The notes beneath the pieces were generated by a model that did not search any database, had not been told where the DNA came from, and saw only the letters and a program-made list of their open reading frames with translations. From Eledone cirrhosa (lineage: Eukaryota), in assembly GCA_964016885.1 (NCBI GenBank), contig OZ024743.1, forward strand, positions 282,286,001 through 282,350,000: 64,000 nt of DNA. Reading direction: 5' to 3'. A program made the translations under genes and the position numbers. Below, piece after piece: positions 1-64,000 of this stretch; position 1 is the first letter of the stretch, and each line of letters opens with the position of its first letter.

Positions 1-96
1 TTATTTATTTCTACTAATGATAGTAAAACAGTTGTTTTATCACACCATAATACTGTCCCTGGAAAAAAAAGAGACGACCCTAACCATATGAATGAG
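1..96 (+). CDS. Tentative upstream coding exon of the ASDURF-like gene (5' end possibly outside the window)
   Basis: Frame is open from base 1 to a phase-0 donor GAG|GTGGGT at 96/97 (…SHHNTVPGKKRDDPNHMNE), phase-compatible with exon 620-673. No recognisable homology, so weak. Confidence 0.3.
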
Positions 97-619
97 GTGG
101 GTGTGGAGACGAATGAAAAAACCCAGTTGTAAAATATTAAAGTGTGCTAGTAAAATTTCACTCTTCGCCATTAATCCACTTTCATTTTAACATGTTCTCA
201 TTATGTCGCACTAGAAGGTAACAATTAAAAAACGGTTCCTCTAAGATATTTATTTTTACGTCAAAATGACCTTTTTATGTCAAGTAGTCGTCAATACTTT
301 ACATCGACTATTCTCTCGTACACGTTCACTTTATGTCAAGCTCAACATTTTCGTCGCATCATATCGTGTATCTTGTAATACGTTCTCTGTGTGCTAGAAT
401 CTATAATCAACTACACTTTACGTGGGCTCCCAAGCAGAGAAGGATTTAACAATCTGCTATGTGCTTGTCATGAATGATAATATCAGTATTTTATTATTGT
501 TTCTAGTTAAAATCATGAAGTACTAAACTATATACCAACTTTAGCTATATCTAGGTTTATCTGTAACTACCTCATCACTCACTGTCAATATATACTGTTT
601 GTTCTCAATTTGTTTTCAG

Positions 620-673
620 CTTCAAGAATGTATTGTACAGCAGGATGAACTTAAAACTATTAAAAAAGATGCT
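620..673 (+). CDS. ASDURF: ASDURF-like prefoldin-type microprotein, internal exon (LQECIVQQDELKTIKKDA)
   Basis: tttcag| acceptor, |gtaagt donor, 54 nt, phase 0-0. Resembles the human ASDURF segment IKEQKIVVDELSNLKKNR (recalled). Confidence 0.75.
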
Positions 674-755
674 GTAAGTATTTCGTTAGTACATGGTTTT
701 TGTGTTTATCCGTTATTAAGTATATTTAACTATTTGGATACTAATCCACCCTAGT

Positions 756-887
756 CAGTGCCTGATTTACTGTTATGCCTTTTTGTGTTACAGGGCCTCG
801 TTGGTCGGGGGCATATCCCGGCCCAAAATTTTTTTATTTCCTTCAGGGCCCAACTAAGGGGCCTCATTCGTCCTATATCCGGCACTG
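756..887. mobile_element. Short hAT-type MITE
   Basis: TIRs cagtgcctgat / atccggcactg; degenerate 8-bp TSD accctagt / gccctaat; GC-rich gggcc subterminal motifs. Confidence 0.55.
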
Positions 888-1962
888 GCCCTAATTTTAT
901 AATATAAAACTGCCTATTTTAAAATGTGCATAATATTAAAACCTTCCATCATAATTATATTGATGAAATTTTTGTAGCGTTCCAAAAATCAGCTTACTAA
1001 TGAAAAAGTTAGTCGAGAGGACTTAGTTGCACCTGAGGCACTACAACCTCTTTAATATTGGTAATCTACATGATAAATGCACACATTCTGTGAAGTGGTT
1101 GGAAGGGCATCCAGCTATACAAAGCGTGCCAAACAAAAGGTCAGGAGGTGTCTTCATGGACATGAAAACCTCCCTAGTTTTAGTGATCCACACAATAAAC
1201 CATCACCTGGTACACTTCTGTAAAGTGATTGGTGATAGGAAGGGCATCCAGCTGTAGAAAACTTGCCAGACAGAGTTTAGAAGACACTTAAGCTATACCA
1301 AGGTCATGGCAACTTCCTTTGTGTTGATGTCATGATAAAATGCACTTGGTAGAGTATGGAGGTCAAAGGTTTAAGTACTGGCTGATCTGTGATGACATGT
1401 CCAACTCTTATCAATAGTGAAAACAAAATGATGATGAGTTATTTTATTTAATTCCTCCAAATTTTTTATTATCTTCAAAATAAATTGAAACATAATCAGT
1501 GTGTTTCATTAGAAATATGGTAAAGTGGTTATTCCTTAGAGGTACCATCAGTTGATTGAGATTTCTGGATCTAAAGAATCATATGTAAGGACATTAATAT
1601 TTGGATAAACTCTGCACAACAATAACTATTAATGACTATCATATTTTAGGCAACTAACCTTTAGTGTATTGGTTGCACATTTAGCGTAGAGAGAATAATG
1701 ATTAAAGAAAATATGACCTAATCTGCATCTATTTTTCAATGCTAGTATGTTGCAATGGTACTGGAATTGTTTTTTTTACAGAGGGATGCTTTTCCTACAA
1801 GTAGCCACTAAACCATGCTCAATTAAGCATATTGAATTAAATAGTTTTATATCTTCCTCACTCAGAGTAGAGTACTACAATACTATAGGTTTCAACTGAT
1901 GATCAGTAATCCAGCATCTTACTACCAGAATTATAATACCTCATTAAAATAATTTGTTAGAA

Positions 1963-2625
1963 TCATCATCATCGTTTAACGTCCATATTCCACGCTTGCA
2001 TGGGTTTGGATGGGAGTTTTCCCACTTGAGGTAAGATTGGTTGTCCTGCTCGTATAGGACTGTCTGGCGGGTTTTCTACGGCTGGATGCCCTTCCTAACA
2101 CCAACCACGTTTACAGTGTGGACTGGGAGGCTTTTACCGTGTTACCTACACGGCCATATTACAGCGTGGACTGTGTTTTTTTGTCGTGACACCTATACAA
2201 CCTCATTTGTTTCGGACTGGATGCTGTGGTACCAACATAACTTCACATTGAAGGGGGTGATGTGGATGGGGTGGGGGTAGTGGGACAGGGGTGTATTGTT
2301 GTTAGAGGTGCCTACTGACGAGGTTTCGCTTTGTACTTAGGCAAGGCGGGTCTTCTGTATTACTGTGTAGCGCCAAAGATCTCGGTCCAGTGACATTGTC
2401 TTGGAGAGGTGTGTGTGAGGTCGGAATTTATCAAGTCGTCCCAGGTTTTTCTGGGTCTGCCTACTCCGTGGTTACCGTCTATTTTTATCGCCCTGCAATT
2501 TTTTTATACAGCTGTCGTCTTTCATGCACATCACGTGACCGTACCAACGTAGTCTTCTCTCAAGTAAACAACATCTGATCCCTCTTATTCCTAATTTCTC
2601 CCTTAGTTCGTTTATGCTTAGTTTG
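1963..2625 (-). mobile_element. 5'-truncated RTE LINE 3' end with long composite 3' UTR and (GAT)n tail
   Basis: Minus strand encodes RLRWYGHV…GRPRKTW, followed by the ggaagggcatccagcc module and catgcaagcgtggaatatggacgttaaacgatgat. A near-identical copy lies at 54160-54785. Confidence 0.75.
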
Positions 2626-3705
2626 TAAATACAGTATAGATTTAGTTGTTATTTCATCAGCATGTAACATCTGTTCTCCCTGCTAGCAAGGGTTGGACAG
2701 GTTATCACAGACTAAGTCAATGGTACTCAAACAGAGCTACTGACAACTCAGACAGACCAGGAATATCTCAATTGATTAAAGCTAAGTATAATGATATCAT
2801 CGTATAAAGACTTGTTTGTTCTGTGCTCCCTCCAAAATATTTTTTACACTTGCTTCAGTAGTCTTGTATATGTGCTATCTTTTCATCTCTTTTGTGAGTG
2901 TCCAACACTCTGCTCCATACACAAGCACACTTTCAACTGAGACAGATTACAGATGTCATAACGACCAGAAGACTTGGTCTCGTAAGTCACGTGTGGTAAA
3001 GAGATCAGGCAGAGACATTACACCAGTCACTGCTATGGGAACCCACACATGGTAAAAGAAAAAGAGGCCAGCTTCATGCTACATTTCTGGAGCAGATTTG
3101 TAAAGACACACTGAAACCATGCTGGATAGGGACATTGCAGAAGTATAATTATCAGCATTATCCAATGAAACTCGACATGATAATGATATCAAGATGATGA
3201 TGCAGTTTTTGCAACAGGGTTTGATATTCTGGCTTAAATTCATAATCTATTGCCAACTCTTGACAAACTCTGCCATGTAATATTTAAAGGTTAATACATT
3301 TAAACATTTGAATTGACCAGTGTATTACTAGTACTTATTTCTTACAGACTGGATTGATAAAGGTATATTGAATCCCTAGCATGATATAAGTTCAGAACCA
3401 AGAGAAATATAAAAATTTAAATACTATACTGCATTTATTGCAGCTGTCTTCACTACTCTGGTATTAAAAAACAATATTAACCCTTTAGCATACTGATGTT
3501 AGGGTATTGTTCTCAAAATAAATAACATTAAAATCTCATAGATTCCATATTGTGTGAGGTAAGACTTTACCATGGAAATATAATAGTGTATATAGAATAA
3601 TGTAAATGCTAAATGTGTATATAGAATAATGTAAACCCAGGCTAGTGTGGAAAATGGACGTTAAACGATGATGACAATAATTTTTTAAATATTTTTATAT
3701 TTCAG

Positions 3706-3784
3706 AACATTTATATTCAACAACCAAACAGTAACATATTTTTTAAGGTAGACAATAAAGACAAAGTGTCAGTTCAGTGTCAAG
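3706..3784 (+). CDS. ASDURF: ASDURF-like exon (NIYIQQPNSNIFFKVDNKDKVSVQCQ)
   Basis: tttcag| … |gtatgt, 79 nt, phase 0-1. Contains the QQxNSNIFF signature of ASDURF (human KVYRQQQNSNIFF, recalled). Confidence 0.85.
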
Positions 3785-4493
3785 GTATGTTCCTTTTAAA
3801 CTTACTTTCCATGCTGGCATGGGTTTGATGGATTGGTACCATCTAAGCCAGTTCATATTTGGAATTACTGACCTCCTAGACAGATGACAACATTAAGCTT
3901 GTAAGTTCCAATTTTTTGCATAGTTTCATAGGCTGGATGCCCTTCCTAACACTACCCACTTTATAGATTGTACTCAGTGCAGTTTATCATAGTATCAGCA
4001 CTAGAATGATTGTCAAATTCTTGACAAGGCTAAAGAGGTTTCTCTGTCCTATGTTGTTTTTGTTCAAACATCAACCACTGTATTGGTGTCCTAGGTGTAT
4101 TTTATCATGATACTAAAGAGGTTATCATGTCTATCTAGTTTTAGTGCCATGATAAAATACACTAGTGTTTGGCAATCAAAGGGTAACAATGTAGGGCTAG
4201 GGTTGGTGTAACAATAAAAAGCACCCAGTACACTTTGTAATGTGGTTGCTGTTAGAAAGCTTATCCATTTATAAAAACCATGCCAAAAATGGAACATGTG
4301 TAAGATGTGGTCCCCTGGCACATGTAGGAAGACAGTAATTCTGAATAAAAGCTGACTGCAACTCATACCAGCATGGAAAAGAGATACTTAGCCATTTTTT
4401 AACTGCTGTTTATTTTGTTTCTAAACAATATGAATATTTAGGTGGAAATGGAAAAGATCATTTTCAAATTTGATGTTAAAATTTATTTTTCAG

Positions 4494-4558
4494 ATTCCAT
4501 AACAAAACTGAAAGAAGAGATGAACAAGTTGGAACAAATGACATCACAGCAAAGCTGA
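4494..4558 (+). CDS. ASDURF: ASDURF-like last coding exon (DSITKLKEEMNKLEQMTSQQS*)
   Basis: ttttcag| acceptor, phase 1 matches the previous exon; coiled-coil-like sequence; TGA at 4556-4558. Confidence 0.8.
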
Positions 4559-4584
4559 AACTATTTCTTTACTGTTGTAATGTA

Positions 4585-4590
4585 AATAAA
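4585..4590 (+). terminator. Polyadenylation signal of the ASDURF-like gene
   Basis: AATAAA 26 nt after the stop, with U-rich tracts downstream. Confidence 0.55.
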
Positions 4591-6397
4591 GCAAAATATA
4601 TATATATTTAAAATCTAATAGTTTTATTTCACTTGAGATAAAAACTGAATTTCTGTTTATTGTTTAGATGTGTGCAATAATTAATTAGCATTTACATTAC
4701 TATATTTTCACGGTAAAGGCATAATATTGTATCTATGAGATTTTGATATTATTTATTTTGAGAATAATACCTTAACATCGGTAAGAGTGGCTGGATTGAA
4801 AAGAAAGAAGTGAGATAATTCTAGCAGGACACGGTCGATAAATGCTAAAGGGTTAAATAAAAGATATTTAATGTAGTACCTGATATACATACGAAATGAC
4901 AGGATGGTCAAATCGCTGTTTGATCTGTTAAACACCAACCCAAATTAGAGATGAGTGAACGCATCAATACAGTTGCACGACCTGCTAGAAATAGCAGCCA
5001 ATTTCTTTTATATTAAATTAGGAAAGGACAGTATAGTTCTATGTATATATTTCATAAACTTGGCTAAAATTGTCTTAAATGTAGAAACAAAACAGTATGA
5101 AATGTATAATCATTTAAAGTATTATTCTAGTTTTTCATTTTAGATATTAGCATTCTTTCCTACTAACGTGATCACCAAAGAAAGATAACTTCTATTAACT
5201 ACTTAACCGTTTAGTTACCAACCCGGGTCTGGTTCTATGAAATAAACCACCCATTTTAAATTCAAATTTCCAACATTATTTTATATAAAGACTTACTATC
5301 TTAGTAATGAAATCATTAATAAATTTAGTAAATCCCTCGAAATTCTTCATTAATTGATTGAAATAGTGTATTTCATTAGAAATACAGTTACAAAAGGAAC
5401 TTGGTTTGAAAAATGAATACAACATATTTAGTTTAAAGTGAGTTTGCTTATTATATCAAGGTCGAACTTCATTTTCTTTAAGAAATGTTTTGATGCTTAT
5501 CCATAGAATCAATGGATAGTTTTGAGTGGTAGACTTAATATATCACTTGGTTTAACACCACCATCTAGTCTTTGGGTGCCTTTTGTGGAGTTTGCTTACT
5601 TATAAGCATGAGCCTGGTCACTGATTTGAAGATAACTTCTTCCCTTTCCTACCAAGCATTGAAAAAGTAAAAACATATCTAGTTTTATTGAACGATTATC
5701 ATAGTTGATCTTATGCCTACAGGTGTTTACAGAATCAAAATGTCTGTGTTGTTTATTTAGTTTTATGTTAAGTTAGAGTAAATATTGAACATAGCCAGGA
5801 AAAACCATCCATTCAAATAGAATGTGATTTGAAATGTTATTGCATTATCAAAAATTTTCACATTCTGGTCGATTGATAACACTCAAAATTTCATCAGCTT
5901 TGCTTTGGTGCAACTGGTAAGTACAACCATCCAGTATAAGGTGATGCGAGTTCCATGGGTGACACATCATCACTTTTCTCTGCTTGCAAGGGTGGGATGG
6001 AAACTGATTTTTGGCTTCCCTTCCTAACACCAACCTCATTTACAGTGAGTGCTGGGTGCTTTTTTTGCCTTGGCACCTCCACGACCACTTTCTACAGCTG
6101 AGTAAACTGGAGCAATGTGAAATGAAGACACAGTCTACTTTTTTTCTGTCGCCCAGTTTGTTAGACTATTTTCATGGTAAAAAATACTAGCTTTGAAGCT
6201 TCTAATTCTAAGTTTTAATTTCAATAAAATACATATCCACTTGGCGTTTATAAAAATAGATTATTTAAAGAAACATCTCAAAACTCTATGTACCATTAGT
6301 CTCCTTGAATATAGAGTGAAACGATTGCAAAAACTTTATTTCAATACTGGACATAGCATTATCTAGTTTCTTTAAATAAGGAAAGAGTAAAATGATT

Positions 6398-6604
6398 TAG
6401 TCCTTTAGCATTTAAATCGACCGTATCCGGCCAGAATTCTCTCACCTTTTTCTGTTCAAATTGGCTGTAACCGGCCGCTCATATTGGGTATTGTTCTTAA
6501 AATATCAAAATCTCGTATATCAAAAATTCGATTATGTGAGGTAAAGCCTTTACCAAAAAAATATAACAGTATATATAGAGTAATGTAAATGCTAAAAGAG
6601 TTAA
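6398..6604 (+). mobile_element. piggyBac-type ~210-bp MITE
   Basis: cctttagcattta…taaatgctaaaagag-TTAA ends. Same family at 9814-10224, 12848-13069, 52983-53210 and 57368-57595; partial copies near 3477, 4690 and 24855. Confidence 0.7.
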
Positions 6605-6849
6605 AGAAACGTCATTTCAACACTGAACCTAGCATTATCTACTGTTCCTTTGAAAATAGAGTTAATGATTTGAAGAAATGTTATTTCAATACCAGATGCA
6701 CAAAAACTGGGGATATCATTACCCACTGTTTCCTTCAAAGTAGAGTGAAACAATTTGAAGAAAATAGCAATAAATAAACGAAATCTTTTTTTCATACATA
6801 TATATACACATTAAAATACAACAAAACAGTGTTGTCGTTAGAATTTCAG

Positions 6850-6855
6850 TTTAAT
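6850..6855 (-). terminator. Candidate NOG1 poly(A) signal (ATTAAA); a distal AATAAA lies at 6335-6340
   Basis: ATTAAA about 55 nt after the stop, followed by GU-rich tgttttgttgt on the minus strand. Confidence 0.4.
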
Positions 6856-6909
6856 ACAGAAAAACTCAACGAATTTATATAATATCAAATCAGCATCATC
6901 TCATAACAT

Positions 6910-7062
6910 TTATCGTCTCTGTGTCTTTCCAATGCCACGTTTACCACTGAAAATATGTTTGGGTTTTAAGTCGTGAATATGTCGATCAGATTCTCCTTTA
7001 CGGCCGTCCATTGTGAAGGACTTCATAGCTTTGCGAGTTATCTTCCTTACTTTCTGGACCAT
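6910..7062 (-). CDS. GTPBP4: NOG1 exon 17 ([11 protein letters not shown]…[18 protein letters not shown])
   Basis: tttcag acceptor; conserved NOG1 C-terminus; TAA at 6910-6912. Confidence 0.95.
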   Translation of the reverse strand: MVQKVRKITRKAMKSFTMDGRKGESDRHIHDLKPKHIFSGKRGIGKTQRR

Positions 7063-10000
7063 CTGAAATATTGACCGTTTTAATGAACATATGAAAAATA
7101 ATATACAAGAATTATTTAAAGTTCTAATAGATCAGAAAAACTTAGCAAAGTCATATGAAATTTCTTTGCTTATTTTAAATATATATGAAGTCAGGTAAAA
7201 CTGCTGGCCATCAGGAATAATTACAGAGATGCTGAAAGCAACTGTGATGGTAGGCCACACCATAACCACCCATATTGTAACTCAATTAATACAAGATGGT
7301 ACTATACCCAATGACTGGTGTAGCATTATCTATTGCTACAAGATCAAAAGATGCATTATACAGAGGAAACTACCAAGGCATCAAACTGATGGACCAGGTC
7401 ATGAAAGTTATAGAAAGAGTCATTGTACAACTGATGAGGGATTGAATCAATTGATTCAACTCCAGTACTTAACTGGCACTTTATTTCATTGACACTGGAA
7501 GAATGAAAGGCAAAGTTAAACCTCAGCAGGATTTGAAGTCATGGTAACAAAGGCATCTTGTTCAATGCCTTAACAATTCTGCCTATCCACAACCCTAGTT
7601 ATATAATAATAAATGTTTCTACTATTGGCACAAGGCCAACAAATACCCAGTACATTACTGGTACTATATAATATATAATAATAAAGAAGAGGGGAAATAT
7701 ACCGCTTCATCTCGTAGACCAGATCGGTCTCGTGGAGGTCTGGAAGAGCTACGCATTGCTGCTCGAGAGTCTTCTCTCCTTCGTTTCAATGGCCTGCGTG
7801 ATGTACTACGAGATCTCTGAGTTGAATAATTTTTCTCCTGAAATTGAAATTTTTCAAAAATGTACAATTTTAGACTGCAATTTAATGAAAAAGCAAACAA
7901 ATAGAATCAAATTATTTATATACCAGGCAATAAGTGTCACCAAAAACATTTTTTTAAAATAGAAATGAGGATTGAATGTTTGTGACTACATTACTATTTT
8001 CATTTACCTTAATTCTACTATATTAGCTACTACTGCAGAAGACATAGCCATCTCCTTAACTTGTGATGGACTGGCATACTGTCCAGGGGAAAAGTTTTGT
8101 ACTCTTAGTTGCTTAACACTCCTGATGGATTGGGATAGACTTAAACTATCATTAAGAACTCCATTAAAATTGATTATATAAAATTTCGAAGAGAAAATAT
8201 TCCATACTGTCAATATAAATTTGAGCTGAATCAATATTTTTAAAATCATTTAATAAAAAACTTATAAACCAAAATTATATGTAGTTCTTAAAACTCTTAT
8301 TTCTTTAGATTATGACTAACTTGCACATATTTTTTACAATAAAAAGGTTAAAATTGAAGTTAAATGGCATAGCAATATTAAATAAGATTAATAAAGCAAA
8401 GATAAAATATTGTGGAATAAAAACAAACAAAGTTAAGCAACGGAATGAATGTATAAATTATATAATTAACTCATTCTTTCAAACAAACCCCAGTTTAAAC
8501 AAAGAACTACAGAGGAAATTAGTTTAGTTAAAGCCTGTCATAAACAATGAGGCTCAGCAGTTCATTGCAGGGTTAATTATTTTCAGTTGAGTTGATTGGA
8601 GCAACATAAAGAACACAACATGCTACATTGTCTAAGAATTGAACCCATGATACAACAAGAAATTAACTCAACATCTTGTACCACATAAAACCATATTAAC
8701 AAAACATTCTTGAAAAAAAATAGGGAGAAAACAACAATATGTCCACCAATAAAGATACTATAAACATCTGAATTAATAAACCCATTTTTAGATGTTGGAC
8801 TTGCGATCATGTTGTGGGTTTGATTCTTGGGTTGGGTTGCATATTGTGTTCTTGAGCAAAACACTTTATCTCACATTGCTCCAGCATACTCAGCTGAAAA
8901 TGAGTATCAGCAATAGCTGGGGTTTAACTCTGTGATGGACTGGTGCCCTGCCCAGGGGGGGAGTTTTGCATTCTCAGTCGCTTCACGCTATGAAGCCAGG
9001 ATAAGCACCAGCCTAACAAGCCTTCTAGCTTAAGATAGCCTTAGACTAAATCAGGATGTTAGGCCTTAAATAGAATCGACTACATGAAACAAATTTGTTA
9101 GCACCAGTGAGCCATAACCCAAAGCTTTATTTTCTTACAAATAAACAAATGACACTTACTGCACGTTCTAATTGCAAGCCTAAATCATCCATTTGTTGCT
9201 CCAAGTCACCAACAGTTCCAACAACGAATTTAGATCTTGGTATTCGTGACATCTTTCGTCTTTCTCGCGATTCTAAAATCATCAGTTGTCTCTTTTCACG
9301 TATTCTAAAAATAAAATTAAGAAACTATTTAAAAAAAAAATAAATAAATAATTATTTATTTATTTAAGTACAATAAATGCATAAAACCTTAGGACAGTCA
9401 TGGGAAACCTGCAGCCTGCGAAGCTTTCTGAATGGCTCGCCTAAGTCACCTAAATGAAATCTTTCTGATTTTTTTAACCCCAACTTTTCAGTCGTAATTT
9501 ATCTTTCTATCATTTTTACGATCGAGGAAAACGTGTACGAATTCTGAAGAAACAAATCAAAATCATTTTTTAATGTGGGCACAAATGTAAATTAGCGCTT
9601 GTGGCTTGCCTGATGATGAGCCTTCTCTCATGTGGCCCGCCTCTCAAAAAAGGTTGCCCATGCTTGCCTTAGAGATATAGAAAAGCGAATTTTAACATTT
9701 GTGATTTCTCAAGCACTTTTTAAAAATTGTTTTTCCATGTTTACATAGATGGGCATCAACAAGAAGAAGAATACAAAAGACATCAGGTTGCAAGGTGTCA
9801 AATGTTTTATAATTTAACCCTTTAGAATTTAAACCCGCTGTATCCAGCCAGAATTCTCTCACCTCTTTCTGTTCAAATCAGCCATAACCGCCCACTCATA
9901 CTGATGTTAAGGTTTTGTTCTCAAAATAAATATCAAAATCTCATATAGATTCGCGAGATAATTATGTGAGGTATTTATTTTACATTACTCTATATATAAT

Positions 10001-13000
10001 TGTTTCTACTTTTGGCACAAGGCCAGCAATTACCCAGTGCATTACTGGTACTTTATTTTATCGACCCCGTAAGGATGAAAGGCAAAGTCAACCTCGGCGG
10101 GATTTGAACTCAGATCGTAAAGGGACGTAACTATGCTGGAAAGCATGGCGTCCGACCCTCTACCGATACTGCCAATCCACCGCCCATTAGTATATATAGA
10201 GTAATGTAAATGTTAAAAGAGTTAAAGGCTGTCAACTGGGACAACACAGAACGTGCAATTGATCAAGAACACTGCAAGGGAACTGTAATTCAATACGAAA
10301 AAGAGCAGAATAAACTGAGTGACTGATATACGAGGGTCAGTTGAAAAGTTCATACACTGTCTATGAAAGAGTGATGCTAGAGCTGGGAAATCTTGCATGC
10401 ATTTATTTCAGCTCTTCTTATTTATAACTGCATTGAAAAATAAGTCTCATTTGGTCATTCCATGAGTATTTTAATCAGCCAACTCTTGTATTTAAGAATT
10501 CCTGTAGTTGTTTCATCAGGATGAGAGCATCAGTGGTACCTTATCCAGACCCATAAACCTCGTAGATGAAGAGGTTAATTTCTTGAGGAAATTGTTATTA
10601 CAACTGGATGTTTCTCTTACTGATAACCATTTAACCCTTTCATTACCATATTTATAATGAAATACACTGTATTTGAATCAACCGGTGATGAATTTGGAGA
10701 GATTTACTAAAATAATTAATTATTCCATTAACGTAATATTTATAATATAACTTAACAAAATGTTCTTGTGTCAAATTATGGTTGAAGATCTTAATTTAAA
10801 AATAGGAACCCTTGAAAAAAGATTGTTTTGTTGCATATAACCAGAGGTGGTTTTGGGTAGGTTAGTATCAGTTTTCTTGGGTGCCTTTAGCAGGGTCCAT
10901 TCTGTTGCAAGTATTCAAGCCATGTCTAAGGATACATTCTTTTCTACCAACAGTCCTGGAGGCTCTAAAATAGGTTATATGTCCTGCCCTTTCTTCTCTG
11001 ATTAAACCATAAAAAACTCAAATCACCTGATGCAGGAAATTAAAATAATTTAAAGAATTGGGTTTAGCATTGTTAGCAATACATTGTTATGGAAACTACC
11101 CTTTCTCTAAGTTATAGAAAAAATACCAGTTAAAAAATCATGATAGTAATGATTTGTTTAGACCCAAGTCAACTCTAATCAAGCAAACATATACTTAAAA
11201 TTGTTCCAGTCTCTACAACTCCATCTTTTTTAAAAATGCAGTGCTTCAATCATACATTATGGCCTTTCCTTTCTAAAGCAGTTACGTGTGATTTGAGAAA
11301 GGTTTGTCAGCTATTTTCAGCAGGTATTCCCTCATCACTGCAACAATAACAAGTTTCAGATTTATAGAAGCTATCAGTAGATAAAACACCACTTATGCTA
11401 CAACCCAAGACAGTATTATGTGATGTAAAATGGGAATTAAAACTTATATATATATATAGTTCAACACATCAGTATGTAAAGGCAACTGCCACAATATCCC
11501 TAATTCAAGCAGAAGTTATAAAGTCATAAATCCTTCCAGGTCATTGATGTGGTCATCAATATCAACAATAATTTCTAGCAGACATAAAACCACAAATTGG
11601 CAGTCATTAGAATGTTGGATAGAATGCTCTCTCTGCACTCCAAGTTCAAATCTCATCAACTTTGCTGTTCATCTTTTCAACAAAAAATTACCAGTCTAAT
11701 ACTGGAGTCGTTTCTTCCTCTATATCACTTTCTAACTTTTCTCTATTACACTCTTTCTCCTTCTCTGGAAGAAATAAGCTGTGTCCAAACCTAGAGAGGT
11801 GATGGGTTCTGCCAGGTTTTAAAAAATGCCCAAGAAATATTGTATGACACTATAGTGTTCCTACAACTCCACCAGGAGTTATAGATTCATACATACATAC
11901 ATGACTGGTACTTTAATTGCACAAACCTGGAAGGATTTGAACAAAATGTAAAGGATCCTAACTAAACACCATAAATTGCTGGCTTTACTGATTCTGCCAA
12001 TATACACAAATATTAATGCTGTTATGCTAAACTAACATAGAGAAAAAAAGGAGGTGGGGTTAAAATAAGATGATTAACTAATATTAAGTGAGCATATTTA
12101 AAAAATATAAATCACTGAGGTTAATTACTTGGCTGCAGCTTTTCTAATCTTCTTCATATCTTCATCATCTTCTTCATCTAATTTGTTGTAATATCCTGCA
12201 GCAATTCTCAGTTCTTCTTCTTTCTCTAAGGCTTCCAGTTTCTATAAATAAAATAATAATGTATGTATATATATATATATATATGAGGGGAAAGAGAGAG
12301 AGATAATCTGCAATGCTGAGACTGAAGAGACCACAAATCATGGGGAGATGCAAAGTGGGTATAGAAATAGGTATAATGCCAACTGTGGTGCCAATCGCTG
12401 TTGGGATTATAGCTATCGCTATCTCTCTCTCATAATAATAATGAGCAGGAATGAAATATCAATATAACATCATTATGTTTATTCACATGTAAAGGGCGTT
12501 TCGTGATCGATCAGCTCAAGGTACATTCAGTATCAAAAGCCCATCAGACTTGTGGATTCCTTAATGACTATAGATATCCATAGGTAGCGTAATATATACT
12601 TAAGGTGTTTTATATATACATAAAAATTTGAATTCAAAACTAAAAATACAAGTATTAATATTTCTACAGTGGTAGTAAACATACTATAACTTCCAGGTTG
12701 TATGCTAAATTTTCGAGACTTTGGGAAGAAAAATAGTGTCTTCAATAACACTTTTTTCCATAAACTATGAAAGCATTAATAAGATTTACTATTTTACTGT
12801 TATACATTTACTATTTTATGCTAGCATTTAATTACAAAGTACCATAATTAACCCTTTAGCATTTACATTATATATTCTCTTGTATTTTCATGGTAAAGGT
12901 TGTATCTCATTATTATCTCACATAATATCAAATCTCTGAGATTTTGATATTAATAATTTTGAGAACAATACTTCAACATTAGTATGAGCAGCCTGTTACA

Positions 13001-16000
13001 GCCAGTTTAAACAGAAAGAGGTAAGAGAATTCTGGCCGGATACGGCCGGTTTAATTGCTAAAAGGTTAATCATAACAACACCTTCCAGTCAAAGTGAGAT
13101 TGACACACCTGTATTATATTAGGATCAACAAAATCAGCAACATTATGTCCTTCCCAGATTTCTGGCATGACATCATATTTTTCTTCTGGATGCTCCAAAT
13201 CCCAGGTTTCTGTCGCAAAAGAGAATTTAAAAAAATATAATAAAATAAAGAATTCAAACTATTCTTTTATCAAAATGTTTGCTTTTAGAAAAGCTGCCAC
13301 ATTGCAGATGAACTATAAATAATGGGTGAATAAGTCGAGTAAAGTCTTCTTGGAGTTAAAAAAATATACAGAGCTACCCGTGAGAATCAAACTACACAAC
13401 TGTCGTACACCAGTATACAGATGTGCGGTTTTCTATTTTCTCAACTATTATTTGTAGCTTATCTGCAAACGCTTCTTTGTAAACAAATCAATGTTGTTTA
13501 TTTTTCTACTAGTCTCAGTTAGTGGACCGCAGTCAGACAGGAGCACCACTTTCAAACGCATAGGCCCAGTTCTTGATTGATACTTAATTCATCAATGCTG
13601 GAAGTTTGACAAAGTTTGAACTCAGAACATAACCAAATACTGCAAAAGTTTTTACAATGCCATACCGATTCTGTCAATCGAATTCAGAATTTAAAATATT
13701 TTCCTCTTAAAAGTTTAAAAGAACCCATATGTCAAAATATGAATAATAATAATGGATTCTAATACTGCCACAAGGCTACAGAAGTTGCTGATTGAATCAA
13801 CCCCAGAATGATTGGTATTTATTTTATTGGCTCTAATGGGATCTAGATGAAATCTAAGTATATCATTACACAAGCATTTTCTCCTATACTCTACTAATTT
13901 AGCTAACTACTAATAATTTTTAGCAATGGTTGAAAGCCACAAATTTAGCAGGAAAATACAATCAGTAAAATTGACCCCAATAGTTTTTTGGTACTTATTG
14001 CATTGATATCAATGGAATTAGAACCCAGACAAGGTAAAGATGTAAATAACAGAATCATCATCATTATTTCATTTTACGTCCACTTTTTCCTGCTTGCAAG
14101 GGTATTTTAACTAATGCCCCTGTTGACTGTGCCATCCATAATAATAATAATGATGGTAATGATAATAATTACTTGGTTCATAGCCACAAATTTAGAGGAG
14201 GATTATTTATAATCAATTGATTTGCCTTCCCTCCATCAATACATTAGTGATAACTATTTTACTAACCTGGAGGTATGAAAGGCAATAGTGACCATAGTAG
14301 GAATCAAACTTCATACAGGACAAATGGACCATTGATTCTGACAATTCAATACACACACACACATATATATATACACAGAGAGAGATACATTATCATTTAA
14401 TATGTTTTGCCATGCTGGTATGGCTTGGAGACCTTAATAATTAACTGCCACCCCTAAATTGACTGTGTCCATGTATGAAATCATTATTATTAACTTCCTT
14501 GAGTTTCTTAAGACAATATCTCCAAATTCTTTCAAAATACATTCATGACAATAACAACTATAAATTCAAAATCAATTACATATTTAGCCTAATAATTACT
14601 TACTTCTCAAATCTAAAATGTAATCATCTCCCATTTCTTCTTCAATGTCTTTTTCCTGCAAACAAACAAAAGTATTTTACTTTTTTATAACATAACCAAG
14701 ACAGAGGGAAGGGAAATGTTACAGGTCCTTTCCAGATTGGAGAAATTGAGGTTCAGTTTAATAAACCTTACTCGGCAAGGAATTCCAGATAAAGTGTTTA
14801 TTAGTGTGAAGTGGTCTCAGGAGCAATACAGTAAGAATGATAGTAAAACAAATTGGACTGAGAAGACAAAGTAAGCAGGTAGCTTGTTCAGGAAACTTGT
14901 AGTAGCAATAGAAGAAGCAAAGGGTAATAATGGCATGCCTTTGAAGTTAAATTCTTGACAATCAGTCAAATTAAATGCTCTTTGTTCAGGCTATCTGTTT
15001 AACTTTGTTTTTCAATCTTTCACGGTTGATAAATACCAATGGAATGGTAGAAGCTGTTAGATCTTTCAATAAGGTGTCTTGCAGTAACTGTTTTCCAACA
15101 GAGGCTCCTATAGGACGTTAGGATTTAACAACACTATTCCACAGATGTGAGCAGTACTTCAATGTGGCTTTCATAATTGTTGGGTGATAAATTAAAATAC
15201 AGCATTTAATATTTTAAACCAAAAAGAAATAATTTTAACTATGGAGGATTCCAGGTATTACAAGAAACATTTATCTATTTCCTTTGTCCGTTGTTGTCGT
15301 TACAGCTTACAATTATGTAGATTTAGTTAGTCTCCTATGAACTTGCTTCTTACAAGGTTCTTGGATGTTTTAATGAGATGCCCCAGGAGTTAAACTCAGA
15401 AAATACAAAGCCAGAATAGATGCCACATGGCATGCTGACCAATGCTTTGACAATTCTGGGACTGGTATTTTATTTACCAACCACATAATGACAAAACAAA
15501 CAGAGCATCTTAATACAACACTAACTTCCAATTTGTCATCTTTTGGCCTTAGTTCTTATTCTCTTCCTTCTGAAGAACATTAAATAAAATCTCAGAAACT
15601 AACTTAGCCATATAAACAGTTACAATTGAAGACGAATAAGTAATTCTTACCAATTTCTTCTTTTGTGCTTCCATTTCCATTTTTTGTCTTTTCTGAAGAA
15701 CCGCTTCAGGGATATGGACAGGTCGGTCCTATTAAAAATATACATGTATAGATATATATATATATATATATATCACCATCATTTAACGGCCATCTCCCAC
15801 GGTAGCATGGATTGGACGGGTTTGTCCCACTTGAGGCAAGATTGGTCAGGTGACCGTCTCTCGCCCATATAGAACTGTTTCTGGCAGGTTTTCTTTGGCT
15901 GGATGCCCTTCCTAATGCCAACCACATTTACAGTGTGAACTGGGAGCCTTTTTACTGTCTCCTACTTGACCACTTTACAGTGCGATATACATATATAGAG

Positions 16001-19000
16001 AGAGAGCGCGACAGAGATATCAACATTCCATCATAGCTTACATTTCATTGATGCTACATATACTTTTTTCATATGATGCCATGACTATCACAAATCGAAA
16101 TATATTTGAATGTAGAAATCACCACTCAACCAACTTATGGTAAAATGCACACAGTACAAGCCGTAAAATTGCTGGCATAAAACTAAATAGAACTCTTCAG
16201 TCATGTCTACATGTCAACCTCTCTGCTGGTGTCATGATAAAATGCACCCAGTACATTCTGTAAAGTGGTTAGAATTTAGGAAGGGCATCCACTTAGAGAA
16301 ACCATGCCAAAAGGGTTGAGATGATTCTTCAGCTACATCAAGAACATAACAACCCCTCTAGTGCTGGTTCTATGATAAAATATACTCAATACACACTCTA
16401 ATCTAGCCATAGAAACCAAGCCCAACTGGAATGTATTGAGTGAGACATGGCCTTCTGACCTGTCTAGGACAGTAGCTCCATTTAAGTACTGACTTAACAG
16501 CCTATCAAAACCATCCCAGAATGGAAAATCAGATACAAAAGAATCATGATTTTTTTTCATATTGCTATTCACTCAAGCAATGGGTGACATAAACATAACA
16601 CAATGTAGCTGTAGTAAACTCATAATTAAGTAGCTGAAGATTTTGTGATTCACAATACAATGTTAAACTTAATATATATTAGAGAACAAAAAAAAACCCT
16701 CACCTGATAGGAAGTTTTTTTCTACTGGGAACGTGTCTTTTAAGAAATATAGTAAACAACACTTACTAATTGCAGGACCATAACATTCTGATATTAATGA
16801 AAGGATCCTCAGAAATCTTACCTTATCATCTCTTTTGTTTGGCATTGCAACTCTTAACCGTGATAGTAAATCATTTTTCTTTTGACGAATCTTTGTTTCC
16901 ACTCGGTAAGCTAATAGACGATCACAAGCCTGTATTAAACATAGTAAAATAACATTTTATCTATACTAGTTCAATATCATAACTGAAGTGATACGCAAAA
17001 CATTTTTTGTCACCAATTTTATCAAGTAGACTCTAATTAACAATAAAATATCTTCTCTAGTGTTGATGTTATGATAAAATGCACCCAATATACTTTGTAA
17101 AGTGGTTAGTGTTAGGAAACACATCAAACAATAGAAACCTAGTCATAAATAGAACATATTGAGTAGGCATGATCCTTTGACCTGTCTAAAAGGACAGATC
17201 AACTGCTAACGAAAGTTACTACACATGACTAGATCAATTAAAATGCATTAACCCTTTAGCACTCACATTAATTTTCAAATGTCATGCTTATCTGTTCACA
17301 TTATTTTGAGTTAATCATACTCAAGAGGGTTATCAATTTTATGTTTATAATTTTCTTAATTTTCTATGTGCAGGCTTGAAATTTTGTCAGTAGATGTTTA
17401 AATATCAATAATTTACAATTATATAATTTTACCTGATTTTTTGAGGTTAAATTTGACTTTTATGGCCAGGTGAAATTAATTAATAGGAGCATTTGAAGTA
17501 TCAACCAGGTGCAAATACTGGTTTAATTTTAAATACGTTGTTTTCGGCATAATACTTGATATATAAGGATCACTAAACTTTATATCATTGCTCCAGTAAT
17601 TCCAGTCTTGGAAATTGTTTTATACTGAACATATTTATGGTAAAAAATGCTTGCATTTCCACAGCATCTGTCGGTCACCAAACAGATCGGGTTTTCCCCA
17701 ATTTGAAATCTGTTGTTGGGCATATCGATTAATCTCTTCTGCCACAACTTTGAAGAAAGTTTGTGGTAAAAATAAAAAGAAATAATCCAGTGCTTTAGCA
17801 TCGGGAGCTAATATAATAAAATCAGGAACATATATTGGTGTGATATTTTTCAACCACGTTGCTGTAATATTTTCAATGGCGTCCTGGAGATCTCCTTCGT
17901 TTTCACTTTTGAAACAACAATCATCGTCGGATGAAATTTCAGAAATGTAAACATCTGATTTATTTGAAGATAAATCACTAATATTATCTTTTGTTTCCTG
18001 TTCATTCTGAATGTCGTCGTGTGTAAAACCTTCAAAGTCGGTATCGCTACTTTCATAAGCCATGTTGATACACAAAAAATCTGTTCTACTTTCAACGTTA
18101 AAAAAACGTGTTGTTTTAATTTGTTTCACTATATTAAGTGTTAATTTTCATGGTAAGGGCCTAATCTCGCAGTAATCTCGAATTGACGAGATTTTGATGG
18201 CGGTATTGTTTATTTTTAGAACAATATTTTAGTGTGGGTGCTATCGGCCGGCTTCGGGCGGTTTGAACAAATTAAGGGGAAATAATTTCGGCCGGTTTGA
18301 ACACTAAAGGGTTAAGGAATACAAATTTCATGTCCAAAGTGAAACGAGTAATATTCACCTCCAAAGTGAAAATATTTTAGCACCTCAGAATTTGAAGTTG
18401 ATGAAAATCGACCTCAAATATATGCTGACCCCCTCCCCCATTTTATAATCGATTTTTTTGTGACATATTTCTTATCTTATATACAAGTATATATGGTTAA
18501 GTTACTACACACCGGGTCGATTAATTGCTAATATAAGATATATATATAGCTAGATTGGAGAATGTAGGCTTTCTTATCAGGAAAATATTTTCTCTTGCAT
18601 ATTATCAAAACTAAATATCCCTCTCATTCTTTTTACACACACTAAATTTCTTATTATAGAAGAGGAAACAATTCTTAGAAATACGAATTTTTCAATATGC
18701 AAACAGGGAGCATTTACTTTAAGAATTTTCTGGCTTTGGTAGTTGTTGTTGCTTGGTCCCCAAGTCAACTCCAAGCAAACATATGATCAAAGCTGTTCCA
18801 GGTATGACTATATATATATATCATCATCATCATCTTCGTTTAATGTCTATCTTCCACGCTAGCATGGGTTAGATATATATATATAACTGCTACATCACTG
18901 TCCTAAGACAATGGATTTGATTTAACCCTTTAGTATTCACAATTAATTTGTCAAATGTCATGTTTATCTGTTCACATTATTTTCAGTTAATTGTACTCAA

Positions 19001-22000
19001 GAGGGTTATCAATTTTATGTTTGTAATTTTCTATGTGCTGGCTTGAAATGTCAGTAGATGCTAAAATATCAATAATTTACAATTATATATTTTTACCTGA
19101 TTTTTTTTGTTAAATTTGACTTTTATGGGCAGGTGAAATTAATTAATAGGAGCATTTGAAGTATCAACCAAGTGCAAATACTGGTTTAATTTTAAATATG
19201 TTGTTTTCGGCATAATAAGGATCACTAAACCTTATATCACTGCTCCAGTAATCCCAGTCTTGGAAATTGGTTTATACCGAACATAATATTTACGGTAAAA
19301 CAACAATCATCGTTGGATGAAATTTCAGAAATGTAAACATCTGATTCATTTGAGGATAAATCACTAATATTATCTTTTGTTGACGCCATGCTTTGACGTA
19401 TAGAGTTACGGCCCTTGCCATTCTGAGTTCAAATCCTGCCGAAGTTAACTTTGCCTTTCATCCTTACGGGGGTCGATAAAATAAAGCACCAGTAATGCAC
19501 TGGGTATTTGCTGGCCTTGTGCCTAACTAGAAACAATTATCTTTTGTTTCTTGTTTATTTTGAATGACATTGTGTGTAAAACCTTCAAAGTCGGTATCGC
19601 TACTCCCATAAGCCATGTTGATACACACAAAAAATCTGTTCTACTTTCAACGTTAAAAAAAACACGTGTTGTTTCACTGCAAATTTATGATCAAAGCCAT
19701 TCTAGGTATGACCATATTTTCATCATCCTATATCTAGGAATAATATATTGACCTAAGACAAAGGAAGGAGGGAGATTGGAAGAAGACTAGACTGCTATTT
19801 CTAGCAAGTCAAGCAGCTGCATAGAGGCTTCTTTATTGACTTTGGTTTGAATGCAGTTGTAAAGAGAAATAAACTGCAACAGATCAGAAATTTTTTTTTT
19901 ATTTTGACATTAAAGAGGATATTGAACCCACTTACCTCATTTTTGACATTACTAACTCCTTCTTCAGTGAGAGTACTCATATACATTACTGGAATTTTTT
20001 CCTCTTCTATTTTTTTGATAGCAGCCTTTTTAATTAAGAACACACAAGGGATAGTATATTTAAATACTTTTACAAAGTAAATCAAAAACATGAAAAAAAA
20101 AAATGTCAGAACAATATATTATAATTGTTTCTACTTTTGGCACAAGGCCAGCAATTACCCAGTACATTACTGGTACTTTATTTTATCGACCCCGTAAGGA
20201 TGAAAGGCAAAGTTAACCTCGGCAGGATTTGAACTCAGACCATAAAGGGCCGTAACTCTTTGCTGCAAAGCATGGCGTCCGACCCTCTACCGATACCTCC
20301 AATCCACCGCCATTATGATAAGTTCAAATCCCGCCGAGGTCAACTTTGCCTTTCATCCTTACGGGGTCAATAAAATAAAGTACCAGTAATGTACTGGGTA
20401 ATTGCTGGCCTTGTGCCAAAAGTAGAAACAATTATGATAATGGTATATTAATACAATGTTTATAAGAAGTTAGAAAGGTGCCTTAATATTTCAGATTCCA
20501 GTCAGGGTAAATAGAGAGAGAAAAAAGGATATTTTGGAGAGAGAAGACAGACAGAAAAAAAGGGGAGGGAAGAAAACATGTAGTTCCTAGTCAGCTATCT
20601 TCATATATAAATGTGCATCCCAGGTTCAATCCCATTCAAATGAAACAGTTCTAGTCCTGTAGAAACCATTTCTATATTAAATATTATATATATATGGAGG
20701 CACATGGCTTAGTGGTTAGAACATTGGCCTTGTAATCGAAAGGTTGCGAGTTCAATTCTCAGACCGGGTGATGTGTTGTTTCCTTGAGCAAGACACTTTA
20801 TTTCACATTGCTTCAGTTTACTCAGCTGTAGAAATGAGAAGATAGGGACTGGGGTCCCTATCATTCCACTGCAAAGTGGTCGTGGAGGTGCCACGGAAAA
20901 AAAGCACTAAGCACTCACTGTAAATGAGGTTTGTGTTAGGAAGGGCATCCAGCTGTAAAAATCAAGCCAGAATCAGTTCCCGTCCCACCCTTGCAAGCAG
21001 GGAAAAGCGGACGTATGATGATGATATATATACACACACACATATGGTATTAGGAAGATTATCCAGCCATAGAAACCATCCAGAATGGAATGTATGAGCA
21101 AGACGCAGTCATCTGATCCGTCTAACCTCAGAACATGACATTCTGTCTAACCCATGCAAGTATGAAATATAAACATAAAACAATATGTATAAAAAAAATT
21201 TGTTAATGTAGTACTTGGTCTGACAAGTTATATCTCTTAGGCAGATAAAGCCATTCTATAAATACTAAAAGTACTGGAGTTAACAAAATCAATTAAAATC
21301 CTATGAAGGCAGTACCCCAGCATGACCACAGTCCAATGACTGAAACCAGGGAAGGAATACAAATAAAATCTAAACATTTTCAGGAAAGAAACATGAAATG
21401 TTATTTTAGACTTAAGCAATTCCATTGTATGTAGTGGAACTTCATTAGTCGCCATGTCAATTTTACGTTTTAAGGCCAATTTCCTTGCTAAACCAAAATT
21501 TAATCATGCCGGTCCCATAACAAGTTTCCTCATTTTGCCCTATTGCCTGAACCCTCTCCTCCGCATTCCTCTGGCTTTCATTTTCTCTCCCACCATCTTT
21601 AGCCATGTCTTTCTTAGCCTTCCTCTTCCTCAACTTTTTTCCACATTCATTTTCATCACTCCTCACATTAGGTCAATTTCATCTTTCATCAACACACAAA
21701 CCAAATCATTTCTCTTCACAACATTCACCACTGACTCTATTCACACCATCTTATCTAATTCATTGTTTAACTTCCTCTTTCTGAGTGATATATCATGTTT
21801 CATTGCAAGCATTTCAGTGTATCTATGGAGATGTGGCAATTTTATTTTACTGCCTTAGTTTACCTAGAGAGAGAGAGAGAGTATGATTCAGATGAAATAT
21901 ATGAGACAAACTATATGAAACCAAACATTAAATTCCAACATTTTGTAAAAGAACCTATTAACTAGTCATATATTCTTTCACATCCTATTTATTTCAACAA

Positions 22001-25000
22001 ACAAAAGTAAAGTAAAAAATATACCCATGAACTATCACAAAACAAAGCATACTCCATTATTACAATATATACTTATGGGGTCGATAAAATAAAGTACCAG
22101 TAATGCACTGGGATAATTGCTGGCCTTGTGCCAAAAGTAGAAATAATTATTACAATATATACTCATAAGTTGCCATTTTTTAAACTAAAATAATTGGGAG
22201 CAAAAAACTGCTTGCAGTTTATCTATCACTACGGAGACTCTCATATTCATGTGAAAGAATTATAAACAAAAAGGAGTGAGGCTTATTTACTGCAGCAACC
22301 TATATACAAGTACAGTATATAAGGTACATTTATTGGGAAAAAAAAAGAAAATGTATGTATGGTGAACAAATTACCTGTGAGTCTTCTGGTAGATCTTCAA
22401 ATTTCAGAATATCTACTTTGTTGATGCAAACTAAGATAGGTTTATTTACAAACAAAGGTTTGATGCTGTCAAATAAGGCAATCTGAAAATAAAAAATAAA
22501 AAAGATTACATCTATTGGTTCTATAGTGAGAAGTAAGTAAGAATAAGGGAGGGGGGACACTGCATTAGACTAATTAAATAACCCCATTAATTTATTAATT
22601 TGGGTTGAGGGAGAATAATTAAATTGATGTGTAGGACGGCTCTACAAATTCATGCATTTTGGATAAATTATTGAATATTTTAGTCCTTCTTCATGTCAGA
22701 CTTAGCATTGAAGTGGGAAGTAAAACAATATTGAAATAGCACTATTTAAGGCTGTACATGGCTATGGTGCGGTCACACTTAGAATTTGCATCACCAGTCT
22801 GGAACCCCTATCTTGCTCAGAACATTGACCGCCTGGAAACTGTTCAGAGACGTGCAACCAAGCGAATACCCTCCATCAGGCATCTACCATACTCTGAACG
22901 CCTTGCTTCCCTGGGCATGGATACATTGAAACTCTGACGCCTTGCAACTGACTTGCTAAACACCCACAAAATTATTAACCATCTTGCCAACAACAACACT
23001 GAGTACCTTTTTGACTTCCATGTGTCTAACACACGTGGGCATGCCCACAAAGTCAGAAAACAGCACAACTCCCATGACTTTTAGAAATATTTTTTCATGC
23101 TCAGAGTTGCTGAAGCATGGAACAAACTACCTGCATCAGTTATTAGCTTTCGAGACACTGCATCCTTTAAAACCTCCATGCTTCTTGAGATTCACCAACA
23201 CTACACCTAATGTTCCCCCTCCATACACATACACACATGTATATCATGACTCATACACTATTCACTTCCCTGACATTTGTATATTATTCTATGTACTATG
23301 CGTGCACCTGAGCACTTTACACAATAATTTCATTATTATTATTATTAGTAGTATGTGTGAAATTTGCTTACGGATTCATCTAATGTTTACACATTTTCAG
23401 TCAATATTATTTTACATTTTAAAAATCTCAGATAATTCAAATAGTGGTTGTAACGAGTTGAAATGTAAAGTGAATGACAATCAAACAAAAACAGAACAAT
23501 GCCGAAAGGACTCTTCAGTCATACCAAGTACACAACTTATCTAGTACTGGACCACAATAAATATGTACTCATTACACACTGTAAGGTAGCTGGTGTCAGG
23601 AAGAATATTCAGCCATAGAAACCGTACCAAAATATGAAATGTACTACCATAGCATGGTGTCCAAACTGTCTTGTTTCAGACTGTGACAACCTATCCAACC
23701 TATGCCAACATGGAAAGTGGATGTAAAATGGTGGTGATGATTAGAGCATTTTGGTGTATTTAGAGAAGCAAATCCATACCTGTTCTTCAATTGTTTGGTT
23801 ACATTGTTCAGAGATATCCATAACATATAGTACTGCAGCTTTTAAATGAGCTAATGCTGTAATGGCCTGCATTTCAATAGTGTTTCTATTTTCCAAAGGA
23901 TGATCCAAAATACCTGGAGTATCAACGACCTATTTGGAAAGAAAAGAAAAACAATTTTAGAATATAAATTATTTCAAAGAGTAATTTAATAATAATATAT
24001 TCACTGGCTTCTACATTCAGATATGTTCAAAACCTAGTCTAAGAGATATCAGCAGTCAAATGCATTATAAACAAAAAAAAAAAAAGAGATGACTCATGTT
24101 GTAGATGGCACATTTCATATAGCCTGTGCCACACGATTCAAGCTAATGATCACTTGAACAGTATTAGTCAACATAACTATTATAATGATGTAGAAGCTTG
24201 AGTTAAGCAGTTACAGAACCTCATATGATTACAGCTTTATTCAGATGAATTACAGAACTTGAATAAATACTTAGAAGACTCATTGTAATAGACAGTGTAT
24301 TTCTTTAGAAATATGGTCATGAAAAAGGCTAAAACAAGGCATTTGCATATTCAATAGTCTTAGAATTATTTCTGGTTTCAAAATTGTCTGCTTATACTGT
24401 CTCTCTGATCAATAGTCCGTGATGGATTCTCAATAACAGTTATAACTAAGGTTAACAGTGATAAAAACATTTGTTAATGATTTTGGAATGGAACAAAACC
24501 TTTTCGATAATAACCAGTTGAAATTAGCTGTGGTTTCCTCCATATTGGAAAACATAAACATTATCAGAAAATATGAAATAAAACTTTCTATAAAATAGAT
24601 ATCTTACCTGCCAACGTAGATACCGATGGTCAGTATGTCCGACAAACAATGACTTGGTAGTGAAAGCATAAGGCTGTACTTCAACATCAGCCCGTGTGAT
24701 CTAGAGAAATAATTAGACAACATTTAAATAAATTAATACAGTAATGTTTTCAAAGAAAATGGATTTCCAAATATCGAAAATTTGATTATGAAGTGAATGA
24801 CACCTTTTACTCAGTTGGGTAAATTGAATGAAATAGAATAATGTACCTTGCTTAACTCTTAAGCATTTGCATTGAGAACAATACCTTAACATCAGTATGA
24901 GCAGCTGGCTACAGCCAGTTTGAACAGAAAGAAGTGAGAGAATTCAGGCCAGATATAACTGGTTTAAATGCTAACGGGTGACAATGACAGAATCTAAAAT

Positions 25001-28000
25001 ATCTTGCTTTGGTCACAGCATCTATATGTCAATCAATAATGGTTTCTAATTTAGGCACAAGGCCAGCAAATTTGCAAGAAGATTGTCAATGAAATCGATC
25101 TCAGTATTTTACTGGTACTTTATTTTATTGGAAGGAAAAAAATGCAAGGGTTGCCATGACAGAAAAGAACATAAAAAAGCCAAAACAAATGCTACAAAGC
25201 ATTTGTCTTATGTTCCAACAATTCGACCAATACATGACAACAAACATTTAAAACTTTGAAAGCATGTGTATTTAGAAAACAGCAAACTGAATTTGAAAAT
25301 TGAATTAGAAGATTTCACCATAAGTTTGACTAAATGAAATAATCTAATAATAACAGCGTATTGAACGGAAAAGTGACAGCAAAATCTTCTAATTCATTTA
25401 AAACTTTGTTTTGTTCATCAATTTCAGTTCATATCTCCACCATAATACAATAAAACACAGGAAAATTACTGTTTTAACCCTTTTGCTACCATATTTCTAA
25501 TGAAAGACACTATCATTTTCAAATCATTTTGAAAACAATCAAGAATTTGGATTGATTTAGTAATATAACTTACTTTTTTGTTATTAATCTGATGTTTGGA
25601 ACATAACACAATTAATTACATCAAATTATAATTGTTTCTACATTTGGCACAAGGGCAGCAATTACTCAGTAGGTTACTGGTACTTTATTTTATCGACCCC
25701 GTAAGGATGAAAGGCAAAGTTAACCTCGGCAGGATTTGAACTCAGATCGTAAGGGGACGTAACTATGCTGGAAAGCATGTCTGACCCTCTACCGATACTG
25801 CCAATTCACTGCCTTTCAAATTATAATGAACATTTTTTAGATAAATATAAATATTTTAAAATAGGCAGTTTTATGCTGTAGAACCAATGACAGTTCTTAG
25901 GGTTAAACATTATTTTAGGTTCAAATAACAATAGCACAAAATGTTATTTTGCTTATAAACAACTAATGATGAATAGATATGAGTACTAGGACCAAATTGT
26001 AGATCACTGTAATTGGTCATTAAGTCCAATAAAATAGAAAGTAAATACATTAGTATTTTGATAAACAAAAGAGGCTTACTTCAAATTTTCTTCTCAACTT
26101 CAGATTAAATTTATGACAATTGAAAAAAATATATGTACAAATCCAGCACCAGCAAATTTATACTATGTGTAGCAAGATTTATCTGTAGTTGGGAATCCAT
26201 TTTAAACTAATAGAATATAGAATGTTTAACATTCAATATTAAATAGGATCTGTTGATAAAACCCGTCTTCAATTCCTGAAGAGAGAAGTTAGCTGGATCT
26301 GTAATCCAGTATAGTTGGAAAATATTCATACATACCTTATTAATAAAGCTTGATTTTCCAACATTAGGGAATCCACAAATAAGAAGAGTTCGAGTGGTAG
26401 GGTCAATGGAGGGTAAACGAGATAGATGCTGTCTAACTTGTTCTAGATACTCCAAGCTCTGTTTCTGACGTTTCAAAATGGTCACCATTCTATAAATAAA
26501 TACCATAATATACAATTGTATATCAACATATTCTTTCTTCTTTTTTAATTAATGTATATTACCAAAGTTTATGATTAATTCCAGATATGGCTGTGGGGTT
26601 AACAATTTCTCCTCATAACCAAGATATAAATAAATTCTCATTATAAAGCTAGTGTTTGGAGCAAAGCTTAAAGGTTGGATGTATGATGATAACAAACAGC
26701 TTTGTATCATAGAACTAAGGTGATTTTGGTATCAAAAGATTCAAAATACTGGTAATATTTATTAGTGTCCTGCTGCTTAGCTTTGAAGGATGAAGATTGG
26801 CAGAATAAGTACCACATTTAAAAAGATTAGGGTCAGCACAAGGAAGGGCATCTGGTCATAGAATACCACCTCAAAAAGTATCACCCAACCTACACCAACA
26901 CGGAAAAGCAAATGCAAAAAGGTTCATAATGCTAAAGTAAAATACTATTAGAAAAACTTACCTTCCAAGAGCTGCTTTCTTCAACTGCTTGCATCGATAG
27001 AGTGAATCAGCATATTTCAGAAGTCGAACATAGTCTTTTGAAACACTGCAGTGAGAACATTTCACGATTAGTCTTAAAATAAACTAAAGATATTTGAAAG
27101 TGATATTTGTTTGGTATGCCTAGATCTAAGATTAAATGCAGAAAAATAATGTACAGATTACACCTATGCAGGTTTAGCTGGCTTCCTGCAAGATTACGTA
27201 AGTGGTTTTACAGGTGTTTTAATAATAGTCCAACTCCTATCATGAAAAATAGTGCAAAATGAAGCATCTTGCTCAAGAACAGAACATGTCGCCCAGTCTA
27301 GAAATTGGATCCACGACCTTTATGATCCTGAATCTAACACTCTAACCACTAAGCCATTTAATGGGCTGTACCCATAATTCAAAAGACCTAACCGTGTTAC
27401 ACTCAATACAACCAAGTATTTTAAAGCCATCTTCCCTGATAAAACAGAGATTAGTCTTGAGAGCCACATGACACACGTCTCCATTTCCCCCTATTGTCTG
27501 CATACCCTTCCCCAAACCCCCTCACTGGCTTTCATTTCCTAATCCACCATTCTTAGCCATGTCTTTTTTCGTCTTCCCTTTTCTCTACTCCCTTTCACAT
27601 TAATTTCCATCATTTCTTTCATCCTTCTTCAACACATGACCCAAATATCTCATTCCATTTCTCTTCACAACATTCATCACTGGTTCTATTCCTATCATCC
27701 TCTACCATACATTGTTGTTTTCTCTCTCAACAATACTCCATTCATCCACTGGACCATTCACATTACTGATCTTTCCAGCCTTCTCTGTTGCTCCATGTTT
27801 ATGGCCATAAAGCACGACACTTCTCACACATACAGCATACACCTTTCCTTTCACAACTTCTATATTCTACTATTAACACCAGGTCATCTGCATATATGGT
27901 AACAACTTCCCTGGTAAACCCTCCTTTACAATTCAGGTCAGTACCTTCACATCTACAAAAGTTGTGAGCTTAATAAATAAAACTGATGCACTCCAACTTT

Positions 28001-31000
28001 CATTTTACACTGGTTCCTATCCTTATGACTCTGCACTTTCTCATACATTGTCATCACTGCTCTAACCTACCATTCCACCACTCTCAACTTTCTCAATGCC
28101 CATGTCACTATTTCACATGGAACCCTATTGAAAGTTTTCCCCAGATAGCAGATTTTTCCTAATCCTTGTACTTCTGTAACTACCTCACAATAAGAATAGC
28201 ATCAATTGTTCCTTTTCCCAGCACAAAACCAAACTGCATTTCATTAATCTTTACTTTTTGTCTTATAATCTTTTCTAACACTCTTTCCAATACTGCCACT
28301 CCATGTTCCATCGGCTTAATTGTTCTACACAAGCCAGTCTAGAGGATCACTGTTGTACAGAAGGATTAGAGTACTTAACTCCCAATCTATTGGAATAGTG
28401 TTCTTTCACAACAGATCCCTGTCCTCTTCACACTCCAACTTCCTACTGTCTTTAACATATCTCCCCATAATTCCTGTCAGCCCCATTGTCCTGCCACTCT
28501 TCCTCTTTCTCAATGTTTTCTCAACAATTTCCTCTGTCAGCATTGTTTTCTGACACCAACTCTTTTAGTTGTCTCTTACAACATGCAGAGATACGGTGTA
28601 CTATTCTAAACTGCATAATACACAGGCCTTGGTAGCACATTAGGCAACATGTCAGTCTCTGTGACACTACATCTCCCTGAGAATTACATTAAGGGTACTC
28701 ATGTCTGTGGAATGCTCAACCACGTGCCTGTTAATTTCATGAGCAGGCTGTTTCGTTGTTGGAGCAACTGGTACAAACATCATTGAAACCAACGGTGTTC
28801 AATTCCATACCTTGTTTACTAAACAGAAGAAAAAAAAGGAAACAAAGCAGCTACAATTGATAGCAAAGTACTTACTTGTCAACTAGATGTCGAGCTGTGT
28901 TTATTTGTCCCAGAGCAAGTTTGTAATGGTCCCGGTCATAGAGAACATTCATCAAATCAGCATAAAATGGATGAACATCCTATAAGATAGAGAAAGAGAT
29001 TTTAATTTCTCAAAGAACATATATATTTAATAACATAAATTATAGAGGATGCCAGTTATATAAAGGAATGCCAAGTGCTGTCAGTCAGGGAATTGGTGGA
29101 AGAGTGAAGGGACAGTACAGAAGAGGACCCTTGCTAGCAGGGTTTAGAAGAAGTTATTTAGTAGATGTTTGTGTTGAGAATGTATTGTATCACGGAAGTC
29201 ACCATTGAAGATCATCATCATCATCATCATCTTCGTTTAACGTCCATTTTCCACGCTAGCATGGGTTAGACGGAAGATGTTAAAAGCAATGTTGTGGAAA
29301 ATAGCATCTTATGACTTTATAATTGTTTATATATAATTTATTTACAGATTACAAAGGTTAGAAGAATGTCTCTTGAGAGGATAGTTAATGTTATCAATAA
29401 AAAGATTAGAAAGGTTTAAATGGCATGCCAAATTATTAATTAAGAGTTTAAGAAGGTACGGTCAACTGGCTGAGGCATTAGCCAGACCTGTAGTGATATA
29501 TGTTGCTATATATTGTCTATGCTTGAAGGAATAAAAGCAAGAGATGTTTACCTTCACGGTGTTGAGCTGCAAGAGATAGAGTTTCAAATCGCCGCGGGAA
29601 TCCCCCTTCTGGGCGCAAGTTGAGATACATTCTCCTACGCTGGTAGCGATTGGCTGAACTAAGCCAAACAACGTACGGAGAATGTATCTCGACTTCCGCC
29701 CAGAGGGGGGATTCCCGCGGCGATTCGAAACTATCTCTTGCAGCTCGACACCATGAAGGTAAACATCTCTTGCTTTTGTTCCTTCAAGCATAGACAATAT
29801 GTAGCAACAGATATCACTACAGGTCTGGCTAACGCCTCAGCCAGTTGACCGTACCTTCTTAGTCGCTTAATTAATAATTTCTCTTGGCATGCCATTTAAA
29901 CTTTTATTGATAACATTAACTATCCTCTCAAGAGACATTCTTCTAACCTTTGTAATCTGTAAATATATAAACAATTATAAAGTCGTAAGATGGTATTTTC
30001 CACAACATTGCTTTTAACATCTTCAATGGTGACTTCCGTGATACAATACACAGATACACACATTCTCAACTAAATAACTTCTAAATTGGTGACCCTGACG
30101 TGATTCGAACATGCAGTCTTCTGAAATGGAGTCAGACGTTACTTGCATATTGGTGACTCTAAGCTCTTCAACACTCGACTTCGATTCTACTGTGACTTCG
30201 CTTCGATAGCAGCAACAACTCTACTAGCTTCCTAGTAAGAGCGATAACATTCTTATCCCAAAGAAAAGAAAAAGTGAACTTTTTGTTAAAAAACAATTAT
30301 TTTTCTTTGGGATAAAAATGTTTTCGCTCTTACTAGGAAGCTAATAGAGTTGTTGTTGTTGCTGCTATCGAAGCAAAGTCACAGTAAATCTTCAGTAGAA
30401 TCGAAGTTGAGCCTTGTTAGCAGGGAAAGCAGACGTTAAAACGACAATGATGATAATGATGATCCAGATCTAACAGGAAAAGGAACATGAAATGAAATGT
30501 CTTGCTCAAGAACATGTGCTATACAGGCCAGAAATCAAACCCACAGCATTATAATCTTGAGTTCAACAGCATAACTATATGGTCATCACTTAAAGAAAAA
30601 ACTGCTAATATATAATATCAAACATTAATAAATAATACATATATTACATTAAAAATATCAAAATGTCTGCTCATACAAAGAGACATAGTGTTATCCTATA
30701 AAATGTAATATATTACTTGTTGTGTGTGTGTTTGATGGTGACATTTATGTCCCAGAGTTTAGCAGTCCAATGTGAAGATTTTACTTAAAAAAGACTACCA
30801 CCAGGAGAGGCCTCCACCCATACAATATTGCCTCAAAAATGTCTTGTCAACCCATGTTAATATGGAAACGTGGACGTAAAACCCATGAGATGATGATGAA
30901 TCAATAATTTTATTTTAGTTTTGTAACTTTAGTGCACATATTTAAATGAATAATTATGAAACCATTTCATTTATACATATTTTCAGATGACTAATGGAAT

Positions 31001-33904
31001 TTCATTTAGTAACATCTCTTAACTTATTTTGAAAAGATTTAATAATTTCTCTTAATAAAATTCACTACAACTACCTCTACTTTAGATGATGGTGTTGTTA
31101 TTGTTACCCCACTACAACTTAGCTATTAGTATAACATATAGCCCTCTCCTTGTGGATCAACCATTCAAAACTCATCAATTACATAACATTTAATTTCAAT
31201 TATGTTGGGAGTGACATTTTGGCATAATAAACACATTAAGTGAGAATAAAATTCATCAAATAAGATGAGTGCAGTCAGAAAAGTTTCTTTAATTCAAACC
31301 CAGAAAGTTTGCTACAAATGTTCTCCCTTCACACATAACTGTTCATTTAACATAAAAAGATTGAGGCAATATCACAGCACCTTAAAATGTGATTCCAAAA
31401 CAGAGCCCCAAGGAAGAAAATATTAATTTACTGGTGTGAAAAAGTATAATCTGTCATGACCAGGGTTTATCTATCAATAGATGATCAATCTTATTGATTT
31501 CAGGAGGAAGAATGAGCACAAGTGAAATAAAATTGCTACATTGAAAGCAAGTCACAAGTTCCATTTGCCATGAGTCATACCACTTAAACTTCTTCCATGT
31601 AAATCTCCATATGAAAGGTGGAAATATGAAATGCAATGTTATAATGGCATTGACAGTGAGTATAGAGGATCAAGTTGAGTAAGTTCTGCTGATGCACAAT
31701 GTCAACTTACGATAAAGGTTGACTACAAGTGACTTGTGAATGTATGTAGCTACCCAAGAAATTAGACAACTAGGGTGTATTTGGTTTAGAATAAGGCATA
31801 CCATATATCTACGTGTTGTAAGAAGCAATTAAAAGAGTTGGCACCAGGGAGAGCATCCTGCCATAAAACAATAGCTCAAAAAGAACCTCACGACAAGTAT
31901 AACATATGGATAGGATACAGATGAAGTACTTCGTGGGGTTCCTACTCCCTCTCTTCAAAGTGAGGAAGCCAGTCAAAACAAAAGACTTCAGTCCATTTAT
32001 GATGGCATAGTGCCTGGTGTTCCTCATGGAGACTGGTATATGATGTTTGGTATGTGGAATATAAGGACAATGACAGGGAAATCAGAAGTGGTGGATGAAC
32101 TAAGAACATGTGTAGACGTGTTGTGTGCAAGAGACAAGATGAAAGGAAGTGATACAATAAAGATAAGAGGATGACAAGGACAGAAGTACAAGTTTGTGTG
32201 GAAAGGGTGTTCAGAAGGTGTGCATAGTGTTGGTGAGTGAACAGTTGATGGTGAAGCTGGTGATTGGAATATTTTTGATCATCATCTCCAGATATGATCC
32301 ACAGGCAAGACAGTGTCGAAGAGAAAGACAAATTTTGATATGCAATAAAGATGATAGAGAAATTACCATGACAGAAAGGGATTTAAATAGACAAGAGGGA
32401 AGGAATATGGATGGTTTTGAGGGAGTCCAATGGGGGCTACAGGTATGGTGAGAAAAATAGGGGGCATGAAAGGATTTCGGAGTTTGATGGAGCTACGATG
32501 TCAATCTGTTAACACCCAATTCTAGAAAGGCAATTAAACTCATTACATACACATCAGGTTATTAACTGATGACTACATGATTGTACGTGGGCAAGATGGG
32601 AGGAAGCTTCATGATACAAAAGTAATCCCAAAGGAGCTTGTTATACAGCACCATCTAGTTGTCTGTTATTTGACAGTGAAAAGTGGGAGAACTCAGCAGA
32701 AGAAACATCAACCAAGGCAGAAAGTTAAAAGCGGCAACAATAACGGAGGTTCTAAGAGAGAAACTGACTGTTAGAAGATGACACAAATGAACTTGATAGC
32801 ACTTGGATGTCATTGAACAATGGTTTATTCATTAGGAGCTGTTAGGTGATGTGTGTGGATGGACAAAAGGATTAAAAAGACATTTGGAAACACGGTGGTA
32901 GGATGATGAAGTTGGAAATGGAAGGATTCAGAGAACAGAGAGAGAGGGTTATGGTAGTAGAAGAGGCAGTTCATTGAGGCTACAAAGAAGTGGCAAGAGT
33001 ACAAGAGGCACATAAAAGAATGTTTAGAGAATGAATGTATTCAGAGCAGGGTTAAAGAGAGTAGTTTAATATTGCAAGAGAGAAAGATGTGATATGGCAG
33101 GGGTGAACTGCTCAAAAGATAAAGTGGGAGAAGTTGCTGTAGACTCGACTGGAATTAAGGACAGTTAGAAGAGATATTTTGAGAATGAATGAGATGACAA
33201 CAAAGAGGGCAATTCAATTCTCAGACCAGCGGAGAAGATAGCTGACTAAGAAGTTCAGGAAGCAAGAAAGATGAAGAGAATGATGGAGATCTGTAAGGTG
33301 GTAGTGAAAGAAGACCTTATTCCAATAGATTGGTAGTTGAGTACTCTCAAATCTCTATACAAGGGAAAAGGAAATCTTCTAGAATAAAGGTTCTCAACGA
33401 AGGGGCATTATGCAGTAAGGGGGCGTTAGAAGCCCCTTTAGTTTGGTAAGTTTTATAAGTCATATTTGTATGTCTCTTAGACAGTCAGTGATTTGAATGA
33501 AGAAAACAAAAATAAATTAAAGAAGCTTGTCAACGAATTCCCTTGGGAGATAAAAGAAAATCAAAAATCAAGGAGAATGAAAGTAAGGACTACTTCAACA
33601 GAAATGACAAGAAGCAATGGTGGTGAACATACACACACATATATATATACATATACATACACACACCGGCCGGCGTTAGTGTTTGATGAAGTTGAGAACC
33701 TGGTCAGCTCTCAGCCAGAAGTGTGGTATTTAATCTCCCTAGGTAATAAAATCTGGCGACAAAAGTTTTCTCCTTACCAAAGACATAGATCATATCAACA
33801 TCCTTACACACTTAAATATAAATGCATGTATATATACAAATGTATAAATGCATAGTTATATACATACGTAAATGTATGTAGATTTATATATATATATATA
33901 AATC

Positions 33905-33943
<39 letters not shown>

Positions 33944-36900
33944 CTACATACATACATATATAAATCTACATACATACATACATATACATTTACATATGTA
34001 TATAGCTATGCATTTATACATTTGTATATATATATACATGTATTTATATTTAAGTGTGTAACGTTATATATATATATATATATATATGTGTATAATATAT
34101 ATATTATACACACACACACATATATATATATACATATATATATGCAGTGTGACAAGAAGCTTGTTTCCCAACCACATATTTCCGGGTTCAGTCCCACTGC
34201 CCGAGCCGACCAAAGCCCTGTAAGTGGATTTGATAGATCGAAACTAAAAGAAGCCCGCCGTATATATGTCTGTGATTGCCCTCCCACCAATGCTTGTTGG
34301 TTTGTTGACGTCCCCATAACTTACCAAGGTGATGCTCCAAAATGGGCGTAGTCCAGAGACAGAAAAAAAGTAAAATATATATATGTGTGTGTAGAAGAGG
34401 GGTCTCAAACTCAAGGACACAAAAGGGCTATTACGTCCTGGAGGAGACGCACAGTGGGCCAAACATGGTGGTGGGTGAAAATTTTCACCAGTTATGATCA
34501 TTTCTACTATAGGAACAAGGCATGAAATTTGGGGTTTAGGGTTCAGTTGATTGCATCGATCCTAGTACACAACTGGTACTTAATTCATCGACCCCAAAAG
34601 GATGTAAGGCAAAGTTGAGATCGACGGAATTTGAACTCAGAACGTAAAAACAGAAGAAGTCCCGTTAAGCATTTCGCCAGATGTGCTAACGATTCCACCA
34701 GCTCGCCTCCTTATTTCACCAGTTATAATGCGATATGAAATATTGGTTCTACCATGGGCCACATGTGTGAGCTCCCTGTTGGAGATAAATAGACGTGTAC
34801 CAAACACACACACATTTCTTACTCTCTCTGTCCCTCCCTCTTTCTCTCTTCATTTATATATATACTTGTCCGCCATTGCAAAAGGCCATAAATTCAAAAA
34901 ATTTTGGAGAGAGAGGAAAAGAGAAAAAGAGAGAAGAGATCTATGAACTTGTACATCTCACTGACCCCCCCCCCCCCGTCACCACAATAACAATAACGCC
35001 TACACTCGCTCCCCACCATCACCACATTACTCTAAGGTTGCTGTCCTGTCCCCTGTTGACATACTGCTGACTCTCTTTTGATGTATGTATGTGTATATAC
35101 ATATGTGTATGTGTGTGTATATGTATCTCTCAGTGGATGCGACCAAATTTCAACACAGCAACAACAGCAGCAACACCAACAACAACAACAGCAACAACAC
35201 CATCGTCTGTGTTGAATGTGTGTGCGTGTATGTATTTGTATATATGCGACAGCAATAACAGCATCAACACCATTGTCTGCAGCAACAGCAGCAGTGAAAT
35301 GAAGGACAACAACAACAGCAACAACGACAACAACTACAATAACAACTACAGCACCAACAACTGCCACCACCATCACTGACCATCCACCACCACCACCACC
35401 ACCACACTGACACCATCCACCACCGCCATTACCAGCGTAAAGCAAACAATTATTATTGTTATTATTATTATATACAAGCCGAACTGGACTGGGAAAGGTC
35501 AACAGTTGACATGATAGTGATTTTGACGATTTTGACTTTGTATCAGTACTGTCGGTAATATATGTATATATATGTGTTTGTGAATGGTGTGTGTGATTGT
35601 ATGCATGAATGAGTGTTGGTATGTGTGGTTGTGGTTTGTATGCATGAGTATTGGTGTGTGAGTGTTTGTGTGTGCGTCGTGTCAATAAGTTGTTTTTTTG
35701 CTTTTTTTTTGTTTTTTAATGACCATGCTGTAAAATGGAGTGGTAGAGAGGGCCCTTGAGTCTAGTAAGACATCCTCTCTAGTGCTGGTGGCACAAATAA
35801 AAGCACCCAGTCCATGCTGTAAAGTGGCGCTGGTGTTAGGAAGGGCATCTAACCAGTGTATCAATGCCAAAAAGCTTATCAGCACAGCAACAAAACAGCA
35901 TAGGAAAATATGAAGACGTCGCATCTCAGAGTTGCAACACTTAATGTTGGCACTCTCAGAGGTAGATCTGCTGAAATAGCGGAGATGCTGGAGAGAAGGC
36001 AGGTGGATGTGTGCTGCGTGCAAGAGGTGAGATGGAGAGGTGCCTCTGCGAGACTAGTCGTAGGCAAGCGTCTTAGCTATAAGCTATTCTGGGTAGGTAA
36101 GGATGATGGGTTAGGGGGAGTAGGCATTTTCCTGGCTGAGAAATGGATCAATAAGACAATAGAGGTAGTTCGAGTTAGTAATCGAATAATTAAGCTTAGA
36201 TTAGTTGTAGGTAGGAGACTACTGACAATCATCTCGGTCTATGCTCCCCAAGCAGGCCTAGGCAAAGATGAGAAAGACTGCTTTTATGAGCAACTTTTGC
36301 AAACAACCACAATGACAGAGGACGGAGACATCGTTATGCTAGCAGGAGACTTCAATGGTCATGTTGGACAGCTCCAGGATGGTTACACTGGGGTACATGG
36401 TGGGCACGGTTACGGTTCAAGAAATGAAGGAGTGAGACTTCTTGAATTTTGTGATGCGAGTACATTGACTATTTGCAACACAAACTTCCAGAAACCTGCC
36501 AATCACCTAATAACCTACAAATCTGGTGAGCACATAAGCCAGATTGACTTCCTGCTAGTTAGGCAGCGGGACAGGCAGATAGTGTCTAATACCAAGGCAT
36601 ACCCTGGGGAAGAATGTACTCCACAGCATAGGTTAGTTGTTAGTGATATCTCAGTAAGCAAGAGATGGAATGAGACATATAGGAAGGTGTGGAGAAGAAA
36701 GGTCTGGAAGCTAAAAGACCTTTCACTAAAATACAAATTTAGGAAAGCTCTTCAAGATGTATATGACGAAAAAGAAGACGATTTAGAGACGTATGACATA
36801 GATAATAACTGGAAGTTCTTACATGACAACTTGCTGCAGGCTACTGATGAAACCTGTTGCTGGAGCAGAGCTCCAACCAGACAGAGAGTGACCTGGCGGT

Positions 36901-39900
36901 GGAACAGCACAGTAGATAAGGCTATTAGAGACAAAAGACTAGCATGGAAGGCTTGGAAAAAGGGTGGGAGTAGGGAAGAATATACAGCCACTAAGAGAGA
37001 AGCTAGACGTCAGGTGTACTTAGCACGCAGGGAGGCAGAGAGTAGGAGGTTTGCCAATGTTCTGCGACGGGAAGATCAGAGGCGTGCGGTGTTCCACATT
37101 GCAAGGCAGTGTGTCAATGCAAATCAGGATGTTGTTGGAGATAAATGTGTCCGAGATGATGCCGGTGTACTTAGTGTCACGAATGACCAGAAAAAGGAGG
37201 CCTGGAAATGTCATTATGAGAGACTGATAAATGTGGAGAACGAATGGGAGAGAGAGAAATTACCCTTGGTAGATCCGACAGAGGGACCAGCTATTGAGAT
37301 TGACGAATATAGGGTCCAAGAGGCGATTAGGGAAATGAAAAATGGTAAGGCGGCCGGACCATCGTGAATAGTTGCTGAGATGCTGAAGGCATCAGGGGAT
37401 GTAGGCACTAAACTGGTTGCACGCATCATCAATCAGGCTATATATGGTGGTGTCATACCCAAAGACTGGTGCAGCAGTATTCTCATAAATTGCTACAAAG
37501 GTAAAGGGGATGCTTTGGAGAGGAGCAATTATAGGGGTATAAAACTGATAGATCAGGTTATGAAAGTGGCAGAAAGGATTTTAGCACAACTAATTAGAGA
37601 AAGGGTCAAACTAGATGAGATGCAGTTTGGTTTTGTGCCTGGGAAGAGTACAACAGATGCCCTCTTCTTGGTGAGACAAATGCAAAAGAGGTTCTTAGAG
37701 AAGAATAAGCCACTATACTTAGCCTTTGTTGACCTAGAGAAGGCCTTTGATAGGGTACCCGGATCTGTCATCTGGTGGTCCCTAAGGAAGCTAGGTGTTG
37801 AGGAATGGCTTGTGAGGACAGTGAAAACTTTGTACAGAGGTACTCTCAGTAAAGTCAGGGTAGGAATGGAGTTTAGTGAGGAATTCCAGATACAAGTAGG
37901 AGTACATCAGGGTTCGGTCCTCAGCCCGCTCTTGTTCATTATAGTCCTCCAAGCCATAACAGAGGAGTTTAAGACTGGCTGTCCATGGGAACTTCTCTAT
38001 GCTGACGATCTGGCTCTTATAGCAGAATCAGTAGAGGAGCTAGAGAATAAATTCCGGCTATGGAAACAGCAGTTGGAAGCAAGAGGACTGAGAGTAAATC
38101 TAGCTAAGACAAAAGTGTTGATGAGTAGAAAAGAGGACAAAACCCTGATTCCGTCAGGGAAATGGCCATGTTCGATATGCAGAAAAGGAACTGGCATAAA
38201 TTCTATAAAATGCACACAATGCAGGTCCTGGGTACACAAGAGATGTAGCGGGATAGCAGGCAAACTAACAGGTAGGGAGAAATATGTATGCAGTAGATGT
38301 ACAGGGAAATTAGACAGTAGAAGTCGCACTGATAGACACATTTTTCAAATGCGAGAGGGCGCTATAGAAGTGGTGGATAGCTTCCGGTACCTAGGAGATC
38401 AGATTAGCATGGGAGGAGGGTGTTCCGAGGCCATAGTATCTAGAATAAGGACGGGTTGGAAGAAGTTTAGGGAGCTGCTTCCTCTGTTGACGAAGAAGGG
38501 TTTCTCCCTGCGTACGAAAGGCCGGTTGTATGATGCCTGTGTGAGGAGCTCGATGCTGCATGGTAGTGAGACATGGGCAGCAACCGCAGAGGATATGCGA
38601 CGGCTGGAGAGAAATGAGGCAAGCATGCTCCGTTGGATGTGCAGTGTAAATGTGCGTGAACGACCCAGCATAAATGTGTTGAGAGAGAAACTGTGTCTGA
38701 GAGGGATAGAATGTAGTGTACGGGAGAGGAGACTGAGGTGGTATGGACATGTGATGCGCATGGAGGATGACTGATGGGTGAAGAAGTGCCAGGAAATGCC
38801 AGTTGAAGGAAGACGTGGTAGAGGTAGACCACGAAAAACATGGGCGGAGGTGGTGAGAACAAACCTCAGATCATTGAAGCTCACGGTGGAGATGACGAGT
38901 GGAGAGATGCTGTGCTGAATAAGACCCGTCCCACCCTTGCAAGCAGGGAAAAGCGGACGTAAAATGATGATGATGATATATATATGTGTGTGTGTGGAGC
39001 GTTGTTGAAAAGAGCTGTGGCCTTTGACCTGGCAATAAAAAACTGTAGACAAAATTCTTTCTGTACCCAAACCAAGTGTCTGTGTGTGTGTGTGTGTGTC
39101 TATCTATGTTTATATATAAGGGATAAAAATATTGCTTTCTCAGTCGCCAAGCTTCTCAATTCATTCCTTACTACTTTTTTGCAAGGTACTATTTTTCCCT
39201 TGAGTTTGTGATTTCAGAGAAAGGTAAGAAATTCTTCATATTTTGCATCTTTTGTATTTTGACTTTGCAGTTTCAATTGTCTATCCACTCAAAATATTAC
39301 AACAGCTAACAGTGAAATATAGAATTTAAAAAAAAAAAAGCTTTTTCGACTGAGATCAAATGTTTTTTTTATTTAAAAAATATATAATTTGAAATAGCTT
39401 GCTTTTGTTTTGGACTGAAACTTTTTTGTATTTAATTCGTACGAGTATTTTTTAAAGAATCTAAGATAACTTTATTTGGCCCAGTAATCTACTGATATCA
39501 AAATCATTAGTATATTGAAAAATGGAAAAATAGGCTAGGGCAGGGGGGCGTTTCGTGATTTCGAGGGGCAAAAGGGGGTTTGGCCAAAATGGGTTGAGAA
39601 CCTTTGCTCTAGAACATGGCTCATATAGAGCAATTAAGCTTTTGGAACATGGAATAGAGGTATTGGAAGATTAATGAAATGCAGTTTAGATTTGTGCTGG
39701 GAAAAGGAATGATTGATGTTATGTTTATTGTGAGGCAGTACAGGGATGAGCAAAAATTTGTTAATCTGGAGAAAGCTTTTAAGAGGCTTCCATGTAAAAT
39801 AGTGACATAGATATTGAGAAAGTTGAGAGTGGTGGAATGATTGGTTAGACTAGTGATGACAATGTATGAAAAAGTGTGTACAGTTATAAGGAACAATGAT

Positions 39901-42900
39901 AAGTTTCAAGTGAAGGTTGCGATGAAGGTACTGTGCAGATTACCTGGTGTGAATAGCAGAGAGTAAAGATGAATTTACTCTAGTGTCATGAAAGGATTAT
40001 TAAATAATGTAGCAGCTACATTCAAATGTGAAGTATGTATAGAGGGTGTTATAGATGGAGATGTTGAGCTGGATCTTGACAATGGTGTGAAAATGTTTTG
40101 TTGCCTGGAGAAATGATGAATAGAGAAGATGGATCAAACTCTGTGATAGTTTTAAAGTGGGATGTACATTGAAGTAGTTCCAGGAACTGAGTGTTGTACC
40201 AATGTGGAGGAGAGTGTCACTGTAACTGAAAGGAAATATTTATACTGCACATGTGTGAAGTGCCATGATTTATGGGAGCGAGACATGAGTTTTAATATGA
40301 AGCAACGGAAATGAAAATGGGCCGGTGGATGAATATAGTATGTAGCATCACAAAGTGCGATGCTGCATGGTTGTGAAACATGAGCAATGACTGCAGTGGA
40401 TATGCATAGGCTGGAGAGAAATGAAGCAACCATACTTTGTTGGATGTGCAATGTAAATGTAGGAGAAAGGCAGAGCTTGTATGAACTGAGGGAAAAATTT
40501 GGTTTAAGAGGAATCCAAAGTGGTGTGCAAGATAGAAGACTGTGTTGGTACGGACATGTGGTGTGCATGGATGATAGAGGTGCCAGGAAATCCGAGTGGA
40601 GGGGAGCTGCAGCAGAGGTAGACCAAGGAAGACATGAGCAGAGCTGGTGAGAACTAATCTTAAATCAATGAGACTCACAGAGATGACAAAGGAACGCGGC
40701 AAGTGGAGAGGAGATAGTGTGCTGAAAGGACCAGTTCAACCCATGCAAACGTAGAACAGACGTAAAAAGCATTGATGATGAAATGGTGAGATCATGTGTG
40801 AGCAAGAATGAAAGTGACTGGGTTAAATGAGTGATGGAAATGAATATAGAAGTAGAGGGAGGGGAAGAGCAAGAAAAGACATGGCTAAAAATAATGGTAT
40901 AAGAAATGAAAAACTTGCATGGTTAAACTCTATTTTAGCAAGTATAATGGCCTCAAAATGCTTGTGTTGCATTCAGAGAATTGACAACACTTATACAGAC
41001 AAATAATGAAATAATTATTCCTGCTGAATAAAAGAAATGCCATCAGTTGTAGTGCATTAGAGGCAAATATAAATCTGTGATAAGATGACATGTGAATTAT
41101 GTGAATTACAATAGCTAAAGGGTTAATGTTTAATTTTAAAAATGATGAATTATTTTGATAAAAAACAAACAAAAAAAAAAAGAATTTTTGAACTAAATAA
41201 TTTTAAAAAAAGTACTTACAACTAGCTTTGGAAAGTCATTTATTATGTCTGTCAGTTTATCATGAATATTTTGTTGTGTGAATTTCACTTTGCGCATATA
41301 AAATTGTCGTATTCTTGAAATCTTATATTGTTTGTGAATCACTGTTGGGGTTTTTCGCTGTGTCTTCGACAAGATTATGTCAATAAAATCCTACAAACAA
41401 AAAAAGTGATAAAATATGAAAATACTAATATATATATAACCATCTAACCCATGCTAGCGTGGAAAATGGATGTTAAACAAAGATGATATAACTATAAGGA
41501 TTTAAAATTTATCTTACCATCTAAATATTAGCTGTAGCATTATCACCATAAAGTTTAGTGTTTGACCATTCCACAAATCACCATGCAGTTGATTAACTGG
41601 CTAGAAATAGCAGTCATCTCCTTCAAATCATACACTACCATCTTAAATTGATTTGAGGTAGATTTTATCTGCCATTTCTAGCTGGTTTATTAAATGTAAA
41701 AGCAAATAAACATTTCCAACCAGTGAACAAGATTCTTTTTTCTCTGGGTCTTATATCCCATGACCTCACCTTGTAGAGCTTGTCTTTTGATGGGTAGCAA
41801 CTAACTGCATTTAAACTTTTGTTATGGAATAAGTAAATGTTGGTACTGAAGCAATAGTTAACTAGTATAAACATTGTGCGATGTGGTGTATTGACAGTTC
41901 TTTGCAGATTGGAGTGGTAGTGGAGATAAATGAATTCCAAATCATGCACCACCATTATCGAGAGGGTCACTGATTCTTGAGATGGTGGAACGCCACAGAT
42001 GTGTTCTTGAGCTTGTCTTGGATCAACTTGAATAACTGAGTATATGTTGCAACAACTGCCAAAATGACATTATTCTATCAAATTTCACTAATATCCAGTT
42101 TAATCATTTTATTCCAGTTTAAACCTTAAAAAATATTTGACTTCACATTTACAATTAAATCAGGTCCATTTCAGTTTTACTTTATTGCCGATTACATATA
42201 TCTATATATCATATAAAAGAGCGATGTTTGTTGGTGTCTTCGCGCATCACATTAAAATGAAAGCTGACAATCAAAAAGTAAGTACACGAATGGAATATGG
42301 ATATACCCAGAAAGGTTTATTGAAACTCATTTTATAACATCAAAGAAAAAAAACATCCCAGATATACTAACCAACCTGACTACTATTTCTAGTATGTTGG
42401 GAGACAACCATAAGGGATGTTTCATGGCCAGCGTCTCCATGGATTCGAACACCAGTTAACACATACGCACAAATTTATATATAATATAAAAGACTGTTAA
42501 CTCCCATCATCCTTTTTGAGAAACCTGGACCTGCTATATCTATGCAATGGCACACTTTACAGTCAAACAGATGATGAACCATTTATTCCCAAGATTTGTC
42601 TTATCCCATCCTCTACTGAGTTACCGTTCAAATTCTCAAGGCTTTAGTTCCCTATTAGAGCCAGTTTTGCTATGATCATAAATAAATAAAGTTCAGGCTC
42701 AGAGTCCCTAAGTTGTAGGATTGAATGAGAGAATCGGTTTTTACCTATGGACAGTTATATGTAGGATGTTCACGAGTGGGAAGACCTAGAAATCTTCATA
42801 TACTATGCACGAACGGTAAAATAAAATGTGGTTATCTGGAAGAATTTTGACAGTTTTTTCTTTTTCTTTTTTGTCACACACCACAGTTTCGCCTTATACA

Positions 42901-44472
42901 TAAATCAGATAACACATTCAATACAGTCGTTTTCTCTTCTACTGGTCTTTTAACATGTTTACCCGGTGAAGCTAGGTACCTCAGCTAGTATATATATAGC
43001 TTAACGGCTATAAATTAATGTTTTCGCTTTCGTCTCTTACTCCGTTAGACAGTGTTTACCTTATGTCAAACGCTGTGACCCCGGATGGACTAGCAGTACC
43101 GTTGGTAGGGGTCGAAACTGCCAATCCGTTAGACAGTGTTTGCCTTATGTCAAACGCTGTGACCCTGGATGGACCAACAGTACCGTTGGTAGGGGTCGAA
43201 ACTGCCAAAGTCCATCTCAACGGCCGATTACCATGGAGTTCTGTATATCTATTTTTAAAGAAAGTTTTTCATTTTGTTTCCGTTCGTTGTCTTTATATGT
43301 ATATTTCAATTTCTTCTTTCACTTTCAAATTTAGAACGTAAGATTACTTTCACCCACAAATCACTTTGTTTACAATTACGCAACCGATCGTAACGAATTA
43401 TTGAAAAAATATAATGCTCCAGTCCTAATGTTCGGTCAGCAAATTCGTTTCATTTACAACTGATTTTTGAGGTGTCATTTTCACTATGTGATCTTAAAAT
43501 GAAAGATTACTCAGTCATGTCGATAACTTTGTTGATCTTGATATAAGAGCACATATGTTGAACGGATGTGGAAAATGTTTTAGTGAGACTGATAGTGATT
43601 TATTCGACAATATTTTAATTCATATTTCCAGGTGATCCAATTCCATGACTTACATGTATTATCCATATTGATAATTTGTTTATATATTCTTTGGTATTTA
43701 TTACTCTTTTTTTAAAAATACAATTTCAAATATATTCCTCGACACCGTGTTTATATTCAAAGAATTCAATAATAAAAGTAAATCGAAGAGACTTGTGTTG
43801 TATGTACAGTAATGCCTTGTTTTTATCCTGAAACCTAACTAAGGCTTGACAACAATTAACAAATACTATAAGCGAATTCGAAGAACAGAGAGAATTTGAA
43901 CCTCTACAGGAAATTGAGTTGGTGACTATTTTCTTGCGTAAATGTTGGGCTCATTTCGATCTGATGGGGGGATAGATATTAAAATAACAGACTTATGATA
44001 GAATGCGTTCTTTTCACCATCTATATTTCTTTTTATGCATCTTAATCCTGGGACTACATTATTCAAAGTTTCCTCTCTTTTCTAACTCGTAGAAGCTCCC
44101 ATGTTAGCACATTTAAAATGCGTTGCATAAAATGTTTAGGCAATGTTTGTTATATATCGTAAGAAAGATTGATAAAACAAATTTAGAGCAATAAAAAAAA
44201 TCTGATATGTTTCTAGACTTAATTATTAGAAATAATTGACAAAATTAATAACTTATATGTATACGTTTCGCAATGATTGCGAGTTAGATACACTCAGGAA
44301 ATATTGACGTGTAAAACTGCTGTTTAAACAGGGTAAACTTCCATAATAAAACATTCAAATACAAAATAATCAATATATAAACAACGAAAATCTGTACATT
44401 AAAATATGTTTTGCAATATTTTACCTTTGAAGGTGGCACAACAGTGATTTTTTTGAAGTTATAGTGCGACAT
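6910..44472 (-). CDS. GTPBP4: Nucleolar GTP-binding protein 1 (NOG1/GTPBP4), complete 17-exon gene, 628 aa
   Basis: The spliced exons give a continuous 1887-nt ORF: N-term [14 protein letters not shown]1 GFPNVGKS, G2 YAFTT, G3 DTPG, G4 NKVD, NOGCT region ([15 protein letters not shown]) and C-term [17 protein letters not shown]. All introns are GT-AG. Confidence 0.98.
7180..7440 (+). mobile_element. Degraded RTE RT fragment
   Basis: KTAGHQE / EMLKA / IPNDWCS…YK, homologous to 37340-37620. Confidence 0.6.
7703..7837 (-). CDS. GTPBP4: NOG1 exon 16 ([11 protein letters not shown]…[12 protein letters not shown])
   Basis: AG/GT boundaries, 135 nt, phase 0-0, PRDxSG motif. Confidence 0.92.
8790..9045 (+). 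mobile_element. tRNA-derived SINE (shared head and core, distinct body)
   Basis: B-box-like gggtttgattc, core tgtgttcttgagcaaaacactttatctcacattgctccag, body gatggactggtgccctgcccagggggg. Confidence 0.6.
9160..9304 (-). CDS. GTPBP4: NOG1 exon 15 ([14 protein letters not shown]…LGLQLERA)
   Basis: AG/GT boundaries, 145 nt, phase 2-0. Confidence 0.92.
9395..9666. mobile_element. hAT (Charlie-like) MITE
   Basis: TIRs cagtcatgggaaacct / aggttgcccatgcttg; degenerate 8-bp TSD ccttagga / ccttagag. Confidence 0.65.
9814..10224 (+). mobile_element. piggyBac MITE interrupted by a SINE
   Basis: ttaaccctttag start, aaagagttaa end; SINE inside at 9996-10185. Confidence 0.65.
9996..10185 (-). mobile_element. 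tRNA-derived SINE family A (~190 bp)
   Basis: Head ggcggtggattggcagtatcggtag, B box gagttcaaatcc, tail ggccttgtgccaaaagtagaaacaattat; many copies in the window. Confidence 0.8.
12129..12241 (-). CDS. GTPBP4: NOG1 exon 14 ([18 protein letters not shown]…)
   Basis: AG/GT boundaries, 113 nt, phase 0-2. Confidence 0.94.
12848..13069 (-). mobile_element. piggyBac-type MITE
   Basis: TTAA-ccctttagc … gctaaaagg-TTAA. Confidence 0.7.
13109..13209 (-). CDS. GTPBP4: NOG1 exon 13 ([33 protein letters not shown])
   Basis: AG/GT boundaries, 101 nt, phase 1-0, NOGCT motif. Confidence 0.96.
14604..14655 (-). CDS. GTPBP4: NOG1 exon 12 ([17 protein letters not shown])
   Basis: AG/GT boundaries, 52 nt, phase 0-1. 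Confidence 0.95.
15651..15728 (-). CDS. GTPBP4: NOG1 exon 11 ([26 protein letters not shown])
   Basis: AG/GT boundaries, 78 nt, phase 0-0. Confidence 0.93.
15772..15985 (-). mobile_element. Non-autonomous RTE-derived short element
   Basis: ggcattaggaagggcatccagcc module plus catgctaccgtgggagatggccgttaaatgatg tail. Confidence 0.65.
16822..16929 (-). CDS. GTPBP4: NOG1 exon 10 ([13 protein letters not shown]…AMPNKRDDK)
   Basis: AG/GT boundaries, 108 nt, phase 0-0. Confidence 0.95.
17252..18311 (-). mobile_element. Internally deleted piggyBac transposon with transposase N-terminal remnant
   Basis: TTAA TSDs at 17248-17251 and 18312-18315; CCCTTTAG TIRs; [16 protein letters not shown]…[24 protein letters not shown] typical of piggyBac transposase N-termini; no DDD catalytic core. 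Confidence 0.85.
18926..19678 (-). mobile_element. Second, more deleted copy of the same piggyBac element, with a SINE insertion
   Basis: TTAA-ccctttag end; collinear with 17252-18130 apart from deletions; the other terminus is missing. Confidence 0.8.
19382..19535 (+). mobile_element. SINE family A, 5'-truncated
   Basis: 13-bp TSD attatcttttgtt at 19369-19381 and 19536-19548. Confidence 0.8.
19936..20025 (-). CDS. GTPBP4: NOG1 exon 9 ([30 protein letters not shown])
   Basis: 90 nt, phase 0-0, G5-region MST motif; donor gtaagt; A-rich acceptor taattaaaaag. Confidence 0.92.
20121..20311 (-). mobile_element. SINE family A, full length
   Basis: Complete head-to-tail match to 9996-10185. Confidence 0.8.
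20321..20435 (+). mobile_element. SINE family A, 5'-truncated, inverted relative to its neighbour
   Basis: TSD attatgataa; reverse complement of 20121-20235 with about 3 mismatches. Confidence 0.8.
20696..21025 (+). mobile_element. tRNA-derived SINE with bipartite RTE body and tail
   Basis: A box tggcttagtggttag, B box gagttcaattc, core ccttgagcaagacactttatttcac, the RTE 5'-UTR motif, and a 3' end matching the RTE at 38925-38975. Confidence 0.8.
22375..22482 (-). CDS. GTPBP4: NOG1 exon 8 ([36 protein letters not shown])
   Basis: AG/GT boundaries, 108 nt, G4 NKVD. Confidence 0.96.
22740..23348 (+). mobile_element. CR1-type LINE 3' fragment
   Basis: Collinear with 62435-63230 ([10 protein letters not shown]…QRRATK…TRGH), with an (ATT)n tail; contains a stop. 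Confidence 0.85.
23780..23929 (-). CDS. GTPBP4: NOG1 exon 7 ([29 protein letters not shown]…EEQ)
   Basis: AG/GT boundaries, 150 nt, G3 DTPG. Confidence 0.97.
24608..24700 (-). CDS. GTPBP4: NOG1 exon 6 ([31 protein letters not shown])
   Basis: AG/GT boundaries, 93 nt, G2 YAFTT. Confidence 0.97.
25628..25813 (-). mobile_element. SINE family A
   Basis: Full length; TSD tcaaattataat. Confidence 0.8.
26336..26489 (-). CDS. GTPBP4: NOG1 exon 5 ([30 protein letters not shown]…[13 protein letters not shown])
   Basis: AG/GT boundaries, 154 nt, phase 2-0, P-loop. Confidence 0.97.
26962..27045 (-). CDS. GTPBP4: NOG1 exon 4 ([27 protein letters not shown])
   Basis: AG/GT boundaries, 84 nt, phase 2-2. 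Confidence 0.96.
27460..28550 (-). mobile_element. Old, heavily degraded RTE LINE fragment
   Basis: Minus-strand remnants of [15 protein letters not shown](C)YLG and GRRKKTW motifs, with many frameshifts. Confidence 0.6.
28876..28979 (-). CDS. GTPBP4: NOG1 exon 3 ([34 protein letters not shown])
   Basis: AG/GT boundaries, 104 nt, phase 0-2. Confidence 0.97.
29143..30085. repeat. Long imperfect palindrome (~940 bp, centre ~29658)
   Basis: Arms are reverse complements throughout, e.g. agaaggtacggtcaactggctgagg / cctcagccagttgaccgtaccttct, gccgcgggaatccccc / ggggattcccgcggc, and ends tttagaag…ttatttag / ctaaataacttctaaa. Confidence 0.95.
30087..30138 (-). pseudogene. Truncated tRNA-Trp(CCA) retrocopy / extended Trp primer-binding site
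   Basis: Minus strand reads cgtctgact-CCA-tttcagaagactgcatgttcgaatcacgtcagggtca-CCA: anticodon arm, T arm and encoded CCA end, with no D arm. The + strand begins TGGTGACCCTGACGTGAT, the PBS-Trp consensus with one mismatch. Confidence 0.85.
30174..30411. repeat. Second imperfect palindrome (~240 bp)
   Basis: ctcgacttcgattctact…agcttcctagtaagagcga…ttatcccaaagaaaa pairs with ttttctttgggataa…tcgctcttactaggaagct…agtagaatcgaagttgag. Confidence 0.92.
32020..33384 (+). mobile_element. Old degraded RTE LINE, 5' part (endonuclease to start of RT)
   Basis: Remnants of YDPQ, GDLN…VG, LITYTSG, QHHLVV and YKGKG motifs; continues at 39615. Confidence 0.65.
33804..34061. repeat. AT-rich palindrome around (TA)n/(TACA)n
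   Basis: ttacacacttaaatataaatgcatg…gtagattt / aaatctac…catgtatttatatttaagtgtgtaa. Confidence 0.8.
35150..35470. repeat. Compound trinucleotide microsatellite (CAA/CAG/CAC/TTA)
   Basis: Directly visible; it generates spurious ORFs. Confidence 0.9.
35720..38975 (+). mobile_element. Near-full-length RTE-clade LINE (APE endonuclease + RT + PHD finger), inactivated by in-frame stops
   Basis: One ancestral ORF from ATG 35910: [35 protein letters not shown]; RT motifs [38 protein letters not shown]. In-frame TGA at 37365-37367 and 38772-38774; (GAT)n tail. Antisense within NOG1 intron 2. Confidence 0.95.
35910..38774 (+). pseudogene. RTE endonuclease-reverse transcriptase ORF (485 + 464 aa segments in the same frame)
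   Basis: ORFs 35910-37367 and 37380-38774 are in frame; the stop replaces the Gly of GPSGIVAEMLK. Confidence 0.9.
39615..40910 (+). mobile_element. Old RTE 3' part plus a younger RTE 3' fragment (~40345-40780)
   Basis: [21 protein letters not shown] and NLEKAF remnants; the younger piece has RLERNEA…WYGHVV…GRPRKT and a gatgat tail. Confidence 0.7.
41220..41390 (-). CDS. GTPBP4: NOG1 exon 2 ([40 protein letters not shown]…FPKLV)
   Basis: AG/GT boundaries, 171 nt, phase 0-0. Confidence 0.97.
42201..42988 (+). mobile_element. Non-autonomous Helitron-like element
   Basis: a|TCtatatatcatataaaagagcg 5' end; imperfect 3' hairpin acccgg…taggt then CTAG|t; no TSD. Confidence 0.55.
43041..43208. repeat. 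Tandem duplication of an 84-bp unit
   Basis: tccgttagacagtgttt…gtcgaaactgccaa at 43041-43124 and 43125-43208, with few substitutions. Confidence 0.9.
44425..44472 (-). CDS. GTPBP4: NOG1 exon 1 coding part ([16 protein letters not shown])
   Basis: ATG at 44472, 48 nt, donor AAG|gtaaaa; conserved NOG1 N-terminus. Confidence 0.96.
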
Positions 44473-46725
44473 GATATTACTATAAAGTATTCTTTCCGTA
44501 CCACATGGACTAAAAGGTGGTTCGCAGTAAATTTCGCAGAAATATTATTTTAATATATTAAACTACTTATTTTTTTCTTTCCTCCAAATGTCAACAATAT
44601 TTTTTTATTACGAATAATAAGTCTTATAGATGAGATAAAAAAATTAATCTTATATTTTTTTATAACATATTACAAACTTAAATTAAAATGTCTTTTGCCC
44701 GAAGCTTTTGTTGAGCTTACGTTATGATTTCTATGAATGCATTTTTATGGAATCACTTTTAGGTTATATACTCTTCAATATATAAAATAAAACATATTTT
44801 TAAAAGACTTCTTTTATTTATTTTAGATTTTTATTAATATCTTTATATATGAAATCGATAATTCAAAGGTTAAATCAGTTTTCCTGTCTACCGAATCGTT
44901 TATTATTTTGTTCCTCGTAATAATATTTAATTTATTTTACAATCAGTATCTTAATATTATATCAGAGTCGACCTACTACCAATGTAGGTACGGGTGAAAT
45001 TCAGAAAATAAAAAACTTCTATTAGAGTATGAGAATGGAGATGGCCATGTCTATAACACACACACACACAAAGAAGGAGAAATGAAGGAGTTGTAATACA
45101 TTTATCTGGAATATGTAAGAACTTATTTGAGCTCTTAAAAAGAATTCAACTCTTTTATCTTTAAAGTAAACATTTGTTTCATCATCTGGATAGCAAAATA
45201 ATGAACACATGTTATAGGGTCTTACATATGTAATATGTAGTAAATCTGGCTTTAAAGCCAGCTGGTGAAAGTAATAGACATGTTCCAGTCTTACTAAACC
45301 TCCACAACAAAATATATTCTACTCAGTTGACAAGAGTAAGAGTGATCAACAGCTAAATAGAACATACTTCACTGGGGAGCAAAACGTGTCCATTGCTTTC
45401 ATTTGCTGGTTTAAAAGACAAGATACACTCCAATTTACAATGTTTCATCAGCAGCAGCATCTTCATCGTCACCATCATCATCATCATCACCATCATTATC
45501 ATCACCATCATCATCACTATCTAATGTTCATTTTTTCATCCTTACATGGGTCAGATGGGCTGTCATGTTACAAGGTTAGACAAATCAGGTGACCACATCT
45601 AGCATACACAATCTGTTTTGGGCTTGGTTTTCTACAGCTGGAAGACCTTCCGAATGCCAACAAGCTTACAGGGTGGATAGGTACTTTGGTTGTGGTACTA
45701 GCATAACCACATTACAGGGTAGACTGGGTGCTTTGTGTTGTGACACAAGCACTACCACTGTACAGGAGCTAGGTACTTTTTGTTGTGACACTAGAACTGG
45801 GAAAGCAAGTAGCATGTCATTGACATGTACGTGTGTATATATTTAAAAACACACACACACATATATATATGACCCATGCAAGGATGGAAAAATGAACGTT
45901 AAATGGTGATGATGATGATAATGATGATGCGGATGATGACGATGCTGCTGATGAAACGTAAATTGGAGTGTGTCTTGTCTTTTAAAGGTGAGGACACAGG
46001 ACCAGGATCTCTGGCATTACGCAGTATTACAGAAGACCAGGCTTCCCACGGGCACATGCCGTGATACTAGGAAAGGTATCCAGCTATAAAAACCAAGCCA
46101 AAATCAGTTCTGTACGAGCAAGACATGGTCACCTGACCTGGCATTGCTCACAACAGGATAACTCATCTAACCCATGCCAGGATGGAAAAATGGACATTAA
46201 ACAGAGATGAGGATGATGATGATATATATATATATCATCATTAAACGTCTACGTTTCCATGCTTGCATGGGTTATACAAGTTGTCACGTTATGAAACAAG
46301 TCAGGTCAGGTGACCCATATCTTGCGCACACAGATCTGTATTTTGGTTTGGTTTTTACAGCTGGATACCTTTCCTAATGCCAACTATGTTACAGTGTGAG
46401 CAGGGTGCTTTTTATCATGGCACCAAAACAATCATCTATCAGGGTGGGCTTAGTGCTTTTTGTTGTGCCAATGGCATTGCAGGAGATTAGGTGTAAAGTG
46501 TATCCAAATTTTATGCTTGTATGTGTGGGACAGAAGAGGTGTGTCAGTGGTGGGGGGGGGGGGGGGGGGGGCAAGTTCGGCATGAATGAGGTGTATGGGA
46601 TATTTAGCTGCTAAGAACTGGGTATTAAGACTGAGGAGGGGTGAAAGGAAGATAAGTCCAGACAAGTGTCCTCTACATGGTTGTTTCATTCTGAGTACAT
46701 GGGAAGGTGGGTCTTCTTCTTCTTC

Positions 46726-46764
<39 letters not shown>

Positions 46765-47604
46765 TCCTCCTCCTCCTCCATGAGAGGGTTGAGTCCTCAA
46801 ACATTCCTTCTAGCAGTACAACATGTTTTCCATATTTGCATAGGGTAGACTAGGTAGGTCAGAAGATTGTGTGTTGTGCATACGTTCCATACTGGGCCAC
46901 CATAGCAGGATGCCCTTCCTAACACCAACCACCTTACGGTGTGGTGTGTGAAGGGGAAGTGGGCTGCAACATTTCATTTTCTAAGCTGTTATGGTTGGTC
47001 AAGGAAAGGGTAATCGTTGATCTGAGGGAGTAATCAGGTAATTTGTGAATGTGTCCTGCAGAAAGTACATCTGTTTTTCTATGTCGGCATGGGTTGGGTG
47101 AGATAGGAGGAAATGTGAAAGAAAGACTAGATGGAGAGAGAAGACTAGTTACATTTCATTCTAATCAATTGGGGTGGCAAGTCGTCAACAATATGACATT
47201 TTCCAAAAAATTTGATCAACTAATATTATCAAAATTATTTCCCTTGCTATATTTTAACCTGTTGACTTCCACATATATTTTACACAGCTACAGTTACTAT
47301 GCCATTTTTTTTTTCAGTAAAATGACTATTTTTTTAAACAAACATTTATTAACAACACATATCTGAATGGTTGACAAACATCACATCAATAAACTGGTAA
47401 CCCCATCTAGGTTTGAAGTTATGAACTTTTGGAAACAAGTTCATAACTTTGAAGTTATGACTGTTGGAAAAGAGTTCAAACATGTTGGGACGAGTTATCT
47501 CATCTGTGGCACTGAAATGCATACATGTTAGGATGACTTATCTCGTCTATGGCTCTAAAGAGGTTAAACAACCTTAGAGGGAGTTGTGTCTACCAGTTAC
47601 TTAG

Positions 47605-47789
47605 ATAATTGTTTCTACTTTTAGTACAAGGCCAGCAATTACCCAGTACATTACTGGTACTTTATTTTATCGACCCCGTAAGGATGAAAAGCAAATTTAA
47701 GCTCGGCGGGATTTGAACTCAGTCCGTAAAGGGATGTAATTCTGGAAAGCTTGGCATCCAACTCTACTGATACTGCCAATCCACCCCCC
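47605..47789 (-). mobile_element. SINE family A
   Basis: Full length; TSD ttacttagataat. Confidence 0.78.
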
Positions 47790-48444
47790 TTTACTTAGAT
47801 AATATCAGGTGGTTGAAGTTTTTCAACTCCTTTATATTATATGTGAGACCCTAACCTATTCGTAGTTAGTATATGGAACATTCCACTGCGATAATGGAAA
47901 ACACTGCATAGATATTTCAAATAATAATCTGACAGAGCATCTGGCAACCTCTCTAATGCTGGTGCCACAGTAAACTGCACCCAGTAAGCCCTGTAAAATG
48001 TTAGTGTTAGTACCACAATAAAATACTCCGAGCTCATTCTGTAAAATGGTAGTGCTGGTGTCACAAAAATCACATCCGTGCTATTGTAATGAAAAATGCA
48101 CCTAGTGTACCCTATAAGGTGGTTGGGGTAGGAAGTGCATTCAGCCGTAAGAACCATGCCTAACATGGAACATAATAAGAAAGACTGGTTGCTCAGACCC
48201 ATCTTGACCATTACAACCCATCCCAACATGGGAAAGGAACATAAAATGATGATACATGTAAATAATCTAGAATTTAGAAAAATTTAGCAAAATAACTAAC
48301 TTGTTTATTATTAATCTGATGATGTTTTGAACATAACCTAACAAAATATTATTACATAAAATTATGATAGAGGGTTAAAATTTACATACATATTCTTTTA
48401 AATGAACAGATTTGTATCATAGAACAAGTGGTGGTCTCATCTAA

Positions 48445-48628
48445 GGCAGTATTGGTAGAGGTGTCAGACGCCATATGCTTTGCAGCAAAGAGTTACAGCC
48501 CTTTATGGTTTGAGTTCAAATCACGCCGAGGTTAACTTTGCCTTTCATCCTTATGAGGTCGATAAAATAAAGTACCAGTAATACACTAGGATAATTGCTG
48601 GCTTTGTGCCAAAAGTAGAAACAATTAT
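48445..48628 (+). mobile_element. SINE family A
   Basis: ggcagtattggtagag…gagttcaaatc…aaaagtagaaacaattat. Confidence 0.75.
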
Positions 48629-48777
48629 CATCATTGTCATTGACATCATCATTGTTTTTATGCATGCTTTTCTCTGCTGAGTAGATCTTTTTAAGGCAGT
48701 GTTTTATGGCCAGATGCCCTTCTGATGCCCACCATTTTGGTCGCCTCTTATGACATGCAAGTATATAGTGTATCTAT

Positions 48778-49012
48778 TGTGGGTATGGTGTGGCGTGCGG
48801 TGGCCGGGGGCGGGGGGGGGGGGAGTGCTCGACCGGAAGGGGTCTTTTTGACCGGAAGGATGCTCGACCGGAAGGGCCAGGAGAGGGCCTCTCTCTAGTG
48901 GTGACCAGCATACGGTTTTAAGCAGTTGGACGCACGTGGAAGAGGAGTACCTGCAGTGGAATTTAGCGGCGCCTGTGAAAAGCGGTAAGTGAGATAGCTC
49001 TTTCTAACCACA
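48778..49012 (+). repeat. 5' LTR (235 bp)
   Basis: tgtgggtatgg…ctaaccaca; lacks a ~27-bp segment present in the 3' LTR. Confidence 0.93.
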
Positions 49013-49081
49013 AGCTATTTCGGCGACTGAAAAAAAAAAAAAAAAAAAAAAGAAAACACTTGCCGCAAAACAAATCAGAAG

Positions 49082-49460
49082 ATGGCGACAAGACTACAGA
49101 TGAACGAAGCTATCAGGCCATTCACCGGGGAAGGTGATGTTGTCGCTTGACTGCGGAAGGTTCGGCTGGTCGCGGGCTTGCAGAAGATAGAAGACATGGC
49201 CGGTCTCATTGCATTGTACCTCGAGGGCGACGCGTTGGTACTCTTCCTTGAGTTGGACGAGCACAGCCAAAGAGATGTGCAGAAGATTGAGAGGCGTCTG
49301 ATGGATGCATTCGCCGAGGGACCATTGGCGGCTTTTGCTAAGCTGGCGAGATCAGGTGGAATGGTGAGCGCGTCGACATTTTCGCAGCGGAAATAAGGCG
49401 GTTGGCTATGTTGGCGGGTTACCAGGCAGAATGCGAACGCACGGTGCGGTTAGCATTCTG
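49082..49460 (+). pseudogene. Gypsy gag remnant
   Basis: MATRLQMNEAIRPFTGEGDVVA*LRKVRLVA…LYLEGDAL; stop at 49148-49150, then a frameshift; no CCHC knuckle seen. Confidence 0.75.
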
Positions 49461-49483
49461 CCTTACGAGTAGCGGCGCTGCCG

Positions 49484-51436
49484 GTGGTGGAAGTCTTCGT
49501 GAGGGGAAAGCCACAGCGAGCCCTCGTGGATACGGGCTGTACGACGACACTGGTGACCGCGGGGGTGGCGCAGAGGTGGGGAGGGAAGAGCAGCGTAAGG
49601 GCAGTCGACAGCAGGAAAATTGAATGCCGAGGTTGCAGCGAGATGGAAATAGCGGTACGGGGAAGGACGATAAGGCTTTCCGCCATCGTGGTAGACAGTG
49701 TGGTGGATGGGATCGGCGTGGTTATGGGCATGGACACGATTGGCCGTCTAGGGGGCGTCACGGTGAACAATGTCGGTGTGTCGTTTGGTGCCGCTGCATC
49801 GGTATGCGCTGTGAGTGCACGTCGTGAGAACCAGAAGGCCCACGAGGGGCAATACCCCGCTTACACTGTACAGGACAAGGACTTCAAGGCCGTGTTTGAT
49901 GGGCAGCGATGGGTTGTTGAGTGGTACTGGAAGGGAGAACCACCAACACTGAAGACCAAAGTGGGCTGCTATCAACACACATTGAAGGGAAACGCTAGGG
50001 GCGAGTTCGAGCGAGAAGTAGAGAGATGGATCAAAGAGGGCATACTGCTTCCCTGGAAGGAGGAGGTGAAGTGCGGAGTATTGCCGTTGATGGCGGTGGT
50101 GCAACCCACGAAGAGCAAGGTGAGACCGGTGCTGGACTACCGAGAGCTGAACGAGCACGTGTCATGCCACACGGGTGGCGAGGTCACGGATGTCTGTGGG
50201 GAAACCCTGCGTGAGTGGAGACGCATGACGGGGGGTTCAGCGATCGTGGATCTAAAGTCGGCTTACTTGCAGTTGCATATAGATGAGAAGCTCTGGCGGT
50301 ATCAGCTGGTCAGGTATAAGGGCCGGACATATTGCCTGACCAGGCTCGGTTTCGGGCTGAGCTCCGCACCGAAGATCATGGCGACAGTCCTCAAGACTGC
50401 TCTGGGGAGGGCCGACAAGATAGAGAGGGCTACTAACTCCTACATTGACGACATCCTAGTGGACGAGTCAGTGGTGTCGATGGCGGAGGTCACGAGCCAT
50501 TTGCGGAGGTATGGACTGACTGCGAAGCCATCAGAAGCATTGGAGGGAGGAGCCGCGCTGGGACTTAGGCTACGGCGAGATAAGATGGGCGTTTTGGTGT
50601 TCCAGAGGGGAAACGAAGTTCCGGAACTGGGCCCAAGTATGAATAGGCGGGAGCTTTTCTCGGTGTGTAGAAAGCTGGTGGGTCACTACCCGATCGCTGG
50701 GTGGCTCCGGACGGCATGCAACTATGTCAAGAGACGAGCGGGAGGGGTGACTTGGAGTGACAGAGTGGGAGAGAGAACGGTGGCCATGATGCAGGAGATC
50801 GTGGGGAGGGTGAAGGCCGACGACCCAGTGCGGGGACGCTGGTACGTTCCCAAATCACGGAGCGGGACCGTATGGTGCGATGCCAGCAGCATAGCGCTGG
50901 GTGTCACGTTGGAGATAGGAGGTGTTGAGGTCGAGGATGCAGCCTGGCTTAGAAAGAAGGACGACTGCAGCCACATCAATGTGGCCAAGCTGGACGCAGT
51001 GTTGAGAGGGGTGAACCTCGCCCTGCGGTGGGGGCTGCGCACCATCGAGATACGCACCAACTCGGCTACCGTACTCAGATGGGTAAGATCAGTGCTCACC
51101 AGTGAGAAGAGAGTGCGAACGAGAGGCGCGGCGGAAATGCTGATAAAGCGCCGCCTGGGAACGTTAGGAGAGCTGGCCACTGAGTTCGACCTGAAGCTGA
51201 GCGTAGTGTTCGTGCCTTCAGAGAAAAATAGGGCGGACATCTTAACTAGAGTGAAGAAAGCCTGGATGGAAGCGCCGGAGGAGGTAGAGGATGAGATAGC
51301 TGCCGTGTGTCGGCTGACCGAGTTAGACCTGAAGGGGTTGCATGACATGCACCACATGGGGGTGGATAGGAGCCTGTTCCTAGCCAGGAGAATCGACTCA
51401 GACGTTAGCAGACACAGTGTTCGGGGGGGTGGTTAG
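49484..51436 (+). CDS. Gypsy pol: protease (ALVDTGC), RT (LDYRELN, DLKSAYLQ, YIDD), RNase H (CDAS…NRAD), start of the integrase HHCC
   Basis: 650-aa ORF with ordered motifs; ends at a frameshift in the poly-G near 51425. Confidence 0.9.
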   Translation: MVEVFVRGKPQRALVDTGCTTTLVTAGVAQRWGGKSSVRAVDSRKIECRGCSEMEIAVRGRTIRLSAIVVDSVVDGIGVVMGMDTIGRLGGVTVNNVGVSFGAAASVCAVSARRENQKAHEGQYPAYTVQDKDFKAVFDGQRWVVEWYWKGEPPTLKTKVGCYQHTLKGNARGEFEREVERWIKEGILLPWKEEVKCGVLPLMAVVQPTKSKVRPVLDYRELNEHVSCHTGGEVTDVCGETLREWRRMTGGSAIVDLKSAYLQLHIDEKLWRYQLVRYKGRTYCLTRLGFGLSSAPKIMATVLKTALGRADKIERATNSYIDDILVDESVVSMAEVTSHLRRYGLTAKPSEALEGGAALGLRLRRDKMGVLVFQRGNEVPELGPSMNRRELFSVCRKLVGHYPIAGWLRTACNYVKRRAGGVTWSDRVGERTVAMMQEIVGRVKADDPVRGRWYVPKSRSGTVWCDASSIALGVTLEIGGVEVEDAAWLRKKDDCSHINVAKLDAVLRGVNLALRWGLRTIEIRTNSATVLRWVRSVLTSEKRVRTRGAAEMLIKRRLGTLGELATEFDLKLSVVFVPSEKNRADILTRVKKAWMEAPEEVEDEIAAVCRLTELDLKGLHDMHHMGVDRSLFLARRIDSDVSRHSVRGGG

Positions 51437-52298
51437 AGGCTGCGTCCGATGTCAGTCCATTGATCCCGCCCCGGGTGTACACGAAACGGGAAACCTCCCG
51501 GTGGATCGCGACTGGAAGCGATTAGCGGTGGATGTGACGCACTACCGGCAGGGAACGTACCTCTCGATGGTCGACTGTGGACCGGGTTGAATGGCGATAT
51601 GGAGGGAGATGAAGACTGGAACGGCCAAGGAAATCGTGCGGACGTTGAGAGAGGTGTTCTTGGAGCGGGGCCCTGTGGATGAACTGCTGATGGACAACAG
51701 TGCAGCGTTCCGCTCGGAGGCACTGAGAGGGATGCTCGATGGATGGAAGGTGGACCGTTTCTTCAGAGCGGCGCACAGGCCGAGCGGGAATGGAATCGTG
51801 GAGCGACACCACCGGACGATCAAGGCAATGGCGGAGCGGAGCCATATCTCACCAATGGAGGCAGTGTTCTGGTACAATATGTCCCCTCGGGTTGGACAGG
51901 TCGAGGAATCGGTGCCACACAGAGCAGTATTCAAATACGAGTGGCGGCACCCGTGCACGCCACCACAACGGCCAGTGGGGAGAGAGAGTGCATTCGTGCA
52001 GGTGGGCGAAGAAGTCTGGGTTAAGCCTCCAGATGCACGGTGCACATCTCAATGGGGAAGGGGAACGGTGACGGCCGTAAATTCAAAGAACAATGTGTCC
52101 GTGGACGGGGTACCACGTCATGTCCTGGATGTAAGAAGAATCACTGTGTCGACGGACTCCGAGGAAGAGGAAACCCAAGATGAGGTGGAAACCCAGAGCC
52201 CTGCCCCAATACTACGAAGATCGCAACGGAGTCGTAGACCACCGACCTGGACGGCAGACTTTCATATGCAGAGGGACGAGGGGGAAATTGATCCTTGA
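51432..52298 (+). pseudogene. Gypsy integrase (CxxC, AVDV / MDNS / NGIVER)
   Basis: DDE motifs present; in-frame TGA at 51588-51590. Confidence 0.88.
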
Positions 52299-52311
52299 GA
52301 TCAGGGGAGCA

Positions 52312-52568
52312 TGTGGGTATGGTGTGGCGTGCGGTGGCCGGGGGCGGGGGGGAGTGCTCGACCGGAAGGGGTCTTTTTGACCGGAAGGATGCTCGACCGG
52401 AAGGGCCAGGAGAGGGCCTCTCTCTAGTGGTGACCAGCATACGGTGAGGACGTGTTTTGGGCAGCTCCCGGTTTTAAGCAGTCGGACGCACGTGGAAGAG
52501 GAGTACCTGCAGTGGAATTTAGCGGCGCCTGTGAAAAGCGGTAAGTGAGATAGCTTTTTCTAACCACA
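52312..52568 (+). repeat. 3' LTR (257 bp)
   Basis: Direct repeat of 48778-49012. Confidence 0.93.
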
Positions 52569-52982
52569 TCTATTCAAAAAATTGAGATACAAACAAATTA
52601 GAAAGCTTTTTGAAAAGTTCACATTTCTGTCATGTTTGCAACCTAATTTCTAATCAGTCATTGCTATTTCCTATAAGTTGGGGTGCTTAACCTTTTTGTT
52701 ACCATATTTCTAATAAAGGACATAAGGCATTGCCTATTATTTTCAAATCATTTTGAAAATAATCAAGAATTTGGAAGGATTTTCTCATTAACAAGCTTCA
52801 TGTATTTAGTAAAACAATTAAAGTTTTCAATATTCGGATCATGGATTTGCAGAGTTGATTTGCACAGTTGATAGAGTATCGGATAAAATTCCATTACAGT
52901 ATTTGTTCTGGTTCTTTACATTGTGAATTCAAATCCTACCAATGTCCACTTTGTCTTTCATCCTTCTAGGGTCGATGTTGAT

Positions 52983-53210
52983 TTAACCCTTTAGCATTTG
53001 CATTACCCTATATTTACATAGTATTTTCATGATAAAGGCTTTACCTCACATAATTATCTCACATAATATTGAATCAATGAGATTTTGATATTATTTCTTT
53101 TGAGAACAATACCTTAATGTTGATATGAGAAAACAGTTACGGCTGGTTTGAACAGAAAGAGGTGAGAAAATTCTGGCCGGATACAGCCAGTTTAAATGCT
53201 AAAGGGCTAA
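52983..53210 (-). mobile_element. piggyBac-type MITE
   Basis: ttaaccctttagc…gctaaagggctaa. Confidence 0.7.
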
Positions 53211-54159
53211 TCAACTTTGTCTTTTCCTCAAATTTGCCAGACTGATACCTAAATTAGAAATCAATATCAAGCTGGGTGTTTGGAATCAGTGGTGTAGCTA
53301 AAGTTTGTACCATCTGGGGTAGTCCTTGAGTTTGCCTTCTTTCTCCCTCTTACAATAAACACAACCAACAAAAACAAGTGCACATTGAGCATACTGGCTA
53401 CTCAGAGCTGGCTGTCCCCTCACATCCAGCTGTACCATATTTCTAATGAAATATTTTGTGTTTTAATAAATTAATGAAGAATTTGAGAAGTATTTACTAC
53501 AATTAAAATTTCATTAAGATGGTATTTGTAACATAATGAAATGTTCTTATATAAATTTATGATGGAAGGTTTTAATTCAATTAGAAACCCTTTAAAATGG
53601 GTGGTTTTGTTTCATAACAACAAGAGAAAGCACCCAGTCCACTCTGTAAGGTGGTTAACAAAGCACCCATTCCACACTGCCAGGTGGTCATGTTGGTGAC
53701 GCAAGAAATAAAAGCTCCCAGTTTACCCTGTAAGGTGGTTGTTCTGGTGACACAACAAAAAATACCCAGTCCACCCTGTTAGATAGTCGTTTTGGTGCCA
53801 AGATAAAAAGTATCCAATCCACACTGTATTGTGGTTGGCATTAAGAAAGGTTTTCCAGCCATAGAGACCCAGCCAAAATACATATCCATATGAGCAAAAC
53901 ATGGTCAACTGACCTGACTTGTCTCATAACATGACAACCAGTCAAACCCATGCAGGGGGGGGGGGGTAGACATTAAATGATGATGATGATAATGAGGAGG
54001 AGGAAGAGAAAAGACAATTTTGGATAGGCTAGTATGAAAAGGGTAAAAACATTGCCTCAAAAAGAACCCAATGATGAGTATGAAGTTTATCATGGGACCC
54101 AAAAGGCTAACCCCTACTTTAGCAAATAAAACAGCTTTAAAAAATTGTGTATATGTGTG

Positions 54160-54785
54160 TCATCATCATCATCATCATCTTCGTTTAATGTCCATTTTCC
54201 ACGCTAGCATGGGTTAGACGAGAGTTGTCCCCATTTGAGTCAAGGTTGGTCGGGTGACCGTGTCTTGCTCATATAGGACTATCTGGCAGATTTTCTACGG
54301 CTGGATGTCCTTCCTAACACCAACCACATTTACAGTGTGGAACTGGAAACTTTTTACTGTGTTACCTACACGCCACATTACAGCGTGGACTGTGTATTTT
54401 TTGTCGTGACACCTACACAATCTCGATCTCAATTATCTCATTTATTTGGACTGGATGTTGTGGTACCAACTTTACAGAGAGAGGGTGGTGTTGGTGGGAG
54501 TGGGAGGATAGGGTAGGGTAGTGGATTGTGGTGTATATTTGGTTAAGAGGTGCCTACTGACTGTAGGTTTCGCTTTGTACATAGGCAAGGCGGGTCTTCT
54601 GTATTACTGCGTAGCGCCAAAGATCTCGGTCCAGTGACATTGTCTTAGAGAGGTGCAAGTGTGTAAGGTCGAAATTTATTAGATTGTCCCAGGTTTTTCT
54701 GGGTCTACCTACTCTGTAACTAACATCAATTTTGATCGGCCTGCACTTTTTTATACAGCTGTCGTCTTTCATGCACATCACGTGT
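54160..54785 (-). mobile_element. 5'-truncated RTE 3' end with composite 3' UTR
   Basis: HVMCMKDDSCIKKC…GRPRKTW…; same layout as 1963-2625. Confidence 0.78.
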
Positions 54786-55794
54786 GTATGTCTGTAAACA
54801 TAAAGTCCTTATAATTTAAGGAAAAGCAAGAACAAAGTTATGCCATTTATGTTGTTATTGATTTTGTTGATTTCATTTAACCCTAGGCTAACCACGACTG
54901 AGCAAACCTATGATCAGAGGCATTCCCAGCCATGGCCATAACCGTTATTTTAAGTGTATCTAGGAGGACATTATACAACATGTCCTTTCCCTATATAAGA
55001 CTGCAGTGTGTGATCTGAGAAAGACCTGACAGCAATTAAGTTAAAAAAATCTACCATAGGTTTCTCATTAGCTTGGTATACCCTTCTTTATTTAAAATAC
55101 TATGGTGTGCTTTGAAGAAGATTTAGCTGATATTTCTAGCATATAAAGTGACCATGTTGTGGCCTCCTCAGATCATTGCCGTTCGTGTCTTTCTTAGAAG
55201 CATTATTGGTTCAAGGGAAATGAAAGGATTTCAACAAAATTAAAACTATATCATAGAATCAATACATTGAGAGCCTATACACCTCTTGATTTACTTTAAA
55301 TCTCTCAACAGCATTTTCAATAATTGAAATGTTTTGCATATGCATGATTAGTTTACATGAAAATAAAGCCCCCCACACAAAAAACAAATTTATTCAATTT
55401 GTTCCCATTAGATATAAACATTTTTACATCACAAAAAATAAACTATTGTGGCATTTTAATACAAATCTGTATATGTAGAAGAGTTTCTATTGCACATTCA
55501 TTCATAAAACAACAAAAATAGTTCCAGTAACAACAACAATAAACAACTAAGCAAAGCCATAAAAATGGAATGTGTTATTACATTATATATATATACTGAA
55601 CTAAAACCAAACTTGATGAATCAGAAGAGATGTTTTCCAGACAGGTTGCCATAGCGTATTCATTAACTTTTAGTGAGAACTGACATGAAAAGCATCCCTT
55701 GGCAGAGTCATTAGTTAACTTGTTCTGCCAGCAAGCAAGCTTTGATGGGATGAGAAAAAAAAAATAGAAAGAGAAATACACAGAGAGGGAAAAA

Positions 55795-55941
<147 letters not shown>

Positions 55942-56676
55942 AGATGTGTTTAGCAGAAGCAACATGATGAAGATATCCATATTTAACCAGGAAGTTGACA
56001 ATGCAAAAATATAAAAATAAAGAGCTATTCTTGCAATATTGGTTATGAATAAAATTTGTTCTTTTTTTCTATCTCTTTGAAAACAAACTAATCAAAACAA
56101 AAAAAAAATGAAATATAATAATTTTTTGTTAAAAAATAAAAAAAAAGCAGCCATGGTGATTTTTTTAATGTCAATGATAAAAGAATTGACCTATATTTTA
56201 AAAAAATAACAAAAACCTTGTGCTTATTTTTTTTACTCACAAGAAATGTGTTTAAAATAACAAAAATTAACAAAACAATAAAATGACTAGACAATAAGAT
56301 AGTAAACCAATTTAATAAGACTTATTTGATTTCTCTCCTTCTTTCTCCCCTAGTCACCAATCTTATTAATTTCTTTCTCCAGGAGGTCTAAATATGACTC
56401 ATGAAACAATAGATTTGTTCTGGGAAAGTTCCTCTCCAAGGCTTACTTTCATATAATCCTAAAGAGCATAAAATTTCAACTCTGCCCAACCAACTCTATT
56501 TACTCTTTATGAGCTATTTCTAAAAGCTGCAGAGTTGTGATATTTGCTCTAGCTCTCTGTGTTCTGAGTTCAATTACCACCAAGGTCAACTTTACTTTTC
56601 ATCCTTTTGAGATTGATAAATAAAATACCAGTTCAATACTGAGATTTATCGCTTCTCTTTCTCAATTTATTTTGAA

Positions 56677-56730
56677 GAAATCTGCTCTAGGAGGGGATGG
56701 TCTTCACCATCCCCTCCTAGAGCAGATTTC
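56677..56730. repeat. Perfect 25-bp inverted repeat with 4-nt loop
   Basis: gaaatctgctctaggaggggatggt-cttc-accatcccctcctagagcagatttc. Confidence 0.95.
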
Positions 56731-56791
56731 ATGACAACTCCCATACAACTCCATTATTAGTTATGAATACATGCAATGGTATGACTATTTC

Positions 56792-57140
56792 TAGGGTAAA
56801 GGGTAAAGCCCCCTTTGGTCACAAATGACCTTGGGATTTGCACCTAGAAAGTTACACTCCAAGACATAAGCCTGGGCAAGGTTGCTTGTGGAAGACCAGC
56901 AGTCACCCATGCATACTGGTCTCCCCTCTCCATGCCACCGATGTTGTCCAGGGGAAAGGCAATGGCTGGTACAGTTTGGTACTTGTGACATCGCAACTAA
57001 TTTCTAGAGCTGATTTTACTGGAGCAACGTGAAATAAAATGTCTTGCTTAAGGACACAATGCATCACCCGGTCCAAGAATCGAACTCACAACCCCCCGAT
57101 TGCAAGCTCAATGCTCTAACCACTAAGCCATGCACCTTCA
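56792..57140 (-). mobile_element. tRNA-derived SINE (same head and core as 20696, different body, (TTTACCC)-like tail)
   Basis: tggcttagtggttagagc…gagttcgattc…ccttaagcaagacattttatttcacgttgctccag. Confidence 0.75.
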
Positions 57141-57367
57141 TGACTATTTTTAAACTGAAAGAATTGAGTCCATTATTCATATGATTGATTGATATCAAAG
57201 TAAATTTAAAAGCTGCAACGGTTAACTCTTTTGATTTCAAGCCACCTGAAACTGCCCTGGTTCTATGATACTAAGCTGTTTATTTTAAAGCGTTTATATT
57301 TATCTAAAAATCTTTTTATCATAATGTTATGTATGAACATTTGCTAAATTATTCTTCAAACACCAGC

Positions 57368-57595
57368 TTAACCCTTTAGCGTTTAAACCAGTCGTATCCA
57401 GTCAGAATTCTGTCACCTCTTTCTGTTCAAACCGGCTGTAACCAGCTTCTCATACAGATATTAAGGTATTGTTCTAAAAATAAATATCAAAATCTCATAG
57501 ATTCGATTTTATGTGAGATAATTATGTGAGGTTAAGCCTTTATCATGAAAAAATATAATAGTAAATACAGAGTAATGTAAATGCTAAAGAGTTAA
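57368..57595 (+). mobile_element. piggyBac-type MITE
   Basis: TTAA-ccctttagc…gctaaagag-TTAA. Confidence 0.72.
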
Positions 57596-58386
57596 GAATG
57601 AGAAAGTTAGTTATATTACTAAATCTCTTACCCCAATTCTTGATTATTTTCAAAATGATTTATTAACTATAGGCACTGTCTTTCGTTAGAAATATGATAA
57701 CAAAAAGATTAAAAGAAGATTGGTATAGATGATATTTAGTGGGAGAAAATAACGGCTATTAGTCAGTGTACATGATGATAATGATGATGAGGATAATCAT
57801 CATCATCAGCAGCATCGTTGTCATCCTCATCATCATCATCAGTGTCATTATAATATTCATTGTCATTATCATCATTGTCACCACTACCATTATCATCATC
57901 ATTATCATTAACAGCAACAGCACCGCTACTAGGGTTTGCGGGGTTTGACTTCCATGGGATAGTTATCTGAAACCGATTGTTTTTATTTTACTAGTTTGGT
58001 TTGGCGAGTGGGGCCGTGATCTCTGGTGAGATCAAAATAATAAATGTTCCTCTTGAATAGTTACAATTTGACAATAACAGGAAAAACCTGAACAAAGCGG
58101 GTGGGAATTCCAGATAATTGATGTTCTGGGGAGGAAGGACTGGGTAAAGCAATTAGTAGGAAGTTTGCAGTTTGGCTACTTTTTTCTGGCAGTGGGGTGA
58201 GGGTGGGGGTGGGGTTAATTGCTTAACAGACTAAATTGAGGAGAAATGTAAATTAAATCATGGACATGAATAATTTGTTGCAAGTTTTTTGGTTCATCTT
58301 TCAAAGAATATATAATATACTTTATACTATTATTTTTTTTTTTTTAGAATCTTATTCTAAAAATACTCATGATATTTTTCAATGAA

Positions 58387-58408
58387 TAGTAGTAGTAGTA
58401 GTAGTAGC

Positions 58409-58470
<62 letters not shown>

Positions 58471-58560
58471 CAGCAGCAGCAGCAGCAGTAGCAGCAACAG
58501 CAGCAGTAGTAGTAGCAGTAGCAGCAGCAGTGGTGGGGGGAGTAGTAGTAGAAGTAGTAG
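58387..58560. repeat. (TAG)n/(CAG)n microsatellite
   Basis: Directly visible; source of the poly-S/L/T ORFs. Confidence 0.95.
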
Positions 58561-58779
58561 ACAGAGGCAGTGGTGTTCGTTTCTTTTTTTTTTTTTTTTT
58601 TTTAAACAAGTGACGTTTTCACTAATAATTAGATTTGTGATAAGGATTAGGACATGCAGCTTTTTAAAATTCAAAACATGCTGACTCCCAATGTCTCATC
58701 TCTGTTTTTTGTATTTTTGTATGATATTGACTTCATATATTGGCAGAAGGCCATGCATTTTCTGAAGGAGTTTTCCAAA

Positions 58780-59400
58780 TACCATTCTGCACGCACTTGT
58801 CCAGTGTCCAAGTATTGCTGACTTGTGGAGTTTTGTCAAACAACTATAGTTGTGTGTAAGACAGATCCAGCTATCAGCCAACTACATCATGAAGATCACC
58901 CTGCCACTCTCCTTTGGCCAGAAAGGGCAGGCGGTTTTCTTCTGGTGGCTGTAGCAAAAGAGCTTGTGCGGTGGACATGACTGAAAGGATGAAAGCAGAC
59001 ACTTTTCTCTTCAGCCAGCTCTTCATCAACTTTTTCAAGATCCAGTTGGAAAAGAAGATGAGGCTGGAGAGAAAATTGGTAACCCTCCCACCAGTACATT
59101 TTTTAAAAGGTGGGTAAATATAGCGAGGATGGCCTGAGTGAATGAGCCTATTCTGAGCATGCGCCTGTAGGCTGGAGTGTTCAGAGAGGAGTGGTGGCAC
59201 CTTCTTAGGGTGCTCTTGGTGATTAGGTTAGTTTTGATCTGAGGGTTCCTAAATCATCCCAAGGTGACATTCCCTCTTAACGGGGGAGTTCTATTGTTAT
59301 TGTTTTCTCTTTCTTTTCTTTTTTTACATGTTTCATGTAAATCCTCACTATCCCTGTTTCTTGTATTGTCCTTTAAGTTTTGGCCCTAGTGGCCTATAAA
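58780..59400 (+). mobile_element. Degraded Tx1/L1-type LINE 3' fragment
   Basis: TILHALVQCPSIADLWSFV resembles the C-terminal TxxHxxxxC zinc-knuckle of ORF2; frameshifted continuation …AVAKELVRW…LERK; T-rich 3' UTR. Confidence 0.5.
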
Positions 59401-59405
59401 GAAAG

Positions 59406-59628
59406 GGCGGCTGTGGATTGGCAGTATTGAAAGAGCTTCAGACACCATGCTTTGCAGCATAGAGTTATGGCCCTTTACGTTCTGGGTTCAAATCCTGCTG
59501 AATTTGCTTTGCCTTTCATCCTTACGGGGTCAATAAAATAAAGCACCAGTAATGCACTGGGTTGATTTAATCGACTTACCACTCTCCTTCAAATTGCTGG
59601 CCTTGTGACTAAATCAGAAACCATTATC
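59406..59628 (+). mobile_element. SINE family A (longer variant)
   Basis: ggcggctgtggattggcagtattg…gggttcaaatcc…ggccttgtgactaaatcagaaaccattat; a similar copy lies near 60690-60897. Confidence 0.7.
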
Positions 59629-61869
59629 ATTATTATTGTTGTTGTTTATTATTGTTGGATTTTTAAGATTGTTTTCTATTCTCAACCAAAATATGTACAA
59701 GTATGTTTCATTTTATTCTTTATGGTGCTATTAATGTTAAAAATGTTTTTATGGTATTGTATGTTTTGTTCTTCCATTGCAGTTAGGAATTAGTGGAGCT
59801 AAAGATATTTATTCAAAATATTTATTGTATCTTCAAGAATGTGTAAAAGAGAATTATTTCTTGTAAGTTATGTGTGATGTAGGACCCAGAATTCTGTTGA
59901 CATACTTCTTAGTGCTTTTAATACTAGACCCAATTTACCATCCATTTTAGAGAATGTCCCTGTTTTTAGTTCATTTTACTCTTCTAAATCATTACATTTA
60001 TGGTTTGTCCAGTCCCTTAACCCTTTTGATGCCAACCCACTTGAGACTATTTCTGGTTCTACGATAAAAAAAAAACATGTTTGTTTTAAAGTGTTTATAT
60101 TTATCTAAAAACCTTCCATCGTAATTTTATGTAAGAATCTTTAAGTTATATTCCAAACACGGGTTTATTAATGAGAACATTAACAATATTACTAAATCTT
60201 CCCAAATTTGTTGTTATTCTTAAAATTAATTGAAAATCACAACAATGTATTTTATTAGAAATACAGTAACAAAAGAATTAAAGAAAATTTTATGGCTAAT
60301 TGGAATTAATATGCCTGCAAGTAGTCCTTTTGATTGATGTCAGAGTAGCCTATAATGAAGATGACATAGTACACCTAGAGGACAGCAGACTCTCAAAACA
60401 AGTATTGTATGGTGAACAGTTGCAAGGCAAACACCTGCAGTGCAAGCCACACAAACACTTTAAAGACTACCTGAAAAATACCCTGAAGAAGGTCAATATC
60501 AACACTAAAACATAAGAAAAATCTTTCTCCACAAATCTAAGTTCAGTCATACTTTGGTCCAAGCAGGATTATAATAACTGTTATGTAACTCGGAGAATAC
60601 TGTAAGTGTTTTAAAAACATTTTTCCTGGCTATTATTGTATTTACGGGTGGTGGATTGGCAGTATTGGTAGAGGGTGGGTCACCATGTTAGGGTGGTGGA
60701 TTGGCAGTATTGGTAGAGTGTTAGACAAAATATGTTGCAGCATATAGTTACGCTCCTTTATGTTCTGCCAAGGTTAGCTTTGCCTTTCTTCCTTAGGGGG
60801 TCAATAAAATAAAGTACCACTTATGCACTAGGGTTGATTTAATCAATTCTGCTTCCCCAAAAAGTTTTGGCCTTGTACCTAAATCAGAAACCATTATTGT
60901 ATTTAAGTTAGTTTCATGCTCATGATAGGATTATCTTTGAGATCATCCTTTACAATCAGAGGCTTTTCCTAGTGCCGACCCTTTTTATTGCCTCTTATGG
61001 CCCACAGGGATATTTATCCAGTCTTAACTGGATAGACACAAGTTAATATTTAACTCGAAGAACTATTTCAGATCATGAATGCCCCCTGTTGATTCAACCA
61101 ATGAAACTGCCTGCTTATGAAATTAACATGTAAGTAGCTACGCATTCCACAGATACATGCACTCTTACTGTACTTTACAGGGAGATTCAGCATCACACAA
61201 TGTGTGACAAAGATGTAACTCAAAGATGTTGCCAACTGAATGGACTGGAGCTATGTGAAATAAAGTATCTTGCTTAAGGACACAATGCACCACTAAGTCC
61301 AGGAAGTGAACTTACAATCATGAGCCAAGCACTCTAACCACTGAACCATGTGCTTCACACCAGCAAGTATATGAGTTTTATTGTGATCATTCCAACCATC
61401 AGAATTTTATTTTACAGGAAATGCTAATCCTTTAAAACACACACACACCCACATACACACACACTGACACACACAACCACACACATGTGGACACGGACAA
61501 CACACGCACACAAATTGAAAGGACAATGGGGCCTTATTGCAATAATCGTGTTTATCCAAAATAGTAGCTAGTGAGCAAAGAAGTGCTGCCATCATGGTAG
61601 TTGAAATTGTATGCTGACTATTTCAAGTAGATTGCTTTAAACACTTTACTACTATAGCTTCTAGAATGAATAAAATAAATAATTTTTCTTGTCCTTCAAC
61701 AACAACAACAAGATGAATAGAAACCACAAAACTACATTACTAATATGGATTGAATATATAAATGTGATTTACAAAGTAAGGATAAAGAGAGAGAGAAAAT
61801 ACGAAGAAAATAACAGCTAATTTTTTTATCTTTAGCTATCCTAATTCCATGTATGGAATCAGATTTCAA

Positions 61870-63192
61870 CATATGGCAAAACTCTCTGCAATGGGTGTGA
61901 GGGATGATCTTTTCGACTGGTTGAAATCCTTCATTCTCAGCCGAAAAGAAGTAGTCACGGTTCTAGGACAGCATTCTTCACCATATGAGATGTCATCTGG
62001 TGTACCACAGGGATCTGTTCTTGGTCCTCTTTTGTTTGTGGCATATATTAATGACATAGATGCCAACTTACAGAATACCACGGTACTAAAATATGCAGAT
62101 GACATCAAGCTGTACCTTGAAATCAAAAGGACTGATCCTGAAATTTACAACTCTTTCCTACAATCAGACCTGGACACAATGCAGCAATGGATCACAGACT
62201 GGCAACTGAAGTTAGCTGTGGACAAGTGTACCACCATGCATTTTGGAAGGAAAAATCCAGCGTCCACATACTCCCTCCACAACACTGATATCAAAAAGTC
62301 CTCTTGTGAATGTGACCTGGGCATTACTGTCAGCAACGATTTGCGTTGGACAAAGCATGTCTCTAAGATTGTCAAAAAGGCCGAGGGTGTCTTGGCATCA
62401 CTCAGCAAGACCTTTGTTAGCCGCTCTCCAGCCATCTATTTAAAACTGTATACAGCTATGGTACGACCACACTTGGAATTCGCATCATCAGTCTGGAACC
62501 CCTATCTTGCTCAGAACATTGACTTCCTGGAAACTGTTCAGAGACGTGCAACCAAGCGCATACCCTCCATCAGACACCTACCATACTCAGAACGCCTTGC
62601 TTCCCTGGGCATGGATTCATTGAAGCTCCGACGTCTGGCAATGGACTTGGTGAATACCCACAAAGTTTTTAACCATCTCGCCAATTGCAACCCTGAGCGC
62701 CTCTTTGATCTCCATGTGTCTAACACACGTGGACATGCCTACAAGATCAGAAAACAGCACAGCTCCCATGACTTTCGTAGACATTTTTTCACGCTCAGAG
62801 TTGCTGAAGCATGGAACAAACTGCCTGCGTCAATTGTTAGCTGCCGAGACACTGCATCCTTTAAGACACTCATGCTTCCCGAAATACGCCAAAACTACAC
62901 CTGATGTACCCCTTCCATACACATGCACACATGTGTGTATCATGACTCGTGCACTGTTCATTTTGCTGATGTTTGTGCAATGCCCTATGTACTGTACATG
63001 CACTTTTTTTTTTTAGTTTTTTTTTTTGAGTTGTGGTGCACCTGGGCACTGTACACAATATTTCATTATTGTTATTATTATTATATCATGACTCATACAC
63101 TGTTCATTTTCCTGACATTTGTACATTATTCTATGTACTATACATGCACCTTTGATGAGTTGTAGTGCACCTGAGCACTGTACACAATAATT

Positions 63193-63230
<38 letters not shown>
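61870..63230 (+). mobile_element. 5'-truncated CR1-type LINE with open RT C-terminal ORF and duplicated 3' end
   Basis: ORF to 62904 has GVPQGSVLGPLLF, YADD, DLGI, VRPHLEFAS, QRRATK and TRGH; two (ATT)n tails at ~63065 and ~63195. Confidence 0.9.
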
Positions 63231-63234
<4 letters not shown>

Positions 63235-63727
63235 TTGTACACTCAGAATTATACATCTCTATATCAATTATGATCTGCCAGTTAAAGAGAAGCATATAAA
63301 ACCTTATAAAACAAAATGAAAAGCTAGCTGAGAATCAACAGGCAATAGAAAAAAGAAAAAAAGATTGCAGTAATATGAGTTTATGATGAAAAATAGATGA
63401 AATGAGCTGGTTAGTGGATATCTAAAAACACTAGCTCTATGAACAATGAACATAATGAAGAAGATGAAAATTTGCTTTTTATACCATACAGAATGAGGAC
63501 TTCATGATTTCTAAACTAATGGCTTAGATGAATTCTAATCTTAAACTGATTATCTAGGAGGATTGGAGATAATCTAATATCTCACTTTCCATTTGACCTT
63601 AATCGGGAACATATATTCACAGAGTGCCCCTAATACCTATTTTTAAATACTCTTTATATCTGCTTCACCCTCTTACCTTATTTCCAAACATAGTATACAG
63701 TTGAACATAATTAATTTTTATTGGCAT

Positions 63728-63772
<45 letters not shown>

Positions 63773-64000
63773 CATAGACCACTTCTCTTACTATCCATCA
63801 CCCTTTCTATATTTTATATACCAGCAAACATGCAGCTCCATTACTGTCTCATTTCAGTTACTTCCATCTCTAGCATTAATGTCTCTCTTCCATTATCTCC
63901 TCCACTAAGATGGTGGATTGGCAATATCAGAAGAACATCAAACAAAATGCTTTGTGGTATTTATGAGGGTAAGCTGAAACGTTCATAGGCTGACTGTAAA

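What the first reader, a model, noticed from the sequence alone, without database searches (positions are those of the whole stretch)
29143..30411. Palindrome-tRNA(Trp)-palindrome insertion with a 14-bp TSD: possible integrated tRNA-primed snap-back cDNA
Seen: a ~940-bp palindrome whose right arm ends 1 nt before TGGTGACCCTGACGTGAT (PBS-Trp). The tRNA complement runs on for 52 nt and includes the CCA end. The left arm has no tRNA next to it. A second hairpin follows, and the whole 1269 bp is flanked by ccttgYtagcaggg direct repeats. There is no recognisable coding capacity. Known: LTR elements prime at an ~18-nt PBS to make minus strong-stop DNA, and their integrases make 4-6-bp TSDs, whereas LINE target-primed reverse transcription makes longer ones. 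Inference: the layout [rc(R-U5)]-loop-[R-U5]-[tRNA complement] is what would result if strong-stop DNA folded back, self-primed and copied into its own tRNA primer, then inserted by a non-integrase route. If multi-copy, it would be an unusual non-coding tRNA-primed hairpin retroelement. Inside NOG1 pre-mRNA it should form >400 bp of dsRNA, a potential ADAR or Dicer substrate.
Basis: partly seen in the sequence, partly recalled or inferred. Interest (0 to 1): 0.85.

Follow-up and report, generated by a model that had tools for sequence, protein, structure and literature searches.

The report
Fossil of misfired retrotransposon copying
This 1.3-kb double hairpin in a NOG1 intron is a single-copy scramble of an ordinary LTR retrotransposon joined to about 50 bases copied from a host tRNA, likely made when reverse transcription folded back on itself, and similar over-copied tRNA ends elsewhere in the genome carry errors at the positions where tRNA is predicted to be chemically modified.

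Summary
The parent is a ~2.9-kb non-coding LTR element (528-bp non-palindromic LTR, tRNA-Trp PBS, 4-bp TSD). The insert reads: inverted LTR, fold-back at the LTR's own 20-bp stem, forward LTR, CCA-bearing tRNA-Trp complement (52 nt), jump through 11/12 homology into parent internal sequence, second fold-back. The fold-back junction occurs once against 253 normal LTR ends. The left end is exactly the normal proviral terminus, so integrase likely inserted that end and host repair the other, giving the 14-bp duplication. The kind of accident recurs: 35 one-off tRNA-Trp copies of 25 nt or more among 80 PBS loci, several fold-back chimeras with 4-bp TSDs. Mismatches concentrate at A58 (5 of 16, P about 1e-4) and G37 (3 of 5 long copies); of 27 copies reaching 36 nt, 22 end at 36-42 and 5 at 48-52. 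That fits reverse-transcriptase signatures of m1A58, m1G37 and m2,2G26, which were not measured. Each step is known from HIV, ASLV or Ty1; the scan noted a similar snap-back in another genome. New variant of a known kind.

The parts
29129..29142 (+). Left copy of the 14-bp target duplication
   Evidence: 13 of 14 match to 30412-30425; both copies have T at base 7 where 7 of 7 paralogous repeat tails of this subtype have A
29143..29688 (-). Inverted LTR, parent LTR bases 528 to 30; begins exactly at the normal proviral U5 terminus, without the spacer base or PBS
29207..29278 (-). Later 60-nt insertion of a common repeat tail ending in (GAT)n, with a 6-bp duplication; present in the left arm only
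   Evidence: arm alignment and window self-BLAST
29624..29688 (.). Intrinsic LTR stem-loop (LTR bases ~30-95); fold-back crossover lies within 29669-29688, loop 29636-29676
   Evidence: junction unique in genome
29669..30085 (+). Forward LTR, parent LTR bases 76 to 528
30087..30138 (+). Complement of the 3' 52 nt of mature tRNA-Trp(CCA) including the CCA end; mismatches opposite A38 and G37
   Evidence: weak Rfam tRNA hit 30090-30166, minus strand, E 1.2
30127..30138 (+). Template-switch tract: 11 of 12 bases shared by the tRNA complement and the parent's internal region (parent base ~1088)
   Evidence: (5 distinct parent copies)
30139..30300 (+). Parent internal sequence in sense orientation, left arm and apex of hairpin 2
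30301..30411 (-). Inverted copy of the internal sequence (second fold-back); absent from parent copies
30412..30425 (+). Right copy of the 14-bp duplication; its first 5 bases match the expected continuation of the insert at 4 of 5; it begins an old repeat tail running to ~30464
28876..28979 (-). NOG1 exon downstream of the insert (host context)

Best explanation
The insert is a single-copy chimera of a non-coding tRNA-Trp-primed LTR element and host tRNA sequence, likely made in one faulty round of reverse transcription and likely inserted by integrase at one end and by host repair at the other. Inferred order: (1) tRNA-Trp primes minus-strand DNA, which copies the LTR from the U5 end to base 30; (2) its 3' end pairs with the LTR's own 20-bp stem and self-primes, copying the LTR back; (3) synthesis runs into the attached primer, past A58 and, with two errors, past G37, to about G26; (4) the new 3' end jumps through 11/12 homology onto minus-strand DNA of the internal region of another template; (5) after about 170 nt it folds back again on a 7-nt T-rich/A-rich match. 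If that strand ran back to the start it would give a duplex with one proper U5 end and one hairpin-capped end. Integrase would trim the spacer base and join the U5 end; the capped end, opened about 110 nt off-centre, would leave the short second palindrome and anneal by 4/5 microhomology 14 bases from the first joint, duplicating 14 bp. Shown: the parts, their order, the junction homologies, the exact terminus, single copy. Inferred: every enzymatic step. The product is dead as a mobile element (no direct LTR pair, no PPT).
For: Parts map to one parent family. CCA is not in the host genes seen, and the parent PBS differs from tRNA at 2 of 16 bases while the insert follows tRNA. Fold-back on an intrinsic stem, z -3.2; junction 1 vs 253. 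Normal copies end at the same base and have 4-bp TSDs in 11 of 12 evaluable cases. All 5 loci with an upstream inverted U5 arm in the screen (window, L041, L070, L117, L125), plus L042 seen by eye, start that arm at the terminus without the spacer base. Fold-back chimeras with LTR termini on both sides have 4-bp TSDs: L054, L070, L086, L102 at 4 of 4, L034 at 3 of 4; L130 has one LTR terminus and a 29-nt-or-longer duplication. Both hairpins are equally diverged, 4.9% and 5.3%. HIV self-priming at TAR (PMC4668388, passages), stops and read-through at tRNA 58 and 37 (PMC13191261, passages), one-ended integration with longer duplications (PMC5041404, passages).
Against: The arms share only 1 private variant, which 12 of 120 unrelated family pairs also reach, and are no closer to each other (5.1%) than to the nearest family copies (4.4-5.1%), so self-copying is not proven over two templates. 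Inverted arms are only weakly enriched beside long tRNA copies (8 of 35 vs 3 of 45, P = 0.051). Right ends of L041, L042, L050, L077, L117, L125 were not resolved. The 4/5 microhomology has its mismatch at base 2. No empty site was found. No coding partner with this LTR was identified. A 14-bp duplication inside a LINE-like tail also fits LINE endonuclease cutting.
Confidence: 0.7

Rival explanations
1. Same faulty cDNA, but captured without integrase at a staggered break (LINE endonuclease or double-strand-break repair).
For: 14-bp duplication instead of 4 bp; the target is an old LINE/SINE-like tail; microhomology at the right end; Ty1 replication intermediates are captured at breaks in yeast (PMC11372161, passages).
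Against: The left end is exactly the integrase-processed terminus here and in 5 other loci; sister chimeras with two LTR ends show 4-bp TSDs.
Confidence: 0.17
2. A provirus that already had an over-long PBS was rearranged later as chromosomal DNA by replication template switching (inverted duplications), with no fold-back during reverse transcription.
For: Short inverted repeats seed fold-back inversions in DNA too (general knowledge); coding families with fixed 29-40-nt PBS exist in this genome; arm comparison cannot show self-copying.
Against: Needs three separate switches, all inside the element, with the host flanks left collinear and duplicated by 14 bp; this family's PBS is short and imperfect; the jump uses tRNA positions 25-36, which only a primer copy supplies.
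Confidence: 0.08
3. A multi-copy, tRNA-primed hairpin retroelement that amplifies as a unit.
For: The layout inverted U5 / U5 / long tRNA copy recurs in L117 and L125.
Against: Those loci come from other LTR families and differ in every junction; this fold-back junction is found once with up to 2 mismatches; none of the 39 other loci scored, of 411 candidates, has the tRNA-internal junction.
Confidence: 0.03
4. Assembly artefact from fold-back chimeric reads.
For: No listed contig spans the whole insert; the left junction is overlapped by only 29 bases, under the tool's 31-base rule.
Against: Arms differ by 20 substitutions, 10 gap events and a later insertion with its own duplication; a 180-nt contig from a second sample (X4) covers 30023-30192, the LTR-tRNA-internal junction, with 1 difference.
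Confidence: 0.02

Closest known systems
TAR-dependent self-priming of HIV-1 minus-strand strong-stop DNA (PMC4668388, passages; original paper seen only as a reference title)
   Same: Nascent minus-strand LTR DNA folds on a hairpin near the LTR 5' end and extends back toward the primer.
   Different: Described there as abortive products, mainly in vitro; here it is a fixed chromosomal copy of a Gypsy-type element that goes on through the tRNA and two more switches.
Primer over-extension in retroviral plus-strand synthesis (PMC13191261, passages)
   Same: Copying of the primer tRNA stops mainly before m1A58, with minor products further in, including position 37.
   Different: Here read-through products are integrated in the genome by the dozen, with misread bases at 58 and 37, and reach positions 25-29.
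One-ended (aberrant) integration in ASLV and HIV-1 (PMC5041404, passages)
   Same: One normal integrase junction, the other end joined by host enzymes with a longer duplication.
   Different: Induced by mutation or drugs there, duplications often hundreds of bp; here natural and 14 bp.
Ty1 composite elements and cDNA captured at breaks in yeast (PMC2939329, PMC11372161, passages)
   Same: Template switching from pausing intermediates that end in tRNA-complementary bases; inserted in chromosomes.
   Different: 12 nt of tRNA complement and foreign DNA in Ty1; here 44-52 nt and two fold-back palindromes from the element itself.
CsRn1 lineage of Ty3/Gypsy (PMC3630058, passage) - for the parent
   Same: tRNA-Trp PBS and 4-bp TSD; coding Trp-primed elements in this genome have the CHCC gag motif and a Ty3-like RT.
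   Different: The parent is non-coding (longest stop-free frame 142 aa), so the link is by cis features only.
Helenus TRIMs (PMC10886601, first of six parts and passages)
   Same: Non-coding LTR element with tRNA-derived sequence; animal families have 4-bp TSDs.
   Different: Helenus has a tRNA-like Pol III promoter inside both LTRs and is multi-copy; here a 3' tRNA piece with CCA replaces the PBS once and lacks the 5' third.

Membership tests
Normal LTR retrotransposon insertion (the window insert) | Two LTRs in direct orientation around PBS and PPT | tested here: not met
   LTR copies are inverted, no PPT or 3' LTR
Normal LTR retrotransposon insertion (the window insert) | Family-length TSD (4 bp) | tested here: not met
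   14 bp vs 4 bp in 11 of 12 family copies
One-ended integration product | One junction at the normal processed terminus | tested here: met
One-ended integration product | Other end non-terminal, with longer duplication or deletion of host DNA | tested here: met
   right end is internal sequence, 14-bp duplication
One-ended integration product | Integrase shown to make the joint | not testable with these tools
   needs biochemistry
Self-primed minus-strand strong-stop DNA | Fold-back at a hairpin of the nascent minus strand | tested here: met
Self-primed minus-strand strong-stop DNA | Minus strand ends at the RNA 5' end (R start) | not testable with these tools
   transcription start of the parent unknown; only contigs were laid
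Self-primed minus-strand strong-stop DNA | Both arms from one molecule | tested here: inconclusive
   1 shared private variant
CsRn1 lineage (parent family) | PBS complementary to tRNA-Trp | tested here: met
   14 of 16 bases
CsRn1 lineage (parent family) | 4-bp TSD | tested here: met
   11 of 12
CsRn1 lineage (parent family) | CHCC gag motif | tested here: inconclusive
   parent is non-coding; motif present in coding Trp-primed elements of other LTR families
CsRn1 lineage (parent family) | GPY motif in integrase and RT phylogeny | not tested
   no coding partner with this LTR identified
Helenus / TRIMp3 | tRNA-derived Pol III promoter inside each LTR, multi-copy | tested here: not met
   tRNA piece is outside the LTR, lacks the 5' 23 nt, single copy
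MITE / foldback DNA transposon | Terminal inverted repeats at both ends and multiple copies | tested here: not met
   the two ends are unrelated sequences; single copy

The most novel reading that the evidence does not exclude
In this animal the Trp-primed Gypsy reverse transcriptases routinely read through m1A58 of their primer, and the genome has kept dozens of integrated by-products that record the germline tRNA modification map (misreads at A58 and G37, stops near G37 and G26) and the in vivo rates of self-priming and one-ended integration; some coding families have even fixed 32- to 40-nt primer-binding sites, implying plus-strand transfer from a stop at position 37 instead of 58.
Probability: 0.5. 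Interest if true: 0.7.

Novelty: new variant of a known kind. Interest (0 to 1): 0.55.

Why it matters
Self-priming, primer over-extension and one-ended integration are known mostly from in vitro or drug- and mutant-driven experiments. Here they appear together as inherited DNA, and they can be counted across a genome. If the position-specific errors are modification signatures, old insertions become a readable record of tRNA modification in germ cells. The process also makes long perfect palindromes inside genes: this one would put about 400 bp plus 95 bp of duplex into NOG1 pre-mRNA 163 nt from a splice site (predicted -821 kcal/mol). No function or effect on the host was shown.

Tried and rejected
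ARAGORN finds no tRNA in the window; Rfam gives only below-threshold hairpin matches and a weak tRNA hit. No RNA holder was listed for the stretch. All four runs laid are contigs: no empty site or editing could be read, because paralogous LTRs dominate depth; X5 and X6 (other organisms) gave no joint across the insert. X4 holds a contig with the NOG1 exon joined to both neighbouring exons, so it is probably RNA, but it is not on record as such. Shared-variant test of self-copying: inconclusive. Enrichment of inverted arms beside long tRNA copies: borderline. The strict 14-mer scan of 80 loci found L070, L117, L125 and an ambiguous L135, and missed the window, L041 and L042 because of indels or mismatches near the end; those three rest on inspection. 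My note of a 5-bp TSD after one search was wrong and was corrected. A second tRNA-binding site in the parent was considered; an 11/12 match somewhere in 1.9 kb is expected about 0.3 times (hand estimate), so it is not claimed. Literature: ten searches listed no paper whose title or abstract start describes integrated LTR-tRNA read-through palindromes or modification signatures in genomic copies; the library lacks most subscription papers, so this is weak. PMC2175344 gave only reference titles; PMC5371799 and PMC3587641 passages added nothing. No supplements were read. The organism was not identified; a cephalopod is my guess from recalled repeat resemblance, untested.

Full report
Observation. 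The large palindrome spans 29143-30085; one base later TGG starts a complement of tRNA-Trp. Against a host tRNA-Trp gene fetched from the same genome (L096; ARAGORN) with CCA added, the match runs 52 nt with mismatches at copy positions 10, 26, 31, 39 and 40. The first three are C-to-T changes, two of them at CpG; the last two lie opposite A38 and G37, next to the anticodon. The 14-bp flanks match 13 of 14. They belong to an old repeat tail, and both carry T at base 7 where all 7 paralogous tails of that subtype seen carry A, which favours duplication of one site. The host gene is NOG1 on the minus strand; the insert lies in a 12.2-kb intron, 163 nt from the acceptor.

The parent. A search of the own genome gave 152 matches from 40 scored of 2,099 candidates. 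Most are solo LTRs or ~2.9-kb elements with two direct LTRs. The LTR is 528 bp, TGTAG to TCTAAA, with one spacer base before an imperfect tRNA-Trp PBS, a PPT before the 3' LTR, and a 4-bp TSD in 7 of 8 solo LTRs and 4 of 4 whole elements that could be scored (three 3' LTRs without their partner in view left out). The internal region of the copy checked has no frame over 142 aa. PBS and TSD fit the CsRn1 lineage of Ty3/Gypsy as defined in PMC3630058 (passage), which PMC6238403 (passage) reports in 9 of 12 cephalopods. Coding Trp-primed elements here have the CHCC gag motif, RT, RNase H and integrase domains, and Ty3 RT as best solved relative. No coding partner with this LTR was found.

Anatomy. 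Mapped on one real parent copy the insert is LTR 528 to 30 inverted, LTR 76 to 528 forward, tRNA complement, internal 1088 to about 1260 forward, internal 1245 back to about 1136 inverted. The first crossover lies in a 20-bp stem that the normal LTR already has (DNA fold z -3.2, 1 of 200 shuffles as good). The tRNA-to-internal junction lies in a 12-base tract shared at 11 positions; the one distinguishing base follows the tRNA, not the 5 distinct parent copies seen. The second fold-back uses a T-rich tract pairing with an A-rich one upstream. The two hairpins are equally old (4.9% and 5.3%), within the range of LTR pairs of whole elements (1.7% and 5.4%) and of family copies.

Copy number. The fold-back junction is found once, the normal continuation 253 times, both with up to 2 mismatches. 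All 39 other loci scored with the tRNA-internal junction start at or after the homology tract and lack the inversion (40 of 411 candidates scored). The unit is therefore a one-off, not a family.

How it was inserted. The left arm begins at the very base where normal proviruses end, without the spacer base or PBS. In the screen of 80 non-redundant PBS loci (94 given, 5 without CCA and 9 duplicates dropped) five had an inverted U5 arm upstream, and all five start at the terminus (window, L041, L070, L117, L125); L042 does too by inspection. Chimeras with LTR termini on both sides have the family's 4-bp TSD (L054, L070, L086, L102; L034 at 3 of 4). L130 has one terminus and a duplication of at least 29 nt after filler DNA. 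Six others were not resolved. PMC5041404 (passages) describes this outcome for retroviral DNA with one bad end: a normal junction on one side, host joining with a longer duplication on the other. A simple route to a usable U5 end is that the second fold-back primed the whole return strand, leaving a hairpin cap that was opened off-centre; this is inference only.

The wider class. Patterns for CCA-bearing tRNA-Trp complement show that over-copied primers are common. Of the 80 loci, 24 have 24 nt or less, 21 belong to coding families with a fixed long PBS (17 at 29-32 nt, 4 at 40 nt), and 35 are unshared copies of 25 nt or more, a few of which may be family members missed by the sharing test. 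The sample is partial: 30 of 42 hits, 30 of 87, all 24, and 20 more fetched by hand. Among the 28 genome hits with at most one mismatch in 35 bases, 5 of the 16 mismatches sit opposite A58 (G, G, A, A, C; P = 8e-5 for that position, 3e-3 corrected for 33 positions); three of them are in related LTRs with different letters, so they are independent. Of the 5 copies longer than 42 nt, 3 are wrong opposite G37, and 3 of the 4 mismatches in positions 36-48 fall there (P = 0.002), while 13 of 13 host gene copies seen have the standard base. Of 27 unshared copies reaching 36 nt, 22 end at 36-42, none at 43-47, 5 at 48-52, none beyond. m1A58, m1G37 and m2,2G26 are known sites of reverse-transcriptase errors in animal tRNAs (PMC11417395, passages), and HIV plus-strand synthesis has stops at 58 and 37 (PMC13191261, passages). 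That this animal's tRNA-Trp bears these marks is inferred, not measured. Against: the gene check at A58 was partly forced by the search pattern, and inverted arms are only borderline enriched beside long copies (8 of 35 vs 3 of 45, P = 0.051).

Reality and expression. The arms differ by 20 substitutions, 10 gap events and a later insertion, which a chimeric read would not give. A contig from a second sample covers the LTR-tRNA-internal junction with one difference, and a contig of X1 runs from the flank 29 bases into the left arm without differences. The minus strand folds into long stems, but no editing, small-RNA or empty-site evidence was obtained.

Comparison and verdict. Each step has a precedent: TAR-driven self-priming (PMC4668388, passages), primer over-extension, Ty1 composite elements ending in tRNA-complementary bases (PMC2939329, passages), cDNA capture at breaks (PMC11372161, passages), one-ended integration. 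Older yeast reports of captured Ty1 strong-stop DNA are recalled, not read. It is not Helenus (PMC10886601), a MITE or a normal provirus. What I did not find in ten searches of a limited library is the combination fixed in an animal genome, recurring across families, with position-specific primer errors. Verdict: real, explained, single-copy and probably functionless, but a clear member of a countable class; new variant of a known kind, interest 0.55.

Noticed in passing
L071-L075, L079, L080, L083, L087, L089, L135, L137-L139, L141, L143, L144; L098, L116, L123, L124: Coding Trp-primed Gypsy elements with a fixed PBS of 29-32 nt (17 copies) or 40 nt (4 copies, ending opposite G37); L116 differs at A58 and at an isodecoder position, as if re-copied from the primer.
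   Followed up: partly
L153 (G000:C3:97969000-97978500): Element with two direct LTRs and RNase H/integrase coding that holds an internal 1,155-bp palindrome at 95% starting 61 nt after the PBS.
   Followed up: partly
L034:3128-5826: Second multi-fold-back chimera of the same family, with U3 termini at both ends and a 3-of-4 TSD.
   Followed up: partly
L031 internal region, parent base ~1088: 12-base site complementary at 11 positions to tRNA-Trp 25-36, intact in 4 of 5 distinct copies seen; might be a second primer contact for a family with an imperfect PBS, but chance cannot be excluded.
   Followed up: partly
window 35904-38771: LINE with long endonuclease and RT frames and a PHD finger, split by one stop.
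   Followed up: no
window ~48700-52560: GC-rich LTR-like element with protease, RT and DUF7047 matches between similar terminal stretches.
   Followed up: no
G000:C4:353.39-353.49 Mb; G000:C4:282285293 (L096): Tandem array of about 36 tRNA-Trp-like units; a single tRNA-Trp gene lies about 700 bp upstream of the window start.
   Followed up: no
window 28556-28597 and 31800-31841: 42-nt inverted pair, 83% complementary, 3.2 kb apart, bracketing the NOG1 exon and the insert.
   Followed up: no
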